NCBI GenBank assembly: GCA_963707025.1
Contig: CAVPOM010000011.1
Coordinates: 1-64,000, forward strand
Direction: 5' to 3'
Source: an uncultured Verrucomicrobiae bacterium
Lineage (GTDB): Bacteria; Verrucomicrobiota; Verrucomicrobiia; Limisphaerales; Palsa-1400
DNA length: 64,000 bases
Positions 1 to 64,000 of the stretch are shown here, piece by piece. The notes under the pieces were generated by a model. The model searched no databases, was not told where the DNA came from, and saw only the letters and a program-made list of their open reading frames with translations. Positions within the stretch are counted from its first letter, which is position 1; each line of letters starts with the position of its first letter. A program made the position numbers and the translations under genes.

Positions 1-351
1 ATAATTTATAGCACAGAAATGGGGGCTATTGCCGAGGAGGGCAAAGATGAATGAGCGAGAGCTTGCACGGCGGAAATCCCCGCATCTTCGACGCCAATAA
101 TTTTGTCTGAAGGCATCGGTCCCCAAAATAGAATACTTTTCTGGGGGCAAAAATGAACCGGGTTCCTTAAAAAATCGTTATATTGGGGACGATCCCTGCC
201 GCTCATTCATTTAAAGTGGCAGTTGTATGAGCGTTGGGATCGAGAAAAATTCACTGCTGTTTTGCGTGCGGTTTGAGCTGGACCCCTATTTTTAGACCAC
301 AGGTAAGTTTCGATTTTTGCCGGTTTGCTGTAGATAAGAAAGAGCAGACTT

Positions 352-642
352 ATGAAAGCAAAACGGAAAAGACACAGTGCGGCCTTCAAGGCCAAAGTGG
401 GATTCGAAGCCCTGGTGGGGCTGAAGACGGTCGCGCAATTGGCGCGAGAGTATGCGGTGCATCCGGCGCAGGTCACGCAGTGGCGGGCGACGATTCGGGA
501 TCACATGCCCGAATTGTTTGAGCCCGGGCAACCCCGCACGGAGGATCAGGAACAGTTGATTGCCCAACTGCATGAGAAGATTGGCCAACTGACGGTGGAC
601 TTGGACTGGCTTAAAAAAAAGTCCAGGCAACTGGGGCTTTAA
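352..642 (+). CDS. IS3 transposase OrfA (HTH)
   Basis: KRKRHSAAFKAKV...LAREYAVHPAQVTQW...LDWLKKK; slippery A8G at 613-621. Confidence 0.9.
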   Translation: MKAKRKRHSAAFKAKVGFEALVGLKTVAQLAREYAVHPAQVTQWRATIRDHMPELFEPGQPRTEDQEQLIAQLHEKIGQLTVDLDWLKKKSRQLGL

Positions 643-1529
643 CATGTTTAATCGCTCCCGATCCGCAGCTCAGCGTGCGGCGCCAGTGCGAGCTGCTGGC
701 GGTGTGCCGTGGCAGTTATTATTACCAGTGCTGTCCGGAGACAGAGGAGAACCTGGCGCTGATGCGGCGGTTGGACCAGATGCATTTGGACCACCCGGTT
801 TATGGCAGCCGCAAACTGACCGTGCTGTTGCGCCGGGAGGGTTTGACCATCAATCGCAAACGGGTGGTGCGGCTGCTGCGGTTGATGGGGATCGAGGCGA
901 TTTACGCCAAGCCCAAGACGAGTCTGCGGGAGATGGGGCACCAGATTTATCCGTATCTGTTACGCAATTTGGCAGTGACGGGACCGGATCAGGTTTGGTG
1001 TTCGGACATTACGTATGTGCCTATGGCAACTGGGTTTATGTATTTGGTGGCGGTGATGGATTGGTGGAGTCGTTACGTGCTGGGATGGCGCTTGAGCAAC
1101 ACGTTGGAGGCGGACTTTTGTGTGGACGCTTGGGAGGCGGCGTTGCGGGCGGGGCGTCAGGCGCCGTTGATTTCCAATACCGACCAGGGATCGCAGTTCA
1201 CCTCCCCGATGTTTATCGATGCGGTGGAATCGGCGGGGGTGGACGTGAGCATGGACGGACGGGGTCGCTGGATGGACAACCGGTTTATCGAGCGGCTGTG
1301 GCGGAGCGCCAAGTATGAGGACATTTATTTGCAAGACTATGGCGACGGGTTGGCGGCAGGACGCGGACTGGGCCGGTGGTTTGACGGCTACAACCGGGAA
1401 CGACCGCACCAGGCGTTGGGCTATGCGACGCCGGCGGACGCGTATTTTGATCCCGGCACGCATGGAGCCCAACCGGCCAAATGGGAAGCGATGCAACCTG
1501 CCAGAGGCAGGAGCGATCGCAGCACTTGA
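615..1529 (+). CDS. IS3 transposase OrfB (DDE), reached by -1 programmed frameshift
   Basis: WCSDITY, NTDQGSQF, DNRFIERLWRSAKYE motifs; the -1 frame is open from 615, just after TAA 612-614. Confidence 0.92.
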   Translation, partial: KKVQATGALTCLIAPDPQLSVRRQCELLAVCRGSYYYQCCPETEENLALMRRLDQMHLDHPVYGSRKLTVLLRREGLTINRKRVVRLLRLMGIEAIYAKPKTSLREMGHQIYPYLLRNLAVTGPDQVWCSDITYVPMATGFMYLVAVMDWWSRYVLGWRLSNTLEADFCVDAWEAALRAGRQAPLISNTDQGSQFTSPMFIDAVESAGVDVSMDGRGRWMDNRFIERLWRSAKYEDIYLQDYGDGLAAGRGLGRWFDGYNRERPHQALGYATPADAYFDPGTHGAQPAKWEAMQPARGRSDRST

Positions 1530-2096
1530 CAGAGAGGCAGGCGGCAGGAAAAGGCTTGAAATCAGACCGCCTGCGGCGGTAGAGTTGAGAACCCTAAGAA
1601 AACGGAGAGGGAGGACGGGCAGTGCTCCGCATCGCTCGTTCTCTCTTTCGAAAGGGTTTTGAAACACGGAATGAACAGTAGTCAACTACAATTAGTAATG
1701 ACAGCAATCGGCAAAAGTCGCGCTTATTTCATGCGCTCCGTGGTCTAAAGGATGGGGTCCACCTCAGTTGCCCGGAAGGGTTGATAGCGCAGGCGCGGCC
1801 GAGATTCTTGGATTCAATGAGGACTCAATCCCTCTGCTCATCTCAGCCGGACACCTCAAACCCCTTGGCAATCCGAGCCAGAATTCGAGGAAGTATTTTG
1901 CGACGTGCGAGCTTGAGGGTTTGGCCCAGGACCGAAAATGGCTTCATGAAGCGACTAAAAGTGTTGGGCGATACATGCGTGAAAAATCCCGACGACAGGA
2001 AATGATCGGCCATTCGAACGGCAAAGCCGAGCCACAATGAACCCTTTGCGGCCATCTGGAAATCCCCTCCAATAACCGTCCTTCGACAAGATGCGA

Positions 2097-3124
2097 TTAT
2101 TGATTCACCGCCAGCGGCATCGGCACGATTTTCGCCTCGTATTCTTCCAGTGAAGGAACGACCACTTTTGCATTCTTAGAATATGCCCGTGCAAACGCCT
2201 TGGAGCTGTGGCCAAGGGCCTGCTGTGCATACCGCTCCGGCATTCCCGCCACTTTGGCTCGCTCCGCCCAGGCGTAACGATATGAATGCAGCGAAACCCC
2301 GGCGATGCCGAGAGTGGCAAGACGCTTGATAAAATGCTTCGCGCGGTGTTTTTCGTGCAACCCGGAGAGCCACGGAAACAACAGACCGGATCTCGGCAGG
2401 GTTTGCAGGACCGCCGCCGCCTCTACGCCAAAGGTGATCACCACCGGCACTTTGGTCTTGCAGCGTTGAAACGAGATCGTGCAGTCGGGCCAATGGATGT
2501 TTTCGGCCGTCAGGTTCGCAACGTCGGACTGTGACCCGCCCAAATGCCAGAGCAATTCATAAAAGGCCCGGATCTCCGGGTTGCGCTCACGCTCCACGAT
2601 TCGGGCGTGTTCTTCCACCGTGATGGCCCGTTTCTCTTTGAACCTGACCAACGGCCATTGCAGTTTGGGCAGAACCGGCCACGGCAGCCAGTGCATTCCA
2701 ATGGCAAAATTGTGGGCGCGGCGCAAATAGACATTCGAGGAAACCGAGCCGTTCCCCAGCACGGCCAAGAAGTGCTCTGATGTGGTTTCCAGGAGCTTGC
2801 GGTGGCGGATGAGGTCAAAGGCTTTGTCAGCAATGGCATGTTTCCACCGCTCCCGCGTCGTCCCGGTCTTCAAGGAGGCAACTTTCTCCATGACCTGCTG
2901 CCAGGTGCGGGCGGCCAAAGAGAGGTCGCTGTGCTGCAAATAGACCTGGGCGATTTGCAGATTCATTTTGGAATGCCCGGCGGCCTCGTTGCGGGCATTC
3001 ACCAGGCGTTGCGCCTCGTGGCGGTCCTTGGTTTCGAGGCTGCCCCGTCTGTTGGACACCGTGTCAATCCAGTAGAACATTCCACCCGGGCATTGACCTT
3101 GGTGAGGCGATATCGGTTTCTCAT
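2097..3124 (-). CDS. Tyrosine recombinase/phage-type integrase (one probable indel near 3087)
   Basis: SLHSYRY, ALGHSS..FARAY catalytic motifs; ATG3124 with GGAG RBS reads MRNRYRLTKVNAR and shifts into GGMFYWIDT; adjacent to a tRNA 3' end. Confidence 0.88.
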
Positions 3125-3287
3125 AGCTCCAGTTTAAGTTGGAGCCGTTTTGCCGGTTAACGGAATGCGGGCAGACGGTGACCGGAATCTGGGCGGAAGC
3201 TGGCAGGAAGCTCATTTTGGTATGCGTTTCGGTATGCGTTGCCCTTCCAAAAGCACGTAAAGCCTTGATGTTCCAACATCAAGAGAC

Positions 3288-3362
3288 TGGAGCCAGTTGT
3301 CGGAATCGAACCGACGACCGACGGTTTACAAAACCGTTGCTCTACCGCTGAGCTAAACTGGC
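3288..3362 (-). tRNA. tRNA-Thr(TGT)
   Basis: GCCAGTTTAGCTCAGCGGTAGAGCAACGGTTTTGTAAACCGTCGGTCGTCGGTTCGATTCCGACAACTGGCTCCA: cloverleaf, TGT anticodon, encoded CCA. Confidence 0.97.
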
Positions 3363-3595
3363 TGCCAGGCCGATCTACAACCGCTGGTATTAAAAGCGCC
3401 AAGGCGCGGTTCACTTTTGCCGGACATTAGGCCATGAAATCAAACCAACGTTCCCAAGAGCCTCCCATCTATAAAGTCAGACACCGCAGCCGTCAAGTGA
3501 GTTACTGCGGGCAGGGCGCGCAACCGGTTGGCGGCCAGAGTTGCACTCAGCCAGCGCCGGCCGCCGCAGGGGCAGTTCCACCGCTTGGGCGGGAT

Positions 3596-6216
3596 TTAAA
3601 GCCAGGTGTTGGCGGGGAATTTTTTCTGGAGGGCGGGCTTGAGTTTGGGATAGGCGCTGGCTTTGAAGGCAGGCCAGTTGAGGGTGGATTCCAGCCGCTG
3701 GCCGTCGGGCGCGCAAAGCCAGAGCCGAACGGGCAGGCGGCCTTCGCAGATGCGCGGGTGTTCGGTCAGCCGGAGAATTTCGTGCAGTTTCACGTTCGCT
3801 TCGGGGGACTTTGGGCGGGCGTCGTCGTCACGGGTTTCCTCGGGATAGAGAAGTTTGAGCTTTTTTTCGTCGAGCCAGGGGATGGCGGGCGGGGCCAGCT
3901 CGCCGAGCCACTCCAGGCGGTCCTGGCCGATGAAATCGCGGAAGGCATCGCGCAAGGGGACGGCCTGGGCTTCTTTGACCAGGGTCAGGCCGGCAAAGGC
4001 GCGGGCCAGGCATTGGGTGATGGCGGCGTCGTCCAGGGGCGGCAATTCCAGTTCGGGCATGACGGCGGCGGCCAGGTTGAGGCGGGCGATGGTTTGCCTG
4101 ATTTCATGGTTGAATTGCGGGAGTTCGAAATAGTGTTTACTGTAAGCCCGGGCCAGGCAGCGGCCCGCCGCGGCGGGATCAACCTCGCGCTGGTGTTCGT
4201 GATGGAGGACCAGGTCCTGGAAACGGATGAGTTTGACGGCGCTGACGCGGCGGTGGGTGCGGTCGTAAAGATGTTCGATGGCGGCGCTGATCTGCCCGGG
4301 AAAGGTTTCCTCGATCCATTGGCGTTTCACGGCGGTGGCCAGGCTGAGCAGGGTCAGCGGGCCGGCGCGGCCGGAAACTTCGCGGACGGAGGCGGCGACA
4401 AACAAGGGGGCCTCATGCACCACGCTGTCGCGCACCAGGGCGCCGGAGCGGCCTTCGGTCAGATCGCAGTCGAGCGTGCCCTGGTCGCGCCGCCGGCAAA
4501 GCTGGTCAATAAAGCCGGCCATCAGGCAGCGCGGCAGGGCGTCATCGCCGCCGGCGGGGGATTGGGCTGCCGGTTCCTTCAGGTCGCGTCCGGCCAGTTG
4601 CAGGATTTGCTCGAAAGTCTGCTGGACCTGGCGGGCGATCTGGGGGTGGACGCCGTAACGGCGGCATGGTTCGGCGCTGAAATGGTTGCTTTTGGCAAAT
4701 TGAAAGGCGCGCATGAGGGTGAAGAAATCCGATTCGGCGCTGGCTTCAAATAATTCGCGCGCCTCCGCGATGTGTTTGTCGTCGCGGCCAAGGCGGGCGA
4801 GCAGGTCCCGGCCGCTGACCAGCGCGGCGCAGAGGGCCGCGGCGGGGACGCAGCCCAACCGGGAGGCTTCGACCAACATGCGGGAATAGCGCGGATGCAT
4901 GGGGAGGCGGAGCATTTGCCAGCCGATGGGGGACAGATCGGAATTGCGGATTGCGGATTGCGGATTGCGGATTGGAGATGGGTCAGTTTGCTCTTCGATG
5001 GCGCCGAGGGTGCGGAGAAGTTTTTCGGCGCGGGCCACGGCTTGGGGATCGGGTGGGTCCAGCCAGCCGAACTGGGTGGCGTCGGCAATGCCAAAGGAAT
5101 GGAGCAGGAGGACGACTTCGGCCAAATCGCTGCGCTGAATTTCAGGGGTGTTGCGCTCGGGACGGTTTAAGTGGCCGCTTTCAGTCCAGAGCCGGTGGCA
5201 GACGCCGGGGGCGGTGCGGCCGGCCCGGCCGGCCCGCTGCGCGGCGGAGGCGCGGCTGATCGGTTCGAGCAGGAGCGTGCCCAGGCCGCGTTCGGCATCG
5301 TAACGGGCCACCCGGGCCAGTCCGCTGTCAATCACATGGACAATGCCGTCAATCGTCACGGAGGTTTCGGCCACGTTGGTGGAGACGATCAGTTTGCGCC
5401 GGCGGTTGGGGGCGAAGGCCAGGTCCTGCTCCTCCGGCGGCAGTTCGCCGTGGAGGGGTATCATGGCCAGCGGCTCCGCCAGGCGGCTGGCCCGGCAGGC
5501 GGCCAGGGTGGCGTTGATTTCCGCCAGGCCGGGCATGAAAACCAGAATGTCGCCCGGATCGCCGGCCTGCACGATGCCCGCCACCACGTCGCTGGCCTGC
5601 TCGGAAACGGGGCGTTCGTCCGGCAGGTCGAGGTGGCGGATTTCCACGGGAAAGGCCCGGCCCTCGGCCACCAGAACGGGACAGCCGCCCAGGTAGCCGG
5701 CCACGGGGGCGGCATCGAGGGTCGCGGACATGACGACGATTTTGAGATCGGGCCGGCCGCTTGTTGCAGGCGCCGGGCCAGGGCCAGGGCCAGGTCGCTC
5801 AACAAATTGCGTTCGTGAAATTCATCGAAGATGAGCACGGCGATGTCGCTCAAGCCGGGGTCGTCCTGCAGCCAGCGCAGGAGAATGCCTTCGGTGACAA
5901 AACAGATGCGGGTGCCCAGGCTGGTGCGATCGTCGAAGCGGATTTGGTAGCCGACCTCCGCGCCCAGCGGGCCTTGGCGCTCCCAGGCCACGCGGGCGGC
6001 AACGGTGCGGGCGGCGACGCGCCGGGGTTGGAGGATGACGATGCGGCCGGGGCCGGGAGCGCGCGCGGCGGGCCGGGCGGGGTCGTCCAGGAGCATCTGG
6101 GGGACCTGGGTGGTTTTGCCGGAGCCGGTGGGGGCGACAAGGACGAGGGACGAATTATGTTTGACAGCACTGACGATGGCGGCATGGATTTGCCAGATGG
6201 GAAGGGAGGTTTGCAC
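3596..6216 (-). CDS. hrpB: ATP-dependent RNA helicase HrpB (frameshift near 5755)
   Basis: APTGSGKTT, DEFH, MSAT, TNVAETSVTIDG, QRAGRAGR, HrpB-like C-terminus; split over ORFs 5461..6522 and 3596..5731. Confidence 0.88.
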
Positions 6217-6245
6217 GCCGCCACAGCCAATGGACCCGGGCACGC

Positions 6246-6593
6246 CTACCAGCGGTCCACCAGCAGCACGCCCAGCACCACGACGGAAAAGAGGAGCATC
6301 AGTCCCGAGGGCGTAAATTTGGAGGTTTTGAGGTAGCGCACGCAAAAGACGACGGACAAAACAGCCAGGATAATGTCGGTGATGTAAAAGGGATGGATGA
6401 TGCCGGTGGCGCAAAGGGCCAGTAGCGCGGCGAAGATGGCGGAGGTGACGAGCGAGATTTTGCTGCCGGCTTTGATGAGACCGATCAAGCCGCCCGCGAT
6501 CAGCAACGTGACGTAAATCCACAGGGCAATCATGGCCAGCGGTGGAGCGAGCGCCTGGCCGATAGATGGAGGGGGGATGTTCAAGTGATTCAT
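6246..6593 (-). CDS. TMEM14-family small membrane protein
   Basis: LLIAGGLIGLIKAGSKISL...RYLKTSKFTPSGL, four hydrophobic segments. Confidence 0.8.
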   Translation of the reverse strand: MNHLNIPPPSIGQALAPPLAMIALWIYVTLLIAGGLIGLIKAGSKISLVTSAIFAALLALCATGIIHPFYITDIILAVLSVVFCVRYLKTSKFTPSGLMLLFSVVVLGVLLVDRW

Positions 6594-6618
6594 GGTGGAG
6601 GGTTCATTGGCCTGGTCC

Positions 6619-7605
6619 TCAATCGGCCGGAACGACGGTGATTTCGGCGGCGGAGGTCCAGGCATTGTCATTGATTTCGGACAGGGCCCTGAGCTTGATG
6701 AAGCGGCCTTTTTTGGGGTCGAAAGCCACCGTTTTTTTCCCGCTGCCTTCATCGAAGGTCCCCTTTTTCACCGCCTGGCCAAAGCTCTTGTCATCGTCGC
6801 TCACATAAAACTCGTAGTCTTTGATGGTGCCGTTGACCTGGTCATCCTGGCGGGGCAAGTAGGTGAAGCCCTTGATGCTGGAGGGAGGGATCAATTCGAT
6901 GACGATTTCGTGGGGGCAGGGCGGATTCTCGTCCGTCCACTGCGTATGCCAGAAAGTGGCGGGATCGCCGTCCACGGCATTGGCCCCATGCCCGTCCTGC
7001 GAGGCCGTTTCCTCGCTGTCGGCCCGGACGAATTTGAGTTTGACTTTGCCGGACGCGGGGGCGGCGGCGGCGACCGCTTCCTGCCTGCCGGCAACGACGC
7101 CGATTTCCGCGGCGGAAGTCCAGGCCTCGCCATTGATTTCGGACAAGGCCTTGAGTTTGATGAAATGGGCCTTTTGCGGATCAAAGCTGACCGTGTGTTT
7201 GTCTTTGCCCTCCGGGAAGGTTCCCTTTTTCACCGGCTGGCCAAAATCCTTGCTGTCGTCGCTGATATAGAACTCAAAATCCTTGATGGTGCCGTTGGCC
7301 TGATCATCCTGGCGGGGCAGGTAGGTGAAGCCGCTGATGGTGGAGGGCGGGACAAGTTCAATGACGATTTCGTGCGGGCAGGGCGGATTGGCATCCTGCC
7401 ACTGGGTATGCCAGAAGGTGTTTGCGTCGCCGTCCACCGCATTGGCCCCTTTGCCGTCCTCGCCGGCGGTTTCCTCGCTGTCCACCCGGACGAACTTGAG
7501 CGTAATTTTGTCCGTGGCGGCGGGGGTCTGCGCGGCGGCGGAAAGAGCGGCCAGGGCGAGGGCCGCGGCGGCGCAGGTGAAAAGGGCGGCTGAAATTTTG
7601 TTCAT
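6619..7605 (-). CDS. Secreted protein with two tandem F5/8 type C (discoidin/CBM32-like) domains
   Basis: Ala-rich signal peptide; duplicated DSEET...ANAVDGD..TFWHTQW...YLPRQD...WTSAAEI. Confidence 0.88.
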   Translation of the reverse strand: MNKISAALFTCAAAALALAALSAAAQTPAATDKITLKFVRVDSEETAGEDGKGANAVDGDANTFWHTQWQDANPPCPHEIVIELVPPSTISGFTYLPRQDDQANGTIKDFEFYISDDSKDFGQPVKKGTFPEGKDKHTVSFDPQKAHFIKLKALSEINGEAWTSAAEIGVVAGRQEAVAAAAPASGKVKLKFVRADSEETASQDGHGANAVDGDPATFWHTQWTDENPPCPHEIVIELIPPSSIKGFTYLPRQDDQVNGTIKDYEFYVSDDDKSFGQAVKKGTFDEGSGKKTVAFDPKKGRFIKLRALSEINDNAWTSAAEITVVPAD

Positions 7606-7796
7606 AACGGCGGTAGTGTCTGGCATCGGCCGGCGAATTTCAAGAGCGTTTTTTCATTTTCGCGTGCCGCGAATGAGGTGCCCGCCGCCGCAGCTTCCGC
7701 CGCGGCCCGGCCTGTGGCGGAGGGGATGGCGGATAACATTTTGGCCATTTTGACGGGAAACATGGTTGGTTGCATGGCAGGCTCCCCCTGGGGCCG

Positions 7797-7870
7797 CGAA
7801 CTGAAACTAGGTGAAACTAGGTGAAACTGGCTGAAACCAGGTGAAATTAAGTGAAAATCAACTGAAATCA
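7797..7870. repeat. Degenerate 10-bp tandem repeat (TGAAACTAGG-like, about 7 units)
   Basis: gaaactgaaactaggtgaaactaggtgaaactggctgaaaccaggtgaaattaagtgaaa. Confidence 0.75.
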
Positions 7871-8301
7871 GCCGCCGTCCTTTTTGATGTTGTGCCAGCC
7901 GGGAACAAAGGAATTGAACCACGGATTTCGGGGATTTCACGGATTCAGAATTCTGCATTTTGCATTTCCTGTCCTCCATCCTGTCCACCGTGGGCCCTGC
8001 GAAGGTGGAAGGCCCGGGGGAGGAGGATGCATTCTGCATTTTCATATCCGTGCCCTCCGCGCCTGCGCGGGACGCCTTCTGGCGGAGGCGGCCTGCGACC
8101 ATGCCTACGTGTCTCATGCCGATAATTCAACCATAGGTTCTAATTTTTGTCAAGGGCCTTTTGGGAAGAAAAATGAAGGCAGGGGCGGGTGGAGTGATGG
8201 AGTGGTGGAGTCGTGCCAGACAGGGGAGGATTCCTCCGGTCCTTCGCTGTTTTCGGTGGAATAATACGTGCCGTCGTTGCGCTCGCTGCAAATGGCCCGA
8301 T

Positions 8302-8406
8302 CTTCAATCCGGCAGGGATTGGATCGTATAGCCCAGGGTTGGCCCGATTCCGAGGCCTACCCTGGGTTGTGGCATGCAAGTTCCAATACCCTGAAGGGGT
8401 TGCATC
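8302..8406. repeat. REP-like palindromic element
   Basis: caatccggcagggattg ... cccagggt...accctggg ... ccctgaagggg nested palindromes. Confidence 0.55.
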
Positions 8407-8749
8407 ACAAAGGTTTACGAAGGAGATTCGATCCCGTTAGGATTGGCCGCTGGCGCAGGGGAAAGGCTCGTGGAGCGGACGGACCAAAAAGCGGAGTTGA
8501 GCGGCGGATTTAGGAATTCAGCAAGGGAGCCTCATCGCGGGAGCCAAGTGTTGCCGTGTTTGGTGGCGTAGTCTCAACGAGGGGAAGCCAAAGTCGGCAA
8601 GTCTTGGCGACAGGGCGGGTCAACAGGACGAAGAAGGGAACACACGGGGACTCGATGTCGTGTCTCGCAGCCTGAAAGGCCCGCAGTGGAGCGGCCGCTC
8701 ATTTGAGGACGCCGACGGGTCAGGCCCGCGATCGAAGCGGGCCGCATAA

Positions 8750-9268
8750 ATGGTGCCTGGACATCGGAGCAGATGGTGGCATTATTATGACGTTACGAAA
8801 CAACCGCAATTCGATGAATTTAAGGCCAAAATAGATGGCAAAGCAGCGTGTATAATTTTAGGCGAGGCGCAGCGCATGAGGCGTGACATTGACATCGCAG
8901 TCGCCACCAACAGGATAAAACTGGACGTCGAGACGAAGCGAATTTTGGATTTTTGCTTCTTCTTTTTGGAGGATAACCTCTCGCTTCCCGCTGACCTTTC
9001 GGAGGAGGATTTAGGCTTCTACCGGCGTTGCCTCGAAAAATTGATTTCCAGAGATCAAATGCCGCCTTACGTCATGGATGTTTTGGAGGTGAATTCTTGC
9101 GTTGCTCAGTCCATCGAGATTCAGGTAGCCGTCTACGGCGCGGCCAAGTCCTTGAAAACAGGGCGGATTGTTCATATTATGGGTTTGAGAGATTTCGTCC
9201 TGAAAGCCGTTTCCATGAGCTTTTCGCTCTCTGACGCCTCCGAGCATTCACCGGAGGATTATCCATGA
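8750..9268 (+). CDS. Hypothetical protein; true start may be ATG8787 with an indel
   Basis: Lower-GC ORF; its stop overlaps the next start (ATGA). Confidence 0.55.
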   Translation: MVPGHRSRWWHYYDVTKQPQFDEFKAKIDGKAACIILGEAQRMRRDIDIAVATNRIKLDVETKRILDFCFFFLEDNLSLPADLSEEDLGFYRRCLEKLISRDQMPPYVMDVLEVNSCVAQSIEIQVAVYGAAKSLKTGRIVHIMGLRDFVLKAVSMSFSLSDASEHSPEDYP

Positions 9269-9590
9269 ACCTGAGCGAGAATTGGTGGATTTATGCGGGC
9301 GTTGCACTGTTCATTGCATGGTTGTTGTGGAGGGATCGCTACTATTCGTACAAAAAAGGGCTCAGGTCATCGCTCGCGCGATCCGGGAGCAAAGTGATCT
9401 GAGCATCACGTATTGGGCCAAGTCCACCCGCAAATACACCGACCGCGTTGTAACTCCGCTTTTACTCGAGGGAAGGTATTTGCGGGCTTATGACCACACG
9501 CGGGAGGCCGAACGAACCTTCAAGGTCACGCGAATTAAAGAAATTGCTCTTGTGCCTCGTTCGCAGCCCCCCATGTCAAGTAATGGTTAA
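9265..9590 (+). CDS. Membrane-anchored stand-alone WYL-domain protein (frameshift in the A-run near 9352-9357)
   Basis: GGAGG RBS, ATG9265: MNLSENWWIYAGVALFIAWLLWRDRYYSYKK, then ITYW...TDRVVTPLLLEGRYLRAYDHTREAERTFKVTRI (WYL signature). Confidence 0.75.
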
Positions 9591-9619
9591 TTATCTTCGT
9601 AGATTTTATTTGAGGATAA

Positions 9620-10057
9620 ATGGTTGATGTATTTTCAAAACGAAAGCGCTCGCAAGTCATGGCTGCCATTCGGTCGAAAGGCAACAAGGACACGGAGTTG
9701 AAACTGGCCTCAATCCTTCGGGCCCATGGAATCAAGGGATGGCGGAGGCACCGGCCGTTGCCTGGAAAGCCGGACTTCATTTTTCCCAAACAGCGCCTCG
9801 CCGTGTTTGTGGATGGCTGCTTTTGGCACGGATGCCCCAAGCACGGACGCAAACCAGAAAGCAATCAGCATTATTGGCGGGCCAAATTGCTGGGGAACAA
9901 ATGCAGAGACGGAAGAGTCAGCCGCCTTTTGCGAGATTGTGGCTGGAAAGTGTTGCGAATATGGGAACACGAACTCCTGCACACTGCAAATACGGCAAAA
10001 CGGATCAAATCCAGCTTGCAGAATTGTCCAGGCGTGTTTGAATTAAGGAAAAGATGA
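9620..10057 (+). CDS. vsr: Very short patch repair endonuclease Vsr
   Basis: RSQVMAAIRSKGNKDTE, LPGKPD, VFVDGCFWHGCP, GWKVLRIWEHE. Confidence 0.95.
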   Translation: MVDVFSKRKRSQVMAAIRSKGNKDTELKLASILRAHGIKGWRRHRPLPGKPDFIFPKQRLAVFVDGCFWHGCPKHGRKPESNQHYWRAKLLGNKCRDGRVSRLLRDCGWKVLRIWEHELLHTANTAKRIKSSLQNCPGVFELRKR

Positions 10058-11095
10058 GTCTGACGGCAATTGAACTTTGTGCAGGTGGTGGAGGCCAAGC
10101 GCTCGGTTTGGAGATGGCCGGATTTCATCATGTCGCCGCCGTCGAATACGAACCGCACTATTGCACAACCCTTCGCAGGAACCGTCCGCAGTGGAATGTT
10201 TTCCAGCAGGACATCCGCTGCTTTCGATGCCAAGATTTTTCTGGCATCGATCTGATTGCCCGGCGGAGTGCCATGTCCACCTTTCAGCATCGCTGGAAAA
10301 CAACTCGGAGCCGACGATGATCGGGATATGTTTCCTGCGGCCCTGTCAATCGTTGACCGCATCCGGCCGCGTGCCGTGCTTTTAGAAAATGTCCCGGGTC
10401 TCGCTGCGGCCAAATTCGAGAATTATCGTCGTGGGCTAATGTCGCAACTTTCAAAGTTTGGATACCAGCCCGAGTGGAGGGTGCTGCAAGCCTCCGATTA
10501 TGGAGTGCCACAACTTCGTCCTCGCTTCATCCTCATTGCGTTACGGCCTGGCGATGTAGAGTTTTTTGAGTGGCCAAATCCCAGCGGCTCTTTGCGCACT
10601 GTGGGGGAAACGCTCGTGGATTTGATGGAAGAAAATGGCTGGCCAGGAGCAGAGGCATGGGCGAGTCGGGCGCTCACCATAGCGCCGACTATTGTCGGCG
10701 GATCGAAGAAGCATGGTGGCCCCGATCTGGGCCCCACACGAGCCAGGCTCCAGTGGCGGCAGCTTGGCGTGGATGGCTTGGGCATCGCCGAAGAAGCGCC
10801 GGACGAGACTTTTGCAGAAAATGGAATGCCTCGATTGACTCCTCGCATGGTTGCGAGGATCCAAAGTTTTCCAGACGATTGGGAGTTCATGGGCAGCAAG
10901 ACCATTGCCTGCCGCCAAATTGGAAATGCCTTTCCACCTCTCGTTGCGAGGGCGGTTGGATTGGCCATCCGGCGGGCACTGCAACGCCAACGCGAGCCGG
11001 TAAATGGGGAAGAGTACGCTACCGAATATCGTCTGCTCGAAAAATTCGTGAGCAGGAAAAAAAGATGGCCCAAGAAAGAGGATCAAAAGAAGTGA
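10054..11095 (+). CDS. DNA cytosine-C5 methyltransferase, M.NgoMIV/M.NaeI-like (frameshift near 10260)
   Basis: ELCAGGGG, GGVPCPPFS, ENVPG, PQLRPR, RQIGNAFPP; TRD APTIVGGSKKHGGPDLGPTRA resembles GCCGGC-specific MTases as I recall them. Confidence 0.9.
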
Positions 11096-11156
11096 GTGCC
11101 GCTCCCAAATTGATGCGGTTGTCTACGTAAATGGAAAAAACAACCAAACTCGCACC

Positions 11157-11990
11157 ATGCCACGTCAAGGGACATCTGATACACACGCAGAGACTGCTGT
11201 CGCCAAATTCAACTCAAGGAAGGTGAGCCAGCGGAGAGACCTGGACACGGCATGGCTAACTGTTTCCGAATTGCTGATGACGTGTGAGATATGGGCAGCT
11301 GGCGAATGGCGTGCTTTTCGCGGTCAGCCCGTTTTGCGAGAAAGCAATGATTACAAGGAGAACCAAGACGGCGGATCTAATAAGGCACTGAAAGAGGCGG
11401 CATTGATCGGTGATTACATCGCGGAAGAATTGGGAATTCCTCGCACCGAGCTTTGCGCGCACATTGGCGGTTTTCTCAAAGGACTTGGAATCCAACCGAA
11501 CAATCCGCGCGGCCATGCTTTCAGGTCGCTTGTTGCTGAGATTCTATCAAGTTATGGGGACACGGGATTGACCGTGCGGGAGGAAGTTGACCCTCACCCT
11601 CTTTACCCCGGATTTACTTTCGCCCTGAGGTCGGCGAGCCCACGTATTGATATTGTTGTCCTGCGGCAGCAACGGATCGTCGCTTTGTGCTCAACTCGTT
11701 GGACCTACAGGCACGATCGCGTTGACATGCTTGAAGAGGCCACCGCATACATGGCTGCTGCACGCAGGGAAAATCCTGACTGCAAATTCTTTGGGATCAC
11801 CGCAGAATTAAATCCGGCCCGCCTCAAAAAAGTAGTGAAACAAACAAGCCCTCTTCAAAGAAATGCGGCGATGGAGCGGCTGATCCACCTTCACAAGCCG
11901 CTTGCAACGAGTGTCATAGGTCACAATGGGCTACTGGAGCACCTTATGGATTTGGCGGAGTGGGTTCGTGATTCTGGAAACTGGCGATGA
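11157..11990 (+). CDS. Putative type II restriction endonuclease of the CCGG (Cfr10I/NgoMIV) family
   Basis: Follows the C5-MTase; PRIDIVV...STRWTYRHDR...EE parallels NgoMIV PD...SCKWTIRSDR...E. Confidence 0.6.
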   Translation: MPRQGTSDTHAETAVAKFNSRKVSQRRDLDTAWLTVSELLMTCEIWAAGEWRAFRGQPVLRESNDYKENQDGGSNKALKEAALIGDYIAEELGIPRTELCAHIGGFLKGLGIQPNNPRGHAFRSLVAEILSSYGDTGLTVREEVDPHPLYPGFTFALRSASPRIDIVVLRQQRIVALCSTRWTYRHDRVDMLEEATAYMAAARRENPDCKFFGITAELNPARLKKVVKQTSPLQRNAAMERLIHLHKPLATSVIGHNGLLEHLMDLAEWVRDSGNWR

Positions 11991-12172
11991 CCAGTATGCC
12001 ACGCCGAAGGGGAGCTTATCAATGCTCGTGGACTTGATTGGGGCGCGGCGGCGCGATGTTCGGACTTCTGACGGCCGGGTGAGACGGGGACCGTCGCCTG
12101 GTGACTGGCGCGCAGGCCTAAGGGAACGCAGCGCGGCAAAGCCGCGTTGCGTTGTTTGGCGGCGGCAGGTTG

Positions 12173-12757
12173 TCATGGGAGAAAACCCAGCAGAACGGCT
12201 TGCGCCTCTTGTTTGACGGTGAGGACCTTTCTGAGGTTTTCCTGGGCGGCTTCCAGCCTGGCTTGCCCGGCTTTGCGGGCGGCGCGATACTTGGCGAGCG
12301 CGTTTCTGAGCTGCGGGACAGGGGCGTTGTCTTCCACGGCCTTCTGCAAGGCTTGCTGTTCGTCATTGGCTTGCGCCCCAAACCCACCCGGACCGCCCGG
12401 ACCACCCGGTCCGCCGGGACCGCCCGGACCGCCGCGCCCGCGCATGCCCATGCCGGGGCCGTCGCCGGCCTCGCGCCGGGTGTCCATCACTTTTTGAATG
12501 AGCGGTTGAATGACGGCCCATTCATCGTCATTGGTCACGGCCAGGGTTTGCCGGGTTTGGTCCATCATGCGTTGTCGGAACTGGGCGGGATCGAAGCCGC
12601 CGCCACCCGGACCTCCGGGGCCGCCGGGATCGCCGCCTCCCGGACTTCCGGGACCGGCGGAGCCGGGGCCGTTGTCATCCTGGGCAGGCAGGTTGCCGGC
12701 GGACAGGCACAGGGCTGTGACCAGCCCACAAAGGCCTAACATGTTGATAAGTTTCAT
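12173..12757 (-). CDS. Secreted Gly/Pro-rich helical hypothetical protein
   Basis: AGGAGA RBS, signal peptide, GGPGGP tracts, FDPAQFRQRMMD...LRKVLTVKQEA. Confidence 0.8.
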   Translation of the reverse strand: MKLINMLGLCGLVTALCLSAGNLPAQDDNGPGSAGPGSPGGGDPGGPGGPGGGGFDPAQFRQRMMDQTRQTLAVTNDDEWAVIQPLIQKVMDTRREAGDGPGMGMRGRGGPGGPGGPGGPGGPGGFGAQANDEQQALQKAVEDNAPVPQLRNALAKYRAARKAGQARLEAAQENLRKVLTVKQEAQAVLLGFLP

Positions 12758-12792
12758 AGTTCGTTCTCCTTTCGAGACTTCTGCAAAACTCC

Positions 12793-12865
12793 TGTAGCGG
12801 CGGTCTATGACCGCCGCCATGCCGTTATTTCCCTTGGTTTGCGACGGTCATAGACCGCCGCTACA
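12793..12865. repeat. Inverted REP doublet TGTAGCGGCGGTCTATGACCGCCG; other copies at 34183-34206, 45141-45164, 45772-45795, 63913-63936
   Basis: GTAG foot plus short palindrome; six copies in the window. Confidence 0.85.
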
Positions 12866-13338
12866 ATGGTGGAGGCGCGTTTTGCAGAGGTCTGCTTTCA
12901 TTGCATTCATTTGTTTTTCTCGTGTTTCAAGACTGGACGGCTTGCCAGGGCCGTCCGCAACCCGCACAGGGGTTGTCTTTTCACACGTATCACTTTGCCA
13001 CAACGAACATTAAGGGAGGATTAAGACGCCGAATGAAATGCAGAATGCAAAATGCAGAATGCAAAAGGCGGAATGAGAACTGGCCGGGGGAAACACAATC
13101 CGCCCGCCTGCGCAGGGGCTGCGGAGGGGCAGCCGACCGGCCCTGGAGAAATCCCGAAATGGGTCAGAAGGGTATGGGCCCGATTCATCGGGATCGAGCA
13201 GAAACTCGATTTCCTGGAAAGAAGTCACGGCTCGAACGGAGTCTCGCCCTACCTTCACTGACGCGTAACGAAATCCCGCGATTCACTATTCCCAATGCAC
13301 CCTGCTCCCTGCTAAGCTCGTGGCGGCAACATCAGGCC

Positions 13339-14112
13339 ATGCTTGCAAAACGCGTCATACCCTGTTTGGACGTGCATGACGGGAAAGTCACCCGCGGCGT
13401 CCAGTTCGGCCGGGCGGAAGCCGGCGAACTGCGCGACGTCGGCAACCCGGTCCAACTGGCCGTCCGCTACAACGAACAAGGGGCCGATGAAATGGTCTTC
13501 TTCGACATCACCGCCAGCGCGCACGGACGCGCCTCCATGATCGCCGTGATCGAACGCGCCGCCGACCAGTGCTTCATGCCCCTGACCGTCGGAGGCGGCA
13601 TCCGCTCGGTCGCGGACATGCACGCCATGCTCAGAGCCGGCGCGGACAAAACGAGCATCAACTCTTCCGCGCTGGCCACTCCCGGACTCATTACGCGCGG
13701 CGCGGAAAAATTCGGCAGCCAGTGCGTGGTTGTTTCCATTGACGCCAAAAAGACCGGGCCGGACCAGTGGTCGGTTTTTTCGCACGGCGGACGGCGGCCC
13801 ACCGGCCTGGACGCGGTGGCCTGGGCCAAAAAAGCGGTGGCGCTGGGCGCGGGCGAAATTGTCCTGAACAGCATTGACGCGGACGGGACCAGGGCCGGCT
13901 TCGATCTGGTCATCACCCGGCGGGTCAGCGAGGCGGTCGGGGTGCCGGTGGTGGCCAGCGGCGGGGCGGGGAGCCTGGAGCACATGGCGGCGGTGCTGCT
14001 GGAAGGCAAAGCCGACGCCGTGCTGGCCGCCGGCATTTTTCATTCCGGCGAATTCACGGTGGGCGACGTGAAAAAGTATTTGGCCGGGAAAAATATTCCG
14101 GTGCGGCTCTGA
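13339..14112 (+). CDS. hisF: Imidazole glycerol phosphate synthase cyclase subunit
   Basis: [46 protein letters not shown]. Confidence 0.96.
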
Positions 14113-14117
14113 AAATT

Positions 14118-14477
14118 ATGACTCAATTAACCCAATCCCGCTGGCTGCCGTTCGTATTGTTGACTTTCTCGAACGTTTTTATGACGTTCGCCTGGTACGG
14201 GCATTTGAAATTCAAGGACCGCCCGATTTGGCTGGTGATCATGGCCAGTTGGGGCATCGCGTTTTTCGAGTACGTGCTGCAAGTGCCGGCCAATCGCTGG
14301 GGCAGCAATGTCTGGTCGCCGGTGCAACTCAAAATCGCGCAGGAAATCATCACCCTCACCGTCTTCAGCGCCTTCGCCATTATGTATCTCAAGGCCGCCA
14401 TCCGCTGGAACCATCTGGTGGCCTTCGCCCTGGTCGTCGCCGCCGCCGGCTTTGCTTTTATGCCCAAAGATCAATAG
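14118..14477 (+). CDS. DMT-family small membrane protein (DUF486-like)
   Basis: SNVFMTFAWYGHLK, SWGIAFFEYVLQVPANR, QLKIAQEIITL. Confidence 0.88.
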   Translation: MTQLTQSRWLPFVLLTFSNVFMTFAWYGHLKFKDRPIWLVIMASWGIAFFEYVLQVPANRWGSNVWSPVQLKIAQEIITLTVFSAFAIMYLKAAIRWNHLVAFALVVAAAGFAFMPKDQ

Positions 14478-14605
14478 GGAACGGGCCATGCGTAATCATC
14501 CACCTGACGGGCCGCCTTGGTCTTGGTTGGCAGGGCGGGTCCCGAATTATCGGGACCCGCCGCGGCGCGCACGGAGTGCGCGCCCTACCTGGCTGGCGCG
14601 GTGTA

Positions 14606-15559
14606 TCACGCCCTGGGATGGGCCTGGTCGTAGGCGCGCTTGAGGCGTTCGGTGGTCAGGTGGGTATAGACCTGCGTCGTCACCAGGTGGGCGTGGCCGA
14701 GCAATTCCTGCACGCTGCGCAAATCGGCCCCGGCATCGAGCAGGTGGGTGGCGAAGCTGTGGCGCAATTTGTGCGGCGTGATTTTTGGATCCAGCCCGGC
14801 GGCGCGGAGATATATTTTCAGGCGCAACTGCACCGTGCGCGGGGTGAGCGGCGAAACTTTATGCGGGCGGGCGAGGAAAACGGGCAGGGCGCCGGCGGGG
14901 TCGTAATGCCGGTGTTGCCAATAGGCGCGAATGGCTTCCAGCGCCGGAGGGCCGATGGGCAGGAGCCGTTCCTTTTTTCCCTTGCCGCGCACGCGCACCA
15001 ACTGGCCGGGCCAGTCCAGGTCCTCCGCGCGAAGCTGGCACAACTCGCTCACGCGCAGGCCGCAGGAGTAAATCACTTCCAAAATGGCGGCGTCGCGAAA
15101 ATAGGGGCTCGCGTCCAACTTCTTTTTTTTCGCTGCCGCTTCGCGCTGCAATTCCTGGCCGGGCGCCTGCAACAGGTCCAGCAGTTGCGGCACGGTCAAA
15201 AAGCGGGGCAGCCGTTTTTCCCTGGCGGGGAGGGAAAGTTTGCGGATGGGCGAGACGGCGGCGGCGCCGTTTTGGATGAGGAACTTGTAAAAGGAGCGCA
15301 AGGCGGAGAAACGGAGTTGCACGGCGGCGCGGCTCAACCGGCTGCGGCCGAGGAAGCGGAGGAAATCACGGAAGTCATCCCGGCGCAGCGCGTTCCAATC
15401 CGGCGGCGTCTGGCGCTGGCGCTGGAACCAGGCGGAGAATTCCAGCAGCGCCTGGCGGTAATTGCGTTCCGTGTAAACCGAGGCCCCTTTTTCCGCCAGC
15501 AAATGCCGCAGGAATTTCGCAATCCACGGATCCATTTTCGGCTCTGGCGGCTCGTTCAT
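14606..15559 (-). CDS. xerC: Tyrosine recombinase XerC
   Basis: SALRSFYKFL, GLRVSEL, GKGKKER, TPHKLRHSFATHLL, LLGHAHLVTTQVYTH, YDQAHPRA. Confidence 0.88.
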   Translation of the reverse strand: MNEPPEPKMDPWIAKFLRHLLAEKGASVYTERNYRQALLEFSAWFQRQRQTPPDWNALRRDDFRDFLRFLGRSRLSRAAVQLRFSALRSFYKFLIQNGAAAVSPIRKLSLPAREKRLPRFLTVPQLLDLLQAPGQELQREAAAKKKKLDASPYFRDAAILEVIYSCGLRVSELCQLRAEDLDWPGQLVRVRGKGKKERLLPIGPPALEAIRAYWQHRHYDPAGALPVFLARPHKVSPLTPRTVQLRLKIYLRAAGLDPKITPHKLRHSFATHLLDAGADLRSVQELLGHAHLVTTQVYTHLTTERLKRAYDQAHPRA

Positions 15560-15562
15560 GTC

Positions 15563-15654
15563 TCTTGATCTTAATCCTGATCCTAATCTTAATCCTAATC
15601 TTAATCTTCAAACGCAGGAGAGGGATTAAGATTAAGATTAGGATTAGGATTAAG
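15563..15654. repeat. Inverted pair of hexamer arrays (TAATCY)n / (RGATTA)n
   Basis: tcttaatcctgatcctaatcttaatcctaatcttaatc ... gattaagattaagattaggattaggattaaga, between divergent xerC and radC. Confidence 0.85.
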
Positions 15655-15734
15655 AGGGGAACCGGCCTTTCGCCCCGATCAACGCGGGAATCTTGTTGAC
15701 CAATTGCTCATTGGGCGCTTACAACAGTGCCCAG

Positions 15735-16457
15735 ATGAGCGATGGCATCCGCATCAAGGACCTGCCTGAAAATGAACGGCCGCGCGAGCGGCTGGCCGAA
15801 TTGGGGGCGCAGGCGCTGCGGGATGCGGAGTTGATCGCCATCCTGCTGCGCACCGGCACCAAAGGCCGGTCCGCCGTCCAGATCGCCGATGAGTTGGTGC
15901 ATCGCTTCGGCACGCTCCATGCGCTGGCCCGCGCCTCCCTGGAAGATTTGCGCGCGGTCAAAGGCATCGGGCCGGACAAAGCCATCGCCCTGAAAAGCGC
16001 CTTCACCCTGGCGGCCCGCATGGCGCGGGAACTGCAGGGCGAAGCGCCGCTGCTGGACACCCCGGAACTGGTGGCCGATTTACTGCGCGATGAAAACCGG
16101 GGCTACGACGTGGAACATTTCCAGGCCGTGCTGCTGAATTCGCGCCGCAAACTTATCAAGGTGGAGCAGATTTCCCAGGGATCGGTGGACGGCATTTTGG
16201 TCCATCCGCGCGAAGTGTTCCGGGGCGCCATCGCGGCCAACGCTTCTTCGCTCGTCCTGGTGCATAACCATCCCAGCGGCGATCCCACGCCCTCGGAGTC
16301 CGACATCCGCGTGACGCGCGACTTGATCCGGGCGGGGCAACTGCTGAAAATCGAGGTGGCCGACCATATTATTCTGGGCGAGCGCACCGCCGGCAACAGC
16401 AAGGGCTATTTTTCCATGCGCGAGATGGGCTTGTTTTTTGCGGCGGCCCCGGCTTAA
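15735..16457 (+). CDS. radC: RadC/JAB-domain protein
   Basis: ERPRERL...ELIAILLRTG, VHPREVF, HNHPSGDPTPSESD, DHIILG. Confidence 0.93.
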   Translation: MSDGIRIKDLPENERPRERLAELGAQALRDAELIAILLRTGTKGRSAVQIADELVHRFGTLHALARASLEDLRAVKGIGPDKAIALKSAFTLAARMARELQGEAPLLDTPELVADLLRDENRGYDVEHFQAVLLNSRRKLIKVEQISQGSVDGILVHPREVFRGAIAANASSLVLVHNHPSGDPTPSESDIRVTRDLIRAGQLLKIEVADHIILGERTAGNSKGYFSMREMGLFFAAAPA

Positions 16458-18493
16458 GAGCTTGTCACCCGGCACACGGCGGTCGCCGTCCTGGCCGGAT
16501 CGCTTTCGGAAGTGGCGGTGAGGGTGATCGTCCCGGAAGCAGCCGCCCCGGCGGCGTGGGAGATAAAAACCGCGATGGAGGCGCGCCCGCCAAACTTGAC
16601 GGCGGCCAGGCCGTTGCGCAATTGGGCGGTCCATCCTGCGCCCTGCACGGAGACGGCAAGGCGGTAGATGTCCGAATTCAACCAGGCGGTGGCGTCCTGC
16701 GGATGGGCCGCCGGGTCGGTGGCCGCGGCGGACCCGGTGTTCTTCAGGGTAAAAGCGCAGGGAGAATAGGGCGCGGCCACAGCCAGGGCGGCCGGTCCCT
16801 GCAAAGCCACGCCGCGCTGCTGCGGCCCCGAGCCGTCCAGCGAGCGAACGCCCAGGGTGTAGGTGCGGACGCCCTGGCGGCTGGTTTTGAGGTCAATGAC
16901 GTAGAAGTGGAGGCGGTTGGGGGTGTCCTCAAATTCGTATTGACTGCCGGAGTTGAGGCCGGCGTGAAAAAGGGCGTCGTTCAACTGCCGGTAATCGGCG
17001 ATGGTGCGCATGACCGGCTCGCCGTTGGGCCGCTTGAAGTCCAGCTTGTTCATGTCTTCGGGGTGGGCGTCAATCACCCAGTTGAAGCAGTTGAAGCCGT
17101 TGGTGCCGCCGGTCTGGCCTTCCCGGTCCTTGTTTTTGGCGATGAGCACGCCGCTGTCCGGGCAAAAGGAATCGTAGCCGATGCGCTGGATCGTCTCCAG
17201 GCTGTAGAAATTGCAGGTCGGCCGCCCGGCGGAGAGCGCGTTGGTGGCGGGATCATCCGGCGGGGTGCGATCCTGCGGGGCGTCGCCGTCCAGCCGGACG
17301 ACCAGGCCGCTGAAGGAATCCGGGCCGCGGGCGACTTCGCGCGCGACGACCCGCGCCACGGCCAGTCCGGCCGCGGCCAGGCCGCTGCGGTTGAGGCGCA
17401 GGACGTCATTGGTGTCAATAAATTTGAAATTGAGCTTTTGGCGCACCATCAACCCGGCGGGCATCGAGCCGCCCTCCATCACCGGCACCAGCCAGCGGCG
17501 ATGCGGGCCGCCGGGACCGTTGAAGGAGCCGCGGTCCATGATGTCCCAGGGACCGGCCCCGGCCCGGCGATAGGGGGTGACGTAAGGATTATTATTGTTG
17601 TCACCGACGTGGAAGGCGAAATGGGAAATCTCGTGGCGGATGGAGCCGGAGCATTCGCCCTGGATGATGGAGGACTCGCTCCAGAGCATCTCGGCGGCCT
17701 TCCAGCTTGTCCAGGGCACATAGCGGCTGACCACCCAGCGGGGCAGGTTGGTGTCCGGGTTGCCGAATGCCGGGGTGATGTCGTCGCGCGTTTGGAATTT
17801 CATTTCGCCAAATTCCTGCCAGAGACAGGTTTCGTCGTAGCCGGCGAAGATGCGCAGGACGATGTCGAAATTGGTGCCCACATTCGTTCCCGCGTCGGCC
17901 CGCCAGAGCGCATCCACGTCCCCGGTCAAGCCGCCCCTGCGGGCGGGGGCGTAGCCCGAGGGCATGGCGCCGCGCTGATTGCCGGCCAGGCCGTATTGGA
18001 ACATTTTTTGGGGCATGTGATAGGGGCCAAAGGGGGTGGTGGTCACGCCCATCCGGCCGCGGGATTGCTCCATCCAATACTCATGGAGGGTGTGGCCGCG
18101 GTTGACCGCCTGGGGCTTGTTCCAGAAATCGGCGTAGAACTTCGCCACATCGGCGCGCGGGACCGGGTCAATTTGCGGGTTGCCGAAAAGGTCGGAATGT
18201 TTGGGCAGGGTCATGACAAAGGGCTGGTCGTCGAAATCGGCCAGCAAGACGGCGATGCGCATGAGCTTGACGGTCGGCTGGCGCCGCGGGTCGGCCCAGT
18301 TGACGCCCGGAATGGGATGGTAATCCGCCCAGGTCATGTCGTCCTGGTCCTCGACTTTTTGGGGGTCAATCGCCGCCAGGCCGGGGGCCTGGCCGCCGGC
18401 TTTGGGCTGGGAGGGATGGGCGCAGGACAGCCCGAAAAGAAGGCCTTGAGCCAGGCAGAAAATCCGGAGAAAAGACCAGGGATGCTTTTTCAT
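16454..18493 (-). CDS. Exported M6-family (immune inhibitor A-like) metalloprotease domain protein
   Basis: Signal/lipobox LFGLSC; HEISHFAFHVGD zinc motif; GPWDIMDRGSFNGPGG. Confidence 0.75.
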   Translation of the reverse strand: MKKHPWSFLRIFCLAQGLLFGLSCAHPSQPKAGGQAPGLAAIDPQKVEDQDDMTWADYHPIPGVNWADPRRQPTVKLMRIAVLLADFDDQPFVMTLPKHSDLFGNPQIDPVPRADVAKFYADFWNKPQAVNRGHTLHEYWMEQSRGRMGVTTTPFGPYHMPQKMFQYGLAGNQRGAMPSGYAPARRGGLTGDVDALWRADAGTNVGTNFDIVLRIFAGYDETCLWQEFGEMKFQTRDDITPAFGNPDTNLPRWVVSRYVPWTSWKAAEMLWSESSIIQGECSGSIRHEISHFAFHVGDNNNNPYVTPYRRAGAGPWDIMDRGSFNGPGGPHRRWLVPVMEGGSMPAGLMVRQKLNFKFIDTNDVLRLNRSGLAAAGLAVARVVAREVARGPDSFSGLVVRLDGDAPQDRTPPDDPATNALSAGRPTCNFYSLETIQRIGYDSFCPDSGVLIAKNKDREGQTGGTNGFNCFNWVIDAHPEDMNKLDFKRPNGEPVMRTIADYRQLNDALFHAGLNSGSQYEFEDTPNRLHFYVIDLKTSRQGVRTYTLGVRSLDGSGPQQRGVALQGPAALAVAAPYSPCAFTLKNTGSAAATDPAAHPQDATAWLNSDIYRLAVSVQGAGWTAQLRNGLAAVKFGGRASIAVFISHAAGAAASGTITLTATSESDPARTATAVCRVTSS

Positions 18494-18541
18494 GTCATTT
18501 AGAGGAGTGTGGCGCCGCCCATGCGGGCGCGGGCCTGGCGG

Positions 18542-20002
18542 CTACTGGCCGGGCGGCGCATAGTAGTCAATCATTCTTTGCAAAGCCCATTTGCAAACGG
18601 CGCAAAACTGATCGCCGGAGCGCATGATGCAATCCTGCTGGGGCCGGTACATGCCGGTTCGCAAATAGCCCGCGCCCTCGAAGGCGCCGACCCGGTTGGC
18701 CAAATCGGAAATCCGGGCCTGGATTTCAGCCGGGCGCGCTTTGACCCCCGCGTCCAGGGCCTTGATCTGGTCGTCGCTCAGGCCGTTGGTCAGGGCGCGC
18801 AATTCCCGCCGCAAGGCGGTGATTTCCGGCAGGCCGGACGGAGTGGGCAGGGCGATGCCGGGGGTGAGGAGCGCCTTCCACTTGAGGTTGGCGGGGTCGA
18901 GCAATTCGGTGATGTTGGGATCCAGCGGTTCGACACCCTTGGGGTACATGTCGTTGTAAGCCACGTTGCCCTCGTATTCGTCGGCCAGGAAGGCAAAGGA
19001 ATGGCCCAGCTCATGGATGAACACCCGCTGACTGCTGCTGCTATCCACCGAGGTGATGCAGTAATCCAGGCAGATGCTCCCGCCCCCGTAGCGCGAGGTA
19101 TTGACCAGAACAATGATGGTGTCGTAAGGCACCTGCGCCGCCATGCGGTGCATGGCGAAGCTGTCCTGCACCAGCAAGTATCGGTCGGTGTCGAAGGAAT
19201 TGTAGGAGGCGTTGAGCGACGTGTTCTTGTAAAGGCGTTGCCGCGGTTCGTCCATGCCCCTCTCCGCCGAGGCGCGGAAAATGGCGTTGATGTTGAATCT
19301 GTCCTTGTTCGGTTTGTACGGCTCCATGCTGAACAGGAAAGCGGTCATGCGCTCGGCGTCCTTTTTGAATTTGTCCTTGTCCTCCGCCGTGTAGCCCTCG
19401 GCCAGAAAAACAAAGTCCACCTTGTCATGCGGGTCGCCGGTCTTTTGGATTTCAAACACCGTGTCGCCCAGGTTCACATTTTCCCGGATGATATGATAAT
19501 CATGCGGGTCCACCGTGGTGGAGTAGAGGGGCACGGGCACATTGAACTTGTCGCGCCGTTCCACCACCGCCAGCACCGGCTTTTTGGGGCAAGGAAAGCG
19601 CAGCACCGTCTCGCAGGCGCGCTTGACGCCGTCCAGGGCGGGCCGGGTGGTTTTGTATTCGGCGAACATGGGATTGAAGCCGCGGGAATAAATGAGCCGG
19701 TTGGATTCCTTGTCGTAAACCTTCAGGCAATAACGGCCCACCTCGAAGGGCTGGAGGAGCGCGCGCGGATTCTCCGGCCAGACCGGCTCCTGATAGATGG
19801 CGTGCTCGGTGATGATTTCATTGGTGGCGTCGCCGATCTCGTAAATCTCCCAGCGCAACGCCGCGTTGATAAAATAATCGTCGAACGACACGGGGGGCGC
19901 CTGGGCGGCAACCCGTACGGCCAGGCCGCAAAGCAGCGCCAGGACAATCAGCACGCATGGTGTGGCGCGGGGAATCCGGCGGTTTAAGAAGCTCTTTATC
20001 AT
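18542..20002 (-). CDS. M64-family metallopeptidase
   Basis: FLAEGYT, HELGHSFAFLADEY, FEGAGY...YRPQQDCIMRS...FCAVC. Confidence 0.9.
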   Translation of the reverse strand: MIKSFLNRRIPRATPCVLIVLALLCGLAVRVAAQAPPVSFDDYFINAALRWEIYEIGDATNEIITEHAIYQEPVWPENPRALLQPFEVGRYCLKVYDKESNRLIYSRGFNPMFAEYKTTRPALDGVKRACETVLRFPCPKKPVLAVVERRDKFNVPVPLYSTTVDPHDYHIIRENVNLGDTVFEIQKTGDPHDKVDFVFLAEGYTAEDKDKFKKDAERMTAFLFSMEPYKPNKDRFNINAIFRASAERGMDEPRQRLYKNTSLNASYNSFDTDRYLLVQDSFAMHRMAAQVPYDTIIVLVNTSRYGGGSICLDYCITSVDSSSSQRVFIHELGHSFAFLADEYEGNVAYNDMYPKGVEPLDPNITELLDPANLKWKALLTPGIALPTPSGLPEITALRRELRALTNGLSDDQIKALDAGVKARPAEIQARISDLANRVGAFEGAGYLRTGMYRPQQDCIMRSGDQFCAVCKWALQRMIDYYAPPGQ

Positions 20003-20418
20003 AAAACTCAGTTCACAGGCCACTGCCAGGGCCGGCGCCCTGTCGCGGGCAAGTTCATCGGGTTACAAAAGCAGACTTGCCGGCCCCCGTCGAGATTTTT
20101 CACGAGGCCCAAATTTTCGCCCGAGGCCGATTCAATATGTCAACAAACGGATTTTTAACAGGAGGGCGCAGAGCAAACAGAGGTTTTCTTTTTTCGTTCT
20201 CCGTTTTCTCCGTTCTCTCCTGTTCAGAATTCCTGCGTTGGAGCTCCGCGTTGGATTTAACGGGCATCTGTTCATGCCGTGCAAAGCGGTATTTTGGGCA
20301 GGTGACACGCCAGAAGGCCCACTCCTCCCGCAACGCCGCATGTGCGCTCCGGTAATCCTGGCGGTTGAAGGCCGCGAAATCCGCGCGGGCGTATCTTGGC
20401 GCTGTTCTTAATTCTTGG

Positions 20419-20560
20419 GGAGCGCCCGCGCCTCGCGGGCAGTGGTCGGCGCCCCCGCCGACCACACAGCCAGACGGAGCCGTTGCGGTTTGAAGCGCTT
20501 GAAACCAAGACTGACCGGCGAGGGCGCCGGTCAGCACACGCGAGGCGCGTATGCTCCCCG
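20419..20560. repeat. About 140-bp REP-doublet element; related copies at 22580-22696 and 25543-25695
   Basis: ggcgcccccgccgaccacacagc...aaaccaagactg.ccggcgagggcgccgg.cagcac shared between 20.4 and 25.6 kb; the right part also occurs at 22.6 kb. Confidence 0.8.
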
Positions 20561-20603
20561 CGCATTCCCCTTCGCAAGCAAGGTTCTTTGCATCCATCAA
20601 ATC

Positions 20604-23105
20604 GGTCAAACCATAACTTTGCCCAAATTGGACTTGAATCACGGCCGTCTTTGCGCAGGAGGGGACAAAGTTATGGTTTGGGCCGTTCGAGGAAAAAGGA
20701 CTTGCAAGTCTGTGGAGAAGGCGGAGAATCACGAAAAAGTCCCACGCTGGTCGTGGGCAAGAATCCAAATCGGAAATGTCAAATAATGCTTCACCACCAT
20801 CGCAGGAGGGTGCCGCCAAATGACGCGTCGGAAATTATCCAGTTGTTGTTTCATTGGTGTAGCGGGGATGATTTTCGCCGCATGAACAGGCGCAGGTATC
20901 GACTGGGTTGCCGCATACCCATAAAGCCTTACACACATTCGGTGTTCAATGACATAACATTTATTGGAGGATTACGATGAACTTTAAAAGGCTTCTTTTT
21001 AGCATCGCTGTTGTGATTTCAACGTATGGATTGCGGGCGCAAAGCGACGATTTATCCAACGAGTGGCACGCAACGATCAAAGTGGTGGACGAGTCTGGTG
21101 TGCCCGTCGGGGGAGCAGATGTAGCCGCTGGTTACTTTGTTGCGCCGCCACCGGGTGAGTCTATCGCAAAAGAAAGCATTGATGGTCTCACCGATTCAAA
21201 CGGCCTTTTTATCGCTTCTCATCGCGATCGTTCGATTACGTTGGGCTTTCGCGCCCACAAAGAGGGATATTATGTGACCCATGTGGATTATCCGCTCGGG
21301 ATGCCTAACGAGTACAATGTTGCCAAGTGGAATCCGAGCTTCACGCTAGTGCTCAAGAAGATCACCGAGCCGATCCCAATGTATGCCAAGAAGATTCTCG
21401 GAGGACCCCCTGTTCAAAATCAGCCTGTTGGCTATGATTTGATGGCTGGTGATTGGGTCGCACCTCAGGGCAAGGGGCAGCACAGCGATATTATTTTTAC
21501 GCAGACTCTCAGCGGAAAGCCCCCGTACGACTATGAATTGAAGTTGACGGTTAGTTTTCCCAATCCAGGCGATGGAATTCAAGAATTCAACGTGCCGCAA
21601 GGACTAAATCCGGGCAGCGGATTGAAATCCCCGCGATTAGCGCCGCTCAACGGCTATCAAGCGCAGATTGTCAGAGAAGCCCGGAATCATCCGGGGGAGG
21701 AGGCCAAGCACTCGGATTACAACGAAAACCGGAATTACTTTTTTCGTGTGCAGACATTTTTGGACCAAAATGGCAACGTCAAAAGCCCACTTTACGGCAA
21801 AATTTATGGGGACTTCGTGCAGTTTTCGTACTATCTGAATCCAACGCCAAATTCGCGCAACATGGAATTTGACCCGAAGCAAAATTTGTTAAAGAGGCTA
21901 AAATCCTTTGAACAAGTCAACTATCCTTGACAAAAAGCGATCAACCAGAGCTGTGAGGAACTGAGCCACGCCAAAGTGGTAATGTCAACGCCCATCACTC
22001 AGAACAATACGCCGAGAACAGGCGAAAGCCGAGTTGCAGGGACAATTCGTTCTCCTGGCCGTCCCCTTCCACCACGTCGCCGCTCCTCAATGCCTGGGAG
22101 GGAAAATGTCGTCCAAATCGTCCAATGTCCAATGGGTCAAACTATAACTTTGCCCAAATTGGACTCTAATCATGGCCGTCTTCGAGCAGGATGGGACAAA
22201 GTTATGGGTGACCCCCTTGCCTGCAAGGCCAGGCGTCGGTCATGAATGGCAGGGCGCGCAGTCCTCTGCGTGCCGGTGTCAGTCCTAACTATTGACACTA
22301 GCGCGTCAAAAGGGTCAAACTATGACTTTGCCCAAATTGGAGTTGAATCATGGCCGTCTTTGAGCAGGATGGGACAAAGTTATGGTGCCGGTGTCAGTCC
22401 TAACTATTGACACTAGCGCGTCAAAAGGGTCAAACCAGAATGGCGCTTAGATAAGGCGTAAATCATTGCGAATCAACGTGATATATGAGTGGTAAAAAAT
22501 CACCAAACGTCAGTCTCGTCAGGCCTCTCTGAGGGAAGCCACCAAAGCGATTTTCGGGCCTTCCCATCACGACTCGAAAGCGCCTCGGCCCCCCCGCCGA
22601 ACACTCTTCGTCCGAGCGGCCCGTATCCAGAGGTTTGAAGCGCAGACTGACAGGCGAGGGCGCCTGTCAGCACACGCGGGGGCGCGTATGCTCCCCATTG
22701 CAAGAGCCGCTTGGGGTGATTATTCGTGCCGGTGTCAGTCCTAACTATTGACACTAGCGCGTCAAAAGGGTCAAACTATAACTTTGCCCAAATTGGAGTT
22801 GAATCATGGCCGTCTTTGAGCAGGATGGGACAAAGTTATGGTGACCCCCTTGCCTGCAAGGCCAGGCGCCGGTCATGGATGGTAGGGCGCGCAGTCCTCT
22901 GCGCGCCGCACGACGGTGGTGCGGCGTTGATTCCAGAGTCCGACGGCGGGCAGCGGAGTGCCCGCCCTACCTTTCCCCGCCCAGCCATTTTTGTTGAATT
23001 TTGGGCGGTGTCTTAATTGGTCTGAGTGGTCAAACCAAACCATAACTTTGCCCAATTTGGAGTTGAATCATGGCCGTCTTTGAGCAGGATGGGACAAGGC
23101 TATAG
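20604..23105. repeat. Cluster of five ~75-bp hairpin units plus three 51-bp B units
   Basis: Unit A GGTCAAACYATAACTTTGCCC...GGACAAAGTTATGG at 20604, 22135, 22313, 22769, 23028; unit B GTGCCGGTGTCAGTCCTAACTATTGACACTAGCGCGTCAAAAGGGTCAAAC at 22270, 22385, 22726. Confidence 0.9.
20977..21930 (+). CDS. Secreted protein with carboxypeptidase-regulatory-like N-terminal domain (lower GC)
   Basis: GGAGG RBS, signal peptide, IKVVDESGVPVGGADV...GLTDSNG...KEGYY; C-terminal YGKIYGDF...YYLNPTPN.RN.EFDP. Confidence 0.8.
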   Translation: MNFKRLLFSIAVVISTYGLRAQSDDLSNEWHATIKVVDESGVPVGGADVAAGYFVAPPPGESIAKESIDGLTDSNGLFIASHRDRSITLGFRAHKEGYYVTHVDYPLGMPNEYNVAKWNPSFTLVLKKITEPIPMYAKKILGGPPVQNQPVGYDLMAGDWVAPQGKGQHSDIIFTQTLSGKPPYDYELKLTVSFPNPGDGIQEFNVPQGLNPGSGLKSPRLAPLNGYQAQIVREARNHPGEEAKHSDYNENRNYFFRVQTFLDQNGNVKSPLYGKIYGDFVQFSYYLNPTPNSRNMEFDPKQNLLKRLKSFEQVNYP

Positions 23106-23142
23106 GGCGTGTTGCCCAAATCGAAATGGAAAAAATTGGTAC

Positions 23143-24915
23143 ATGAAAACCAAATTCGGCCTGTTCTGGATTTGCCTGCCGGGAATGTTGCTCCTGCCCG
23201 CCGGTTTGCGCGCGCAATTCACGTCCACCACCAACAATGGCGCATTTGTGATTACGGGCTATGCGGGTCCGGCCAGCTCGGTGACCATCCCCGGCACGAC
23301 TAACGGATTTCCGGTGATCATCGGTGACAATGCCTTCTTCTATCAAAGCACCTTGACCAATCTGACGATCATGAACGGCGTCCTGGACATAGGCAGCAAT
23401 GCCTTCAGCGGCTGCACCAACCTGACCGGCGTGGCGATTCCCGGCAGCGTCACCAACATCGGCAGCTACGCCTTCAATTACTGCCCCGGCTTGACCAATA
23501 TAACGATCTCGAATGGCGTGGCCAACATCGCCGGGGGCGCATTCGGGCTGACGATGATACGGAGCATCATCGTTCCTGGCAGTGTCACCAACATCGGATC
23601 GAGCGCCTTTGAGTCCTGCTACGAGCTGGCCAGTGTCACGATCTCGAACGGCGTCAAAAGCATCCAGAGCAATGCCTTCTATGGCTGCAACCGGATAACC
23701 AGCGTGTTAATTCCCGGCAGCGCCGCCAGTGTCGGGGTGGGGGCTTTTGAAGACTGCGCGTCCCTGACCAACATTGCGGTGGATGGGTTGAACCCCAATT
23801 ACGCGAGCATGGCGGGAGTTTTGTTTGACAAGACGTTGACCAAGCTGCTGGAGTGGCCTGGCGGCGGCAATGGCGGTCTCAGCTATGTCATCCCCGGCAG
23901 CGTGACGAGCATCGGGGATTCGGCGTTTGAAGTATGCATGCTGACCAACGTGACGATTCCCAACGGCGTGACCAGCCTCGGGGACAGCGCCTTTTCCGGC
24001 TGCACCCAATTGCCCGGCATAGCCATTCCCGGCAGCGTGACGGACATTGGCGACGGGCCATTGAGTTACTGTTTGAAGATGACCAACATCGTCGTGGATC
24101 CGGCCAATCCAAACTACGCCAGCGCGGGTGGTGTGCTGTTTGACAAAGCGTTTCGCACCTTGATCCGGTATCCCGCGGGCAACACCGGGAGCTATGCCAT
24201 TTCCAACAGCGTGGTGAACATCGCGAGCGAGGCCTTCGAGTCCGGCAACTTGACGGCCGTGACGATTCCCGAGAGCGTGACCAACATCGGGGATTGGGCG
24301 TTCGCATATTCCTCGCTGACAGACATGACTATCCCCGGCAGCATCGGGAACATCGGGAGCAACGTGTTCTTGAACTGCAATTATTTGACCAACGTGACGA
24401 TCCTGGATGGCGTGACCAATATTGGTAGTTGGGCGTTTTACGCTTGTCAGGGCCTGAACACCGTGACCATCCCCGCCAGCGTCCAAAGCATAGGCGTTTT
24501 TGCATTCGACAACTGCCCCAGCTTGAGGAACGTCTATTGCCTGGGCAATGCGCCGACAGTGGTTACGACTCCTTTCGCCGGAAGCAGTTGGGTCTTCAAC
24601 GAAGACCCCGGGACAGTCAATTACCTGCCGGGCACCACTGGCTGGACCACTAACTTTGGCGGCATGCCCACAGCCGTGTGGAATCCCAAAGTAGAAACCG
24701 ACAATGCCAGCTTTGGCATGAAGACGAATCAATTTGGATTTAACATCATCTGGGCCGGCGGGCGGACGGTGGTGGTGGAAGCCTGCACGGATCTTGGCCA
24801 CCCCGATTGGCAGCCGTTGCAAACCAACACGCTCACCGGCGGCACGGTTTATTTCAGTGATTCACAGTGCATCAATTATCCCGTCCGTTTCTACCGTCTC
24901 CGCTTGCCGCAATAG
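23143..24915 (+). CDS. BspA-type leucine-rich repeat (LRR_5) surface protein
   Basis: Signal peptide; many VTIPGSVTNIGxxAFxxCxxL repeats; C-terminal FSD...RFYRL tail. Confidence 0.92.
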   Translation: MKTKFGLFWICLPGMLLLPAGLRAQFTSTTNNGAFVITGYAGPASSVTIPGTTNGFPVIIGDNAFFYQSTLTNLTIMNGVLDIGSNAFSGCTNLTGVAIPGSVTNIGSYAFNYCPGLTNITISNGVANIAGGAFGLTMIRSIIVPGSVTNIGSSAFESCYELASVTISNGVKSIQSNAFYGCNRITSVLIPGSAASVGVGAFEDCASLTNIAVDGLNPNYASMAGVLFDKTLTKLLEWPGGGNGGLSYVIPGSVTSIGDSAFEVCMLTNVTIPNGVTSLGDSAFSGCTQLPGIAIPGSVTDIGDGPLSYCLKMTNIVVDPANPNYASAGGVLFDKAFRTLIRYPAGNTGSYAISNSVVNIASEAFESGNLTAVTIPESVTNIGDWAFAYSSLTDMTIPGSIGNIGSNVFLNCNYLTNVTILDGVTNIGSWAFYACQGLNTVTIPASVQSIGVFAFDNCPSLRNVYCLGNAPTVVTTPFAGSSWVFNEDPGTVNYLPGTTGWTTNFGGMPTAVWNPKVETDNASFGMKTNQFGFNIIWAGGRTVVVEACTDLGHPDWQPLQTNTLTGGTVYFSDSQCINYPVRFYRLRLPQ

Positions 24916-24940
24916 ATTCAAATTGGCAGGATAACAATAT

Positions 24941-25534
24941 ATGAAACTGGCTAAGCTGCAAGAAACCAAGTCAACGATTCGCTTCAGTGCCAAGTTGTTT
25001 CGGCCCAGGGCAACCGAAAAGACTGGATCGTGGAGCCTTCTAACTCTGCCCAAGAACGCGAGTGCGAAGCTTCCATCACGAGGTATGACGATGGTTGAGG
25101 GAACCATCAATGGCTTGCCTTTTCGAGCCGCTCTCGAAGCAAACGGCAAAGGAAGCCACTGGCTCAGGGTGAACAAAGCCATGCACGAGGCCGCAGGGGC
25201 CGAGGCTGGAGACACGGTAACGGTGGAGATTACGCGGGCCGGAGAAGAACCGGAGATGAGGGTGCCAATGGATCTACGCAAAGCTCTTGCCACTGTCCCG
25301 CTGGCGCAGGCATCGTGGGCGGATATCACACCCATCGCGCGCCGGGACTGGATTTTCTCAATAAGCACAGCCAAGCAACCGGAAACGCGCCAGCGCCGGA
25401 TCGAAAAAGCTTGCGACATGCTGGCCTCTGGCAAGCGACGATTATGTTGTTTTCCCGGCATAAAGTGGCTGATGAAAGACCACGCAAAATCATGCGGAAT
25501 ATGGCTTCCGTTGCCGAACTCAAAAAATCTTTGA
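24941..25534 (+). CDS. DUF1905 plus YdeI/OmpD-associated domain protein
   Basis: VEGTING..F...GKGSHWL...AGDTVTVEI; VPMDLRKAL...AKQPETRQRRIEKA. Confidence 0.85.
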   Translation: MKLAKLQETKSTIRFSAKLFRPRATEKTGSWSLLTLPKNASAKLPSRGMTMVEGTINGLPFRAALEANGKGSHWLRVNKAMHEAAGAEAGDTVTVEITRAGEEPEMRVPMDLRKALATVPLAQASWADITPIARRDWIFSISTAKQPETRQRRIEKACDMLASGKRRLCCFPGIKWLMKDHAKSCGIWLPLPNSKNL

Positions 25535-25813
25535 TAAGGGGCGGAGCGGCAGCGCCTCGGAGGCAGTGGTTGGCGCCCCCGCCGACCACACAGCGAGGCG
25601 CAGCCGTTGCGGTCTGAGGCGCTTAAAACCAAGACTGGCCGGCGAGGGCGCCGGCCAGCACATCCCGATTCGGAATCGGGACGCATGCCCTCCCCGCGCA
25701 TTCGCCTTCGCCAAAACAGTGCCGAGATGCGCCCATTCTCCGTTTTTGTTGAATTTTGCAACTTGAACGTTGCGGTTTACCGTCTAACCTAGAGTGTGCG
25801 CCGCGCACGCCTC

Positions 25814-28800
25814 ATGCCGCAAAACGAGAATGATACGCTGGTGGATTTGCCCGAAGGGTTGCGCCTGGCAGTTTGAAAAGGTCGAGCAACGCCTCTGGCG
25901 GGTGGAGACCACGACGGCGGTGTGCTGTGTCGCGGCCAGCCTCATTTTTTCCTTGCTCGCCGTTTTTCTGTCCGACCGGCTTTGGGAAACACCGGTCTGG
26001 CTGCGGGTCTTGATTTTCCTGGGCGGACTGGGCGGAGCCACGGCGGCCCTGCTGGGCTGGGCGCACCATTGGGTTTGGCGCCGCCGCGACATGCAGGCGC
26101 TGGCCGCGCTGGTGCAAAGGAAATACCGGCGGCTGGGCGACCGCCTGCTCGGCATCGTGGAGTTGGCCAAGGAAACCCGGCATCTGCCCAATTTCTCCCC
26201 CGCCCTCTATCACGCCGCCATCGGCCAGGTGGCCGAGCAGGCGCAAAATTTCGATTTCCAGCAAAGCGTCAACGCAAGGCCGGCCAAAAACCTCGGCTGG
26301 ACGGCGGCGGCTTTGGCGCTCTTGCTGCTCGCCTCCTCCCTGGCGCTGCCCCAGGCCAGTTGGAACGCCTTGGCGCGCTGGATCAAGCCGGCCGCAGACG
26401 TGCCGCGCTACACCCTGGTCGTCCTGGACGGCTTTGAGCAGAAGCTGATCGTGCCGCACGGGGAGCCGTTCGAGATTTCCGGCACGGTGCGCTACCGCTC
26501 CTTTTGGAAACCGTCCCAAGTTTTTGGCTGGCTCGGGCGCCAGCCCAAAATCCAATCCACCGTGCAGTCGGGCCGGGTCCGCCTGCAAATTCCGGGCCAG
26601 GTGGAGAACGGCGTTTTGAAGGTGCAGGTGGGCGACGCGCTGGCGCAGGTGACCATCCTGCCCAATCACCGGCCTTCCTTGCAGCAGCTTGCCGCCTCGG
26701 TTCACCTGCCCGACTATTTGCGGTATCCCGACCAGACCGAGCCGGTGCAGAGCGGGACTTTTCGGGCGCTGGAGGGGAGCCGGGTCGGTTTTGTCGGAAC
26801 GGTCAGCCGTCCGCTGGCCGCGGCCTCCATGCAAGGCGGCGACCAAAGCCCGGCGGCGCTCAAAGTGCAAGGCCCGACTTTTTCGAGCGAGCCGGCCGAA
26901 ACGGAGGGGGCGGGCGAGCTGGTTTTCAATTGGCGCGACCAATTGGGTCTGACCAACGCCGCGCCCTGGCGGCTGGCCCTGCAGCCGGAAAGCGACCACC
27001 CGCCCCTGCCCGACCTGCCCGACCAGCCGCGGGCGACGGCCATGTTGGACACCGACGTGATGCACATTCGCGCCCAGGCCCAGGATGATTTCGGCGTGCG
27101 CGCTCTCGGTTTGGTCTGGGCGGTGGTGGCCGATGCCGGGGCGGCCGACACCATGTCAACGGAGATCAAGGCGGAAATGACTTCCGCCCAGGAGAAAAAG
27201 GTGGAGGAGGTTTTTCTGTGGAGTCCCACACTCTATCGCATCCCGGCGGACTCCACCGTGGAATTGCAGGGCTTTGCCCGCGATTATTTTCCCAAACGCG
27301 AGCGCGCCCGCACCGCCTCTTATCTCATCCGCGTGCTCAGCCCGGAAGCCCACGCCGAAATGTTGCGCCAGAACCTGGAGGCGCTCATGGCCCAGATTGA
27401 GGACGTTACCCGGCTTCAGGAAAAAATCGTGTCGGACACGCGCGAGGTCGAGGAGTCCTCCCACGATCTGCCCGGCGCGCCACAATTTGCCCGCCTCACC
27501 CAGAGCAAGGAAGAGCAACTGCAAAATGCCCAGCGCCTGGCGGAATTGAGCCGCCAGGGCCAAAACACCGTGCGCGAAGCCATGAAGAACGCCCTGATTC
27601 CCGAAGACACCATCCGGCAGTGGAGCCAGACATTGCAGCAGTGGCAAAAGTTGTCCGAGGACAAGATGCAGGAGGCGGCCCGGGCCATGCAGGCCGCCGC
27701 GCAGGATGCCAAGGCCGCGCCCCAGTCGCAAAGCTCTCCATCGCAGGCGCAGAATTCTCAATCGCAGCAGTCCCAGAACTCCCCATCGCAGCCAGCGCAG
27801 AATTCCCAATCGCAACAGTCGCAAAATTCCCCATCGCAACAACAGAATTCGCAATCCCAGCAATCCCAGAATTCCCAGAACTCCCAATCCCAGCCGCAGA
27901 ATGCCAGGGCGCAGGAGGAGGACGCCAAACGGCTGGAGCAGGAGCTGGCGGAGGCGGAGAAACGCGCCGAGGAAGTCCTGGAAGCTCTTCAGAAAATGGA
28001 GCAAAACGCCAACAAAAACCTGGACCAGTTGCAGGCCCTCACCCTGGCCCAACGCCTGCGCCGGGTCGGCGACGAGGAACAAGGTTTGGGCGGGCAGTTG
28101 ACCACCAACCTGACCGACACCATCGGCCTGCCGCCCCAGGATTTGCCCGAACAATTCAAACGGCTCAACACCAGCTTCGTCAAACGCCAGGGCGGCGCCC
28201 ATGATGAATCGGCCGCCTTGCAGGCTGAAATCAGCCGCTTTTTTGAGCGCACCCAAAAACCCAATTACGGCAAGGTCAGCCAGGACATGAAGGATTCCCA
28301 CGCCTCCGATGAGCTGGACCGGATGGGCGGCCTGATCCAAAGCAACATCACCATCCAAACCTCGTTGGACCTGACCAACTGGTCCGGACGTTTTCAGAAA
28401 TGGGCCGACGACCTCCAACCCAAGGAGCAGGCCGGCCAGGGCGGCAACGGCCAAGGCCCGCCGCCGCTGGATCTGACCAAACAGTTGATCGCCCTGCTGC
28501 GCCTGCGGGAAAGGGAATCCAACCTGCGCGACCAAACCGGCGTGCTGGAATGGAGCAAGGAGACCACCCCCGACTACAAGGAGCAGGCCGGTTCACTCGC
28601 CGCCACCCAGGGCAACCTGGGCCAGGCCCTGGACCTCATCCACCAAGCCACCCCGGTCCCGGCCTTTAACCCGCCCTTTGCGCAAGTGGCCTCCGCCATG
28701 CAGGAGGCCCAGGGGCTTTTGGCCAAACCTCAGACCGACGCCGTGACCGACGGCACCGAGGCTAGGTCCGTGGATGCGCTTTCCGATCTGATCAACCTCA

Positions 28801-29144
28801 TCAATGAAGCCGCCCAACGCGCCCAACAACAGCAGGGACAACAGCAGGACCAAGGCGGCGGCAACAGCGCCGAAGAAATGGCTTTTCTGACCCGCATGAT
28901 GCGCAGCAGCAACCCGAACGGTCCGCCCGGCCTGCAACCGCCGGGGCCGGGCGGCAACGGCGGCGGCAACCTGTCCGGCGGAACGACCGACCAGGCGGGC
29001 CACCCCATCGGCGGCGACGCGGCGGGCCGAGGCGCGGCCGGGCGCAACGTCCTCAAAGCGGCGGGCGTCATCCAGAATTCCCCCGCCGAATTCCGCGACG
29101 CCCTGGAGAACTACTTCCACAACGTCGAAAAACCCAACCCCTGA
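25814..29144 (+). CDS. Large membrane-anchored coiled-coil protein (DUF4175-like); indel near 25866
   Basis: Three N-terminal hydrophobic helices, AQDDFGV motif, Gln/Ser/Asn tract 27721-27900, C-terminal PAEFRDALENYF. Confidence 0.75.
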
Positions 29145-29226
29145 CCGCCGTGGCGCAAATGTGAAAGTGAGGTTGAAGAAATGTGGTTTCAACGTAGGTT
29201 AAGCTTTGCGCGCTGAGAATTGAATC

Positions 29227-30214
29227 TTGAACTTTAAACCCGCCATGCTCCTGGCCCTGGCGTGCCTGGCCCCCGCCGGCGCGCGCGGACAATTAACTTT
29301 CACCGGCTCGGCCGAGATTTTGCCCGAACAGGTGGACCGCATGTACCTCAAAGGCATGGATTACCTGGTCCGCACCCAGGCGGCCGCGGGCAATTGGCCG
29401 GATGCAACCAGCGGGCCTGCGGCCATCGCCGGCCTGGCGGTGGTCAGCCTGCTGGCGCACGGGGATGACCCCAACTTCGGCCCTTACGCCCACGCCATCC
29501 ATAGCGGGGTGGATTATCTATTGAAGCACCAGGATCAAAAGACCGGCTACATCGGCCCGAAGCATGTACAATCACGGCTTCGCCACTTTGGCCCTGGCGG
29601 AATCTTACGGCGCGGTCAACGACGAGCGGCTGGGGCCGGCATTGCAGAAGGCCGTCCGGCTCATCCTCAACGCCCAGGAGGCCAGCGGCGCCAAGGCTTG
29701 GCGATATATGCCCGACTCGCGGGACGCCGACACCACCGTCAGCGGCGCCCAAATGGTGGCGCTCATGGCGGCGCGCAATGCCGGGATTCCGGTTCCGGAA
29801 AAGAGCATCCAGGACGGCCTGCACTTCTATTTCTCCTGCCAGACTCCGGATGGGGGCATCGGCTATGTCTCGGCCCAAGGCCCCAACGCCACCCGGACCG
29901 CCATCGGCTGCCTGGTCATGGCGCTGGCCAAGGAAAAAAACTCGACGGCCTTTCAGTCCGCCTTCCAGTTTCTGAGGAACGCGGGCAACGACATGCAATA
30001 TCCGGCCTATTTTCGCTACTACGCTTCCCAGGCCTTCTTTCACGCCTCGCCGGAAATGTGGAACAATTGGAATCACGACAACATCAAAAACCTGCGGGCC
30101 AGCCAAAACACCGATGGGAGCTGGGACGGGCCGATCGGGAGCACTTTTAACACCGCCGGTTCGCTCCTCTCCCTGGCGCTGAATTATCGCTACCTGCCCA
30201 TCTATGAGCGCTGA
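29227..30214 (+). CDS. Prenyltransferase/squalene-oxidase repeat protein (frameshift near 29560)
   Basis: MYNHGFATLALAE, ADTTVSGAQMVAL, QTPDGG, QNTDGSW, ALNYRYLPIYER. Confidence 0.85.
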
Positions 30215-31748
30215 CCCGTCCTCCGCTTTTCTCCTGGCGCTGTGCTGCTGGCTGGCGGCGCCGGCCGATCCCGCGGCCGCCGCGGCGGTGGCGGCGGCGG
30301 CGCCGGCCACGGATGATCTGTTGCAATTCCTCGACGGGGCGGTTCTGCACGGGGCTTTGCAAAGCGTGGATGCCGCGCGCGGGCTGCGCTGGCAGCATCC
30401 GGATGCGAAAACCCCGTTTGATCTAATGCCCGCGCATGTGGATTTCGTGCGCTTCCCCCAGGCCAAATCGCTGGCCCTGACCCCCTCCTGCCATATTCGC
30501 TTCGCCGGCGGCGATGATTTGTTCGGTTCTCTCCTCTCCCTGGATGGCCAGACCATGCAATTCAACACCTGGTTTGGCGGCACGCTGAACATCCCGCGCG
30601 CGGCCATCCAAACCATCACCTTTTTGCCGAAAAACTATGCCATTGTTTATGAAGGGCCGGCCGATGCCTCCGAGTGGACGATCTCGGCCGCACGGCAAAA
30701 TGTCCGCCTCGGCGGCATGAACGGGCGCATGCTCAACGGCAACATCGTCATCCTGGGTGGCGGCCAGTTGGTCATCGGCGGGAACACCTTCACCTCCTCC
30801 CAACCCGGCCCGCCCACCTGGACTTATCGGGACGGATGTTTTCTCACCGCCGGGGCGGCCGTGCTGGGCCGCGATTTCAACCTGACCGGCTCTTCCACCC
30901 TGGAATTCGATCTGGCCTGCGAGGGCGGTTTTAGTCTGACCCTGGGCCTCTACAGCGCGACGCTCGACCGGGTGGACACGCAGTATGCCCTCCCGCGCGG
31001 CGGAATTGGTGTCAACAATAACTCAATCGTGCTGGAACTGGACAACTCCCGGGTTGCCCTGCTCCGGGCCGGCCGGGGTTGGGACCCCAATGCGCCGCCC
31101 AATGGGATGCTGACGAATTTTGACACGCACGGCAAACCGGCGCGCGTCACCCTCAATTGCAACAAGGAAGAAGGCAGCCTGACCGTGCTGGTGGACGGCG
31201 CGGAGATCCGGCGCTGGACGGACATTGGCAATTTCAGCGACTTTGGCACCGGCTTTGTCGTGCAAAACCAGCCCACCGGCGCCACGGTCAAGTTGAGCCA
31301 TTTCAAAATCAGCCGGTGGGAGGGCCGGTATGAACCGGCCATCGCCGCCGCCGGCGCGACCAATGCCGACTTGGTTTCCTTCATCAACCGCGACAAGGCC
31401 GGCGGAAAAATCCAGGGCATTGCCGGCGGGAAGCTGGACGTGGACCTGGGCGGCAACGTCCTGCACATTCCCTGCGAGCGGGTGCGGCGGATTGATTTCG
31501 CCCAGTCCAGCGCGGTGGCCGAACCGCGCGGCCCGTGGGAGGTTCGCGCCGTCTTCCCTGGCGGCGGCAGTGTTTCCTTCCAATTGGAAAAGTGGGACGA
31601 CACCGCCATTGCCGGCCACAGCGCCCTGTTCGGGGCCGTGGCCTTCCAACCCGGCTCCATCCGCCAAATGGAGTTTAATCTGGACCGGCTCAGAACCGGA
31701 CCCGCCGCCGCCTTCCCGGAGAATGAATTCGATGCGCTGGACCAATAA
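30204..31748 (+). CDS. Secreted beta-rich hypothetical protein
   Basis: Signal peptide; DLLQFLDG..LHG.L, WTYRDG motifs; paralogous to the next gene. Confidence 0.7.
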   Translation: MSADPSSAFLLALCCWLAAPADPAAAAAVAAAAPATDDLLQFLDGAVLHGALQSVDAARGLRWQHPDAKTPFDLMPAHVDFVRFPQAKSLALTPSCHIRFAGGDDLFGSLLSLDGQTMQFNTWFGGTLNIPRAAIQTITFLPKNYAIVYEGPADASEWTISAARQNVRLGGMNGRMLNGNIVILGGGQLVIGGNTFTSSQPGPPTWTYRDGCFLTAGAAVLGRDFNLTGSSTLEFDLACEGGFSLTLGLYSATLDRVDTQYALPRGGIGVNNNSIVLELDNSRVALLRAGRGWDPNAPPNGMLTNFDTHGKPARVTLNCNKEEGSLTVLVDGAEIRRWTDIGNFSDFGTGFVVQNQPTGATVKLSHFKISRWEGRYEPAIAAAGATNADLVSFINRDKAGGKIQGIAGGKLDVDLGGNVLHIPCERVRRIDFAQSSAVAEPRGPWEVRAVFPGGGSVSFQLEKWDDTAIAGHSALFGAVAFQPGSIRQMEFNLDRLRTGPAAAFPENEFDALDQ

Positions 31749-31841
31749 CCCGGACATTTCAGGACCGCGCCCAAATCCGGCGGGTGGCAACGGCGGCCTG
31801 ATGCTGTCAAACGCAGTTTTTTTACAGAAGGGCAGGTCTTG

Positions 31842-31895
31842 CGCCGGGCCAGTGGCCCGGCGGGACGGGTCCCGACTGCATCGGGATTCCACCCA
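31842..31895. repeat. 54-bp dispersed double-hairpin repeat; second copy at 59204-59257
   Basis: cgccgggccagtggcccggcggg.cgggtcccgactgcatcgggattccaccca at both sites. Confidence 0.85.
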
Positions 31896-31908
31896 TGAAC
31901 TGGGGAAG

Positions 31909-33317
31909 ATGCGGGCCAAGGCATTCCTGGCCGCCTGGCTGTTCCTGGCGGCGGCTCTGGCCGCGCCCGCGGCCGATTCGACCAACTCCGCCCGCGACAC
32001 CTTGCTGCTGTGCAACGGCGACTCGCTGGAAGGGGGTTTGCTCTCCATTGACGCGCGCCAGGTTGTCCACTGGAAACACGCGGATGTGGCCGAACCGATC
32101 GAATTCAAACTGGAGGGCGTTTCCCAGCTTGACCTCCACCCGCCCGCGCCGCCGGACCGGGGCAGCAACTATCCCTGCAAAGTATTCCTGACCCAGGGCG
32201 ACGTGCTGGAGGCAAGCCTGGTTTCCTGCACGCGGGACACCCTTTGCCTCCAGACCTGGTATGCCGGTCCATTGAAAATTCCGCGCAAACAAGTGCAATC
32301 GGTTTATTTCTTCCCAACCACGCCGGATATTTTCAACGCCATCGGGCCGGAGGGTTGGACGCAAGGCGCGGTGACGGGGGCATTGGCCGGGGCGGTCCCG
32401 GGGTCGAGGCGGGCCAATGGACCTTTCGCGATGGCGCGTTCTATGCCGCCAAATCCGCCTCCATTGCCCGCGACATCAAGCTGCCGGACACGGCCGACCT
32501 CCAGTTTGACCTGGCTTGGAGCAGCAACCTCACTCTTTCCGTCGCCCTCTATACCGATTCACTCCAGCCCATCCTCATCGCCGACAAGGATAGCGCGCCT
32601 AAATTTGGCGCCTTCTACAGCATGCGTTTTCAACAATTGTTTGTGGAGGTGGCGCGGATCAAACAAAGGGTGGAGCTTGTTTCCCTGCCCCCGGCGGTCG
32701 TGCCCGCCTTTTCTCAAACCAACCGCGTCCACATTGAGATCCGCGCCCGCAAGAAATCCAACACCCTGGCCCTGGCGGTGGACGGCCAGTGGCTCCAGGT
32801 CTGGAATGACACCAATGGTTTTGTGGGAGAAGGCACCGGGGTGCGATTCGTCCATAACGGCATGGGCCAGGTCAAAGTCAGCAACCTGCGCCTGGCCCCT
32901 TGGGACGGCGTGTGGGAGGCCGATCAAACCAATGTTCCGCCCTCCGACCAGGACGTCGCCTGGCTGACCAACACCACCACCCTGGCCGGCGTGATCGAAT
33001 CGCTCGCCGACGGCAAGATGACCCTGCGCGGCAAACGCGACAAGGTGGAGGTCCCGCTCGGCCGGGTCCGGCGCCTGGCCTTCGCCCCGCCGCAGGACGA
33101 ACCGGCCCGGGAATTGCCTGGAACCGTCCATGCCATTTTCGCGCATGGCGGCCCGGTCACTTTTCAATTGGAAAGCTGGGCCGCCGACGGAGTCAACCTG
33201 CGCAGTCCTGTTTTTGGCCAAGCCAAATTCGACCCGAATGCCTTCCGCCGGCTCGTTTTTCACCCCCTGGACACCATCGCCGGCGAGGGCACCAACGGCG
33301 GAACCGGTTTGCGTTAA
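31909..33317 (+). CDS. Secreted hypothetical protein, paralog of 30204 (frameshift near 32405)
   Basis: MRAKAFLAAW signal; DTLLLCNGDSLEG, QTWYAGPLKIPR, WTFRDG, FQLESW...FGQAKF. Confidence 0.7.
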
Positions 33318-33584
33318 TCAAGGTGACTTTATCCCTGCTTGCAACAATCGTCGAAGCTCCAGCGAACTTCGAGGCTTGCATGAAAGGCCTCTCTTGAACT
33401 GCAATCCCACAGAACCACCCATTTCCGACAAGATTCTCAGTCCGCTGTATTACGGGGGAATATCCAATGTCGGGGGAATGATTGTCAGGGGAATGGGAAA
33501 AAACAATGTCAGGTTTATTCCCCTGACATCTCCCCTGTCTTTTCCATTTTCGCAGGTAACGCTTCCTGGACGCACCGGCGCGGC

Positions 33585-34163
33585 TCACTGGCGGCGGCGC
33601 CACCAGAACATCCGCTCCAGATTGGTCCGGTTCGGGTAGGAACGCGGGACCCATTCCTCCAGCAAATCAAATTGCGGCGAAAACCGCTCCCAGATTTCCG
33701 CCCGCGTCGTGCCAAAGGGCGGACCCTCCGTGTCGGGGATCAAATAATGCACGGCCAGGAAGTCGCCGCCGGGCTTGAGCCAGCGCCGCACGGCCGCCAC
33801 ATAATCCCCGCGCCGGCCGGGATCAATGGCGCAAAAAAGCGTGTGCTCGAAAATCCAATCGAACGGCCGCGGCGGTGTGTCGCTCAGAAAATCGGCCAGG
33901 ATGAATTCGGCGGACAAGCCGGCGGCGCGCGTCTTTTCGGCCGCCAGACGGACGGCGCTGGGGGAAATGTCGCAGCCCGTCGCGGCCAATCCCGCCCCGG
34001 CCCAGACGCGCGCATCGTGCCCCGTGCCGCAGCCCGGCACCAGCACCGTGCCGCGCGCCAACTGCGGCCGGGCCGCCAAAAAATCCACCAGGCCGGGCGC
34101 GGCCTCGCCCTTTTCCCACGGCATGTCGCCGGTTTGATAACGTTCTTCCCAATCGGTTGGCAT
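33585..34163 (-). CDS. Thiopurine S-methyltransferase-family SAM methyltransferase
   Basis: WEERYQTGDMPWEKG, VLVPGCGTGHD, FEHTLFCAIDP, GPPFG. Confidence 0.88.
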   Translation of the reverse strand: MPTDWEERYQTGDMPWEKGEAAPGLVDFLAARPQLARGTVLVPGCGTGHDARVWAGAGLAATGCDISPSAVRLAAEKTRAAGLSAEFILADFLSDTPPRPFDWIFEHTLFCAIDPGRRGDYVAAVRRWLKPGGDFLAVHYLIPDTEGPPFGTTRAEIWERFSPQFDLLEEWVPRSYPNRTNLERMFWWRRRQ

Positions 34164-34211
34164 GTGGATGGCCTGATTCCAGCGACGGTCATAGACCGCC
34201 GCTACAGCCTG

Positions 34212-34937
34212 CTACGATGCGGCGATGGTTCCGTCAACCAACTCCACCACCCGCGGGGCGCGCGCGGCGATCCTGGCGTCGTGCGTGGCCATGATCAGCG
34301 TGGCCCGCCGCTCCTCGCGCAGCGCGCAGAGCAAATGGATGATCTCCTCGCCGGTGTGCGAATCCAGGTTGCCGGTGGGTTCATCGGCCAGGATCAAATC
34401 CGGCTGGTTGACCAGCGCGCGGGCGATGGCCACCCGTTGTTGTTCGCCGCCGGACAATTCGTAGGGCCGGTGCTCCAGGCGCGCGCCCAAACCGACCCGC
34501 TGGAGCAACTCGCGTCCCCGCGCCGCCGCTTCCTTGCGGGCCAGGCGCGCCATCCGCGCCGGCAGGGCCACATTTTCCAGCGCGCTCAATTCGGGCAGCA
34601 AATGGTAGGCCTGAAAAACAAAACCGACGCGGCGGTTGCGCAGCCGGGCCAGGGCGCGGGCGGGCAGGGCGCGCAGATCGGCTCCGTCAAATATAATTTC
34701 TCCGGCGTTGGGCAGGTCCAGCCCGCCCAGCAGGTGCAGCAGCGTGCTTTTCCCCGCCCCGGACGCGCCGCGCAGGGCCAGGAACTCGCCGCGCTGCACC
34801 GTCAGGGCAATGTCCCGCAGGACCTCCAGCCAGCGCCGGCCCATGAGATAGGACTTGCCCACCCCGCGCGCCGTCAGGATCGGTCCGCGCGCCGTCGCCG
34901 GCGCCAGGGCCGGCGGTTCCGGGCAGGCCTCATTCAT
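34212..34937 (-). CDS. lolD: Lipoprotein-releasing ABC transporter ATPase
   Basis: GASGAGKSTLLHLLGGLD, ELSGGEQQRVAIARAL, ADEPTGNLD; coupled to lolC/E. Confidence 0.88.
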   Translation of the reverse strand: MNEACPEPPALAPATARGPILTARGVGKSYLMGRRWLEVLRDIALTVQRGEFLALRGASGAGKSTLLHLLGGLDLPNAGEIIFDGADLRALPARALARLRNRRVGFVFQAYHLLPELSALENVALPARMARLARKEAAARGRELLQRVGLGARLEHRPYELSGGEQQRVAIARALVNQPDLILADEPTGNLDSHTGEEIIHLLCALREERRATLIMATHDARIAARAPRVVELVDGTIAAS

Positions 34938-36201
34938 GGCGCAGCGCCTCCACCGGTTGCAGACGGCTGGCCTTCCAGGCGGGAAACAGCCCGGCCAAAA
35001 CACAGGCGCAAAAGGCCGTCCCGCAAATCAATAAAATGTCGCCGGTTTCAATCGAATAGGGCAAGTCATAGACCTGGTAAATGGAGGGGGGGAGCAAATA
35101 GATGTGGGTAACATCGCGCATGAAATGGAGAAACTCATTGAGATAATGCAAGGCCAGGTTGGCCAAGCCAAACCCCAGCCCGACGCCCAGGATCCCGACC
35201 ACCACGCTTTGGCTGAGAAACAGCGCCAGCACCTGCCCGTTGCTCGCGCCCAGCGCCTTGAGAATGCCGATCTCGCGGGTTTTTTGCACGACGAACGTGA
35301 TCTGGCTGCTCACAATCCCAAAGGCGGCCACGATCATGATAAAAAACAGCAGGATAAACATCATGTTCTTCTCCACGGCCAGCGCGTTGAAAATATCGGG
35401 CGAATCCTGCCGCCAGGTCACCAGGCGCAGGGGTTCCTTGAGCGCGGCCTGCAATTCGCCCGCCACGCTGTCCACGCGGAATTCGTCCCGCAATTTCACC
35501 TTGATCCCGGTTACGCTGTCCTCCGGCAACTCAAAGACACGGGCTGCGTCTTCCAGCGACGCTACCAGATGGGTTCTGTTATAGATGGGAAAACCCACGT
35601 CAAAAATACCCCGCACCGTAAATTCCGATGGCAGGACCACCTCTGCGTTGGTCTTGCGGGCGGCGTCCGCCATTTTTTTCAGGCTGCGCCCAGAATAGAT
35701 CGCCAGGCGGTCGCCCACTTGGAGGCGCAGATAATCCGCCAAGTCGCTCCCCACCAGCAAACCCTTGTCGCCCACGTCAAATTTGCCATTGGTGATGCTG
35801 CTGGGCAGCACCGTGACGCTCCCCTCGCTGCCCGGATCAATTCCATCCAGGATCGCCGCGGCATAGTTGGAGTCGTCCACGCTCTGCTCGGTTTGGGCCA
35901 CGACCTCGCCGGTAATAAACGGCGCCACGCCCACAACCTCGGGCTGGCGGGTGATCTCCTTGAGCAACACCGGGTAATTGGTCATGGCGGAGTAGTCGGA
36001 GTTGTAAACCTTGAGATGCGCGTTGAAGCCCAGGATGCGAGTGCGCCATTCCTGGTCAAAACCGCTCATCACGGCGATGACCACGATCAACACCGCCACG
36101 CCCAGCAAAACCCCGATCACCGAGATGACCGTAATGACAGAAACAAACGTCCGCCGCGGACGCAAATAGCGCAGCGCCAAAAATGCCTCAAAGGGCGGCA
36201 T
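34930..36201 (-). CDS. LolC/E-family ABC permease
   Basis: ALRYLR...SVIGVLLGVAVLIVVIAVMSGF, KTREIGILKALGA, PAWKASRLQPVEALRHE. Confidence 0.9.
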   Translation of the reverse strand: MPPFEAFLALRYLRPRRTFVSVITVISVIGVLLGVAVLIVVIAVMSGFDQEWRTRILGFNAHLKVYNSDYSAMTNYPVLLKEITRQPEVVGVAPFITGEVVAQTEQSVDDSNYAAAILDGIDPGSEGSVTVLPSSITNGKFDVGDKGLLVGSDLADYLRLQVGDRLAIYSGRSLKKMADAARKTNAEVVLPSEFTVRGIFDVGFPIYNRTHLVASLEDAARVFELPEDSVTGIKVKLRDEFRVDSVAGELQAALKEPLRLVTWRQDSPDIFNALAVEKNMMFILLFFIMIVAAFGIVSSQITFVVQKTREIGILKALGASNGQVLALFLSQSVVVGILGVGLGFGLANLALHYLNEFLHFMRDVTHIYLLPPSIYQVYDLPYSIETGDILLICGTAFCACVLAGLFPAWKASRLQPVEALRHE

Positions 36202-36212
36202 CCGGACCGGGA

Positions 36213-36794
36213 TTACGGTTGGGCCGGCGGAATATCAATGGGGTGAAAGGGCTCGCCAAAACGGCCGTAATCGAAGCGATCAATGTTGTAATCATCCATG
36301 TCCACCACCCGCAGATAACGGTAGCGCAGGACCACCGTCCCGTCCTCCACCTTTTCCGGCACGCCATAGACGATGGCCAGCTTGCCGGGGCTGGCGAAGC
36401 TTTCCGCCGCGTCGCTGCCGGCCATCGGGTCGTTGCGGCGCAACACCCAGTCCGTGCAGAACAGACCTTCGCCGTGCGAGGAGACGTTGAGTTGCACCTC
36501 GCCGAAGCAGCGGTCCTCCTCCCAGTTAAAATAATGATGCTCGAACGTCGTCTTCGCATGAATCAAGCCGTCCTTCCCCGTCTCCGCATCGGTGTGGAGG
36601 ATGATCCCGGCCCAGCCCACGCCGGCGTTGGTGTATAAATCCAGGTTCTGGCGGATGTCGCCCGGATAAATATCCAGCTTGTCCTTGATGATCTCCGTGT
36701 TCTCCGGCCGGGTGGCGGCCAGATAGGTCACATCGGTGGCGCAGGCGAAAAGAAAGGGCACGGCGCCCAGGAGCAGAGCGATAAGGCGATTCAT
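36213..36794 (-). CDS. Putative lipoprotein (weakly Slp-like)
   Basis: Lipobox FLFAC; WAGII...PGKLAIVYG. Confidence 0.65.
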   Translation of the reverse strand: MNRLIALLLGAVPFLFACATDVTYLAATRPENTEIIKDKLDIYPGDIRQNLDLYTNAGVGWAGIILHTDAETGKDGLIHAKTTFEHHYFNWEEDRCFGEVQLNVSSHGEGLFCTDWVLRRNDPMAGSDAAESFASPGKLAIVYGVPEKVEDGTVVLRYRYLRVVDMDDYNIDRFDYGRFGEPFHPIDIPPAQP

Positions 36795-36925
36795 AAATTT
36801 ATTCAGTTTTCGGCAAAACCAGCGCGAGGACCGGCGGCAGTGAGTTGCCGCGCGTCCGGCCAGCCTTGACCAGAATAAACCTACCTCATCCGCGCTTATA
36901 TTTCCACAATTCTTTTTAGGGGCCC

Positions 36926-37771
36926 TTATTTCGCCAAGGCCCGCAGCCTGGCCAGGTTTTCCACGTCTTCGTGCAGGTCTTCCGATTTGGGGGTTTCCAG
37001 GCAGCCGGGGGACGCCGGAAAACGGGCGTCGTTGACGAGGTGGCGGAAGCCGGCCAAACCGATTTTGCCCTGGCCGATGTGCTCATGGCGGTCCACCCGC
37101 GAGCCGAGGCCGGTTTTGGAATCATTGAGGTGAAAGGCCAGAATTTCCTTGCGGCCGATCAGCTTGTCCACCTTCCGAATGGCCGCGTCCCAGCCCTTGC
37201 CCGTCCGCAAATCGAATCCCGCCGCAAAAAAGTGGGCCGTGTCCAGGCAAAGGCCCAGCCTTTCCGGCTGCCGGACCGCGTCGAAAATCGCCGCCAGGTG
37301 CTCGATTTTGTGGCCGAGGCACGTGCCCTGGCCGGCGGTGTTTTCCAGCGCCAGGCGCACGCCCGAGTTTTTCGTTTTGGCCAGGACCTCATCCAGTCCC
37401 GCCACGATGAGTTCCAGCCCGCGCGCCTCGCCCGCGCCCAGGTGCGCGCCCGGATGCAGGACCAAAAACGGCAGCCCCAGCGCGGCGGCGCAGGAAATTT
37501 CCTGGAGCAACGATTGCAGCGAGCGGGCGCGGTTGGGCGAAGGCGGCCCGCCCAGGTTGATGAGGTAGCCGGCGTGGCCGAAGACTACCTTGAAGCCGGC
37601 CCGCGCCCGTGCCGCGGCAAAGGCCGCCGCCTCGTCCGGCCCCGGCGGTTTGCCCAGCCACTGCATGTTATTCTTGACAAAAATCTGGACCACTTCGCAG
37701 CCGAGGGACGCCCCGCGTTGCAGCGCCGTGCCAAGCCCCCCGGCCGTGGAACAGTGCGCGCCAAAAATCAT
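36926..37771 (-). CDS. nfo: Endonuclease IV
   Basis: GAHCSTAGG, HAGYLINL, ENTAGQG, CLDTAH, HLNDSK, DRHEHIGQG, LETP. Confidence 0.95.
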   Translation of the reverse strand: MIFGAHCSTAGGLGTALQRGASLGCEVVQIFVKNNMQWLGKPPGPDEAAAFAAARARAGFKVVFGHAGYLINLGGPPSPNRARSLQSLLQEISCAAALGLPFLVLHPGAHLGAGEARGLELIVAGLDEVLAKTKNSGVRLALENTAGQGTCLGHKIEHLAAIFDAVRQPERLGLCLDTAHFFAAGFDLRTGKGWDAAIRKVDKLIGRKEILAFHLNDSKTGLGSRVDRHEHIGQGKIGLAGFRHLVNDARFPASPGCLETPKSEDLHEDVENLARLRALAK

Positions 37772-37883
37772 GCGGGAATAGTGGATGAGACAAGGGTTTA
37801 GGCAATGGCGTTTTTTACGGATCCCAAACATTTTTTTCCAAATCAAACTGGATCTAATCCCATGACTTGCGCAAACTCTCTCC

Positions 37884-38474
37884 GTGAGCACAGATAAGTT
37901 GCCGCGGTTTATTCGGGAGAATTACGAGTTGCACGAGTGGCGGCACGCCACGGCAATTCTGCAAAACGACTTTCCGGGAGAATACGCTGACGTGGTTGGT
38001 GTGTTAAGCAGGTTGAGGTTACGAAGGAGCTGGATTCAGGTCGGTGGCGGCAACAAAACCGAACTTGCCAAGTGGATAGATAAAGAACTGGGGCTGAAGG
38101 GGTGGATACCGAAGAATTTCGACACCAAGATTTCAGTGGACGGCGTGGAAACTCTATCTCCTACGCATGAAATCAACTGCTTCAAAAATCGGGTCGCGTT
38201 GGAACTGGAGTGGAATAACAAGGACCCATTTTTCGACCGGGATTTGAACAACTTTCGGCTGCTGTTCGATCTTCGTGCCATCTCGGTCGGAATTATCCTC
38301 ACACGCTGCGATGAATTGCAGGAGATTTTCAACCAACTCGGCCGTGGTTCCTCTTACGGGAATTCGACAACACACATTTCCAAACTTGTGCCTCGAATTC
38401 TCGGTGGTGGTGGGGCAGGCTGTCCGTTATTGGTTTTTGGCATGAGGAAATCGTTGTATGAACCAGATAATTAG
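37884..38474 (+). CDS. BglII/BstYI-family restriction endonuclease-like protein
   Basis: SPTHEINCFKNRVALELEWNNKDPFFDRDL, GGGAGCP. Confidence 0.82.
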   Translation: MSTDKLPRFIRENYELHEWRHATAILQNDFPGEYADVVGVLSRLRLRRSWIQVGGGNKTELAKWIDKELGLKGWIPKNFDTKISVDGVETLSPTHEINCFKNRVALELEWNNKDPFFDRDLNNFRLLFDLRAISVGIILTRCDELQEIFNQLGRGSSYGNSTTHISKLVPRILGGGGAGCPLLVFGMRKSLYEPDN

Positions 38475-39114
38475 CCCGGCACAAGATTTGCTAAAACAGG
38501 TTCACGGTCAATACGCGACCATACTCGCTGACCCACCCTGGCGTTTCGCTAATCGCACTGGCAAAATGGCGCCAGAGCACAAGCGGTTGCTCCGCTACCC
38601 GACCATGAGCCTTGATGAGATAAAGGGCCTGCCGGTCGCAGCATTGGCGGCGCCCAAAGCGCATTTGTACCTCTGGGTGCCGAATGCTTTGCTGAATTGG
38701 GGTTTGGAGGTGGTGCAGGCGTGGGGTTTTGAATACAAGACCACCATCACTTGGTATAAGACCCGCAAAGATGGCGGGCCGGACGGTCGCGGCGTCGGGT
38801 TCTATTTTCGCAATGTGACTGAATTGCTTTTGTTTGGAGTGAAGGGCAAGAACAATCGTACTTTAAAACCGGGCCGCACCCAGACCAACATCATTGTGAC
38901 TCGCAAGCGGGAGCATTCCCGCAAGCCGGATGAACTTTACCCGATCATCGAATCCTGTTCTCCCGGCCCTCGGTTGGAGCTTTTTGCTCGATTCAAGCGA
39001 GCGGGGTGGCGGCAGTGGGGCAATGAGGATGTAGAACAAAACGCAGAAGAAGGAGTCGCCCTTCGAAACGGGCACTCCGCAGAACTGGTGTCTGTTCCTG
39101 GTGGTTTCTGGTAA
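38458..39114 (+). CDS. MT-A70-family adenine methyltransferase
   Basis: ADPPW, HLYLWVPN, WGFEYK, REHSRKP, LELFAR. Confidence 0.92.
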   Translation: MNQIISPAQDLLKQVHGQYATILADPPWRFANRTGKMAPEHKRLLRYPTMSLDEIKGLPVAALAAPKAHLYLWVPNALLNWGLEVVQAWGFEYKTTITWYKTRKDGGPDGRGVGFYFRNVTELLLFGVKGKNNRTLKPGRTQTNIIVTRKREHSRKPDELYPIIESCSPGPRLELFARFKRAGWRQWGNEDVEQNAEEGVALRNGHSAELVSVPGGFW

Positions 39115-39170
39115 TTCGGTTGCCTTGCCTCTCAGCTTTCGGCTGACATCGAGGCGCTGTAGAACATCCG

Positions 39171-39444
39171 CTAAAGTCTCTCTGGCGTTTGCAGCAAGGA
39201 CGCCACGCGCGCCAGCAGGCGGCCCGCCCCGCCGCCGTCCAGCACGCGGTGGTCGAAACTCAGGGTCAAATTCGCCTCTGTTACCGGAATAAATTGCTGC
39301 TTCTGCTCATCCCAGTGAGGAACTTTTTTGCCCGCGCCCACGCCCAGCACCAGGGTTTATTCGGGCAGTGGAATGGGCGTGGCCCAGGTCAGGCCGAAAG
39401 TGCCGAAATTAGTCACCGTGGCAAACTGACCCGCTGGCGTCATT
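39171..39444 (-). pseudogene. Orphan diverged copy of the last ~275 bp of the E2 acyltransferase gene (40044-40319)
   Basis: Direct repeat of the E2 3' end with mostly third-position changes, a CAA>TAA stop near 39358 and indels near 39425. Confidence 0.92.
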
Positions 39445-39506
39445 TTATAACCCTTGACAACTCGAAGCAACCATTCACTCTAAGCGCACTCTGAATCCAA
39501 ACCAGA

Positions 39507-39752
39507 ATGAACGCAGGGTTGAGATTTACTTTAACAAGACATTTTTGTATCCGGTTGTCGGAAAGAAAGTTAAGTGTTGATGATGTCAAAGCGGTTGTTC
39601 GCTCCCCATCAGACCAGAAGTTCTTGAAAAAGGGCATACATGGCGGTAAATTAAGCCGATTCAGGAAGACATCGAGCGGCAAAACGCTCGTGGTGATTGC
39701 TGAGATTAGGAATGGAGAATGCTGGATCGCCACTGCATATTATGAGAATTGA
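39507..39752 (+). CDS. DUF4258-like (RelE-fold) putative toxin
   Basis: FTLTRHFCIRLSERKLSVDDV...LVVIAE...WIATAY; overlaps a DUF2283 gene. Confidence 0.7.
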   Translation: MNAGLRFTLTRHFCIRLSERKLSVDDVKAVVRSPSDQKFLKKGIHGGKLSRFRKTSSGKTLVVIAEIRNGECWIATAYYEN

Positions 39753-40047
39753 GCGTCACACATTGATGGTCACGAGCACGGCCCCGCCAACGATCGAAGT
39801 TGACCGGGAAGCGGCGGCAGTTTATGTGCGATTCAAGAGGGCATCTGTCGCCAAGACGGTGACTCGGCCCTGTGAATCAATGAATATCGCCATTGATTTG
39901 GATGCGAAAGGAGAAGTCATTGGAATTGAAGCCGTGGGGTTGACTGAATTCTCAATACAGTCCATTTTGGAAAAGGCCTGCGTGCAAGCTCCCAAGACAG
40001 ACTTTTCCCGCGCTCAATACATCCCTGCCGATCTTGTGGCGGCCTAA
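39742..40047 (+). CDS. DUF2283 putative antitoxin
   Basis: DREAAAVYVRF...IAIDLDAKGEVIGIE. Confidence 0.8.
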   Translation: MRIERHTLMVTSTAPPTIEVDREAAAVYVRFKRASVAKTVTRPCESMNIAIDLDAKGEVIGIEAVGLTEFSIQSILEKACVQAPKTDFSRAQYIPADLVAA

Positions 40048-41249
40048 AGTCTCTCTGGCGTTTGCAGCAAGGACGCCACGCGCGCCAGCAGGCGGCCGGC
40101 GGCGCCGCCGTCCAGCACGCGGTGGTCGAAACTCAGGGTCAAATTCGCCTCTGTCACCGGGACAAATTGTTGCTTCTCCTCGTCCCAGAATGGAACTTTT
40201 TTGCCCGCGCCCACGCCCAGCACCAGGGTTTGTTCGGGCAGCGGAATGGGCGTGGCCCAAGTCAGGCCGAAGGTGCCGAAATTTGTCACCGTGGCAATGG
40301 AACCGCCGGTGGCGTCGTTGGGCAGGCGTCGTTGCCGGGCCAGTTTGACCAGTTCATTGTAACGCCCCACCAATTCGCCCAGCCGGCGGCTGTCGGCGTG
40401 GCGCAGCACCGGCACGAGCACGCCCTCCTCCGCTTCCACTGCGAAACCGACATCAATGGCCGGGGGATGGACGATTTGATTTCCGATCAGGCGGCCGGCG
40501 GGCGCGCTGTTTTCCGCCAGGGCCAGGGCCAGCGCCCGCAGCAAATAAAGGGCCGGCCCGGCTTTGACGGCGCTGTTTTTGCGATGGGCCATCATCGCCT
40601 CCAGGTTGCAGGGCAGCGCCACGGTGGCCAGGGGCCGCGTCCAGCTCCGCCGCATGGCGTCGGCCACCGCCACGCGCATGCTGGAGGCGCTGGTCAGCTT
40701 GTTCCGCTCCAACTGCTCCAGGAATTTCTCAAAATCCTGGATGGTCACCCGCCCGCCCGCGCCGCTCCCGGCCAGCCCCGCCAAATCCGCCGCGTGCATG
40801 CCCAGTTCCGCCATGCGCGCTTTCATGCGGGGCGACATATAACTGGCGCCCGCCGCGTGCGCCGGCACCGGCAATCCGCGCACGGTCGGTTGCACGCTTC
40901 GTTTTCTGCCCTCGTCGCTCGATTCGGTTTCGTTGGCCGCGCCCTGTCCGGGCGGGCCGCCCTGGCTGGAGCCGTGTTGATCCAGTCCCAGGCGCCGGGC
41001 ATCCTCGTCGGTCGCCTCCAAATAGCCCAGCACCGCGCCCACCGGATAGCTTTCATTGAGTTTGACCAGGAGCCGGTCCACTTTGCCGGGGCAGGGCGAG
41101 GCCACATTCATGGTCGCCTTGTTGGTTTCCACCTCGATGACATCCTGGTCCACGGCGACTTGATCGCCCACCTGGATATGAAAGGCAATGACGGTGGCTT
41201 CGGCGATGGCTTCGCCCAACTGCGGCATGATGATGGGAATTTGCGGCAT
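40044..41249 (-). CDS. 2-oxoacid dehydrogenase E2 (dihydrolipoamide acyltransferase)
   Basis: Lipoyl domain EVETNKA, GSGAGGRVT, TNFGTFG, SFDHRVLDG. Confidence 0.92.
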   Translation of the reverse strand: MPQIPIIMPQLGEAIAEATVIAFHIQVGDQVAVDQDVIEVETNKATMNVASPCPGKVDRLLVKLNESYPVGAVLGYLEATDEDARRLGLDQHGSSQGGPPGQGAANETESSDEGRKRSVQPTVRGLPVPAHAAGASYMSPRMKARMAELGMHAADLAGLAGSGAGGRVTIQDFEKFLEQLERNKLTSASSMRVAVADAMRRSWTRPLATVALPCNLEAMMAHRKNSAVKAGPALYLLRALALALAENSAPAGRLIGNQIVHPPAIDVGFAVEAEEGVLVPVLRHADSRRLGELVGRYNELVKLARQRRLPNDATGGSIATVTNFGTFGLTWATPIPLPEQTLVLGVGAGKKVPFWDEEKQQFVPVTEANLTLSFDHRVLDGGAAGRLLARVASLLQTPERL

Positions 41250-41258
41250 GGCTACAGG

Positions 41259-41437
41259 GGAATGGAGTGGTGGAGGAGGGAAATGGAGTGGTGGAGGGGG
41301 GCAAGGGAGTGATGGAGTGATGGAGTAATGGGGGGATGGAACAATTCCAGCACTCCAACACTCCAATACTCCAACACTCCGTCATTGGGGTGAGGGGCAA
41401 ATCCCAGCACTCCAACACTCCACCACTCCACCACTCC
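41259..41437. repeat. Inverted octamer arrays (GGAGTRRT)n / (AYYACTCC)n; the same motif occurs at 8190-8211 and 59563-59630
   Basis: ggagtgatggagtgatggagtaatgg ... cactccaacactccaatactccaacactcc. Confidence 0.85.
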
Positions 41438-41457
41438 GTTTGTCTGGGTCGTCTTCT

Positions 41458-42423
41458 TCACATTCGCAACAGATTGCGCGCGGCGGCGGCGATGCTCCGC
41501 ACTGTCGGCCGATGCGCGGTCCACAAACTGGGATGATAGGGAATGGGCGTGTCTTTGGAATTGAGCCGTTGCGGCGGCGCGTCGAGCAGGCCGAATCCTT
41601 CCGCCGCCACCCGGGCCAGGACCTCCGCAGTCACCCCGCCCCACGGCCAGGCTTCGCCCACGCACAACAACCGTCCGGTGCGCGCCACCGACGCCATCAC
41701 GGTATCCGTGTCCAGGGGTTTGATCGAACGCAAGTCCACCACTTCGATTTCCGCCCCTTCGCCGGCCAGTTCCTCCGCCGCCGCCAGCGAATCCTGCACC
41801 ATGGCGCTGTATGCCACGATGGTCAAATCGCGGCCGGGCCGCGCGATGCGCGCCTTGCCGGTGGGCATGGCCTCGGTCGGCAGCCCCTCCGCCTTGCAAT
41901 GGTAATAAAGATATTTGTGCTCGCAAAAAATCACCGGATCATCAATCGCCACCGCTTCGAGCAGCATGCTGTAGGCGTCTTCCGCCGTGGCGGGGGTCAT
42001 CACGATCAAGCCCGGGAAATGCGCGTAAACCGCCTCCAGGCTCTGGCTGTGGAAGGGCCCGCCCCCCGCCGTCCCGCCGGACGGCATGCGGATGGTGATG
42101 GGACACGGCACCTGCGAGCGCCAAAAAAGCGTGGCGGCCTGATTGACGATTTGGGTGAAACCCGGCGCGGAAAAATCGGCAAATTGCATTTCGACAATGG
42201 GGCGCATCCCTTCGATGGCCGCGCCAATGGCCGCCCCGACAATGGCATCCTCGCTGATGGGCGCATCGAGCACGCGGCCGGGGAATTCCACGGCCAGATT
42301 CTTGGTCGCCTTGAAGGCGCCGCCAAAGGCGCCCACATCCTGCCCGTAGATGAAGACGCGCGGATCATCGGCCAGCGCCTTGGCTTGCGCCGCGCGGATG
42401 GCTTCCAGGTAAGTGATGCTCAC
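41458..42423 (-). CDS. 2-oxoacid dehydrogenase E1 beta subunit
   Basis: GQDVGAFGGAFKAT, DAPISE, EMQFADF, GPFHSQS, VDLRSIKPLD. Confidence 0.93.
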   Translation of the reverse strand: MSITYLEAIRAAQAKALADDPRVFIYGQDVGAFGGAFKATKNLAVEFPGRVLDAPISEDAIVGAAIGAAIEGMRPIVEMQFADFSAPGFTQIVNQAATLFWRSQVPCPITIRMPSGGTAGGGPFHSQSLEAVYAHFPGLIVMTPATAEDAYSMLLEAVAIDDPVIFCEHKYLYYHCKAEGLPTEAMPTGKARIARPGRDLTIVAYSAMVQDSLAAAEELAGEGAEIEVVDLRSIKPLDTDTVMASVARTGRLLCVGEAWPWGGVTAEVLARVAAEGFGLLDAPPQRLNSKDTPIPYHPSLWTAHRPTVRSIAAAARNLLRM

Positions 42424-43469
42424 AACGCCTCCAACAAAGGGTAAGTCTCGAATCGCTCCATCAGATGCCGCGAGGCCAGCGGGCGCCAATCCTCCCGGTA
42501 AGGGTCCGGCGCCGGTTCCCGTTGCACCGCCGCCAGGGTTTCCTCCAACAATTGCGCCGCCTCCAGGCGCAGACGCCGGGTCGCCGGCTCGTCCGCCCAG
42601 CCATGCCGCCATAAATGCTCCTCCGCCACCTGCAGACAATCGCGCCCCAGCGGTGAGGCCTTCAACTCCGCGCTAATATAGTGGGCGTCATCATGCTCCC
42701 CGTGGCCGCAGAGGCGCAGCAATTGGGCCACCACCATTTGCGGCCCGCGCCCCTGCCGTGCCCGGGCCACCGCCTGGCCCACCGTTTGCAAACAGGCCCG
42801 CAAATCCGTCCCGTCCACCTCCTGGCAGGGGACGCCGTAACCGGCGGCCTTGTCCGCCAAATTGGCGCAGGCAAACTGGCGGTGGTTGGGCGTGGAATAG
42901 GCAAATTGATTGTTGGCCACCACCAGCACCAGCGGCAACTTTTCCACCGCCGCCTGGTTGCAGCCCCTCATGAAAGGAGCCGGTGGACGTGCCGCCATCC
43001 CCGAGGCAGGCCGCGCCCACATGGCCGGACATTTTCTTAAAGCGCTTGGCCATCAACACGCCGTTCACCACCGAAATCATCGCCCCCAAATGACTGATCA
43101 TGGGCAGGACTCCGTGGCGGGGACTGCCCCGATGCACGTTGCCATCCCGGGCGCGCATCGGGCCAGAGGCGACCCCAGATAAGTGCGCACCGCGTCCAGC
43201 AGGGGTTCGCCGAAAGCCAGCCAGGCCCCGTCGCGAATGAGCGGGGCAAAAACGTCCCCTTTCTTCAGCGCCAGACCCATGGCGACGCTCAAGGCCTCCT
43301 GGCCCCGGCCCAGAAAGACGCCGCCTTGAATTTTGCCCCCGCGATACAGGCTCGCCATCTTGTCATCCATCAGCCGGGCCAGGAGCATAAACCGAAACCC
43401 CTGCAAAAACTGATCGCGGAAAGACGTGGCAGCGGCCAGCGCATCCTGGCTTTCCAAAGTCTGCAACAT
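42420..43469 (-). CDS. 2-oxoacid dehydrogenase E1 alpha subunit (at least two frameshifts)
   Basis: GRGQEA, GDGGTSTGSFHE, NNQFAYST, RLCGHGEHDD spread over three frames. Confidence 0.85.
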
Positions 43470-43785
43470 GCCGGTGATTTTTGCAGGCTTTGCCCTTTCG
43501 CGCAATCTTCTTTCATCGCCGGACAAGATCGCCGCCCGCTTTCCCGATGATGGCCAGACGGGCGCTTCGTGCGCGCCGGAGATCAATTTCGATTCGGCAG
43601 GGCGAGACTCTGTCGAGCCGAAACTCGATTTCATTGGGAAAAGTCACGGCTTGACAGAGTCTCGCCCTACCCCGCCCACCCGAGGCTCTGCCTTGGTTTG
43701 CATTTGAAAAAAACCCTTCGCGTTCCTCCGCTCCCGGCCTATCTTGTCCTCCGGGAAATCGCCTTTATCTATGCGCCCCTGAATT

Positions 43786-45759
43786 ATGACGCCAAAATCA
43801 TTCGCGGAGCTGGGCCTTTCGGAAGAATTGCTCAAAGCCATCCATAAACTGGGCTTCGAGCAAGCCGCCCCCATCCAGGCCGCGGCCATCCCGCCGCTCC
43901 TGGCGGGCAAGGACGTCGTCGGCCAGTCCCAAACCGGCTCCGGCAAAACCGCCGCCTTTGCCGCGCCGGCCATTGAAAAAGTGGATGTCTCCCGGCGCGA
44001 CACGCAGATTCTGATCCTTTGCCCGACGCGCGAACTGGCCATGCAGGTTTCCGAAGAGGTCCACAAACTGGCCCTCTTCAAACGCGGCCTCCACGCCCTG
44101 CCCATTTACGGCGGCCAATCCTACGACCGCCAGCTCTTCGGCCTGCGCCAGGGCGCGCACATCGTCATCGGCACGCCGGGCCGCGTCCTGGATCACATGC
44201 GGCGCGGCACCCTCCAGCTTGCCGCCGTCAAAATGGCCATCCTGGACGAAGTGGACGTGATGCTCAACATGGGTTTCCGCGACGACATCGAGCTTATCCT
44301 CCAGGCCACCCCCAAGACGCGCCAGACCGTTTTCTTCTCCGCCACCATCCCGCGGCCCATCCAGCAACTGATCGAAAAATACGCGCGCGACCCGCAGCAG
44401 GTGCGCATCGAACAAAAAGCCCTCACCGTCCCGACGGTCGAACAGGTTTATTACGAAGTGGACCGCCGCTACAAGATAGATTTGCTCATGCGGCTGATTG
44501 ACCTGCACGACCTCAAGCTGGGCATCATTTTTTGCAACACCAAACGCATGGTGGACGACCTGGTGGACCACCTCAACGCCCAGGGTTATTCCGCCGACCG
44601 CCTGCACGGCGACATGACCCAGATGATGCGCGACCGGGTGATGAACAGATTCCGCAAATCCGGCCTGGAATTCCTCGTCGCCACCGACGTGGCCGCCCGC
44701 GGCATTGACGTGGACGACGTGGAGGTCGTCTTCAACTACGATCTGCCTTACGACGGGGAGGATTACGTCCATCGCATCGGGCGCACCGGGCGCAAAGGCC
44801 GCAGCGGGCGGGCCATCTCCTTCGCCTCCGGGCGCGAGGTTTTCGCCATCCGCAACATCGAGCGCTACACCAACGTGCGCATCCAGCGCGCCCAGCCGCC
44901 CAGCGCCGGCGCGGTGGAGGAGGCGCGGGCCAGCGTTTTTATTGACAAGCTGCGCGCCACCCTCAAAGGCGGCGAATTCAAGCGCCACGATCAACTCATC
45001 GAAGGGTTGCTCGAAGAAGGCTTTGCCTCCACCGACATCATCTCCGCCCTCATCAACCAACTGCAAGGCGGCGAGGCCCTCCCCGCCAAACCCGCGCCGC
45101 GCCCGGTCGAACCGCCGCGTCCGGACCGCCCCCCCGTTCCTGTAGCGGCGGTCTATGACCGCCGCACGACTCCGCCCCAACCCCGGTTTCGAAGCAGCCA
45201 CCCGGCGGTGACTCATCGTCCGGTCAACCCGTCTCCAACCGCTCCCATATCGGTTGCAAAACCCGCGTCCAAACCGGTGTTGCCCGTCCCCAATCCGCAA
45301 TCCGCAATCCGCAATCCGCAATCCATGGTTGCCGCCGCCATCGAGACTCACAGGCCGCCTGCGCCTCGTGCCGCATCCGAACCGGCGGTGGAAGTCGAAG
45401 TTCCAAAACCCGCCTCCAAACCGGTCGTCCAAGTCCCCAATCCGCCATCCGTGGTTGCGGCGGAAATCCGCCAGCCCGTCGAACCCCAGCCTGCTTTCAA
45501 GCCGAAAACCAAGCGCGTGAGCCAACCCTTTCAAACCCGCCTGTGGATGAACGTCGGCGCAGAAAACGGCGTGGCCCCCATTGACGTTGTCAACACTATC
45601 GCGGGTGAAACCGGCCTGCCCGGCCACGTCGTCGGCACGGTGGACATCCGCGGGCGGCATCTCTTCGTGGACGTCGCCGCCGAGCACGCCAACGCCATCA
45701 TCGCCAGGCTGAAGCGCACCCAGATCAAAGGCCACAAACTCAAAGTCAAGGCGGCGTAA
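43786..45759 (+). CDS. deaD: DEAD-box RNA helicase DeaD/CsdA with DbpA-type C-terminal domain
   Basis: QTGSGKT, PTRELA, DEVD, SAT, ARGIDV, HRIGRTGR; Pro-rich linker. Confidence 0.9.
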   Translation: MTPKSFAELGLSEELLKAIHKLGFEQAAPIQAAAIPPLLAGKDVVGQSQTGSGKTAAFAAPAIEKVDVSRRDTQILILCPTRELAMQVSEEVHKLALFKRGLHALPIYGGQSYDRQLFGLRQGAHIVIGTPGRVLDHMRRGTLQLAAVKMAILDEVDVMLNMGFRDDIELILQATPKTRQTVFFSATIPRPIQQLIEKYARDPQQVRIEQKALTVPTVEQVYYEVDRRYKIDLLMRLIDLHDLKLGIIFCNTKRMVDDLVDHLNAQGYSADRLHGDMTQMMRDRVMNRFRKSGLEFLVATDVAARGIDVDDVEVVFNYDLPYDGEDYVHRIGRTGRKGRSGRAISFASGREVFAIRNIERYTNVRIQRAQPPSAGAVEEARASVFIDKLRATLKGGEFKRHDQLIEGLLEEGFASTDIISALINQLQGGEALPAKPAPRPVEPPRPDRPPVPVAAVYDRRTTPPQPRFRSSHPAVTHRPVNPSPTAPISVAKPASKPVLPVPNPQSAIRNPQSMVAAAIETHRPPAPRAASEPAVEVEVPKPASKPVVQVPNPPSVVAAEIRQPVEPQPAFKPKTKRVSQPFQTRLWMNVGAENGVAPIDVVNTIAGETGLPGHVVGTVDIRGRHLFVDVAAEHANAIIARLKRTQIKGHKLKVKAA

Positions 45760-45829
45760 TGGATAAAATCATGTAGCGGCGGTCTATGACCGCCGTTCAA
45801 TCGCACAAGACCAACCCCAAAAAGCCGCC

Positions 45830-48148
45830 ATGAACAGCGAAACCCCGCCCCCGCCCGTCGAGCGTTTGTTTCCCCTCGTGCTGAGATCGCGCCTTTTGCT
45901 GGTCGGCCGCGAGACCATCCGGCGCAGCAAGAGCCAGCTCCATTTCGTGCTCATCACCCGCGACATCTCGGAGAACAGCCGCGCCGAAATGCTCAAGACC
46001 TTCCTGCACTACCCGGTGGTGCAGCATTACACTGCGGCGGACCTGGAGGAACATTTCGCCCTCAAGGGAACCAAGGTGATCGGCTTCAAAAAGTCCGCCC
46101 TGGCCCAGACCATCTACGCCCAACTCAAGCCCCATCGCATCAACAAACCCTTCGTCAAACGTTGCGCCAGTGAAGTTGGTTGGAACGCGGGTGAAAGTCC
46201 CGTCCGTCGAATTAGGCTGTTCACGACGGAACACGACCTCAACAGCGCCGCCGCGAGGCGGGGTTGGAAGCTGAGGGAGATGAACAGACGGGCCGTAATG
46301 AAAATGAACCACATCCAATGAGCCTCGATAAGTTTAGAACCGGAGACAAGCCGAGCCGCTGTTTGACCGGCGAAGGCCGCAGGGAGGAGGCAGGGCAACA
46401 GTCAGAGCCTTCTCAACGCTCCGGCGGGGTCGGCGTGGACGGCACGTCTGGAAGTTCAACCAAGGTAAGCTGGGAGAACTCCGGCGGCGGGCGGCCAGCC
46501 CAACCGCCCGCGCAAGCTGGCAAGACCAGTCAGGCGAGCGGCCCTGCCGGAGAAGTCGGAGTTCCTCATAGTAGCGTGGACTTGTTTGCGCTCCAGGCGG
46601 ATTTCCGCCGGGAGTTGCGCGAGCGAACGCAAAGGGGGAACACTTGCTCAATGCGTGGAGGCGAAGCGAAGGATGCGGGGATGGCCGGGGCGACCCGGAT
46701 AGCAACCCCGGAGAAAGTTCGGCAGCTTCAAATCGCGCTCTATCGGAAAGCCAAAGCAGAGCCGAAGTATCGGTTCTGGAGCCTGTATGGGGAATTGCTG
46801 CGCAAGGACGTGCTCGAAACCGCCTTGGCAGCGCAACAGCGCAACGGCGGGGCCGCGGGAGTGGACGGACAGAGTATGGAGTCCATCACCGCCGACCCGG
46901 CCCTGCGCCAGCAATGGCTCGACCGCCTGCAAGCAGAACTCAAAGCCAAGACGTATCGGGCCAGCCCGGTGCGGCGGGTGATGATTCCCAAGAGCAGCGG
47001 AGGGGAACGGCCGTTGGGCATCCCGACGGTCAAGGACCGGGTGGTGCAAACGGCGGTGTATCTGGTGCTGATGCCGATCTTGGAGGCGGACTTTCATCCG
47101 CGCTCCTACGGCTTTCGGCCCAAACGCCGGGCACACCAAGCCATTGCGGAAATCCAACAAGCAGTGCAGCAAGGCTACGTGGAAATCATCGACGCGGACC
47201 TGACGAAATATTTCGACACGATTCCGCACCGGGAACTGATGAAGGCCGTGGCCCGGCGGGTCAGCGACGGCAGCGTGCTGCGGCTCCTCAAGAGCTGGCT
47301 GCGCGCCCCGGTCGCGGAGGAAGACCAGGACGGCACCAAGCGAGTGATCCCCAACCGGCGCGGCACGCCGCAAGGCGGGGTCATCTCGCCGCTGCTGGCC
47401 AACCTCTACCTCAACCCGCTGGATCACGGGGTGAACGAGAAAACCTCCGGCCAAGCCCGCATGGTGCGCTACGCCGATGACTTTGTCATCGCGTGCGCGG
47501 CGGGGTGCGGCGGAGGGCTGATAGCGCGGCTCAAGAAATGGCTTCGAGCCAAAGGGCTGACCCTCAACGAAGTCAAAACCCGAATTGTGAACATTCGCAA
47601 GGAAGGGATCAACTTCCTGGGCTTCAACCTGACCTGGCGCAAGTCCTTTGGAGGGCGCGGCTACCTGCACGTTCAACCCAGCCAGAAAAGCCGGGGGGCC
47701 CTGTGCGAGAAACTGGGCGGCATCCTCAACCACTGGACGCAGGGGCGTCCGATACAGGAGGTGGTCAAAGAGGTCAACCAAGTCTTGCGCGGATGGGCGG
47801 GCTACTTCCACTACGGCAACAGCGTCTCGGTGATGAACCGGATGAAACACTACAGCCAAAACCGCTTTCGGCGCTGGCTGTGGCGCAAACACGGTTGCCG
47901 CCGCAGCCTGTGGGAACACTACGTTCCCGAGCAGTTGCACCAGCGTTATGGACTCTATGAACTGCCGACCACGGCGAAGTGGAAGGCGGCCCGATGAATG
48001 AGTTCGGAGAGCCGAATATGGGAAATCCGTCCGTTCGGTTCGATGAGGGGCGAAGTGGCAGCGCGAGACTGACAACTGCGGTCAGTTCAATCCGCCTCCT
48101 TCCACTTCGCCTACTCTACCACCGCCAAACGCCGAAGAACCAAATTGA
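45830..48148 (+). CDS. L7Ae/YlxQ-like protein interrupted by a group II intron (exons 45830-46160 and 48120-48148)
   Basis: LVLRSRLLLVGRE...FVLITRDISENS...LEEHF...VIGF resembles L7Ae; splicing gives ...NKPFVKPPPNAEEPN*. Confidence 0.65.
46161..48119 (+). mobile_element. Group II intron (about 1959 nt)
   Basis: 5' GTTGCG; EBS1 GTTTGAC (46361-46367, in a hairpin loop) complementary to exon GTCAAAC (46154-46160); domain V 48009-48041; domain VI ending CCTACTCTAC. Confidence 0.92.
46681..47997 (+). CDS. ltrA: Group II intron reverse transcriptase/maturase without an endonuclease domain
   Basis: GAAGVDG, RPLGIPTVKDR, SYGFRP, GTPQGGVISPLLAN, RYADD, FLGF, LRGWAGYF. Confidence 0.95.
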   Translation: MAGATRIATPEKVRQLQIALYRKAKAEPKYRFWSLYGELLRKDVLETALAAQQRNGGAAGVDGQSMESITADPALRQQWLDRLQAELKAKTYRASPVRRVMIPKSSGGERPLGIPTVKDRVVQTAVYLVLMPILEADFHPRSYGFRPKRRAHQAIAEIQQAVQQGYVEIIDADLTKYFDTIPHRELMKAVARRVSDGSVLRLLKSWLRAPVAEEDQDGTKRVIPNRRGTPQGGVISPLLANLYLNPLDHGVNEKTSGQARMVRYADDFVIACAAGCGGGLIARLKKWLRAKGLTLNEVKTRIVNIRKEGINFLGFNLTWRKSFGGRGYLHVQPSQKSRGALCEKLGGILNHWTQGRPIQEVVKEVNQVLRGWAGYFHYGNSVSVMNRMKHYSQNRFRRWLWRKHGCRRSLWEHYVPEQLHQRYGLYELPTTAKWKAAR

Positions 48149-48152
48149 AGAA

Positions 48153-48224
48153 TTACGTTTTCACGAGCGGATTGCGGGTCTTGAGTTGTGGAAATTTGGA
48201 GAAATCCCGATCCGCCGTCCACAG
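48153..48224 (-). pseudogene. C-terminal relic of a PIN/VapC toxin gene
   Basis: LWTADRDFSKFPQLKTRNPLVKT*, preceded by in-frame stops. Confidence 0.6.
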
Positions 48225-48329
48225 TTATCAGCCAAGTGGCCTTTTCAATTCAACTTGTTTTTTAGATGAACAATTTGATTTTTTAAAAGATGCTTGGAAA
48301 AATCTTTTTTACCGAAATGCGTAAAGCCC

Positions 48330-48470
48330 ACTGCTCCCCGGGGAGAAGGAACAGACATCGCCCGCCTCCGCTTGGGTGCGGGCGCGCCCGGCAAACCCCA
48401 GCCCTGGCCTTTGGCGACGGCGGCAGAGGTTTCACCCTCCCCTGGAGGAGAGGGCCGGGGTGAGGTCGGG
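48330..48470. repeat. REP-like element (CCTCACCCCGGCCCTCTCC...GGGAGGG type)
   Basis: ctccccggggagaagg ... ccctcccctggaggagagggccggggtgagg palindromes. Confidence 0.6.
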
Positions 48471-48818
48471 CTTTTCCACTGACTTGGCTTTTTGTTTCGC
48501 CCTCCTCCTGACGTTTTCCTCCAGTCCTCGCCCGCGCCGAAAGGAAAGGGCGGGACCAGGCTGCTGTGGATGCCAAAAGTATATACGCCAGGTAGTTGTT
48601 CTCCCCGCACGACGGCTTTCGAGGAAGAATTATGTCCTGCACCCTCTTCCGCCTGAAACCACGCCGGCATCAATCGTAATCTGGATTTTACGCGGCGGCC
48701 CTTGGACGGGCGCGGCCCGGCGGCGCCGCGCGGGCTGGTCCGGGAAAAATATCGGGCCGAATCGTCCGGTCAGGATTTTGGAGACGCGCTTTTTTTGGCG
48801 TCCATGTCCGGAGGAACT

Positions 48819-49796
48819 CTATCGGTCCAGGAAGCGAAGGTTTTCCGCATTATGTCGCGCGCCTTGCACGGCCCCGGCCAGTTGCCGCAAGCTTTCTCTT
48901 TCATCGGGAGACAGATGAATGTTGGCGGCTTGCGCGTTTTCCTGGAGGTGGGCGCGGCTTTTCATGCCGGGGATGGGCACGATGTCGCCGCCTTGTTGCA
49001 GAAGCCAGGCCAGGGCAATCTGGGTGGGCCGCGCGTTTTGCCGCAAAGCGATCTCCTCCAGTTTCGCCGTCAAGGCCAGGTTTTTTTCCAGATGGCCGGC
49101 TTGGAATCGCGGCAGGTTCCTCCGGTAATCGCCGGGGGCCAGATCGCGCCGGCCTCTCAGGCCGCCGCCCAGCAGCCCGCGGCCCAACGGACTGAACGCC
49201 ACAAAACCAATGTTCAGTTTCCGGCAAACCGGCAGGAGGTCCTGTTCCACTTCGCGGGTCAGAACCGAGTATTCCGATTGCAGGGCTGTGATGGGATGGA
49301 CGGCGTGAGCCCGTCGCAGGGTTTCAGCCGAGGCCTCGGACAGGCCGAGGTGGCGGACTTTGCCTTCCTTGACCAACGCGGCCATGGCGGCCACCGATTC
49401 TTCGATGGGCACGCTCTGGTCCACCCGGTGCTGAAAATAGAGGTCTATGTAATCTGTTTTCAGGCGCTGGAGGCTGGCGTGGCAGGCTTCTTTTATATAA
49501 GACGCCCCGCCGCAAATCTCCAGCGCGCCGTCTTCGTTGCCCCGGAAACCGAACTTGGTGGCGATCACGGCTTGTCCGCGACGGCCTCGCAACGCCTGGC
49601 CCAGCAGGATTTCGTTCCGGCCGGCGCCGTAAATATCGGCGGTGTCGAAAAAATTGATGCCCAAGGCCAGGCCCTGGTGGACGGTGGCGATGGATTCCGC
49701 GCGGTCCGCCTTGCCATAGGCGCCGGACATCCCCCAGCATCCCAGGCCGATGGCGGGGACGGCCAGTCTGCGCGCGCCGAGGAATCTGGTTTCCAT
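48819..49796 (-). CDS. Aldo/keto reductase
   Basis: IGLGCWGMS, FFDTADIYG, IATKFG, DLYFQHRVD, QSEYS, IVPIPG. Confidence 0.93.
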   Translation of the reverse strand: METRFLGARRLAVPAIGLGCWGMSGAYGKADRAESIATVHQGLALGINFFDTADIYGAGRNEILLGQALRGRRGQAVIATKFGFRGNEDGALEICGGASYIKEACHASLQRLKTDYIDLYFQHRVDQSVPIEESVAAMAALVKEGKVRHLGLSEASAETLRRAHAVHPITALQSEYSVLTREVEQDLLPVCRKLNIGFVAFSPLGRGLLGGGLRGRRDLAPGDYRRNLPRFQAGHLEKNLALTAKLEEIALRQNARPTQIALAWLLQQGGDIVPIPGMKSRAHLQENAQAANIHLSPDERESLRQLAGAVQGARHNAENLRFLDR

Positions 49797-49887
49797 GTGC
49801 AGACACTCATTACCAGCTTTCGCCTGAATTCCATAGCACCAAGAACAATGCCCCGGTCCTGGGTGGCCGGGCGCCCACTCCGTCCCT

Positions 49888-50154
49888 GCCTGGGAACTGT
49901 CCAAAAAGTGAGATGCGCCTTTGCATCGCTCGATTGAGAATTGGTCATGGAAGATTTGTTATTGGTTATCGGAAGACCTTGGGCGGATTCCGATGACAAA
50001 TGACCAATTCTCAATGACCAGTTTGCAATTGTTTGCATCGCGGGCGCATCCGAGTTTTTGGCAGGGTCGCGGCGCTGCGCCGGCCTTGATCCCGATTCCG
50101 AATCGGGACGGCGGCCCCGCCTGGGAACCGTCCGAAAAGTGAGATGCGCCCTTG
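49888..50154. repeat. Composite MITE-like repeat: 36-bp direct repeats (49888-49923, 50119-50154) around an inverted copy and heptamer-like arrays
   Basis: gcctgggaac.gtcc.aaaagtgagatgcgcc.ttg twice; inverted ggcgcatccgagtttttggcagg at 50043. Confidence 0.65.
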
Positions 50155-50212
50155 GCAGATAAATTTTGCCAAAATCGCTTGATTTGCGGCCCGCGCCTCT
50201 TAACTTCGCCTA

Positions 50213-53117
<2,905 letters not shown>

Positions 53118-53121
<4 letters not shown>

Positions 53122-53417
53122 CTACAACCTTTCAGCCAACGGCCAAAGTTGATCGCTGGAAAATATTTCTTGTCATTTCTGTTGTCATTCACATTTCCGT
53201 CCTCATCGGCTGCCCAAACATCGTCGTGCCCCCAAGACTTTCCGAGCAGGTTTTCAAAATTGTGGCGACAGAGATCATTTTGGTGCTTCCGTTCGTCTGG
53301 AGTGTGTTTATGCTTTTCCGCTCTCGTTCCGTGGCGGAGCGGGCTGTCGGTTTTTTGTCACTTGCTGTTTCCTTGTATTGGTTGGCGGTGGCAATTTCGG
53401 AGGCGAGTTTGGCCTAA
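53118..53417 (+). CDS. Small hypothetical membrane protein (three hydrophobic segments, lower GC)
   Basis: ATG overlaps the gcvP stop (ATGA). Confidence 0.55.
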
Positions 53418-53437
53418 TGAGGTCTGACCAGCACAAA

Positions 53438-53600
53438 AGACTTTTAACGAATTGCTCGAAAGCGTTCGTGAACCCAAAGCCATTATGCAAGGCAAAAGTA
53501 AGCCTGCGCGCGTCACCAGGCTTGAGCCTGAATCGCCGCGCCCCGCCAGGGTTTTGATCCAAATTGCCGCCGATCATCCCAGAATGATTCTGAACTCAGC
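53438..53600 (+). pseudogene. Relic of a HigA/NadS-like XRE antitoxin lacking the central HTH
   Basis: DFNELLESVREPKAIMQGKSKPARVT... joined directly to PARVLIQIAADHP. Confidence 0.5.
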
Positions 53601-53627
53601 GGGTTGGCAGCCTTGCAAGCTGGTGAA

Positions 53628-54041
53628 CTACCTCCGCCCGCCCGCCGTATGCAGATCAATTGGCACGTATTTGGCGAATCGGTCAAAGTCCGTGTCCGTC
53701 GTGAAAATCCTCATCCGGTGGCGCACGGCCACCGCGCAAATAAGCAAATCGGTTGAGGTGCCTTGAACGCCCTCACTGCGGCAGATGTTGTAAAAGCTGG
53801 CGGCGGTTTCGTCATCCTCCTCATCCGTCAAAAGGTTGGGGTGGAATCGAAGATATTCCTTTAGTTGGTTGAAACGATCCTGCGGCTGCGCGCCCGACAG
53901 CAACTCCTGCCGAATAGGACCGAGCAACTGGATGACATCCGCGCGGAAAAGTTTGGCCACCTCCTTGCAGATCGGCTCATCGCCTGGCCGATCGCGCCGG
54001 AGGAATTGCGCCCAGACGCAGGTGTCTATGATGACTCTCAC
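53628..54041 (-). CDS. vapC: PIN-domain toxin
   Basis: VIIDTCVW, IRQELLSG, DLLICAVA, IFTTDTDF. Confidence 0.9.
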   Translation of the reverse strand: MRVIIDTCVWAQFLRRDRPGDEPICKEVAKLFRADVIQLLGPIRQELLSGAQPQDRFNQLKEYLRFHPNLLTDEEDDETAASFYNICRSEGVQGTSTDLLICAVAVRHRMRIFTTDTDFDRFAKYVPIDLHTAGGRR

Positions 54042-54238
54042 TCTTTGGCCCGCATCCTTTTATAGTCCCATGCCGGATCAAAATCAATCTTGCCGGCAAG
54101 CTCCAGAATGTGCAGCCGGCGGTGGCGCTGAACGAATTCCTCCAGCGCCGCGTTAAGGGCTTGCTGTTTGGTCTTGAAATTGCCGAGCTTTACGGCTTGC
54201 TCGACCATCTTGTCATTCAACTTCACCTTTGTCGGCAT
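54038..54238 (-). CDS. vapB: VapB-type antitoxin (DUF2191-like)
   Basis: MPTKVKLNDKMVEQA...TKQQALNAALEEF...LAGKIDFD..WDYK; overlaps vapC. Confidence 0.85.
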   Translation of the reverse strand: MPTKVKLNDKMVEQAVKLGNFKTKQQALNAALEEFVQRHRRLHILELAGKIDFDPAWDYKRMRAKE

Positions 54239-54326
54239 GAGTTAAGCCTAAGCCAAATTGCCTTGTCTTGTCAAATTCCGCTTGACCTCATCCCATGGTT
54301 TTTGGACCGAGATTCGTCCGTCACAA

Positions 54327-54375
54327 ATCGCAATTGCCACTCAGGAATTCGCAAGATATGAGAAGTCTGCCCAGG
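54327..54375. repeat. 49-bp direct repeat; second copy at 56821-56869 (4 mismatches)
   Basis: atcgcaattgcc.c.caggaattcgcaagatatgag.ag.ctgcccagg. Confidence 0.9.
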
Positions 54376-54426
54376 GTGGACAATGTGTATGGCGACCGGA
54401 ACCTGGTCTGCGCCTGTCAAACATAA
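54371..54426 (+). pseudogene. Orphan second copy of the gcvP 3' end
   Basis: Encodes [17 protein letters not shown], versus [17 protein letters not shown] at 53066-53121. Confidence 0.92.
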
Positions 54427-56693
54427 TTGACGCGCAGCAAAGCCTTGAGCCGTTCGCGGAAAAACGGGCTGGCCGACGACAGGATCAAAAACGGCAGCAG
54501 CATCGCGCAAGTGAACATGGCCATAAACAGTCCGATCGCAAGGAACGGGCCGAAACCAGTGCTGAAAGGCAACCCCAGCGGGCCCCATAGATACCACGCC
54601 GCCGACACCGCGACCCAGACGGCCACCACGGACAAGAAAAGCCACACGCCCAGCCGGAACGCGCCCCCGCGCCCCCGGCTGGCCAGCCCGCCCAAAACGA
54701 AAGCGGCGGCGACCACCAAGGCCAGCACCGCCAGCGGACCCAGCAACGGCATCCCCAACGCCCCGGCGCCGGTCGTGGCCGAAAATTGTCGCGGGTCGAA
54801 AAGGCCCAGGATTGGCTCGACTTCCTGGTCCCAACCCGCCATGGCCGCAAGGCTGAAAACGATAACCACCGCCAAGAGCAACCAGCCGACGAGGAAACCG
54901 CCGAAGCGAGGGATGCCCCCAAGCCAGGATGCCAGCAACCAGAGCGCGGCCAACCCAAACGCCAGCGCGACGGGAACATCGCACAGCACCTCAAACGCCC
55001 CCTTGGGCATACCCGCGCTCGAGCTTTCAATTCCCAATTCCAGGTAATGCCACCCGGCTGCCAAGCCGGCCAGCGGCAGCCAAATCCACCAAGCGCGCCA
55101 GCCGCGATTGGGTTTAAGCGCCAGCAAAGCCAGGATGGCCAGCCATGGCAGCAAAGGCGCCATCGTGCCCTCTGCCATCCAATCGCAAGTTACCGGCGGA
55201 CCTTCCGTGGCGCCCAGCCCGCCCAAACCCCACGAAGCTGCGATTTGCAGTTCGCCTCCCGTCCTGGAGGGTACTCGCCATGAGTACGCGCAGAAGCCGT
55301 CTCAGCCAAATTCAAATTGGCCCGCCCCGATTTCTTTCCCCGACTTGCGGACGGTAAATTGCGGAGCAATCCGGTTGGTCCCTTGCCACACTCTGTATTC
55401 TCCGCCGCTGGCGCCGATTAATCGGTGGCTGAGAATCAACTGCCGCCCCTGACGGGTGGCGGAGACGGAATTAGTCAACGGCCCTCCCACGGCTAAAACC
55501 GCGGGCCGCTGCTCATCCACCGCGATGGCCTGCTCAGGCGACGGCGGACTTAACACCGGCAGTTTCGCCCCGGTGACTTCCTCCAGCATGTTCGCCTTCC
55601 CGGTTTGCGGCAGGCCGAAATTGAAGTAGGCTCGCGTCTGGCCCTGCTGGAGCCAGACGCGATAAGGATGGTATCGGTCGGTCGGCACTTTCACGATGCC
55701 CGGAGGATGGGCCAGCACCACCACGTACTTTTCTCCCGTCAGGACGAGGCGTTCAATGAAGCTGCCGGTGATTCGCAATTCGCCCAGCGCGGCTGGTTGT
55801 TCGGTCAGCCGCAACGCCAGTTTGTCTTCAGGTCCTTGAGGCTCGGCGTTCCAATCCAATAAGCAGGCGTGTCCCTCGAAGAACACCCTTGGGGAAAAGG
55901 CGAACGTGTCCGACGCCCTGACCACACAGTTCTGCTCTGTCCAGGGAATCACGTACACGCCACCCGGCTCGCTGCAGGCCAGGAACGGCCGGTTCCGCTC
56001 TTCCCAGGGACGCAGCAACAATTGGCCGTGGCGGAAGGAGCCAGGCTCGTCTGACATATTCTGCACCAACCCCGCCTGCCAATCATGGCCTTGCAGAGTC
56101 AACTTGCCTTGCCAACAGGAGCGCAAGGCCGCATTGCAGAGCGGCTGCCCCGGCCGCCGGGCGGAGTCCAGGGAGAAACGCAGGTCCACCAGCATCGGCG
56201 CGCCGCCGGAGGAGGCGGGAAACGACAAGTGGATGTTGGTGAACATCTGGTTCAGGAAAGTCGGTTCTGACGACCACATGGCCTGCCCCGAAAACATCCC
56301 GGCAGGATCCTCCGCCCAATCCGGGTTCCGCTTCAGACCGAGGCAGAGTTTTTTCGCGCCGCATTGCCAGAGGAAAGGAATGGCGTTGCCTGGGTTGGCG
56401 CCGAACTTCAATACTCCGCGCACGACCGGACCGGCAGCCAGCGCCGGCTCTTTTGGGAATGGAACAGACCGGCGCTCGATGGGAACATCCCGGAACAGGA
56501 ATTGGTAACTCGTCTCGTGATACTCCAACGCAACGGTCGTCGTGTTGGAGGAAGGGGAACTGGCAGGAACAGAATCAGCGGCGCAAAGAGCATGGCCCGA
56601 ACAAAGCGCCACCAGCAGCACCGGGGTCAGCCAAGCCACTCCGGCGTTTCCCAGCCAGCGCCACGAAAAACAGCCAGTCCTCCGTTTTGCCAT
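54417..56693 (-). CDS. Exported domain plus multi-TM protein (about 758 aa) with an in-frame UGA at 55302-55304; candidate selenoprotein
   Basis: ORFs 55302..56765 and 54417..55226 are in the same frame and only one TGA separates them: GQFEFG*DGFCAYSWRVP... Confidence 0.6.
55271..55287 (-). promoter_or_regulatory. Candidate bacterial SECIS hairpin
   Basis: mRNA GUACUC-AUGGC-GAGUAC; the loop starts 20 nt after the UGA and contains GG. Confidence 0.45.
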
Positions 56694-56948
56694 GAGACAA
56701 CTTAATAGCACATCCAGAAACCTGCAACAAGATAACTCCGGGGCAGGGGGAGGGGCGGGCGCCAAAACCTAATTCCTCATCCCCATCCTGATCCCGCAGC
56801 CGATTCTGCGGGAGCCGTTGATCGCAATTGCCGCGCAGGAATTCGCAAGATATGAGGAGGCTGCCCAGGACCGGTCATTATAGTCTTGCCCCGATTTGCA
56901 TAATGATATTGAGTAGTCTGATCACGACCTATCCATGCCCATGATGCT

Positions 56949-58256
56949 ATGAGCCAAACCACCCGATTCGTATTGTCGCAGGCCGATATCCCCAAGCAAT
57001 GGTACAACCTGCTGGCCGATTTTCCCGAACCGCTGCCCCCGCCGCTCCATCCGGGCACGCGCCAGCCGGTCTCGCCGGATATGTTGACGCAGATTTTTCC
57101 TGAAAACCTCGTCCAGCAGGAGATGTGCCCGGACCGGTGGGTCGAAATCCCCGAAGCGGTGCGCGAGGTCTATGCGCTCTGGCGGCCCACCCCGCTGTTG
57201 CGCGCGGTGCGGTTGGAGCGCGCCCTGAAAACCCCGGCCCACATCTATTACAAGTATGAAGGGGCCAGTCCGGCCGGCAGCCACAAGCCCAACACGGCGG
57301 TGGCGCAGGCTTACTTCAACAAGGCCGCCGGCACCAAGCGGCTGGCCACCGAAACCGGCGCCGGCCAATGGGGATCCTCCCTCGCCCTGGCCTGCCAGTT
57401 GTTTGGACTGGACTGCAACATCTACATGGTCAAGGTCAGCTACCAGCAAAAGCCCTACCGCCGCATGCTCATGCACACCTGGGGCGCGACGGTTCATGCC
57501 AGTCCCAGCGATCAGACCAGTTTCGGCCGCAAACTGCTGGCCCAGGACCCGCAGTGTCCCGGCAGCCTGGGCATCGCCATCAGCGAAGCCATCGAGGACA
57601 CCGTGACCCATCCGCACACCAAGTATTCCCTGGGCAGCGTGCTCAACCACGTTTGCCTGCACCAGACGGTGATCGGCCAGGAAGCCATCCGCCAGATGGA
57701 AATGGCCGGCGAGGAACCGGACTCCATCTACGCCTGCGCGGGCGGGGGCAGCAATTTCTCCGGACTGGCCTTCCCCTTCCTGCAAAGGAAAATCAAAGAC
57801 AAGAAGAATTATCGCATCGTGGCCGTCGAACCCTCCGCCTGCCCGTCGCTCACCCGGGGCGAGTTGCGCTACGATTTTGGCGACACGGCAGAGACGACGC
57901 CCCTGCTCATGATGTACACCCTGGGCCACCAGTTCATGCCGCCGTCCATCCATGCGGGTGGCCTGCGCTATCACGGCATGTCGCCCATGGTCAGCCACGC
58001 CCTCAAGCTGGGGTTGATCGAGGCCCAGGCCATTCACCAGACCAAGGTGTTTCAGGCCGGGACCCTCTTTGCCCGCACCGAAGGCATCGTGCCCGCGCCG
58101 GAAGCGGCCCATGCCATCGCGGCGGTCATTGCCGAGGCCGAGCAGGCGCGCGAGGCGGGGCAAAAACGCGTCATCCTGTTCAATCTTTCGGGGCACGGAT
58201 TGCTCGACCTCAGCGCCTACGAAACCTACCAAATGGGCAAGATCCAGGACGTCTAA
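56949..58256 (+). CDS. trpB2: TrpB2-type stand-alone tryptophan synthase beta-like PLP enzyme
   Basis: [62 protein letters not shown]. Confidence 0.93.
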
Positions 58257-58282
58257 ACCTCAGTCAGCCATAACCAAATCCA

Positions 58283-59188
58283 ATGAAAAACCAAATCCTC
58301 CCCTGTCTCCTTGCGGCCGCGCTCGCCGCCCTTCCCGGCGCCATCCAGGCCCAACCCGACGCCCATTACATTCCCGGCGTGGAAGGCATCAAGGGCGCCT
58401 CCCTCCCGCCCCCCGGCTTTTACCTGCGGGACTACAACGTGTTCTATGTGGCCAGCCAGGTGAACAACGGGGCCGGGCAAAGCGCCGGCCCGCCCAATTT
58501 CCAGGCGCTGACACTGGCCACCGTGCCGCGCGCCGTCTGGATCACCGACACCAAATTCCTCGGCGGCTGCGTCGGGGTGGACGCCTTGCTGCCGATCGTT
58601 TACCAAACCTTGAGCCTGGACACTCCCGGGGGCATGTTCCACAATAGCACCCTTGGGATCGGCGACTTCTTTGGCGAGGGCACCCTGTCCTGGCATCCCC
58701 AACAATTCGACTTCTCCGTGGGGGCCGGCCTTTGGATGCCGACGGGCGATTCTTCCCCCAGTCCAACCTCAACCCGCGTCGGCTCCGGCTTTTGGACGCC
58801 CATGCTCACCGCCGGAGCCACTTGGTATCCCGACGCGGCCAAGACCTGGGCGGTTTCGGCGCTTAGCCGCTACGAGATCAACAGCACGGACCGCGAAACG
58901 GACGAAACGCCCGGCCAGGCTTACACGCTGGAATGGGGCGTCAGCAAGTCGGTCACCAAGACGATTGACGCCGGGGTGGTCGGTTATTACCAGCAGAGGA
59001 TCACGACGAGCAAGGGACCCAATCCGGCGGAATTTCCCTACAGCCGGGTGGCGGCGGTCGGCCCCGAAATCAGCCTGGCCATTCCAAGCTGGATGCTGTT
59101 TGCATCGTTGCGCTATGATTACGAATTCATGGCCGACAACCGCGCCCAAGGCCACACCGTGGTCCTCACCCTGACAAAGAGATTCTGA
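58283..59188 (+). CDS. COG4313 / Phenol_MetA_deg (SphA-like) outer-membrane channel
   Basis: Signal peptide, HYIPGVEG...PPPGFY, GIGD, MPTG, GYYQQ..T, AVGPE, C-terminal Phe. Confidence 0.85.
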   Translation: MKNQILPCLLAAALAALPGAIQAQPDAHYIPGVEGIKGASLPPPGFYLRDYNVFYVASQVNNGAGQSAGPPNFQALTLATVPRAVWITDTKFLGGCVGVDALLPIVYQTLSLDTPGGMFHNSTLGIGDFFGEGTLSWHPQQFDFSVGAGLWMPTGDSSPSPTSTRVGSGFWTPMLTAGATWYPDAAKTWAVSALSRYEINSTDRETDETPGQAYTLEWGVSKSVTKTIDAGVVGYYQQRITTSKGPNPAEFPYSRVAAVGPEISLAIPSWMLFASLRYDYEFMADNRAQGHTVVLTLTKRF

Positions 59189-59772
59189 TGGTCCGCTGTC
59201 TTCCGCCGGGCCAGTGGCCCGGCGGGGCGGGTCCCGACTGCATCGGGATTCCACCCAGGCCGCAAGAAATCTCCGGGTGGCCCGCGGACCGCTCCGCGCC
59301 GGTGGCCCCTTCACTAAGGGGCAAGCTTGCCGCGCAAGTGTCTAATGCTTACGGTCTTGCAAACATCCGCATTTTTCCATTGCCGGCACGACTTTACATG
59401 CTAAAATTGCATAGTGAGAAGGGGCAAGGCAACAGCGGCATCGGACGGCGGCGGGAGCAGGATTCCTCCCCTGCTGCCTTCCGCATTTGCCCCTTACCGG
59501 TCAAACCCGGTCAAAGCCGGTCAAACCATTTTTTTAACCTTGACCAAGGCGCCAAAACCACCGCAGCACTCCACCCCTCCACCACTCCACCACTCCATCA
59601 CTCCATCACTCCATCACTCCAATACTCCACCGGTCCACCGGGGATTTTGTATTTCGCGGTTCAAAACCAGCCCCGGTTATTACCACCCTTTATGAGCCAG
59701 CCGTTCCGCAAGCAGGCCATTTGCATAAACGCAGTTTCTTTTCGTGGTTAAAGATGATAAATGCCTTCCCCT

Positions 59773-60243
59773 ATGTCAAATCACCGAGCTGTCATCCGCT
59801 GGAAACGCACCGGCGCCGACTTCCTCAACGGCCGCTATTCGCGCGAACATACCTGGAGCTTCGACGGCGGACTGTCCGTCCCGGCCTCGCCGTCGCCGTC
59901 GGTGGTGCCCGCGCCCTTCTCCAATCCGGCTCACCTTGACCCTGAGGAGGCCTTCGTCGCCTCTGTTTCGAGCTGTCACATGCTCACTTTTCTCCATCTG
60001 GCTTCGCGCGCCGGTTTTGTCGTGGACAGCTATCAGGATGAGGCCGTCGGGGTGATGACCAAAAACGAGAAGGGAGTGGCTTGGATCAGTTCCATCACCC
60101 TGCATCCGGACATCTCCTGCAGCGGCGAAAAAGTGCCGGCGCCCGCGGACCGGCAGCGCCTGCACCATCTCGCCCATGAACAATGTTTCATCGCCAATTC
60201 CATCAAGACGGAAGTGGTGGTCGCTGATGGGGGCGCGCCGTAA
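59773..60243 (+). CDS. OsmC/Ohr-family protein
   Basis: YSREHTW, DPEEAFVASVSSCHML, AHEQCFIANS. Confidence 0.9.
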   Translation: MSNHRAVIRWKRTGADFLNGRYSREHTWSFDGGLSVPASPSPSVVPAPFSNPAHLDPEEAFVASVSSCHMLTFLHLASRAGFVVDSYQDEAVGVMTKNEKGVAWISSITLHPDISCSGEKVPAPADRQRLHHLAHEQCFIANSIKTEVVVADGGAP

Positions 60244-60265
60244 AGGGCCGCTTATGAATCGTGGA

Positions 60266-61927
60266 ATGAGCCGCCAAAAGCCCGGCCGGAACCCTCCTCC
60301 GAAGCCTCCTGCCGAGAGGAAGGGGAACTCAGCCGGCACGATCCCCTGGCCCCGCGTGGAACTGCTCGCCGCCATGGCGTTGAGCCTTTGGATCCTGCTG
60401 TTGCATGGCTTGTTCCTTTTCCACGCCGGCCCTCTTTGGCGTGATGAAGTCGGCACCATTGATTTTGCCACCATGCCCACGCTTTCGGACATCTGGCATC
60501 ATCTGCAGTACGACAATTTCCCGCCGCTCTTCGTGGGCCTGGCGCGGGTGTGGACACGGGCCGGAGGGTCCGGCGATTTCAGCTGTCGCCTCCTCGGCTT
60601 TCTCGTCGGCGCGGGCACGCTCGGCGTCTTTTGGTTTGGCGCGCGCAGTTGCGGAGCGCGCGTGCCGCTGCTCGCCCTGGCCCTTTACGCCGTCAATCCG
60701 CTGGCCGTCCGGGTGGGAGATGCCATGCGCCCCTACGGGCTGGGGTTGGCCCTGACGCTGCTGGCCTTGACGCTCACCTGGAAATTCGTGGAAAGCCCGC
60801 GCGCGCGATCCTGGTGTTGGGCGGCCTTGGCGGCGGTGCTGAGTGTGCAGTGCCTCTATCAAAACGCCTTCCTCCTGGCCGCCTTCTGCCTGGCCGGCTG
60901 CGCCGCGACCCTGGCCCGCCGGCAGTGGAAAACCGCCGCGCAAACGGCGGGGTTGGGCGTGGTGGCCGCGCTCTCCCTGCTGCCGCATTGGCCGAATATC
61001 AGCAAGGGCCGGGATTGGCAGGGGATTGGCTTTCATCAGGTGCATCCGGCGGAGATCGGCCGGGCGTTGGTGGAAGCCTTAAACGCCGCCGGTCCCTGGC
61101 TGGTCTGGTTTTGGGCGGGACTGGCTCTGCTGGCCGTCGGGACAGCCCTCGTGTTCGTGATGCGTTGGCGGGCCTGGCGGATGGTTTACTTTGGCGCCGC
61201 CTTGCTGGCCGCCGTGCTCTTCTACGGGCTTTTTCTGGAAAGAGTCGGACTGCAACAGCGCTCCTGGTATTTCCTGATCCTGCTCGCGCCCGTGGCTCTG
61301 GCCATGGACATCATCCTGGCCGGCCCCGCCGCTCCGCGGATGCGCCTGGGCCGGGCCGGCCTGGCCCTGCTCCTGGCCGCCTCCGCCATTCCCGCCGGCT
61401 ACGCCGCCGTGCAAATCCGCCAAAGCAATGCCGACTTGGTGGCGGAGGCATTGCGGCAAAAAGCCCGCCCCGGCGATTTGATTTTAGTTTCACCCTGGTA
61501 TTACGGAGTGGCCTTGCAACGCTACTACACCAACCACTTCGAGACCTTGCCGCCGATGGCGGTGGAAGCCATCCGCATCCACCGCTACGACCTGATGAAG
61601 CAACAAATGATGGCGGAAAACCCCATCGGCCCGCTCCTGGAACAGGCGCGGCAAACCTTGCGCTCCGGCCATGCTTTCTGGGTGGTGGGCGACTTCCAAT
61701 TCCCGCCGCCCGGCCGGCCCCAGCCCCTCCTGCCGCCCTACCGCCAGGACATGGTCATGGACGTGGCCGCCGCCTGGTATTTTTCCAGTTGGATGTTCCA
61801 GTTTTCCCAAATGGTCCAGGCCCACGCCCCCTCCCAGTTGCAGATGGAGCTGGCCGCGCCCGGCGGCGCCGCCATCAACGGCTTGGAGGACATGTTCCTG
61901 TTGCAGTTCAGCGGATGGAAAGAATAA
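60266..61927 (+). CDS. Multi-TM GT-C/PMT-like glycosyltransferase
   Basis: LWRDE, DNFPPLF, MRPYGL, many TM helices, periplasmic C-terminal domain. Confidence 0.7.
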   Translation: MSRQKPGRNPPPKPPAERKGNSAGTIPWPRVELLAAMALSLWILLLHGLFLFHAGPLWRDEVGTIDFATMPTLSDIWHHLQYDNFPPLFVGLARVWTRAGGSGDFSCRLLGFLVGAGTLGVFWFGARSCGARVPLLALALYAVNPLAVRVGDAMRPYGLGLALTLLALTLTWKFVESPRARSWCWAALAAVLSVQCLYQNAFLLAAFCLAGCAATLARRQWKTAAQTAGLGVVAALSLLPHWPNISKGRDWQGIGFHQVHPAEIGRALVEALNAAGPWLVWFWAGLALLAVGTALVFVMRWRAWRMVYFGAALLAAVLFYGLFLERVGLQQRSWYFLILLAPVALAMDIILAGPAAPRMRLGRAGLALLLAASAIPAGYAAVQIRQSNADLVAEALRQKARPGDLILVSPWYYGVALQRYYTNHFETLPPMAVEAIRIHRYDLMKQQMMAENPIGPLLEQARQTLRSGHAFWVVGDFQFPPPGRPQPLLPPYRQDMVMDVAAAWYFSSWMFQFSQMVQAHAPSQLQMELAAPGGAAINGLEDMFLLQFSGWKE

Positions 61928-61995
61928 TTAACCATGCCGTCGCTTTTGTTCCCTTGCCGCAGCGGAAAGGGTGCGCTAACAATGGGCCGGAGCCT

Positions 61996-62680
61996 ATGAA
62001 AACCAAAATCCTGGTGGTGGATGACGAACCGGACGCGCTGGAATTGATCGAGGTCAATTTGAAGGGCGCCGGCTTCGACGTGCTCAGCGCGGCCAACGGC
62101 CGGCAGGCTTTGGAAAAGGCCCGCGCCACCCAGCCCGCCCTGGTCCTGCTCGATGTCATGCTGCCCGAAGTGGACGGTTGGGAAGTCTGCAAAAGCCTGC
62201 GGCGCGATCCCAAAACCGCCGCGCTCCCCATCATCATGCTCACGGCCCGGGCCGCCGAAATTGACCGCATCGTCGGCCTGGAGCTGGGGGCCGATGATTA
62301 CATCACCAAACCGTTCAGCCCGCGCGAACTGATCCTGCGCATCAAGAACCTGTTGAAACGCCAGGCCGCCCCGTCGGAAGCGGCCCAGCAGATCCGCTTC
62401 GCCGGCATGGTCATTGACCGCGCCCGCCACTGTGTCACATATAAGGATAAGCCGCTCGACCTGACCCTGACCGAGTTCAAACTGGTCACCGTCCTGGCCG
62501 AGCGCAAGGGCCGCGTCCAGTCCCGCGAGCAGCTTTTGAAGGACGTTCTGGGGCTACAATACTTTTATTGACACCCGCACCGTGGACACCCACATGCGCC
62601 GCCTGCGCGACAAACTGGGCGAGGCCGCCAAACTCCTCGACACCGTGCGCGGCGTCGGCTACCGGTTCCTGGAACAATGA
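61996..62680 (+). CDS. phoB: OmpR/PhoB-family response regulator (frameshift near 62548)
   Basis: [28 protein letters not shown], then [11 protein letters not shown]...TVRGVGYRF in the shifted frame. Confidence 0.8.
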
Positions 62681-63906
62681 AGGGCAAACCATCCGCAATT
62701 GACAGCATGCCCTGGCCTCTCCTGATCTTAGCCGCCTGCGCCGCGCTCCTCTGGTTCCAGCACTGGTGGCTGCTGCGCCGTCATCAGGCCGAGCGGGACA
62801 GGGCCGGGCGCGACTTTGCCGATACGGCCCGGCAGGAGGAGCGCGAAGTGGAGGCCCGGTCCCAGGCCCGCCAGCAAACGCTCTTCAACAGCATGATCGA
62901 AGGGGTGCTGTTGCTCGACACCGATGGCCGCGTCCAGTTGGTCAACGATTCCCTGCGCAAAGGTTTTGGCCTGGCCGAAAACATCCGCGGCCAGACCATC
63001 ATGGAGGTCTTTCGCTGGCATGAACTGGCCGCCCTCTCCGAGCGCCTGCCCCGGGAGAAAATCATTTCCGGGGTGGAGCTGGACATGCAGCGCGGCAGCC
63101 GCCGCTCCTGGCAGATCAGCGCCGCCCTGGTCAGCGACCGCCCCGGCGGCCCCCAGGGCCAGCTCCTGGTTTTTCACGATGTGACCCGCCTCAAGGAACT
63201 GGAAAGCATCCGCAAGGAATTTGTCGGCAACGTCAGCCACGAATTGCGCACCCCGCTTTCCCTCATCAAGGGTTTTGCCCAGACCCTGCTCGACGGCGCC
63301 ATGCACGATCCCGAACAAGCAGCCCGCTTCCTGCAGAAGATTGACAAACACTCCGACCGCCTCCTCTTTCTCATCGAGGATTTGCTGGCCATCTCGCGCC
63401 TCGAATCCGGCCAGGTCGCCCTGAACGTCCAGGCGGTCAGCCTGCGCGACATGGCCCAGCGCGTGGTGGACGACCTGGGCGCCCCGGCCGCCGCCCGCCA
63501 AACCGCGCTGGAAAACCGCATCCCCGCCGCCCTCTCCGTCCGGGCGGATGCCGACCGCCTCCCCCAGGTTTTTTTCAACTTGACAGAAAACGCCATCAAA
63601 TACGGCAAGACGGCCGGCCGCGTCATCCTGGACGCCCGCGAAGCGGAGGGGCAGAAGGTGGAGGTCTCGGTGGCCGACGACGGCCCGGGCATTCCCCCCG
63701 ACGCCATCGGCCGCATTTTTGAGCGGTTCTACCGGGTGGACCGCGCCCGTTCCCGCGAAAGCGGCGGCACCGGCCTGGGGCTGGCCATTGTCAAACATAT
63801 TGTTCAGGCCCACGGCGGCGAGGCCTGGGTCAAAAGCGATCTGGGCCGGGGCGCCTCCTTCCATTTCACCATCCCGCGAGCCGCCGCCCCCGCCGCCAAG
63901 CCGTGA
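62677..63906 (+). CDS. phoR: PhoR-like PAS sensor histidine kinase
   Basis: [55 protein letters not shown]. Confidence 0.82.
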
Positions 63907-63951
63907 TCCGCCTGGAGCGGCGCTCTGTGACCGCCGCCCATCACGCTTCCC

Positions 63952-64000
63952 TCAATCGGTGGTGATCTCCATCATGGCCTTTTCCAAATCGAGGCACAAC
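63952..64000 (-). CDS. Possible 3' end of a gene entering from the right edge
   Basis: ...LCLDLEKAMMEITTD*, convergent with phoR across a REP. Confidence 0.35.
   Translation of the reverse strand, partial: LCLDLEKAMMEITTD

Follow-up and report, generated by a model that had tools for sequence, protein, structure and literature searches.

Two adjoining genes in the window (the whole 64,000-nucleotide stretch of DNA analysed here, from an uncultured Verrucomicrobiae bacterium) read as hypothetical proteins separated by a single TGA. Is this codon the end of the first protein, or is it read as selenocysteine (Sec) inside a longer one? Translation of the minus strand from 56693 to 54417 yields one frame in which the sole internal TGA is codon 464 (55304-55302), flanked by GAGQFEFG before and DGFCAYSWRVPSRTGGELQIAASWG after, with the membrane ORF continuing in the same frame, as the original prediction, which named no strand, had described. 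A plus-strand reading of 54417..56693 was ruled out by its many stops. The membrane ORF was also said to have no convincing start of its own, and its candidates (TTG at codon 490, ATG at 506 and ATG at 511) indeed all fall within a predicted immunoglobulin (Ig)-like domain or at the first membrane helix. No promoter-like site was found for the gene. The features of the locus are:

54417..56693, minus strand: fused coding sequence of 758 codons, interrupted by one TGA (translation; dN/dS against the closest ortholog, L064)
56580..56693, minus strand: probable signal peptide at about residues 1-38, with a basic N-region and a hydrophobic stretch (sequence and hydropathy)
55494..56543, minus strand: exported beta-rich region, residues 51-400, of no known family (AlphaFold2, pLDDT 83-98 in most blocks)
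55173..55481, minus strand: Ig-like (FnIII/MG2-type) beta-sandwich with U464 and C468, residues 405-507 (domain model pLDDT 84)
55302..55304, minus strand: in-frame UGA, inferred Sec464 (TGA conservation across homologs)
55290..55292, minus strand: Cys468, the partner in U-x-x-x-C (homolog alignment)
55271..55287, minus strand: SECIS-like hairpin, 6-bp stem and 5-nt loop, 14 nt past the UGA (pairing, covariation)
55255..55270, minus strand: second hairpin, not conserved and outside the signal (conservation and covariation test)
54435..55163, minus strand: seven-helix membrane domain, residues 511-753, N-out/C-in (model, charge)
54364..54426, plus strand: second copy of the gcvP 3′ end, adjoining the stop of the fused gene (sequence comparison)

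The two genes are almost certainly one, with an internal stop read as selenocysteine. The fused product would be an exported selenoprotein with a seven-helix membrane anchor; the Sec step is strongly supported and we hold the recoding with high confidence, and export is predicted. The expected number of about seven transmembrane helices was borne out, with seven following the Ig-like domain, on which the model and the positive-inside rule agree.

Conservation and meaning of the UGA

A species-level genome collection was scanned with a pattern that lies wholly downstream of the site and is blind to the codon itself, so the scan could not select for TGA. An alignment-based query succeeded where a single protein as query gave no matches; 424 of 502 stretches were confirmed as encoding a relative, and 79 loci were returned. 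TGA occupies the Sec column in 128 of 128 distinct homologous motifs at these loci, counts that are not independent events, since the loci partly overlap the genomes of 101 relatives and many are kin. The carriers belong to Verrucomicrobiota, Planctomycetota (Phycisphaerae, Sedimentisphaerales, Pirellulales), Latescibacterota, Sumerlaeota/BRC1, Hydrogenedentota and Lentisphaerae. Twelve of the 101 relatives' genomes contain a match, and one TGA is present in each of the 25 matches that span the site. The source genome has five paralogous domains, all with the same UGA; the four outside the window (G000:C11:93903; G000:C17:175216, 180481 and 182501) share the hairpin as well, and the copy at C17:175216 is frameshifted upstream in the assembly. 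Among 120 homologs listed from the protein database, 115 end exactly at the codon, four end in divergent tails and one is full length; such records, cut at the UGA, imply that hundreds of genes are misannotated as two hypotheticals.

Conservation was anticipated on either side of the stop, and dN/dS is below 1 on both. The comparison with L064 gives 0.27 upstream of the UGA and 0.23 for the membrane portion; two orthologs at a greater distance give 0.34-0.59, and the 35-codon link has values of 0.62, 0.40 and 0.35. These values point to purifying selection on both sides of the UGA. Among the sequencing runs listed, no RNA run contained this DNA; in two DNA runs with only related contigs (5-6% of words), none of the 40 differences listed, with 223 more beyond the listing, falls at 55302-55304.

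The source genome encodes tRNA-Sec (72.9 bits), selA, selB and selD. Each of the three protein genes is split by one frameshift in the assembly, which we read as assembly indels because gcvP and an elongation-factor-like match are also split and the relatives are intact. In a survey of 300 genomes of the phylum, each at least 90% complete, nine carry the domain, all with TGA; selB occurs in 9/9 carriers versus 17/300 overall, in keeping with the expectation that TGA versions are confined to genomes with Sec machinery. Within the family of the source genome, selA was found in nine of 11 carriers and in three of 20 non-carriers, and the other two carriers (64% and 78% complete) have tRNA-Sec. 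All 12 carriers among the 101 relatives have selA or tRNA-Sec. Of the 79 loci, 21 encode tRNA-Sec and 28 have at least one sel gene.

The codon could be explained without Sec in several ways: as a true stop, as an error of sequencing, as a lesion in a pseudogene, or as UGA read as tryptophan. Such readings draw on the indel errors of the assembly, on Trp at the Sec column in three of 36 read-through domains among the matches listed, and on the UGA-to-Trp change described for some Verrucomicrobiota in the available text of PMC13462651. A genome recoded to UGA=Trp was excluded, because TGA ends 815 of 1416 long ORFs and is the commonest stop; the sole UCA-anticodon tRNA called in the source genome is tRNA-Sec. 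Further weight against these readings comes from the same TGA across phyla and in five paralogs, from the purifying selection on both sides and from the confinement to selB genomes, which together leave them very improbable.

Read as Sec, the codon also bears on what the machinery is kept for. No in-frame stop interrupts the FdhA-like and SelD genes, either in the source genome or in five relatives, so the proteins of the gene cassette described below may be the main Sec clients in these lineages, judging from the genes compared. The family thus offers Sec clients for lineages whose FdhA and SelD lack Sec. A codon-score screen for further selenoproteins in the source genome missed the known sites and so had no sensitivity. 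As a separate observation, the selA-selB-selD operon (G000:C12:58000-69500; L054) follows a cluster encoding a double-cubane reductase/dehydratase and an ATP-dependent activase, and its SelD is extended at the C-terminus by an AhpD-like part and at the N-terminus by a Cys-rich one.

The hairpin downstream of the UGA

The 6-bp stem closing a loop of AUGGC was found just where it had been described, starting 14 nt past the UGA. Taken alone it is not above chance in stability (z = 0.03 for 45 nt, against shuffles), and the minimum-energy fold of the 45-nt segment is a different structure. The argument for the hairpin is therefore a comparative one. Across the 128 homologous sites, stem pairing is kept in 766 of 768 cells, with exchanges of U-A to C-G and of A-U to U-A. 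In a set of 30 sites (29 hand-picked as diverse from the 128, plus the window copy), covariation exceeded 500 of 500 shuffles (0/500 as high) and all slid controls, as foreseen for a covarying hairpin; these shuffles take no account of kinship among the sites, and the exchanges go along with Tyr/His/Leu and Val/Glu changes, which makes rare codons in the stem the cleaner evidence. Here TCA is used at 72/128 sites, CGA at 107/128 and GTA at 66/128, versus 5-7% in the source genome. This pattern argues that the hairpin is under RNA-level selection, with the rare codons forced by it. A second hairpin had been noted immediately downstream. It is present, and its proposed part in the signal was rejected, as it failed the same covariation test (44.7% paired, 451/500 shuffles as high).

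In the available text of PMC13188914, bacterial SECIS (bSECIS) elements are limited to a loop 16-37 nt past the UGA, a stem of 4-16 bp, a loop of 3-9 nt and an energy of at most -7.5 kcal/mol, with a G within the first two loop positions. The hairpin lies within the limits on distance (loop 20 nt from the UGA), stem (6 bp), loop (5 nt) and energy (-9.6 kcal/mol with flanks); the bare 17-mer has -6.0. A G in the loop had been part of the prediction and is indeed present, at position 3 in the window copy, so that this copy misses the strict bSECIS model; the G is at position 2 in the 56 of 128 sites with a G-C-closed loop. Rfam gave no match. Set beside bacterial SelB/SECIS genes as the same text presents them, the locus is alike in its in-frame UGA, in a hairpin just downstream inside the coding sequence and in the presence of selABCD; it is unlike them in the third-position loop G of the window copy and in a protein that matches none of 119 listed families by motif or domain. 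In the first step of the mechanism that we propose, SelB with Sec-tRNA would bind this hairpin and Sec would be inserted at codon 464, a step that is strongly supported and that we regard as very probable.

The same spacing and loop recur beside selC in the source genome, at a small, unrelated gene whose product ends in a C-x-T-U motif. Its stem differs in sequence and lies in the 3′ untranslated region, and similar hairpins fold in 23 of 25 such genes.

The Ig-like domain and its Sec/Cys pair

The full model (pLDDT 81) comprises a probable signal peptide, a beta-rich region, the Ig-like domain (405-507) and seven helices. U464 and C468 are predicted to sit on one beta-hairpin of the Ig-like domain, with U in the turn and C on the next strand. 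A thioredoxin fold for the Sec domain was ruled out, the model being all-beta. Fold searches with the domain alone returned generic Ig/FnIII/MG2 matches (best Z 9.6, rmsd 2.8, 94 aligned), matches to SoxYZ and superoxide reductase were set aside with E above 0.008, and whole-protein searches gave nothing specific. The beta-rich region had only weak or generic fold matches and no Pfam or NCBIfam match. For the protein as a whole, Pfam and NCBIfam (June 2026) gave no match, with 0 NCBIfam families at E up to 1. Two natural homologs led in the ESM Atlas to unnamed, mostly Planctomycetota clusters, with a GEVED lead on 38% of members. The Ig-like domain is the unit common to all paralog types; it also ends paralogs with 41-49-residue tails, single helices or lectin-like/carbohydrate-binding domains. 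One Cys at the inner end of helix 5 is conserved in the membrane domain (70 of 78, replaced by Ser672 in the window copy), and neither a DsbD-like Cys pair in this domain nor a thioredoxin domain in the chain (Pfam) was found.

The original prediction read U-D-G-F-C as a redox motif. The U-x3-C spacing stands, with U-D-G-F-C as a local variant of the family consensus U-G-G-T-C (wider motif FE[FY]G-U-GGxC-SYSWRVP), and the redox role would follow by inference only. Homologs that read through the site bear on this role. A profile search of 1.84 billion representatives gave 1054 matches, of which 149 of the 150 listed were parsed: 115 of these stop at the Sec codon. Of the other 34, one proved to be a spurious adhesin and was set aside, and 33 give 36 read-through domains. 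Both homologs with TGA (at all 128 sites) and homologs with Cys had been expected at the Sec column, and among the matches listed four of the 36 domains are CxxxC, 18 have the second Cys only and 14 have neither, so the fold persists without the pair. Cys468 is kept in 22 of these 36, which were found without a Cys-containing pattern; it is invariant in alignment A1, whose rows were chosen by a pattern that contains it. In 13 of the 18 second-Cys-only domains, the residue at the Sec column is G, L, S or W, each of which one base change from TGA can give.

Two CxxxC homologs are fused to AhpC-TSA/Redoxin domains, and three further redoxin-fused relatives (P0274-P0276) keep CxxxC. P0270 ends at the Sec column and is 49% identical to the Cys form P0173, and the stop-free, full-length homologs with the membrane domain (P0121-P0124, P0129) indicate that both halves form one protein. 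From the residues at the column, Sec seems to have been lost repeatedly among read-through homologs. Cys versions are rare in the family and the Sec form predominates, so screens for Cys/UGA pairs would tend to miss it, which suggests that more such families remain.

Several known systems resemble parts of this protein. According to the available text of PMC3173608 and PMC7347389, nDsbD (Cx5C) and CsgC (CxC) are redox-active Ig folds. They share with our domain an extracytoplasmic Ig-like beta-sandwich and a redox-capable pair in a loop, and nDsbD is likewise attached to a polytopic membrane domain. Unlike either, our protein has U-x3-C instead of two Cys and no Pfam match to DsbD families, and both are absent from the best 50 fold matches of the Ig-like domain; it further differs from DsbD in having no membrane Cys pair and no thioredoxin domain in the chain. 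TsoA (LULAxC, NF045695), one of several recently described Sec families with NCBIfam models, is alike in its U-x3-C spacing, and these families likewise turn up as truncated hypotheticals in multi-selenoprotein neighbourhoods; the motif here is unrelated, with no NCBIfam match at E up to 1.

None of the 119 selenoprotein families in a 2026 list matches by motif or domain, nor does any Pfam or NCBIfam family, and the protein thus matches no selenoprotein family in these catalogues, as first supposed. No description of a U-x3-C Ig family was found in the literature covered, including the available text of PMC12013277 (deep-Sep), of PMC13326102 (BSepDB, outside its family table) and of PMC9312934. 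The family is uncatalogued and its recoding is standard; the Ig fold and the cassette are new for selenoproteins. To the published prokaryotic list it adds an Ig-like fold, the U-x3-C motif and an exported, membrane-anchored location. Deng et al. are said to have reported in 2026 unvalidated new selenoprotein candidates from groundwater genomes, which could include a U-x3-C Ig family.

The gene cassette and possible roles

In its usual form the cassette has genes for a membrane-anchored and a secreted paralog and for a large repeat protein, besides selC and the genes for the C-x-T-U protein and a NapH-like 4Fe-4S membrane protein. In the source genome it lies on contig C17 around selC, with two paralogs beside selC. 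Clustering of neighbour genes placed the NapH-like gene in 21 of 87 loci, and the C-x-T-U gene lies upstream of it in 19 of the 19 loci examined (21 in the cluster, two left out as cut by locus ends). The NapH-like protein has Fer4_5 above the Pfam cut-off, which it shares with the NapH/MauN family; it differs in scoring far below the NapH cut-off (63 bits versus 213) and in having the C-x-T-U protein in place of NapG. The C-x-T-U protein (G000:C17:179554; L052:9553-10035, minus strand) is small, with a single helix, and ends in C-x-T-U plus two codons; its gene sits between selC and the NapH-like gene. It has no Pfam or NCBIfam match and is a candidate second selenoprotein family. The large exported protein (L082:8166-11702 and orthologs) has CarboxypepD_reg-like repeats and a thioredoxin-like end in which a conserved F-D-x-x-Q-R-P-S-R replaces CxxC.

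From this setting we propose the further steps of a mechanism. The signal peptide is predicted to export the N-terminal region, so that the U464/C468 beta-hairpin would lie next to the outer face of the membrane. By analogy with nDsbD and CsgC, and with no claim to DsbD membership, the pair might then cycle between selenol/thiol and selenenyl-sulfide in a thiol-disulfide-type exchange outside the cytoplasm, a step to which we give roughly even chances. Electrons would come from the quinol pool via the NapH-like 4Fe-4S protein and the C-x-T-U protein, as gene order suggests. The reading we favour, by inference only and at about even odds, is thus a selenol/thiol redox site outside the cytoplasm, supplied by a NapH-like Fe-S protein and a small CxxU selenoprotein. 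Against it speak the place of U in the turn of the beta-hairpin, the absence of nDsbD and CsgC from the best 50 fold matches, the read-through domains that keep the fold and lack the pair, the thioredoxin-like end of the large cassette protein with no CxxC, the membrane domain without a Cys pair, the window copy without the conserved helix-5 Cys and the position of that copy outside the cassette.

Metal chemistry offers a second account of the same pair. Sco proteins bind copper through CxxxC, with the spacing of U-x3-C, and Fer4_5 membrane protein relatives such as CcoG are reported as copper reductases. At the cell surface, U464 and C468 could bind a soft metal or metalloid (Cu, Hg, Ag, As) that is to be taken up, reduced or detoxified, and the metal reductase would then be the NapH-like protein. 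Five paralogs with varied tails in the source genome suit a binding module, and Ig folds often bind ligands via loops. The neighbour clusters scanned contain no metal transporter or resistance gene, His is found at +6 in only 19 of 128 sites and Cys homologs are fused to redoxin domains, all of which make metal binding a possible role, and a rather unlikely one.

The architecture of the paralogs would also suit an envelope scaffold in which the membrane-anchored, secreted and repeat-rich proteins of the cassette are tied together by stable Se-S or Se-Se bonds. The Ig module ends proteins with a seven-helix anchor, a single helix, carbohydrate-binding domains or a short tail, and the large neighbour combines its repeats with a thioredoxin-like domain devoid of CxxC. 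A static link leaves the coupled Fe-S membrane protein and C-x-T-U protein unexplained, as well as the keeping of costly Sec in 128/128 sites, and we consider a scaffold improbable.

Tight linkage to selC, selB, selA and selD, together with FdhA-like and SelD genes free of in-frame stops, could instead point to selenium supply (capture or reduction for SelD), or to a choice between stop and read-through that senses selenium and yields a secreted or an anchored product. Machinery and clients that travel as a unit would show such linkage as well. A stop at the UGA removes the last Ig strands, so the short product would be partly unfolded, and the secreted paralogs with a 41-residue tail have the same UGA and hairpin and no anchor to switch. 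Supply or sensing is thus decidedly improbable.

We return to the redox reading. Taken at its broadest, it would make these proteins a new selenoprotein class with Sec in an immunoglobulin-like fold, overwhelmingly in the Sec form, across Verrucomicrobiota, Planctomycetota and several smaller phyla; with the C-x-T-U and NapH-like proteins they would form an undescribed quinol-driven extracytoplasmic redox relay and would chiefly account for the upkeep of Sec machinery in these lineages, although FdhA and SelD there are not selenoproteins. This broad statement is tentative, somewhat short of an even chance. The family also provides a SECIS variant and a three-part electron relay that can both be put to the test.

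The window copy itself stands outside the cassette, between a VapBC pair and a gene for a TrpB-like PLP enzyme. It is without the C-terminal tail of about 15 residues seen in orthologs and keeps the UGA, hairpin and frame. The missing tail and the gcvP-end duplicate at its stop make it look like a relocated extra paralog of the C17 cassette. The gene lies between the two units of a 49-bp direct repeat (54327-54375 and 56821-56869; 92% identity), and copies of the gcvP 3′ end (53066-53121 and 54364-54426) are interleaved with this repeat, which with the duplicate suggests an insertion or rearrangement at the gcvP end. Between the gcvP copies is the VapBC toxin-antitoxin pair (53628-54238). A frameshift near 52250 splits gcvP (50213-53121), resembling the other indel errors of the assembly. 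Elsewhere in the window, an ORF at 46264-47997, after a DEAD-box helicase gene, is reverse transcriptase/maturase-like with a YADD motif and, judged from its translation only, probably a group II intron.

Two further genes were noticed near related loci. In five Planctomycetota loci (L130:4166-5602, minus strand; also L118, L120, L126 and L128), a gene near sel genes has an in-frame TGA within LKT[GD]YL-U-[NS]CM and an 8-bp hairpin; it has no family match and is a candidate third selenoprotein (n=5). At L123:10440-11834, L096 and L106, a deiodinase-like selenoprotein with SSYT-U-PPF is joined to a multiheme cytochrome c domain, and its gene adjoins the cassette.
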